A stretch of DNA of 20,000 bases from an uncultured virus (IMG/VR IMGVR_UViG_3300035188_001343) (Duplodnaviria; Heunggongvirae; Uroviricota; Caudoviricetes): IMG/VR virus record IMGVR_UViG_3300035188_001343; one strand, given 5' to 3'. Positions 1 to 20,000 of the stretch are shown one piece after another. The notes under the pieces were generated by a model. That model was not told the origin of the DNA. It was given only the letters and a program-made list of their open reading frames with translations, and searched no databases. A program made the translations under genes and the position numbers. Numbering within the stretch: position 1 is the first letter of the stretch; each line of letters opens with the position of its first letter.

Positions 1-2
1 AA

Positions 3-527
3 AAAAGAATACCAATAACTATTGAAAAGATAAATTCATCAACCTTCCAATTAACCAAAATATCTTCTGTTGATATAGCGAAAATTTCTGAAAAATTTTC
101 GTGGTTGCCAGCAAACTACAAATATGACCCAAAATTCAGATTGTTAGGTATCAAGGGTGTCAAAATAAGATTAGTACAGCAAAATGGTATGTTTCCATCG
201 GGTCTATTTAATGATGTAGTAGATTTTATTAAAAATGATTTAAACAAACAAGTAACTATATCGGATGATATAAATGAACATTTTTTATCACTAGTTGATT
301 TTTTTAAAGATGGAATCAGTGATAAAATTTTTTCAGATTTTGAATTTGATGGATCACCTGTTATATTGCGAGATTACCAATTGGGTGCGGTTGAATCGAG
401 TTTTGAAAATAGAAATTGTCTTTTAAACCTTTCAACTGGTGCTGGTAAATGTTTAGGAGGAAATACCAAATTGAAAGTTAAATTACCTACAGAAATTATT
501 GAAAAATATCCACATTTATCCGAATAG
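3..527 (+). CDS. uvsW: UvsW-like SF2 DNA helicase, N-terminal fragment fused to a split-intein N part (5' end runs off window)
   Basis: Frame is open from position 3 (KRIPITIEKIN...), so the TTG at 105 is probably not the start. FSW.PANYKYDPKFR...KIRLV...FPSGL, the Q-motif LRDYQ and LLNLSTGAGK match the T4 UvsW N-terminus. ORF ends 25 aa after the Walker A Lys. Confidence 0.85.
   Translation, partial: KRIPITIEKINSSTFQLTKISSVDIAKISEKFSWLPANYKYDPKFRLLGIKGVKIRLVQQNGMFPSGLFNDVVDFIKNDLNKQVTISDDINEHFLSLVDFFKDGISDKIFSDFEFDGSPVILRDYQLGAVESSFENRNCLLNLSTGAGKCLGGNTKLKVKLPTEIIEKYPHLSE
450..524 (+). mobile_element. Split intein N-fragment (IntN), 25 aa: CLGGNTKLKVKLPTEIIEKYPHLSE
   Basis: Cys replaces the expected Ser/Thr after GK of the P-loop, a classic intein insertion site. 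CLxxNTxL matches intein block A. A stop codon follows. Confidence 0.8.
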
Positions 528-536
528 GTATTATTT

Positions 537-824
537 ATGTTACTATGGGCAGTGAACACCAAAAAATCAAAAGTCGAATATAAAGGGATTATTGTGGACG
601 ACAACAATATCAATCAATTGACGGTAGAAATATTCAATATATTTTACCGAACATATCGAGAGATGAATCAAAAGGTTTTACAGATTGAAAGAAACATGGT
701 CAATGAACCTCCTTACAAAGAACTATTAAATTTGATAAACCCAAATTTGAAATTTGATACTGATTTAGAATATTTTGTTACCCTCACAAACATATTTTCT
801 TTAACCCCACAAAACATGGAATGA
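537..824 (+). CDS. Hypothetical protein
   Basis: 95-aa ORF, AGGT RBS-like sequence upstream, overlaps the next ORF; no recognised motif. Confidence 0.6.
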   Translation: MLLWAVNTKKSKVEYKGIIVDDNNINQLTVEIFNIFYRTYREMNQKVLQIERNMVNEPPYKELLNLINPNLKFDTDLEYFVTLTNIFSLTPQNME

Positions 825-1039
825 TTATGTTCGAATATGTAAAATTTAATTGTCATGTGATGGCAAAAAATGATGTAAATGGAAAAACTCCAGAAAAAGT
901 ATTCAGTGATTATTTAGCAAATCGTGTAAATGAATGTGATTACATATTTGATGGTGTGGAATGTGTAGTGATGTCCGTCAAATACGATATGACAAAAACG
1001 TGCATGATAACAAAAATTTTACGAAAAAGTGACTTGTGA
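821..1039 (+). CDS. Hypothetical protein
   Basis: 72-aa ORF with ATGA overlap to the previous gene; no recognised motif. Confidence 0.55.
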   Translation: MIMFEYVKFNCHVMAKNDVNGKTPEKVFSDYLANRVNECDYIFDGVECVVMSVKYDMTKTCMITKILRKSDL

Positions 1040-1059
1040 AATTGGTAACTACTTAAATC

Positions 1060-1072
1060 TTTAGTATAATAT
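1060..1072 (+). promoter_or_regulatory. Sigma70-type -10 promoter element upstream of hen1-pnkp
   Basis: TTTAGTATAATAT in the intergenic gap; core TAGTATAATAT recurs upstream of the NAD operon. Confidence 0.6.
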
Positions 1073-1104
1073 AGAAATATTTACATTTATGAGAAATTTA
1101 TACT

Positions 1105-2376
1105 ATGGCTATCATTCAAGTAGTTACACAGGATCCAAACTTTGGCTTCATTATTCATAAAAATCCTGCTAGTGGAATGCAATTAAGAAGCATTAGACAG
1201 GGTACCTCTTTTGGATGGTATTCTAAAAATAATACTGTATACAACATTCTATTTAAAGACGCTGACAACGCTGTTAGTTTTGGCGATCAAGAATTTGAAT
1301 ATTTAAATACAAGCAGATATAATTCACCAGTATTTGTATTAAATGCAATAAGTGAATATTTCAACTCTACGGTAAAATCACAAAGCGAAATTGATGTCGA
1401 TGGGTTTGAAAAATCATTTTTAATTAACGCAATAGATTTAAAATCACTGTTTCAACTGTCACAATTTGAAAAATATTTTCCTGATTTTGAAATTGAGTAT
1501 GATTTATACACTGCAAAATCATTTAAATTGAAAATATCAACCAAAAAAAGTTTTCACATGTTATTCAACTATGTTAACTTATTAATGTTGTTCATAGTAT
1601 TGACTAAAGATGATGAATTTCTACAGTTAAATGATGATTCCATTGAAAAATACTTAAGTTCGATTGAACGTTTAAATGCCCCATTTTTCATAAGATATTT
1701 ATTTAGTCGAAATATGTTGCGAAATAAAAACCAATTCGAAAAATATAAACCTCGGTTAGAAAACACAACCTTATATGAATCAACTAAAATGCAATATGGT
1801 GATACGGCAACACAAAGATTTCGTGCCATCAAACAATTAGTATCATTCGATAAACCAATTTTGGATATTGGTTGTGGTGAAGGTTTTTATGCAATCCCAT
1901 TTTCAATGTTGTTAAATGATGAAATTAACTATTATGCGATTGATATTGATGAAAAATTAATCCAAACAGTTAGAAAAAAAGCAGATAAAAAGAACATTAT
2001 AAACTTAAAGGTTTATAACCACATTGATTTATTTTTAAAGAACTATGATGGGGATGTAGTTGATATTATTCTCACTGAAGTAATTGAGCATATGCCAATT
2101 TATGAAAGTAAAGAATTGATTAAAAAAATTATCAACACTGTCAATTTTAACAAATTAATCATTACTGTCCCAAACAAAGAATTTAACGAATTTTATATGA
2201 TTGGTGATGATGAATTTAGACATTACGATCACAAATGGGAACCGACTTACGACGAATTTAAAAATTTAGTTTTGACAGAAATTGATAGTCAATTTAAAAC
2301 TGATTTTATTAAAATTGGTGATACTGTAAATGATATTTCCACGAGTATCGGGTGTTTAATTACTAAATCCGTTTAA
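1105..2376 (+). CDS. hen1: Hen1-type 3'-terminal RNA ribose 2'-O-methyltransferase
   Basis: N-terminal FGFIIHKNP (Hen1 ligase-activating domain motif), SAM motif ILDIGCGEG, EVIEH and FRHYDHKWE metal-binding motifs; directly upstream of pnkp. Confidence 0.88.
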   Translation: MAIIQVVTQDPNFGFIIHKNPASGMQLRSIRQGTSFGWYSKNNTVYNILFKDADNAVSFGDQEFEYLNTSRYNSPVFVLNAISEYFNSTVKSQSEIDVDGFEKSFLINAIDLKSLFQLSQFEKYFPDFEIEYDLYTAKSFKLKISTKKSFHMLFNYVNLLMLFIVLTKDDEFLQLNDDSIEKYLSSIERLNAPFFIRYLFSRNMLRNKNQFEKYKPRLENTTLYESTKMQYGDTATQRFRAIKQLVSFDKPILDIGCGEGFYAIPFSMLLNDEINYYAIDIDEKLIQTVRKKADKKNIINLKVYNHIDLFLKNYDGDVVDIILTEVIEHMPIYESKELIKKIINTVNFNKLIITVPNKEFNEFYMIGDDEFRHYDHKWEPTYDEFKNLVLTEIDSQFKTDFIKIGDTVNDISTSIGCLITKSV

Positions 2377-2412
2377 TCAATATAGTTTACCAATCAATAC
2401 GAGGATGAAATA

Positions 2413-5088
2413 ATGAATATTATTAAAACACAGTTGCATACTATCATCATGTTAGTTGGACCAACTAATAGTGGGAAAACTACTTTTGCGAAAAATGTTT
2501 TGATTCCACAATTACATAACGCATTTGATGTTGGAAACAATTTCAAACCGAATATCCAATACATCAGTTCAGATGATATTCGCAGACAATTATTAGGTGA
2601 CATCAATATTGATAAATACAACAATATAATGACCGAAGTAAGTGAACAAGCTTTCGAATTACTGTTCACCCAACTAAATGTGTTTACAACATATCCGGTT
2701 AACGCACATTTTGTTGTTGTAGATACTACTGGATTAAGTGAGGAATTTAGAAATAAAGTAATCGACATTTCAACAAAAAATAATTATTTTATTGATGTGA
2801 TTACATTTGACTATAAAAATGTATCCGAATACAAAAAACAGTTTGTGGTTACTGGAAAAGATAGCGGTTCCACAGATGGGCGTTTAATCTCGAAACATTT
2901 GACACGGCTGCATAACGAAGTATTGAAAACCATCAAACGTGAAAAATACAAAAACATCACTCGAATCAAAGATAAAGGATTTTTACAAGAAATTTTAAAC
3001 GATGATGGAACAGTTTCATTAGAACCAACTATCAAAATTGAAGTAAAAAATGTAGAGAAATATTCCAAAAATGTTTTATCAAACGCATATGATTGGATGG
3101 TTATCGGTGATGTGCATGGTTGTATTGATGAATTACATCAACTATTAGTAAAAATAGGATTCGGTGTTATTGACAATGAATTGTTTGACACTGAAAAATC
3201 TAAAAATAAAGGTTTGATTTTTGTCGGTGATTTAGTTGATAAATCAAATGATGACGATTTAGAAAAAACCATCAGATTTATCCATAATAGTATGGACAAA
3301 TTTTCAGACAGATTTCATATGATTTTAGGAAATCATGAAGACATGGTTTACAAATGGATAACCGATGATAACTCAATAGAAAAAACGGCAGAACGATACA
3401 GACAGAAAGAAATTTACTACAACACAACATTCTTATTAGAAAAAAATGAGGAATTGAAACAACTGTTTTTTAACATTTTTTCAAAAATGAAACCATGGGT
3501 AAAAGTAAATGGAACAAAAAACAAAAGTTTTATTGTTACTCATGCACCATGCGAAACAAAATATTTAGAAAAAATGGATAAAATTTCTACAACTAAACAT
3601 TTTAAATGTTTGAGTAGATCAAAAAACAAGAATTTAACTAATGATGAGTTAACACCTTATCTTATGTTAGAAGCAGTTAATAACCACCCAACACATATTT
3701 TTGGTCATTTAGGTCAAAATAATGTGAGAACATTCAAAAACAAAGTATGTATTGATACGGGATGTGTTTATGGAAATGAATTAACTGGGTACTCAGTAAC
3801 GAACAACAAACCATACATTGTATCGGTAGGTTCGATGAAAAAACGCCCAGCATCAAACGATTTTGATAACAATCTATTCTCAGTTGTATCCAAATTTGAA
3901 AATGTTAACATTAATAGTCTCGATGAATTCAATCAGAAACGATTAAATTATATCGTTTCTAATGGTGTTGGTTATATCAGTGGTACAATTTCCCCAGCAG
4001 ATAAAGATGTTGAAACTAAAAATTTGGAATCTTTGAAATCTGGATTAAACTACTATAAAGGTAAATATGACTCTTTAATTTTAGAGCCAAAATATATGGG
4101 TTCACGGGCACATATCTACTTGAACCGAAACATTGAAAAATGTTATAGCACATCTCGAAACGGATTCAAAATAAACCGAGATTTAGGCAATTTTTATTCA
4201 GATTTGTTGAATGAATATACTCCTCTCATGGATGAATTTAATGCTGATGAAATGGTTTTAGATGGTGAATTAATGCCATGGGCTGCAATGGGTACGGGTT
4301 TGATTGATAACCAATTCAAAGTTATCGATTTGGTTTTAAAATCGGAGTTAGATTTTTTAAAAGAGAATGATTTTGATGTGGCATTCCAAAATTTAGTAGA
4401 TGTTTGGCAGGACAGCAATTTTGAAAATATCAAAAATACCATGTCAAAAAAGGATTTGAGTGAAAAGTTCAAACACAACTATGAAAATTTTAAAAATGTA
4501 AAAATAGAAGTGGATAGATTTCAGCCGATTGAAACACATTTAGACGCCTGGAGTATTTACAATTCTCAGGTGGAATTATATGGTGCTGAAGGTGCGGTAC
4601 ATTTTAAACCATTTAGAATTTTAAAACTGAAAGATAAAAATGGTATGGATATTGATATTGGTTTAGATACAGTCCAACAGTTTACCAAAATTAACAATGA
4701 TGATTTTCACATTGTCGATTTTACTAATGAAAATTACCAAGAATTAGCTGACAAATGGTATGAGAATTTAACAAAAAATAACAAAATGGAAGGATGTGTC
4801 ATCAAACCATCCACTTTAACGTTATTAAACAATGTTGCACCTTATTTAAAAGTGCGAAATCCAAAATACTTGACAATTATCTATGGTTATGATATGTACT
4901 TTCCAAAGAAATTTGAAAAATTATTTAACCAAAAAAATATAAACCGAAAAATCAAAGCATCAATTAGAGATTATAAATTCGGTGAACAAATGTTAAGTGT
5001 TGATATTTCATCTCCAGAATTTAAACAAATTGTTGCGAATTTTATGTTTGAAAGTGAAAAAGATCGAGATATTGATCCAAGATTATAA
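2413..5088 (+). CDS. pnkp: Bacterial-type Pnkp: polynucleotide kinase / metallophosphoesterase / RNA ligase
   Basis: P-loop GPTNSGKTT and SSDDIR (kinase); GDVHG, GDLVD, GNHE, FGH, IDTGCVYG (phosphoesterase); KYMGSR, LDGELMPW, MEGCVIKP, LKVR and terminal DPRL (ligase). Confidence 0.93.
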   Translation: MNIIKTQLHTIIMLVGPTNSGKTTFAKNVLIPQLHNAFDVGNNFKPNIQYISSDDIRRQLLGDINIDKYNNIMTEVSEQAFELLFTQLNVFTTYPVNAHFVVVDTTGLSEEFRNKVIDISTKNNYFIDVITFDYKNVSEYKKQFVVTGKDSGSTDGRLISKHLTRLHNEVLKTIKREKYKNITRIKDKGFLQEILNDDGTVSLEPTIKIEVKNVEKYSKNVLSNAYDWMVIGDVHGCIDELHQLLVKIGFGVIDNELFDTEKSKNKGLIFVGDLVDKSNDDDLEKTIRFIHNSMDKFSDRFHMILGNHEDMVYKWITDDNSIEKTAERYRQKEIYYNTTFLLEKNEELKQLFFNIFSKMKPWVKVNGTKNKSFIVTHAPCETKYLEKMDKISTTKHFKCLSRSKNKNLTNDELTPYLMLEAVNNHPTHIFGHLGQNNVRTFKNKVCIDTGCVYGNELTGYSVTNNKPYIVSVGSMKKRPASNDFDNNLFSVVSKFENVNINSLDEFNQKRLNYIVSNGVGYISGTISPADKDVETKNLESLKSGLNYYKGKYDSLILEPKYMGSRAHIYLNRNIEKCYSTSRNGFKINRDLGNFYSDLLNEYTPLMDEFNADEMVLDGELMPWAAMGTGLIDNQFKVIDLVLKSELDFLKENDFDVAFQNLVDVWQDSNFENIKNTMSKKDLSEKFKHNYENFKNVKIEVDRFQPIETHLDAWSIYNSQVELYGAEGAVHFKPFRILKLKDKNGMDIDIGLDTVQQFTKINNDDFHIVDFTNENYQELADKWYENLTKNNKMEGCVIKPSTLTLLNNVAPYLKVRNPKYLTIIYGYDMYFPKKFEKLFNQKNINRKIKASIRDYKFGEQMLSVDISSPEFKQIVANFMFESEKDRDIDPRL

Positions 5089-5094
5089 AAACTT

Positions 5095-5118
5095 AAAAGT
5101 GGGGAAACCCACTTTTTT
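5095..5118 (+). terminator. Rho-independent terminator after pnkp
   Basis: AAAAGTGGG-GAAA-CCCACTTTT hairpin with GNRA loop and T-run. Confidence 0.85.
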
Positions 5119-5127
5119 AATGCATTT

Positions 5128-5140
5128 TATAGTATAATAT
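5128..5140 (+). promoter_or_regulatory. Sigma70-type -10 promoter element for the NAD/Nudix/Thg1 operon
   Basis: TATAGTATAATAT about 30 nt upstream of the ATG at 5170. Confidence 0.6.
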
Positions 5141-5169
5141 AATATATATTTCCATATAGAGATTATCAG

Positions 5170-5793
5170 ATGAAACAATTCAATACATTAGTGTATATTG
5201 GTAGATTCCAACCATTCCACAAAGCACATTTAGAAACTATAAAAATTGCCAGCAAACAATGCAAGAATCTAATTATTATTGTAGGTTCAAACAGTGCACA
5301 TAGAACGTTGAGAAACCCATTTACATCAGATGAAAGAATCGAAATGATAAAGGGGACAATCGATGAATTTAACGAACATTGTAAAGATGACGAATCAATA
5401 AACGTCAATTTACTATATGAAACAGTGGTAGATTGTCCAGAAGATGATTCAATATGGTGTGGTAGAGTTAAAAGAGCAGTAGAAAAAGATTCATTAAATT
5501 CGGAAAATGTTGGCATTATTGGTCATGTTAAGGATGATAGTTCCTTTTACTTAAAATTGTTTCCAGAATGGGAACATGTAAATGTAGATAAAATATATGA
5601 CATTGATGCTTCAAGTATCCGAAATAGTTTATTTACCGAAAACATGAATTCACAATTGGATGATTATTTACAACATATCTCTGTGTTTACCCATGAATTT
5701 TTAAAAAGATTCACATCATCATCACATTATGAAAAATTAAATAATGAGTTTACATTATTGTTTTCAAATGAAAACTTAAAAAACAAACTATAA
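5170..5793 (+). CDS. nadM: Nicotinamide-nucleotide adenylyltransferase (NadM-type NMNAT domain, no fused Nudix)
   Basis: IGRFQPFHKAH (HxxH motif), GS...RNPFT..ER..MI, GH.KD.SS.YL..FP.W and ASSIR, typical of the NadM-Nudix N-domain. Confidence 0.88.
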   Translation: MKQFNTLVYIGRFQPFHKAHLETIKIASKQCKNLIIIVGSNSAHRTLRNPFTSDERIEMIKGTIDEFNEHCKDDESINVNLLYETVVDCPEDDSIWCGRVKRAVEKDSLNSENVGIIGHVKDDSSFYLKLFPEWEHVNVDKIYDIDASSIRNSLFTENMNSQLDDYLQHISVFTHEFLKRFTSSSHYEKLNNEFTLLFSNENLKNKL

Positions 5794-5813
5794 ACCAATC
5801 AGGATAATAGATT

Positions 5814-7106
5814 ATGTCAAATTTGATTTTAAACACCGATAGTTACAAAACGTCACACTTTTCCTTATACCCAAACAATTGTACAGGTCAATTTTCTTAT
5901 ATTGAGGCAAGAACCCCAAATAAAAAAATTGTACCGTTTGGCATCACCTTATTCATTAAAAAATATCTGTTAAACAAAATAACATTGGATGATGTTTTTG
6001 AAGCGGAAGAACTTTTAAAAAATCATGGTTTGCCTTTTAACAAAGATGGTTGGTTGAAAATTATTAACGAATATGATGGTTATTTACCACTATCAATCAA
6101 GGCGATTCCTGAAGGATCATTAGTTAATTCACTCGAACCTATTGTTACGATTGAATCTACAGATGAAGATTTATTTTGGTTGCCATCATATATTGAAACT
6201 GTGTTACAACGTGCAATATGGTTTCCAACGACAATTGCCAGTAATGATTATCAAAATTACCAAGTATTGAAAAAATACTATGAAGAAACATCAGACCACC
6301 AAGAATTACTACAGTTTGCATTACACGATTTTTCTGCAAGAGGGGTTTCATCCGAAGAAACATCAGAAATTGGTTCATTAGCCCATTTGTTATATTTTAG
6401 AGGTACTGACGCATTATCTGGGATTCTTGCAGGTAGAAAATATTACAACTGTGATATGGCTGGGTTCAGTATTCCTGCAACCGAACATTCGGTGCAATGT
6501 GCTTATGGTAATGAAAATCAAACCACCTATATTGAAGCGTGTTTAAATAATCACAACATGATTAGTATTGTCTTAGATGGTTATGATATTTTCAGAGAAA
6601 CATACACTCTATCTGAATTTAAAGACACTATTGTTGGTAATAACAAGACAGTGGTTTTGCGTCCAGATTCAGGCGATCCGTTTGTAGTATTACCACAACT
6701 GTTTACCACATTAGAAGAAAAATTTGGATATACACTAAATTCAAAAGGTTACAAAGTTTTAAACAACGTGAAAATTATTCAAGGTGATGGTATTGATTCG
6801 GATATGATTGTTAAACTGTGTGAAATGGTTAAACAATTAGGATTTTCGGCAGAAATGTTAGTTTATGGTTCTGGTGGTGGTTTAATTCAAAAAGTTAATC
6901 GGGACACATACAGTTTTGCTCAAAAAACATCTGCTATGAAAATCAATGGATTGTGGGTTGATACTGTTAAAAATCCTATTACTGATTCTGGTAAAAAATC
7001 TAAAGGTGGTTTACTTCATGACGATAGAATGATAGAGTATTATAACAATGGTAAACTACTAATAAATGAAACTCTTGATACTATCAGAAATAGATTAAGT
7101 CACTAA
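5814..7106 (+). CDS. nadV: Nicotinamide phosphoribosyltransferase (Nampt/NadV)
   Basis: TDSYKTSH, YIEAR, LHDFSARG, SIPATEHS, RPDSGDP, IQGDG, GSGGGLIQKVNRDT and KNPITD.GKKSK motifs. Confidence 0.93.
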   Translation: MSNLILNTDSYKTSHFSLYPNNCTGQFSYIEARTPNKKIVPFGITLFIKKYLLNKITLDDVFEAEELLKNHGLPFNKDGWLKIINEYDGYLPLSIKAIPEGSLVNSLEPIVTIESTDEDLFWLPSYIETVLQRAIWFPTTIASNDYQNYQVLKKYYEETSDHQELLQFALHDFSARGVSSEETSEIGSLAHLLYFRGTDALSGILAGRKYYNCDMAGFSIPATEHSVQCAYGNENQTTYIEACLNNHNMISIVLDGYDIFRETYTLSEFKDTIVGNNKTVVLRPDSGDPFVVLPQLFTTLEEKFGYTLNSKGYKVLNNVKIIQGDGIDSDMIVKLCEMVKQLGFSAEMLVYGSGGGLIQKVNRDTYSFAQKTSAMKINGLWVDTVKNPITDSGKKSKGGLLHDDRMIEYYNNGKLLINETLDTIRNRLSH

Positions 7107-7135
7107 ATTACAAACCAATTAAAAAAGGATAACCT

Positions 7136-7693
7136 ATGGATAAAGTAATATTTGAAACACCTAGTGAATTTTTAAAAATAAAATCCGCTGAAACAACTCC
7201 TTATTTTTATGTGGAACGAAAAGGTATAGATAGCGTTGCATTTATTTTATTTGATGAAAATAGAGATGAATATTTTGGTGTTACTAATGAACGCAAACCA
7301 CCAATGGATGAAAGATTTGGAGAATTAGCATTCATCGAAACTGCATTTGGTGGCAGCAACGACATTATCGATTACAGTGTGTATTCAGCAATGAATGAAA
7401 ATGAAATTGTCGAGAATATGCGAGAAATTGTTAAAATTGAGGCAAAAGAAGAAGCAGGTTACACTGTTGATTCTAAACATATTCAATTTATTTCAAAAGA
7501 ATTTGTATCTACCCAAATGAATCAATGGGTATATTTGTTTTTAGTGGATGTTTCTGGACTTTCTCAAGGAAAAACAGAGCCTCAAAATGCTACAGAAGCA
7601 ATGGCAACCGTAGTATGGAAAAATACAAAACAAGTGCAAAAAATGTCAGATTGGAAAACAAAAACTATCGTTTTTAATGTTTTGGCGGTATAA
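7136..7693 (+). CDS. Nudix hydrolase (possibly ADP-ribose pyrophosphatase)
   Basis: DSVAFIL...E.KPP...FGGS...EAKEEAGY, a Nudix box with an expanded spacer; AAGGA RBS. Confidence 0.72.
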   Translation: MDKVIFETPSEFLKIKSAETTPYFYVERKGIDSVAFILFDENRDEYFGVTNERKPPMDERFGELAFIETAFGGSNDIIDYSVYSAMNENEIVENMREIVKIEAKEEAGYTVDSKHIQFISKEFVSTQMNQWVYLFLVDVSGLSQGKTEPQNATEAMATVVWKNTKQVQKMSDWKTKTIVFNVLAV

Positions 7694-7721
7694 CCGATTC
7701 TACAAAAAAGGTAAATTATAA

Positions 7722-8546
7722 ATGAAGCAAAAACATGACAGTTTAGGTATCTTAATAAAATCATTCGAAAAATCCTATGAAAATAGAATTGACCATGATA
7801 AGTTTTTAATTGTTAGGATTGATGGTCATAAGTTTTCAAAATTTACAAAGAAATTTAAAAAACCATATGACCCATTATTATCACAATCAATGGAAAATAC
7901 TACCAAAGATTTAATTGACCATTTTGGTGCTTCTATAGGCTATACTCAATCCGATGAAATAACACTCGTTTTTCCACCTGTTTTCGACATTAAAAATGGT
8001 ATCGTTACCAACAATCAAATATTTAGCGGTAGAACACAAAAAATCGCATCGTTGATTGCATCTTTTACATCCATAAGATTCAACTATTGGATGCAACAAC
8101 TTTTTAATGATGTTTATATTCACGATGAATTTTATAAAGAATCAGTTACTAATCAGTTAGGTAATGCATGGTTTGATGCTAGAATTTTTGGTCTTTCTAC
8201 TAAAGAAGATGCCTGTAAAGTAGTATTATGGCGGTGGAGGGACGCACTTAAAAATAGCTGTAGTATGTTTTCTCAAACTTTTTGTTCACATAAAGCACTG
8301 TTAAATAAAACCGGGGTTGAACAAATAAAATATTGTTTTGAAAAAACTGGCAACGATTGGAACTTATCCCCAGATAGATTCAAATATGGAATTTTTGTAA
8401 AAAAAGAAAAATATGTTAAAAAAATTACAGAAAATATCTATACCGATTGTGACGAAATAATTAGAACGAGAATAACCACATTTACAAAAAACACTTTTTT
8501 AATGTCTGATGAAAATATTGAATTGGTGATAAGTAAATCTATTTAA
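7722..8546 (+). CDS. tRNA(His) guanylyltransferase Thg1-like protein (3'-5' nucleotide addition)
   Basis: VRIDGHKFSKFT, KPYD, YTQSDEITL, GRTQK..S, FDAR and WR.RDA.KNS motifs of the Thg1/TLP family. Confidence 0.9.
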   Translation: MKQKHDSLGILIKSFEKSYENRIDHDKFLIVRIDGHKFSKFTKKFKKPYDPLLSQSMENTTKDLIDHFGASIGYTQSDEITLVFPPVFDIKNGIVTNNQIFSGRTQKIASLIASFTSIRFNYWMQQLFNDVYIHDEFYKESVTNQLGNAWFDARIFGLSTKEDACKVVLWRWRDALKNSCSMFSQTFCSHKALLNKTGVEQIKYCFEKTGNDWNLSPDRFKYGIFVKKEKYVKKITENIYTDCDEIIRTRITTFTKNTFLMSDENIELVISKSI

Positions 8547-8578
8547 ATTTTTTAATTTATGAAAGTAAAAATTAAAAA

Positions 8579-8586
8579 TATAAATA
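8579..8586 (+). promoter_or_regulatory. T4-like late promoter candidate TATAAATA
   Basis: Exact T4 late consensus in an intergenic gap about 30 nt before the probable ATG at 8618; the AT-rich background limits specificity. Confidence 0.45.
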
Positions 8587-8617
8587 AATGAAAACATTAA
8601 CAATGGAGATTAAAAAA

Positions 8618-8875
8618 ATGAATCTAAATTTCAATACTATTAAAGAAGTAGAAGATAAATTAAAAACTGTAACAGATATTAAAGTATTGCATGGTGATAT
8701 TACTTTTAAAAGTCAAGGTGAAATACATACATGTAAATTTATTGGTTCTGGTTCTGCCGCTGGTAGTAAAGAACTTGTATGGTTAGCGGATATTGGTGCA
8801 AGTCAAGTTAGAATTGTTTATACTGGTGAAAATCATAATATCACCGTTACCGAAGTAAAAGTAACCAAGCGTTAA
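8618..8875 (+). CDS. Hypothetical protein
   Basis: ORF 8588..8875; GGAG at 8605-8608 favours the ATG at 8618 (MNLNFNTIK...). Confidence 0.65.
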   Translation: MNLNFNTIKEVEDKLKTVTDIKVLHGDITFKSQGEIHTCKFIGSGSAAGSKELVWLADIGASQVRIVYTGENHNITVTEVKVTKR

Positions 8876-8910
8876 TTCTTTAAACTACCCATTTACAAGA
8901 GGCATTAATA

Positions 8911-9864
8911 ATGGAAATAAACACTAAATATGGTTCAATTGACTATGAAGATATCGATGAATCGGAACTATCACCAGAAACGGTAAAATTTTTACATAAA
9001 AGAGTTAAAACTGCGGAGATGATGTTTACGGATACCATCGATCTAACCAATATTGATCCAAAATTTGATGAAATTATACAAGAATTAGGTGAAGTTTCAA
9101 TTGCTGAAAATAAATTTACAGAAGCTTCTAGGGCATTTGCTTTAGCAGAATTCATCGATGCACCATTATCTGATATTGAAGAAGAAAATGTAACTTCATT
9201 TCATGGTGCAGGTGGAGAATACAAAGTATTAACAGATGCAGAAGCCGATGAAGAAGCTTTGGATCATGCAAAATCAATTATCGATGATATTGGTATTGAT
9301 GGATTGAATGATTATATGAAAGAGTATATTTACGACAATTTTGTATCTACAGAGTGGTTTGATGAAGTAATGAATGAAATGAACGTATCGACCGCCGAGG
9401 ATTTAAAATTGGAGGATGCTGATTCAGTCGAATACATAAATCGGTTGCATGAAGAAATGGTTGAAGCGGGTATTATGGATGAACCAGAATGGCCTGATGA
9501 AGATGATTTTATTACTGGCGATGATGGATTAACTCCCGAAGATGAAGAAAAATTTAATCAAGCACACGACGAATACGTCGAAAGTTTAGAAAAAGAAATT
9601 GATGACAATTTCGATTTATTTGTAGAGAAAAAAAATGAGGAATATGATTCAGGAATTGAATACTATAAAGATAATTTTGGTCAGGATGAATTAAATAACG
9701 TAATCACACGTCACAATTTAGTTAATGAAGATAAAGCAGCAGAATATGTTGTCAGTGAAGGTGACAGAGGTGAATTTTTAGCTTATTATGATAGTGAAGA
9801 AAATAATATAACAATAACTTTTAAAAAGGAAAAATACGATTATTACATTTATCGAACTGGGTAA
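8911..9864 (+). CDS. Highly acidic hypothetical phage protein
   Basis: 317-aa ORF, GAGG RBS, extremely Asp/Glu-rich, followed by a terminator. Confidence 0.8.
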   Translation: MEINTKYGSIDYEDIDESELSPETVKFLHKRVKTAEMMFTDTIDLTNIDPKFDEIIQELGEVSIAENKFTEASRAFALAEFIDAPLSDIEEENVTSFHGAGGEYKVLTDAEADEEALDHAKSIIDDIGIDGLNDYMKEYIYDNFVSTEWFDEVMNEMNVSTAEDLKLEDADSVEYINRLHEEMVEAGIMDEPEWPDEDDFITGDDGLTPEDEEKFNQAHDEYVESLEKEIDDNFDLFVEKKNEEYDSGIEYYKDNFGQDELNNVITRHNLVNEDKAAEYVVSEGDRGEFLAYYDSEENNITITFKKEKYDYYIYRTG

Positions 9865-9880
9865 ATCTTTCCAAAAACTC

Positions 9881-9914
9881 AAAAAAAGGATTGAATGTGT
9901 TCAATCCTTTTTTT
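9881..9914 (+). terminator. Rho-independent terminator (potentially bidirectional)
   Basis: AAAAAAAGGATTGAA-TGTG-TTCAATCCTTTTTTT perfect inverted repeat. Confidence 0.85.
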
Positions 9915-9955
9915 ACGACTTTTTTAACCAAACCTCTGGATTTTTACCAATTTAT

Positions 9956-9966
9956 ATGGTATAATT
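9956..9966 (+). promoter_or_regulatory. Extended -10 promoter (TGnTATAAT) for the split RNA ligase genes
   Basis: ATGGTATAATT about 35 nt upstream of ATG 10001; the same 11-mer occurs on the - strand at 19734-19744. Confidence 0.65.
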
Positions 9967-10000
9967 TAACAATACTAATACATCTTAGAGAGATAAAAAA

Positions 10001-10282
10001 ATGTTACCAACATATAACGATGTAAAAATAATTTGTGCGAACAACGAATCATTTAAAATAAAACACCAGACTTTTGGTAATACAACTGTTGCACAATGCA
10101 CCTATTTCTTAGCATCAACAGGGGATTTTTTTCCAACAGTAATAGAATTAGAAGAAAATGGAAAAACAATTTCTGTTTACGGTGATGTAGAATTTAATGG
10201 TACAAAATTAAAAAACATGACAGATACAGAGATTGAAATTATAGGGTTTGATACCCTTTCCCAATTTGCTTTTGGTCAATAA
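10001..10282 (+). CDS. Rnl1-like RNA ligase, fragment 1 (N-terminal ~44 aa plus ~49-aa extra tail)
   Basis: YNDVKIIC...F.......TY.LAS.GDF parallels the T4 Rnl1 N-terminus (FNNLMELC...FSYNYASYSDW); sits directly upstream of the fragment starting with ELRG. Confidence 0.6.
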   Translation: MLPTYNDVKIICANNESFKIKHQTFGNTTVAQCTYFLASTGDFFPTVIELEENGKTISVYGDVEFNGTKLKNMTDTEIEIIGFDTLSQFAFGQ

Positions 10283-10297
10283 CAGGGGATACTAAAA

Positions 10298-11140
10298 ATG
10301 AAAATAACACGAAAAGTTGGTAATCTTTGTGAGTTAAGAGGCGTAACTTTTGTAAAAGAAGGCAATGGTGAATGGGTCCGTCATCTTTTTATGAGCAAAT
10401 TTTTTAACATCAACCAAACTAATGGTTTAGATGCAACGCATATGGATTTGAATATCAATGGGGTAACAACTAAAGTAAACATCAATAAATTGTATTTAAC
10501 TACCGATGAAAAAACATACCGAGCAATAGATTTAAAAGTTGGTATGACTGTAGGCGAATTTGATAAAGCCAACAACACAGTTATCGGTAATTTTTTCACT
10601 ATTGAAACTTTAGAAAAAACAGTTTTACCACCTGAAAATCGAGAAAATTCATGGATGCATGATGACGTAAAACACCTTGATGTTATGCGAGTGGCAAATA
10701 AAGAAGATGGTTCAGCGATCAGATTTCTTTTAATTGATGGGGTTTTAGTGGCAAAAACTAAATTTTCATTTGAATCCGACCAAACAGTTTTATCTATGCA
10801 AGTAGTCAATAATGATTCAAATTTAAAAAAATTCATACTAAAAACGTTAGAGTTAAATCTAACAGCGTTGTTTGAATTAGTTTCACCATTAAACAAAATC
10901 GTACTTTCCTATAATGAAACCGATTTAAAACTGTTGCAATTGCGTGATTCAAACGGTGAGTATCTTGACATCTACAATCACCCATTAGTTCTCGAACATA
11001 ATATTCACACTACAAATCAAGAGTCGCTTGACTTATTGAATGAAGTATCGGAAAAATTTACAATCTCCGAAGTTAGAGAAAAATTGGGAAATTTAAAATT
11101 TAACTCATTACAAGAATTTTTAGTTTTTTTAAAAAACTGA
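10298..11140 (+). CDS. Rnl1-like RNA ligase, fragment 2 (motifs I-IIIa)
   Basis: ELRG, KFFN, KEDGS (motif I adenylated Lys), KTK, FELVSPLNKIVLSY and LLQLRD..GEY as in T4 Rnl1; own RBS GGGGA. Confidence 0.88.
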   Translation: MKITRKVGNLCELRGVTFVKEGNGEWVRHLFMSKFFNINQTNGLDATHMDLNINGVTTKVNINKLYLTTDEKTYRAIDLKVGMTVGEFDKANNTVIGNFFTIETLEKTVLPPENRENSWMHDDVKHLDVMRVANKEDGSAIRFLLIDGVLVAKTKFSFESDQTVLSMQVVNNDSNLKKFILKTLELNLTALFELVSPLNKIVLSYNETDLKLLQLRDSNGEYLDIYNHPLVLEHNIHTTNQESLDLLNEVSEKFTISEVREKLGNLKFNSLQEFLVFLKN

Positions 11141-11165
11141 TAACTTAATTTACCAAGGAAAACTT

Positions 11166-11696
11166 ATGAATGTATTAGAACTATTAATGTTGTCTGGTGA
11201 ATATATTGAAAATAAAGAAGGGGTAGTTATCACTTTTTCTAATGGTAAAATGGCAAAACAAAAACACCAACAATATATGTTATTACATGGAATTTTATCA
11301 GATGGTTTAAAAGAACATAACTTAATCGTTAGAATTCTGAATGAAACTATCGATGATGTGATTTCCTTTTTACCTGAATCGGCAATCGAAGAACGTGAAT
11401 TTGTGAATGCATTAACAGAATGTGTTATCAACCACGTTAATAAAACTGCTGAAGAAGGTTTTGAATTTTTTAATAAAAATTATAATGGTGATCGAAAAGA
11501 ATTTGCGATAAATCATAAAAATCATAAATTATTCGGTCATATGACTATGTTGTTTCGAGAAAATAGCATCGAAACTATTGAAAAATCTATCATTTCCAGA
11601 ATGTTAGTAGATTGTTATCGTTATGAAGCAGCAAAAACATATTTGCGAAAAATAGGTTTTGAACGAGAATTAAAATTGTTGGAAAATGATGATTAA
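11166..11696 (+). CDS. Rnl1-like RNA ligase, fragment 3 (motifs IV, V and helical C-domain)
   Basis: ENKEGVVI (motif IV), KQK..Y..LH (motif V), I..ETIDD and DRKEFA as in the Rnl1 C-domain; own RBS AAGGA; different frame from fragment 2. Confidence 0.85.
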   Translation: MNVLELLMLSGEYIENKEGVVITFSNGKMAKQKHQQYMLLHGILSDGLKEHNLIVRILNETIDDVISFLPESAIEEREFVNALTECVINHVNKTAEEGFEFFNKNYNGDRKEFAINHKNHKLFGHMTMLFRENSIETIEKSIISRMLVDCYRYEAAKTYLRKIGFERELKLLENDD

Positions 11697-11701
11697 TCAC
11701 C

Positions 11702-11728
11702 ATAAAGACCGGATAATCCGGTCTTTAT
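11702..11728. terminator. Hairpin terminator between convergent genes
   Basis: ATAAAGACCGGA-TAA-TCCGGTCTTTAT perfect inverted repeat. Confidence 0.8.
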
Positions 11729-11748
11729 AGTTTAATATTTTAAAAAAA

Positions 11749-13998
11749 TCATCTATATAGATAATAATGTGATCCAGAAATAGTTCCAGCATGATCTGTA
11801 TTAAAATAAACATAATCGGCATTATGATGGAAAGTTACTGTTCTAGAATTTGAATCGTTCAGTGATCCAGCAGCAGTATTAACACTTCCAAAGTTTCCAT
11901 AGAATATAGAATATACAATACTTTGTGTAGATTTATTCCATACAACGATAGAACATGGTGAATTTGAATGTGAATTCGCAAAATCGATCATAACTTCTGT
12001 TGTACCAGCAGGTGGAACCCACCAAACAGTACCACCATTATTATCCGCAGATTGTGACGATGTTGAGTCTAACAATACATTTGCTGAGGCTTTTGAGTTG
12101 GTAATAGCTGTATTAATAGCTGGATAAGCCTGATTAGCCTTACTATCTGAATACCAGTTAGAAAAACCAGGACCACTGGCATTGGTAAATGATACAGCAT
12201 CTCTATACAACCCAGGTTGAACATCAGTTGTATTCATAGCTAAACCGGAAATTTGAGCACCAGTTTTACTAACAACATCCGTGGTTTTTGCAACATCTTT
12301 CCAAACAACACCACTCCAACGAGTTGGAGATGAACCACTACCAAAGTTAGCAGCAATTTTCCACTGATTTCCTGAACCATCAGTTACAACATAATCACTA
12401 CCAATTAAAGTTGCTGTACTACTCAAACCAACCAAATTTGATGTTCTAATTTGATTATTTACTGATACTCTAGCGTATTGGGTATAATTGAACTGTCTAA
12501 GATTTCCGCCAGAATAGGAATCAAATAGATAAATATAACTTGCCGAAAGATATAAACCCATCAAACTATTAGTAGCAGTATATGACGAAAACACGGTACC
12601 AGAAAAATCTAACACAGTTGCGTTTGCCATTGTACTAAAATCAAATGGTGAAGTCATTTTCCATACGATAAATTTCCCAGTTGTCATACTATGTAAAGTA
12701 CAAGTCAAACCATCATCACTAACTCTTGTTCCATAACTATTAGATTGGCCAGTAGATGCAGAATTGAACGACAATTTACTCTTAGCCGAATTGAGAACAG
12801 CAGTTGATAAATTAAATGGGGTTGATAAATCATACCGGCGCATATGATCCCCACTACGACTAAATGTCCATAATATTGTACCATCAATATTAAACCCAGC
12901 ACTTTGAACTTCAGATAATGAACCAAGAGTAGTATTACTCACTTCAGTCCTCATATCATACGCAGTTGATAAAGTAGTTGATTTAAGAATTGTTCTATCC
13001 CCAGTCAACCCAACTAAACCATTGGGACTAAACCAACACGTACTGCAACTGGCGGTTAATGTTGATGTGTACCAAAGACTTGCAGAAGAAATCATAAAAG
13101 GGGTACTCAATGTGTAGGCTATAATTGATGTACTCGAATAACCCACGATAATTAAAATGGTTCCTGTTGGATTCAACCAAATCCCACCAGCATTACTACC
13201 ACTTAGACAGTTAAGTTTTGAGGCGACCTCTGTACCAATCGAAGCAATATTTCCAGAAACTCCACTAACAATACCAGGGGTACTAGTAGGTAAAGCTTGA
13301 GTTGGTGGTGTAAAATTAGCTGTATATCTCGCTACACCTTTTGTTATTCTTATGTCGTCGATAAACCCGTAAAAAAAATACGATGAAGAATCCATCGATC
13401 CTATAAACATTGACGATGTAGAGTAATTATTTGAATCTGAATATGAACTTCCAACCTGTTCACCATTTAAAAATAGTTTAGTTGTCGTTGAATTTTTAGA
13501 AACAGCAAGATGATACCATGTATTACTTTGTATCACAGTATTACTTTGGATAACTTGTCCTACAGAATTTAAAAAATACATTACATTACCGGCAGATGGA
13601 TGACCAACCCAAATACAAGCATCACCACCTCCATTCCTAAAATCGAAAAGAGGTTGATATACTTTTGTTGCATCCGATGTGTTAAACCAACATTCAATAG
13701 TAAAATCACCTGTACCAAATGACAAAGAACTGTTTGTACTAGGAACACTTAAATAATCACCAATACCATCAAAATATAAACTCGATCCACCAAATTTACT
13801 GTTAGCAGTTGAAATTTGAGCATTTCCACCCACAGTAATAGTTTTTGGTGATACACTTTTATCAGTTATTGCAGTTGAACCATTTGTTCCATTGCCATCT
13901 ATCAACAAAGAAACATTATTCCAATTTGAATCACCACCAATTGAAACTAGAACAACACGCTTCTTGTGATAAACACCGAAATAATTTGCATTAATCAT
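11749..13998 (-). CDS. Putative virion/tail-fibre-associated protein with LamG (concanavalin A-like) domain and beta-propeller-like repeats
   Basis: NVSLL..G..GST..TD.S, KFGGSSLYFDG.GDYL, GTGDFTIECW, WYHLAV and GFIDDIRITKGVARYTANFTPPT (phage LamG domain); repeated Y.LSTP.D.ST blades; Ser/Thr/Gly-rich. Confidence 0.75.
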   Translation of the reverse strand: MINANYFGVYHKKRVVLVSIGGDSNWNNVSLLIDGNGTNGSTAITDKSVSPKTITVGGNAQISTANSKFGGSSLYFDGIGDYLSVPSTNSSLSFGTGDFTIECWFNTSDATKVYQPLFDFRNGGGDACIWVGHPSAGNVMYFLNSVGQVIQSNTVIQSNTWYHLAVSKNSTTTKLFLNGEQVGSSYSDSNNYSTSSMFIGSMDSSSYFFYGFIDDIRITKGVARYTANFTPPTQALPTSTPGIVSGVSGNIASIGTEVASKLNCLSGSNAGGIWLNPTGTILIIVGYSSTSIIAYTLSTPFMISSASLWYTSTLTASCSTCWFSPNGLVGLTGDRTILKSTTLSTAYDMRTEVSNTTLGSLSEVQSAGFNIDGTILWTFSRSGDHMRRYDLSTPFNLSTAVLNSAKSKLSFNSASTGQSNSYGTRVSDDGLTCTLHSMTTGKFIVWKMTSPFDFSTMANATVLDFSGTVFSSYTATNSLMGLYLSASYIYLFDSYSGGNLRQFNYTQYARVSVNNQIRTSNLVGLSSTATLIGSDYVVTDGSGNQWKIAANFGSGSSPTRWSGVVWKDVAKTTDVVSKTGAQISGLAMNTTDVQPGLYRDAVSFTNASGPGFSNWYSDSKANQAYPAINTAITNSKASANVLLDSTSSQSADNNGGTVWWVPPAGTTEVMIDFANSHSNSPCSIVVWNKSTQSIVYSIFYGNFGSVNTAAGSLNDSNSRTVTFHHNADYVYFNTDHAGTISGSHYYLYR

Positions 13999-14897
13999 GT
14001 TAAGTCTCCACCAAGTACAAAGTTATCAGCTGTTGGCATCCAAACTGAAGCCATACCATAAGCAGCCAAAGTGAAAGATGTTTTAGTTGATGTTGCAGCA
14101 CTGATTCTAGCAGTAACAGAGGTCGCAGAAATTGTAATTGATGAAGAAGAATTGTTGTAAATTGTAGTATTAAAACCTGTACTTAAACCAGATGGAATAG
14201 TTATACCCGAATTTGTACTAATACCCACTCCATTATTTGAATTTGAAAGTGTTAATGTACTACTTTGAACAGAAACTGGGATTGATCTTAAATTTCCTAA
14301 TGAATCCGTAACGGATGAAGTTGTAGAAATTGCACCAGTAAAGGATGCACCATTTAAATTCGCTTTACTAGCCAAACTATTGGTCAATGTAGTATCAGCA
14401 GCTTTATATGTGGTATCTAACGTAGAAACAGTATTTGTTAAAGTAGTGATTGCGGCTTGTCTTGCTGTTACTTCAGCAGCTAAGTTTGTGGTTAATGTTG
14501 AATCTGCGGCTTGTCTTGCTGTTACTTCAGCAGCTAAGTTTGTGGTTAATGTTGAATCTGCGGCTTGTCTTGCAGTTGTTTCACTGGCTAATGCTGCATT
14601 ATTAGATGTCACATAACCTGCGAAAGCATTATCATTAGTAGTATCAACTGAATTGATTAAAGTAACAATTTCGGCAAATGAATCTTTATCAGCAGATGCA
14701 GCTGATAAAATAGCATCAATTCTAGCTTTTTCGGTATTAATAGCCGATGTTAATGTAGTATCGGCAGATTGTCTAGAATTTGTTTCAGATGTAAGTGCAG
14801 TAGTTAACGTAGTAACTGCTGCTTGTCTGGCCGTAGTTTCATTGGTAACTGCTGTAGAAACTACACTACCCATTTTTTTAAAAATTGAATCAGGCAT
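13995..14897 (-). CDS. Putative tail fibre protein with coiled-coil repeats
   Basis: E.TARQAAD.TL 18-aa repeats, DSFAEI motif and a C-terminal beta domain ending GDLT; AAGGAG RBS; ATGA overlap with the next gene. Confidence 0.72.
   Translation of the reverse strand: MPDSIFKKMGSVVSTAVTNETTARQAAVTTLTTALTSETNSRQSADTTLTSAINTEKARIDAILSAASADKDSFAEIVTLINSVDTTNDNAFAGYVTSNNAALASETTARQAADSTLTTNLAAEVTARQAADSTLTTNLAAEVTARQAAITTLTNTVSTLDTTYKAADTTLTNSLASKANLNGASFTGAISTTSSVTDSLGNLRSIPVSVQSSTLTLSNSNNGVGISTNSGITIPSGLSTGFNTTIYNNSSSSITISATSVTARISAATSTKTSFTLAAYGMASVWMPTADNFVLGGDLT
14451..14573. repeat. Perfect 54-bp tandem repeat (2 copies plus 15 bp) within the fibre gene
   Basis: tgcggcttgtcttgctgttacttcagcagctaagtttgtggttaatgttgaatc at 14451 and 14505, partial copy at 14559. 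Confidence 0.95.
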
Positions 14898-15040
14898 TTT
14901 TTATCTCCTTTTTTGGTTTGAAAGTTAATAATAGGGTAGATGTTTACATTTCTATTTTAAAACATCTCACTAAAATCAAAATTTATTTATCAATAAAATT
15001 TAAATATAGTTTTTTTGTAAATTTTTCCAAAAAAATAATT

Positions 15041-15880
15041 TTACCAGTTACCATTCAAATCATCAATTGAAATCTGATTGCCCTCTTCATCCACCTCAAC
15101 ATCAAATGTTCTATCAACCAACTGTTGCTCAGCATATTCAGTCGTATAATAATATTCATATTCAGTTGTAATAGATGATGTGAATTCATCAAAAATATCA
15201 GAAATATAAACATCCAAAATGTCATATACTTTTTCTATTACATCAGTTACCTCATTTTGCGTACCATCGACAACCATTTCAACCAATTCATCACACTCCG
15301 TTTCATCTACATAAAATACATCTTGAAATAATAACTTTGATGTTGCCATCACTTTTTTCCATCTTTTTAATAATTCAATAGCATCTGAAAATGAATTATA
15401 CTTTTTAATATGTTCATCTATCAAGTCTGCATAAATACTAATATCCATACCCTCTTGTCCTGAAGCATTTTCTGGTTCAAAATCATAAGGAAATAACTCA
15501 TCTTTAATCGCACTTTCTATTACATCTGGATCTACCTCATAATCTCGATCCATTGAATCATCATTGAATTTTTCACTGTACCCATAAAAAAAAGATTCCT
15601 TATCAAACTCATAAAATTTTGGGGGCAATATAGTTTTAATATCTTCATGATTAAAATCAATACTACCTTCCCAACTAAAATCATTACGATATAAATCAAA
15701 CGTAATACTTTTTTCTACTAAAGTTAATGCTTTGTATCTCTCTTGTATATTATCAATGATATGTGCATACCAATCATCTGGAACTAAATAATCATCATTT
15801 TGATAATGGGCAATAACCTGTTCTCGTATATCATGATCTAAATCATCAAATTTAACTGAAATTATATTATCATCACTCAT
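15041..15880 (-). CDS. Highly acidic hypothetical phage protein
   Basis: 279-aa ORF, AAGGGTG RBS-like sequence, very Asp/Glu- and aromatic-rich. Confidence 0.78.
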   Translation of the reverse strand: MSDDNIISVKFDDLDHDIREQVIAHYQNDDYLVPDDWYAHIIDNIQERYKALTLVEKSITFDLYRNDFSWEGSIDFNHEDIKTILPPKFYEFDKESFFYGYSEKFNDDSMDRDYEVDPDVIESAIKDELFPYDFEPENASGQEGMDISIYADLIDEHIKKYNSFSDAIELLKRWKKVMATSKLLFQDVFYVDETECDELVEMVVDGTQNEVTDVIEKVYDILDVYISDIFDEFTSSITTEYEYYYTTEYAEQQLVDRTFDVEVDEEGNQISIDDLNGNW

Positions 15881-16070
15881 AAATTTACACCCTTTTTTAA
15901 TTCATTGTATTATCATATTTATCATCAATACCATAAGATCTCAGTCTTTACATTAAAAATATCTGAAATAAAACCATTGTCAAGTCTAAAAACAACTATT
16001 ATCAGTATCCTTTAAGTTTGTACGACTTAACATAAATAGGACAAAGATTTATGATATTGGGGAATAAAAA

Positions 16071-16583
16071 ATGAAAGTAATTTTAGGTTTTCAAAAAAAG
16101 TTTCCAGATACAATTGAGTGGTATTGGAAATTCGCGGCAAAAGGTATAAATTGGTGGACAAAAAGTAACTATTTCCATGTAGAACTTTCATTTGATGATA
16201 AATGGGTTGGTGCATATACCGATGGTGGTATAAAAGTACGAGAATGTAATGCCACGGAACATTTCAATGGAACTAACAAATTTTCTAATGGTGACTATGA
16301 TTACTATGAATTATTGATTGAAGATTTAACAGATTCACAAAAGAAGATTCTATGGAAATGGATTTATGGGGAAGTAGGGACAGGTTATGATTGGAAAGGA
16401 ATTTATCTATCCCAAATTGTTAACCTAGATAGTGAAAGTAAAAACAAATGGTTTTGTAGTGAGATGTCTACTAAAATTCTTCAATTGATGTATGTTGAGG
16501 AATTTATTGATTGTAAACCTAGTAATTTAGCACCTGTTGATGTTTTTAATACTATCAAACATAAATTAACCAAATTAAATTAA
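16071..16583 (+). CDS. Permuted NlpC/P60 (papain-like, YiiX/YebB-type) amidase/peptidase
   Basis: N-terminal YFHVEL (His), central G.GYDW.G and C-terminal KWFCSE (Cys): His-before-Cys order of the permuted family. Confidence 0.7.
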   Translation: MKVILGFQKKFPDTIEWYWKFAAKGINWWTKSNYFHVELSFDDKWVGAYTDGGIKVRECNATEHFNGTNKFSNGDYDYYELLIEDLTDSQKKILWKWIYGEVGTGYDWKGIYLSQIVNLDSESKNKWFCSEMSTKILQLMYVEEFIDCKPSNLAPVDVFNTIKHKLTKLN

Positions 16584-16585
16584 TT

Positions 16586-16614
16586 AAAAAAGGGAGAATA
16601 GTATATTCTCCCTT
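16586..16614. terminator. Hairpin terminator between convergent genes
   Basis: AAGGGAGAATA-GTA-TATTCTCCCTT, with an A-run on the left giving a U-tail for the - strand. Confidence 0.8.
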
Positions 16615-16639
16615 CTAAGTTTAAAACTACATTTATAAA

Positions 16640-16912
16640 TTAATCACGGATAATAGCGAATACTTCATCCATTTCAAGAATCAATAATTTTTCACCATCA
16701 ATTTCAACTTCTGTTCCTGAAAATTTACCAAATAATAAATTTGTACCTACATCTACATTAAAATCTTCTTTTGTAGTATCATTAATAGCTACAATTGTGC
16801 CTACAGTAGGTTTTTCTTTACCAGCAGCGGGAACTAAAATTCCACTTGCAGTTTTAGTTTGTGCTTCTTGTACTTTTACAATAACTCTGGTTCCTAATGG
16901 ATCAAGTTTCAT
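16640..16912 (-). CDS. groES: Co-chaperonin GroES
   Basis: MKLDPLGTRVIVK, KTASGILVP, KEKP..G.IVA and FGKFSGTEV; GGAG RBS (16923-16926) supports a start at 16912 rather than 16948. Confidence 0.92.
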   Translation of the reverse strand: MKLDPLGTRVIVKVQEAQTKTASGILVPAAGKEKPTVGTIVAINDTTKEDFNVDVGTNLLFGKFSGTEVEIDGEKLLILEMDEVFAIIRD

Positions 16913-16939
16913 ATATTTAAATCTCCAATTTTTTATACT

Positions 16940-16947
16940 ATTATACA
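16940..16947 (-). promoter_or_regulatory. -10 element (TGTATAAT) upstream of groES
   Basis: TATAAT on the - strand at 16940-16945 in the nrdB-groES gap. Confidence 0.45.
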
Positions 16948-16956
16948 ATTTTTATT

Positions 16957-17997
16957 TTAAAAATCATTCCAACCATCGACAGCAGATGATTGTTGATAAT
17001 TAGATATGGTGGATTCAAAGAAATTTCCTTTGACATCACCAGATCCTTCTGTATCTGCTATTTTTTCTAAATGTTTGTAGGGGTTATGTTCATATTTTTC
17101 ATCAATAAACAAAGGTGGTTCTTCTAATCGACTCAATCGATAATTTGCCATCCATTTTGTGTATCTGTCTGTTGAATCTTCAGAAATACCAAGAATAGAG
17201 GAACCAATAATATGATTTGTCCACCGAATTTCTTGTTGAGTGGCAATAGTAAACATTTCTTTAATCACTTCACTATTATAGATATAAGGAAATTCATTTT
17301 TAATTGTTAAAATGAAATTTTCAAACAGGACACAATGTGATAACTCATCTCTATTAATATACCGAATCATATCGGATGTACCAGCCATTAAGTTTCTACT
17401 AGACAAATTATAAAAAAAGTTAAACCCATTATAAAAATACAATCCTTCTAACAGATAGTTGGCAACCAATACCTTAAAATAATTTTCATCGGATGGGACA
17501 TTTATAAAATCCTGATATATTTCAGCAACATACTTATTTCTCTCCAACAAAATGTCATCTGCCCGCCAAAATTCATAAATTTTTTCTCTTTTATTTTTAG
17601 GAACGACAGTTTCAATAGTATAAGCATAAGATTGTGAATGAATTGCCTCCTGATAATCCTGAATACTTAATACCAAACTCACTTCTGGTGCAGTAACATA
17701 ATCGGTAATATTGGGAATATTATTGACTTGAACACTGTCAAGAAATACTAAAAATGATAGGATGCCATCATAAGCAGTTTGTTCCTCTTTGGTAAGTTTC
17801 TTATAATCTAAAATATCCATGGTTAAGTTAACTTTTTCGGGAATCCAAAAATTCGCCATCATAACACGATACAATTTATTTGCCCATGTATATTTTACAT
17901 CATTCAAATTGAAAATATTGGTGGTATTTCCTTTGATAATCGTTCTGTGTTGAACAGAATCATCACCATCGGGGTTAAACAGTAATTTTTGTTGCAT
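16957..17997 (-). CDS. nrdB: Class I ribonucleotide reductase beta subunit
   Basis: NFWIPE, FLDSVQ, QEAIHSQSY (E..H..Y radical Tyr), LEG.YFYNGF, RDELSH and NFFE; GGAG at 18004-18007 supports ATG 17997. Confidence 0.95.
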   Translation of the reverse strand: MQQKLLFNPDGDDSVQHRTIIKGNTTNIFNLNDVKYTWANKLYRVMMANFWIPEKVNLTMDILDYKKLTKEEQTAYDGILSFLVFLDSVQVNNIPNITDYVTAPEVSLVLSIQDYQEAIHSQSYAYTIETVVPKNKREKIYEFWRADDILLERNKYVAEIYQDFINVPSDENYFKVLVANYLLEGLYFYNGFNFFYNLSSRNLMAGTSDMIRYINRDELSHCVLFENFILTIKNEFPYIYNSEVIKEMFTIATQQEIRWTNHIIGSSILGISEDSTDRYTKWMANYRLSRLEEPPLFIDEKYEHNPYKHLEKIADTEGSGDVKGNFFESTISNYQQSSAVDGWNDF

Positions 17998-18139
17998 ATA
18001 CTTCTCCACATTAAATTTTTATTATTTTACAAATTTGTTTTACTCTACTATGTATCTTGGTATTGAATGTCAAGATTACTTTTTTCCTCTTTTTAAATAA
18101 ATAAATAGGTTATATCAACTTATGAATAAAGGAACGACA

Positions 18140-18649
18140 ATGGCTATAGATGCTAAAGATTTAAAAGAAATTGCTTCAAAATTAAAAGTAGGTGATCATT
18201 TAAATTTAGTGGATAGACTCAATGAAAATGATAAAAATTCAGTAACTATCAAAGCAGGTTCATTTGATAAAGAGATCTTAAAATCCACTAACTGGGCAGA
18301 TCTGATTAGAGCAATTTATTCAAATAATTCTCAATTTTCCAATGGAGAATATGTAGTTGCCCTTGCTTCAGGTAAAAAAGATGTCTTTACAGTTATCAAT
18401 TCTAAAAAACCCAAAGAACCATCATTTAATGTTACTGTTTTTGTTACCAACCATACTTTAGTTATCAAAGATCTCAAAGGTTCTATGGTTACTTATATCG
18501 AACACGCTTCTGTGGTAAAATCAAAAAAAGAATCCGAAACCAAAACCCCATTTTACCAAACTTTAATCGATAGGTTAAAAGCGGAGAAACCATCACCTGA
18601 AGAAACCATGAAAATAATCGAAGAATTACAAACAGCTAAAAAAGTTTAA
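18140..18649 (+). CDS. Hypothetical protein
   Basis: ORF 18122..18649; AAGGA RBS favours ATG 18140 (MAIDAK...); no recognised motif. Confidence 0.7.
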   Translation: MAIDAKDLKEIASKLKVGDHLNLVDRLNENDKNSVTIKAGSFDKEILKSTNWADLIRAIYSNNSQFSNGEYVVALASGKKDVFTVINSKKPKEPSFNVTVFVTNHTLVIKDLKGSMVTYIEHASVVKSKKESETKTPFYQTLIDRLKAEKPSPEETMKIIEELQTAKKV

Positions 18650-19071
18650 GATACTTTAACCACATTTACACCACATTTCTTCAAAAAATCAATACCGTCT
18701 GTTAGCCGATATTCACGTTTGTAGTACACTGAGGTTACTCCAGCATTATATAAAATCTTACTACAGTTCATACAAGGAGAATCTGTGATAAACACAGAGG
18801 CTCCTTCTGACGATTCATGTGATTTACATAACTTAGCAATTAGATTTTCTTCTGCGTGGGACACATAGGGGTAAGTGACCCCATTTTGATCTTCGCATAC
18901 ATTGGACCAATTATGAGGAGTGCCATTATAACCAATAGATATAATTCTATCATTTTTAACAGCAATTGCTCCTACTTTTAATTTAGTGGCATATGATAAT
19001 TCTGCCGTCTTTTCAGTAATACTCATATAGTAATCAATCATTTTTTGTTTCATTTTTTTCTCAACATTCAC
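18646..19071 (-). CDS. dCMP deaminase
   Basis: KVGA, IISIGYNGTP, HAEEN and SPCMNC zinc-deaminase motifs; the start may be ATG 19053. Confidence 0.92.
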   Translation of the reverse strand: MNVEKKMKQKMIDYYMSITEKTAELSYATKLKVGAIAVKNDRIISIGYNGTPHNWSNVCEDQNGVTYPYVSHAEENLIAKLCKSHESSEGASVFITDSPCMNCSKILYNAGVTSVYYKREYRLTDGIDFLKKCGVNVVKVS

Positions 19072-19597
19072 TGGGGGTAAAATACAAAGATGCTAATTCA
19101 TCAATAACTACAATCATTGGAGTTACAATTCTATTATTCATAGGGGTAATTATAATTACATCAAACCGAATATAGTAGGGTAAGGGTGTTTGCCATTTAG
19201 ACGCAATAATGATGTTGTCTACATTTAAAGAAAAAATAGTATTCTTTGAATTACTTGAGAAATAATCAAAAAAATCAATAGCAAAAATATTTGCGGCTTT
19301 AAGATCGTTAAAATTTGCTGTTTTAAATTCCAATTCACTGTTTAAAAAATGGACAAATGTGTTAGTAAGTCCACATGATATTTTTCCACCTACTAGATTT
19401 TTTATTTTTGCAGAAATAACATACTTTAATTCATTTATTACAGGGAGTATATCACACCCTATTTTTGACAATCTTACCTCTACATTACACCCTGTCAATC
19501 TTTTAATTGAATACTGAGCAGAATATACCAAATCATTTAAGACACATTTAAATGTTTCATTCTTACACAGTGTTTTTAATTCTTCGTGCTCCATCAC
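19061..19597 (-). CDS. Hypothetical protein
   Basis: 178-aa ORF overlapping the deaminase start, same strand; no recognised motif. Confidence 0.6.
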   Translation of the reverse strand: MMEHEELKTLCKNETFKCVLNDLVYSAQYSIKRLTGCNVEVRLSKIGCDILPVINELKYVISAKIKNLVGGKISCGLTNTFVHFLNSELEFKTANFNDLKAANIFAIDFFDYFSSNSKNTIFSLNVDNIIIASKWQTPLPYYIRFDVIIITPMNNRIVTPMIVVIDELASLYFTPSEC

Positions 19598-19733
19598 CTA
19601 TTATCCCAAAACTACGTACTAAACTGTATATTATTTATTTGCTTAGAATGAGTAATTTACACTATTATTACCCGTCTATCGATTTAAATGGTTATACCAA
19701 TGAATCGTTAATAGGGGTTTATTATAGTTTATT

Positions 19734-19744
19734 AATTATACCAT
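19734..19744 (-). promoter_or_regulatory. Extended -10 promoter candidate (ATGGTATAATT)
   Basis: Identical to the 11-mer upstream of the ligase genes; points toward the 19597/dCMP deaminase genes. Confidence 0.5.
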
Positions 19745-19843
19745 AGTAAACACCATTTATCACGGTTTGGGCGTAAGAGGTTCTACTTATTTAACTATTT
19801 ACCATCGTTTTCATACCGGTGAGTAAGAGTAGTAGAGATGAAC

Positions 19844-20000
19844 AACCTGTAGGAGATGAAGAGGAACAAGAGGAACCTGTAGGAGATGAAGAGGAACAAG
19901 AGGAACCTGTAGGAGATGAAGAGGAACAAGAGGAACCTGTAGGAGATGAAGAGGAACAAGAGGAACCTGTAGGAGATGAAGAGGAACAAGAGGAACCTGT
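19844..20000. repeat. Perfect 30-bp tandem repeat, at least 5 copies, runs off window
   Basis: Unit aacctgtaggagatgaagaggaacaagagg repeated head to tail without spacers. Confidence 0.97.

Follow-up and report, generated by a model that had tools for sequence, protein, structure and literature searches.

A putative genes-in-pieces Rnl1-type RNA ligase encoded by three ORFs in an uncultured large freshwater phage

Three adjacent ORFs and their signals

The window analysed here is a stretch of 20,000 nucleotides from an uncultured tailed phage (Caudoviricetes; IMG/VR record IMGVR_UViG_3300035188_001343), and it carries three short ORFs separated by two breaks, site 1 and site 2 (Table 1). At both breaks the ORFs end or begin with insert-encoded residues, here called tails and heads. 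ORF1 and ORF2 share one frame in the window with a single TAA between them, an arrangement that is not kept in relatives. A first-pass annotation, made from the letters alone, had given each ORF its own ribosome binding site and start, which agrees with the SD-like sequences AGGGGA before ORF2 and AAGGAA before ORF3. It had also placed the ORFs under one promoter and one terminator. A terminator-like hairpin does follow ORF3, and a hairpin scan of the three-ORF region found none inside it; the single promoter is plausible but gains no support from the consensus promoter scan, which was at chance (11 sites against 12.5 expected). The upstream hairpin is the boundary between the preceding gene (8911-9864), which it closes, and the ligase unit. 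Neighbouring genes encode Hen1, Pnkp and a Thg1-like protein, and the Pnkp of this phage contains a PNKP_ligase domain (8.1e-29) 5 kb upstream of the three ORFs. The convergent neighbour of the unit is a virion-protein-like gene.

Table 1. Features of the three-ORF region, in window coordinates
Feature	Position	Strand	Description
Terminator-like hairpin	9881-9914	+	15 pairs, T run; scored on the - strand too
TGgTATAAT	9957-9965	+	extended -10-like, upstream of ORF1; by eye, without consensus-scan support
ORF1	10001-10282	+	93 aa, stop TAA
ORF1 residues 1-44	10001-10132	+	ligase N-terminal segment (helix and beta hairpin), last residues DFF
Tail 1	10133-10282	+	49 insert-encoded residues, C-terminus of ORF1, and TAA
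Junction 1	10283-10297	+	15-nt spacer; SD-like AGGGGA at 10284-10289
ORF2	10298-11140	+	280 aa, TGA then TAA
Head 1	10298-10330	+	MKITRKVGNLC; insert-encoded start of ORF2, in place of the loop of the unbroken form
ORF2 core	10331-11029	+	ELRG, KFFN, ~75-aa insert, KEDGS, AKTKFS, FELVSP, to QESL
Tail 2	11030-11143	+	36 insert-encoded residues (..EVREKLGNLKFNSLQEFLVFLKN), C-terminus of ORF2, and TGA TAA
Junction 2	11144-11165	+	remainder of 25-nt spacer; SD-like AAGGAA at 11155-11160
ORF3	11166-11696	+	176 aa; head 2 MNVLELLMLSGEYI, motif IV, motif V, helical C-terminal domain
Terminator-like hairpin	11702-11728	+	3' of ORF3, between convergent genes

Ligase motifs are distributed over the ORFs

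Both ORF2 and ORF3 match PHROG 562 (RNA ligase and tail fibre attachment catalyst), ORF2 over profile positions 54-197 (E 1.4e-23) and ORF3 over positions 225-365 (E 2e-20). ORF2 also matches Pfam RNA_lig_T4_1 (2.3e-11), and ORF3 matches T4_Rnl1_C at 1.4e-4 with 22.6 bits, under the curated cut-off of 27. ORF1 alone has no family match in Pfam or PHROG; its first 44 residues can be aligned to the N-termini of unbroken relatives, and in an AF2 model of ORF1 they form a helix and a beta hairpin. A profile of the unbroken relatives matches T4 Rnl1 (2c5u) at 1.4e-52 over residues 6-369, and for the AF2 model of one of them (L007; pLDDT 91), which is helical over residues 323-450, the top structure in the PDB is again T4 Rnl1 (8e-20). 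The all-helical C-terminal domain of the family is thus present despite the low Pfam score of ORF3. Among GenBank phages, a DNA search gave no match to the window, and a protein search returned only distant T4-like ligases.

The sequences ELRG, KFFN, KEDGS (K135, 10700-10702) and FELVSP all lie in ORF2, whose core also holds a beta-rich insert of ~75 aa that is specific to this family, and ORF3 contains EG at residues 18-19 (11217-11222) and KxK at K31/K33 (11256-11264). Motifs I (KxDGS), IIIa (FE), IV (EG) and V (KxK) of covalent nucleotidyltransferases are collinear across ORF2 and ORF3. These motifs are invariant in 38 family sequences and align to those of T4 Rnl1, and E57, R59, G60 and K79, which align to the ECRG and KFFN of 2c5u, are invariant in the family alignment. 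The Arg of E-x-R-G and the residues of K-F-F-N, which precede motif I and are specific to Rnl1, are essential in T4 Rnl1. These alignments agree with the motif placement of the first-pass annotation and with its statement that the second break parts the adenylated Lys in ORF2 from motifs IV and V in ORF3; the ORFs lie as it described them, and the PHROG and Pfam matches bear out its claim of one collinear ligase. Judged by these matches, the three ORFs together are an Rnl1-type (T4 RnlA family) ligase, which departs from the single polypeptide typical of the Rnl1 family in being spread over three ORFs, each with a start and a stop of its own. T4 RNA ligase 1 (gp63; PDB 2c5u, 5tt6, 9do4) shares the family, the motif set and, as seen in the unbroken relatives, the fold, but it is a single chain of 374 aa that lacks the ~75-aa insert after KFFN and has neither tails nor heads.

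The breaks recur in independent metagenome runs

Logan contigs with 0 differences span site 1 in three of four runs (X4, X5 and X6) and site 2 in all four (X3-X6), and each exact ORF protein is present on three contigs. The four runs are distinct from both runs flagged as a possible source of the window, and none of the 22 runs listed was an RNA run. As both breaks are unchanged in contigs of independent metagenome runs, they are not assembly errors. The window is itself a metagenome-derived contig and contig depth in the four runs is low (2-6), which would favour an assembly or sequencing artefact; the zero-difference contigs over both sites and the same architecture at the diverged loci L002, L004 and L006 argue so strongly against it that we give this explanation next to no weight. 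The mapping over both breaks that had been proposed earlier, done here with contigs, came out on the side of a real split.

Composition of the inserts

Both inserts have the same layout: a conserved tail that ends one ORF is followed by a stop, an SD sequence and a start, and a conserved head then opens the next ORF. At site 1 the insert separates the N-terminal segment from ELRG, in loop 45-54 of the L007 model. At site 2 it falls after L289 of that model, in loop 287-291 and ahead of a helix (292-301) and a strand (307-312); the helix directly after this site is the one before motif IV. In the model, both break sites are surface loops.

Tail 1 is missing from the aligned unbroken relatives and has 15 invariant positions among ten ORF1-type sequences. 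In AF2 it is predicted as a hairpin and two short helices, with a pLDDT of 87-91 at residues 50-90. Foldseek searches of the PDB with ORF1 or tail 1 gave no match at E <= 0.001, and the best ESM Atlas score for the fold of ORF1 or tail 1 was 0.88, below the useful range. A tail-1 profile also picked up this module, again at site 1, in Rnl1 lineages that share only 27-30% identity with the window over their N-terminal parts, and gave one match on a RecT N-terminal fragment (P0090), which may be a true second target or a chimeric contig. The head M.ITR..GN[LF] is common to all nine site-1-split proteins (eight of them in the alignment), and tail 2 is conserved in all 19 site-2-split proteins. 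In L013 and L016, tail 2 runs on through a linker into head 2 as a single uninterrupted in-frame insert of ~50 residues. Homology between tail 1 and tail 2 had been suspected by eye and was rejected (hhalign 1.5%, no better than 20 column shuffles).

The junction-1 spacer, 15 nt in the window, is 4 nt or 38 nt long in relatives or gives way to a 4-nt overlap, and spacers measure 4-38 nt in the complete split loci, with the exception of L002. In L002, the site-2 junction is the exact location of an ORF of 276 aa, which is flanked by the equivalents of ORF2 and ORF3. It matches PHROG 314 (homing endonuclease, 8.2e-26) and SegE_GIY-YIG (4.9e-5), and tblastn with the L002 protein as query matches annotated GIY-YIG endonucleases and, weakly, a GIY-YIG endonuclease of Aeromonas phage 25. 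From these matches the ORF is identified as a GIY-YIG-like homing endonuclease gene. The window has no endonuclease gene at either junction, the spacers being 15 and 25 nt long, and across the four complete three-piece loci such a gene was found once, at site 2, and never at site 1.

Co-circulating architectures among relatives

At least five forms of the ligase gene co-circulate: unbroken, split at site 1 only, split at site 2 only, split at both sites, and unbroken with the in-frame site-2 insert. The close family comprises 42 proteins (P0043-P0058, which are fragments or distant, were left out), of which 22 are unbroken (FF), 11 are split at site 2 only (FS), eight at both sites (SS) and one at site 1 only (SF). 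Four proteins of odd lengths (P0085-P0088, 111-260 aa) were excluded from alignment A5. Forms of the L013 type (514 aa) are absent from the family search because only proteins of 154-490 aa were searched; in a quick tree L013 is basal and L016 lies within an unbroken clade.

The architectures are scattered on the family tree, where six well-supported sister groups are mixed. For the 11 FS rows the tree needs 11 changes, and its well-supported branches force at least 10 of these; for the eight SS rows it needs six, of which at least four are forced. Between P0025 plus P0083 and P0037, the difference is confined to a local block around site 2, five more sister pairs show this local-block pattern at the break, and at site 2 the sister genes diverge immediately 3' of QE.L. 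The gene is contiguous in close relatives, its split is polymorphic and the flanks are locally diverged, as expected of genes in pieces. Outside the inserts, unbroken, one-break, two-break and in-frame-insert alleles are at least 90% identical. The first-pass annotation had named no cause for the breaks, which appear to be mobile inserts that are polymorphic among near-identical relatives.

ORF1, ORF2 and ORF3 are adjacent and in the same order in all four complete split loci (the window, L002, L004 and L006), each with its own piece frames and spacers. Recent DNA transfer among these four loci is not supported, the third-codon-position identity around motifs IV and V not being raised. An IMG/VR scan with ORF2 alone found nothing; with the ORF3 alignment as query, the one contig recovered was that of L002, already known, and the genome contig collection gave no match.

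Selection on the pieces and alternative explanations

No substitution occurs at the motif residues of any of the 19 ORF2-type sequences (K135, DGS, E193) or of the 19 ORF3-type sequences (EG, KxK), in keeping with the earlier remark that all catalytic motifs look intact. ORF3-type proteins are 173-186 aa long, and 11 of the 19 are exactly 176. Pairwise NG86 estimates of dN/dS were 0.19-0.22 for ORF1 (three of six pairs with dS defined), 0.14-0.24 for ORF2 (two of six) and 0.13-0.30 for ORF3 (three of six), the remaining pairs being saturated; the values are rough because of this saturation, and part of the divergence may predate the split, in an unbroken state, because the inserts move. With these limits, the comparison of dN and dS per fragment that had been suggested earlier supports the view that the pieces evolve under purifying selection.

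The inserts could have inactivated the ligase and left a decaying pseudogene. The gene has stops where T4 and 22 of the 42 close relatives have a single chain, and the enzyme is possibly redundant with Pnkp. We nevertheless consider decay very unlikely, given that the dN/dS values, for all their saturation, are low, that the four complete split loci have all motifs intact and no further frameshifts or stops, and that lineages sharing 50-76% identity are broken at the same two points and conserve the tails, the heads, the starts and the lengths of the pieces, which also answers the earlier question of whether relatives conserve the break points. Alternatively, the pieces may persist without a joint ligase, with one or two fragments re-purposed and the ligase domain of Pnkp performing the RNA sealing. 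RNA binding by the ORF3 C-domain and tail-fibre attachment are candidate new roles; tail-fibre attachment has been ascribed to T4 gp63 as a second activity and is part of the name of PHROG 562. This alternative draws on the second ligase domain 5 kb upstream, on the virion-protein-like convergent neighbour and on the single-break forms, which indicate that the modules are separable. It is harder to reconcile with ligase residues that are invariant across site 2, hard to explain unless a shared active site is used, and with the adjacency and order of the three ORFs in four of four complete split loci, and we regard it as unlikely, though worth keeping in mind.

A single chain might also be restored during translation, if ribosomes read through the TAA of site 1 and shift by +1 or bypass the gap at site 2, or else by RNA splicing or protein trans-splicing. 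The common frame of ORF1 and ORF2 in the window with only one TAA between them would allow this, the in-frame site-2 insert of L013 and L016 is compatible with a single chain, and T4 gene 60 offers a precedent, having a translational bypass by which the ribosome can pass over an endonuclease-linked insert. In contrast to T4 gene 60, the window family has no conserved recoding relation: frames vary among the junctions of the four complete loci (the 4-nt overlap of L002 puts ORF2 in another frame, and L004 and L006 also have other frames), which argues against programmed recoding. Two stops (TGA TAA) end ORF2, and every piece is provided with an SD and a start. A search of Rfam gave no intron at E <= 0.1 in the window, L002, L004 or L006, which speaks against a self-splicing intron, and the junctions matched no other RNA families in Rfam either. 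An intein is opposed by the lack of any Hint/intein Pfam match, by an invariant Pro as the first residue of tail 1, where an intein has a nucleophile, and by the size of tail 1 and head 1, ~59 residues in total against a minimum of ~130 aa for inteins. Restoration of one chain is accordingly judged highly improbable.

A reassembled three-chain ligase as the preferred reading

As the split is real, the motifs are intact, the breaks are conserved and selection appears purifying, a non-covalently reassembled ligase is the most likely reading. We put at roughly 0.7 the probability that the locus encodes a genes-in-pieces Rnl1 ligase of homing-endonuclease type, in a large freshwater phage, that would reassemble from three chains. 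Two short mobile inserts would have cut one ligase gene into three cistrons, which would be carried on one transcript and translated separately, and the three chains would then associate non-covalently. Lys135 and motifs I-IIIa on ORF2 would form the nucleotide pocket together with motifs IV and V on ORF3. The junctions would be clasped by the pairs of tails and heads, as is suggested by the continuous in-frame insert of ~50 residues in L013 and L016. Its role is likely tRNA or RNA break repair alongside the Hen1, Pnkp and Thg1-like neighbours. The three-piece ligase might be dispensable, since the Pnkp of this phage has a ligase domain of its own, and the split has no evident benefit, given that unbroken alleles co-circulate.

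A more speculative extension, which we find possible but doubtful, is that the tails and heads are portable self-associating adaptor modules, carried by the selfish insert, that spare an enzyme cut in a loop, and not scars. The in-frame insert of L013 and L016, the confidently predicted tail-1 mini-domain and the occurrence of the tail-1 module across lineages fit this suggestion. If it were true, homing would have spread the tails and heads as natural docking tags for split proteins.

If the three chains do reassemble, a covalent nucleotidyltransferase pocket would be built from two chains, one with the lysine and one with motifs IV and V, with a third chain added; a largely open-access literature search found no such two-chain nucleotide pocket for any ligase. 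The allele set would amount to a natural experiment, because alleles so similar outside the inserts are directly comparable for activity and endonuclease sensitivity, and the conserved tails and heads may serve as docking tags for engineered split enzymes. More broadly, selfish endonuclease cassettes would be reshaping RNA-repair genes in uncultured freshwater giant phages.

Comparison with known split genes

The genes-in-pieces phenomenon is already known, and it is the three-piece ligase version that is new. According to a review (PMC2988022), a homing endonuclease gene interrupts nrdA of Aeromonas phage Aeh1 (nrdA-a/mobE/nrdA-b) at a place critical for function, and the separately translated NrdA chains reassemble into an active enzyme. 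The likeness lies in a free-standing endonuclease insertion that splits an enzyme into separate chains; Aeh1 differs, as far as that text goes, in the host gene, in its HNH endonuclease, in having one break and in the endonuclease still being present, whereas the window has two breaks, no endonuclease, and conserved insert-encoded tails and heads. The same text describes gene 43A/43B, with an intercistronic untranslated sequence in Aeromonas phage 44RR and the endonuclease seg43(25) in phage 25, the order of events being uncertain and the pieces co-purifying in active form (PMC2988022). This pair resembles the present family in combining a short endonuclease-free split in one phage with a GIY-YIG endonuclease at the junction of a relative, and differs in being a DNA polymerase, not a ligase, with one break; the available part of the review describes no population-wide co-circulating architectures for it (PMC2988022). 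T4 gene 39/gene 60 with mobA, as presented there, offers a further likeness, a conserved enzyme gene divided by the insertion of an endonuclease (PMC2988022).

The statement in the first-pass annotation that this is not a described architecture was therefore too strong, both because reassembling endonuclease-split phage enzymes are described in the review (PMC2988022) and because a two-piece split RnlA is already annotated in Acinetobacter phage 133. With the Aeh1, 43A/43B and phage 133 precedents, the three-piece ligase is not a new category. A largely open-access literature search found no paper on a split Rnl1, the split RnlA of phage 133 included. Phage 133 (NC_015250) has an Rnl1-family ligase in separate cistrons with an intervening ORF (rnlA-A/Acj133p227/rnlA-B), known from annotation only, with the product line 'split RnlA RNA ligase 1 and tail fiber attachment catalyst'. 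Its pieces carry extra residues at the junction, as in the window, but number two against three, and the intervening ORF has 273 aa and no Pfam match. In phage 133 the ligase is broken after KFFN and ahead of the lysine motif, at a third site, where the window family has its ~75-aa insert.

The ligase is encoded in three pieces

Three consecutive ORFs of the window jointly spell one T4 Rnl1-type RNA ligase. ORF2 and ORF3 match successive stretches of the phage Rnl1 family (PHROG 562 positions 54-197 and 225-365), with Pfam assigning RNA_lig_T4_1 to ORF2 and, under the cut-off, T4_Rnl1_C to ORF3. ORF1 alone has no family match; its residues 1-44 can be aligned to the N-terminus of unbroken relatives. 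Because KEDGS lies in ORF2 while motifs IV (EG) and V (KxK) lie in ORF3, the active site itself is divided, as the first-pass annotation had correctly read. That annotation also placed the unit under one promoter and one terminator; terminator-like hairpins do flank the unit, with none inside it, whereas a promoter scan stayed at chance level and the TGgTATAAT sequence was picked out by eye only.

The exact window proteins were found on three contigs, the longest of 227,833 bases, and 21 public runs from 20 studies, labeled lake water or freshwater metagenome, contain at least part of the stretch. Among four runs compared, none of them flagged as a possible source of the stretch, contigs (rather than raw reads, at a low depth of 2-6) bridge the ORF1/ORF2 break (site 1) in three and the ORF2/ORF3 break (site 2) in all four, with no differing letters and no gaps. 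Both breaks are genuine, confirming the three-ORF split originally proposed.

Features of the ligase unit, its surroundings and related loci
Feature	Sequence	Position	Strand	Remark
ORF1	window	10001-10282	+	93 aa
ORF2	window	10298-11140	+	280 aa
ORF3	window	11166-11696	+	176 aa
K135 of the lysine motif KEDGS	window	10700-10702	+	K135, within ORF2
~75-residue insert	window	10400-10640		ORF2 residues ~40-115; L007 model residues ~88-160
Terminator-like hairpin	window	9881-9914		upstream of unit
Terminator-like hairpin	window	11702-11728		downstream of unit
TGgTATAAT	window	9957-9965
Acidic protein	window	8911-9864		317 aa, no family match
RNA-repair island	window	1105-5088 and 7722-8546		5' of ligase
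NAD salvage set	window	5170-7693
TGaTATAAT	L002	4730-4788		after endonuclease stop, just 5' of ORF3 equivalent
tmRNA match	L002	6547-6840	+	3'-cut, 39.9 bits
tmRNA gene	L004	4709-5088	-	full model, 99 bits
TROVE-domain (Ro60-like) protein	L003	5082-6581		TROVE 5.9e-16
Unbroken ligase	L011	313-1806		497 aa
rnlA-A	NC_015250	133966-134304		112 aa
273-aa ORF	NC_015250	133179-134000
rnlA-B	NC_015250	132227-133192

Architectures among relatives

A search with ORF2, covering sizes of 154-490 aa, returned 58 proteins, and architectures were counted for the 42 that belong to the close family (S, split; F, fused; site 1 first). Eight are split at both sites like the window (SS), 11 at site 2 only (FS, ~326 aa) and one at site 1 only (SF; P0017, 421 aa). 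Free-standing ORF1-type proteins form seven clusters of 93-95 aa, the window's included. Free-standing ORF3-type proteins number 23 at E <= 0.001, and the 19 that were aligned span 173-186 aa, 11 of them being exactly 176 aa.

DNA scans gave 15 loci, duplicates among them, for which ORFs were read. Unbroken genes occur in L003 (=L012), L015, L007, L010 and L011, the last with an additional ~30-residue insert within the C-terminal domain. L014 is partial and of the L006 type, and L009 is cut off ahead of site 2. A fifth form is found in L013 (514 aa) and L016, each a single ORF whose frame runs on through the site-2 tail, a linker and the ORF3-type head, which together make up an internal insert of ~50 residues. 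The break points are conserved in the complete three-piece loci L002 (=L008), L004 (=L005) and L006; 22 of the 42 close relatives are unbroken (FF, ~464 aa).

Anatomy of the inserts

At site 1, a 12-residue loop (DAHKDGSMVRAT) joins ..DFF to ELRG in unbroken forms, and in split forms ORF1 closes with a 49-residue tail (tail 1) and ORF2 opens with M.ITR..GN[LF]. Tail 1 has 15 invariant positions across 10 sequences, is predicted in the AF2 model of ORF1 to form a hairpin and two short helices (pLDDT 87-91), and has no structural match in the PDB. At site 2, sister genes are identical through QE.L and divergent after it; a tail of ~36 residues (tail 2; ..E.R.KLG..KFNSLEEFL..L..) is kept in all 19 site-2-split proteins, and ORF3 restarts with MN.LELL.LS.E.IENKEG. 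In the unbroken L007 protein as modeled by AF2 (pLDDT 91), site 1 maps to the loop of residues 45-54 and site 2 to the loop between L289 and helix 292-301, ahead of the motif IV strand (307-312), so that both cuts are predicted to fall between secondary-structure elements.

A tail-1 profile searched against 1.84 billion representatives matched nine proteins at E <= 0.001. Three (P0092, P0093 and P0095) are ORF1-type pieces from distant Rnl1 lineages, 27-30% identical to the window in their N-terminal parts and 33-43% in their tails. Another, P0090, available as protein only, is an N-terminal piece of RecT (Pfam RecT 1.1e-10) whose last 30 residues are the same as in the tail of L004-type ORF1, and could be a second gene cut by the tail-1 insert or a chimeric contig. 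Four long, repetitive matches look spurious.

The inserts appear mobile

Architectures lie scattered over a maximum-likelihood tree built from the common core (45 rows). The 11 FS rows require 11 changes, at least 10 forced by well-supported branches, and the eight SS rows require six, at least four forced. Labels are not more clustered than shuffled ones (17 changes, compared with 17.9 on average after shuffling). Well-supported sisters of unlike architecture include P0025/P0037, P0015/P0035, P0023/P0033, P0030/P0036, P0009 versus P0020-21, and P0005/P0006. P0025 together with P0083 (joined solely because the longest contig of each has 7,778 bases) matches P0037 almost residue for residue save one local block, from ~15 residues before the insert to ~35 after; the remaining pairs share this pattern. 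Co-conversion during homing produces such divergence, as described in PMC2988022, and these comparisons indicate that the inserts are mobile.

In L002, a 276-aa ORF sits right at the junction of the ORF2 and ORF3 equivalents. It matches PHROG 314 'homing endonuclease' (8.2e-26), annotated GIY-YIG endonucleases of T4-like phages and, slightly below the cut-off of 25, Pfam SegE_GIY-YIG (4.9e-5, 24.0 bits). The TGaTATAAT downstream of it may mean that the insert brings a promoter for the distal piece. As the window junctions are spacers of only 15 nt (site 1) and 25 nt (site 2), the window is an endonuclease-free form of the split seen in L002. No ORF occupies the site-1 junction in the four complete loci; since eight of nine site-1 splits among the 42 classified proteins are also split at site 2, the site-1 insert may travel along with site 2.

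Decay and restoration of a single chain

Motif residues are invariant in 19 of 19 ORF2-type and 19 of 19 ORF3-type proteins, bearing out the first-pass argument from intact motifs, and the four complete split loci hold no further stops or frameshifts. Pairwise NG86 dN/dS among the window, L002, L004 and L006, rough values given saturated dS (>1 or undefined), lies at 0.13-0.30 over the three ORFs: 0.19-0.22 for ORF1 (dS defined in three of six pairs), 0.14-0.24 for ORF2 (two of six) and 0.13-0.30 for ORF3 (three of six). The tails are less constrained than the cores (0.33-0.59 for tail 1, 0.18-0.87 for tail 2). Because the inserts move, part of this divergence may have arisen outside the split state; conserved tails and heads, however, exist only in insert-bearing states, which must then be under selection as well, and decay is therefore unlikely.

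Restoration of one chain from the three pieces is likewise unlikely. Spacers differ by locus at site 1 (a 4-nt overlap, 4, 15 and 38 nt) and at site 2 (10, 14, 25 and 945 nt), frame relations vary among the four complete loci, and the common ORF1/ORF2 frame of the window is not conserved in relatives. The junctions show no intron family and nothing intein-like. A three-chain ligase, which would assemble and be active as such, is the best-supported functional reading of these sequences.

Relation to known split genes

Since the profile of unbroken relatives matches T4 Rnl1 (2c5u; 1.4e-52, residues 6-369), also the best structural match of the L007 model (8e-20), the gene is Rnl1-type in every respect but chain continuity. 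T4 Rnl1 is a single chain, unlike the three pieces here, and lacks the family-specific beta-rich insert (~75 residues) that follows KFFN and precedes the lysine motif; L001 and P0050 lack this insert too.

The phenomenon is the known one of 'genes in pieces', for which section 17 of PMC2988022 lists mobE in Aeh1 nrdA, mobA at T4 gene 39/60, and gene 43A/43B. Gene 43 has an endonuclease-free intercistronic split in phage 44RR and a seg endonuclease in phage 25, and for both nrdA and gene 43, according to the same section, the pieces come together again as active enzymes. Acinetobacter phage 133 (NC_015250) is annotated with rnlA-A ('split RnlA..'), a 273-aa ORF and rnlA-B; its break, unlike sites 1 and 2, falls between KFFN and the lysine motif, the position of the ~75-residue insert. 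Our literature search, thin on subscription journals, found no published account of a split Rnl1. The architecture is thus less novel than first supposed, but its form in three pieces, with breaks at two more sites, is new, as are the junctions without an endonuclease gene, the conserved insert-encoded tails and heads, the in-frame version of the site-2 insert, and the co-circulation of at least five architectures among near-identical genes.

Genomic surroundings

The neighborhood is that of a large phage. The RNA-repair island encodes Hen1 (Hen1_N 5.3e-70, plus methyltransferase), a Pnkp that combines kinase and phosphatase with a ligase domain of its own (PNKP_ligase 8.1e-29), and a Thg1-like tRNA-His guanylyltransferase (3.5e-30). 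Counting the Pnkp ligase domain and the Rnl1-type gene, two RNA ligases are encoded by the phage. The NAD salvage set comprises a cytidylyl/adenylyltransferase-like gene, a nicotinamide phosphoribosyltransferase (PHROG 448, 5.5e-132) and a weak Nudix match. Further neighbors are ribonucleotide reductase, dCMP deaminase and a LamG-type virion protein.

Counterparts of the acidic protein lie directly 5' of the ligase in L003, L004, L006, L007, L009, L011 and L015, in every case ending ..F[YF]IY[RK]... A TROVE-domain protein follows the ligase in L003, and ORFs with a similar start occur in L015, L007, L004 and L014; the window lacks it and has a convergent virion-protein gene in that place. In L004 and L002, the ligase locus adjoins a tmRNA gene or match.
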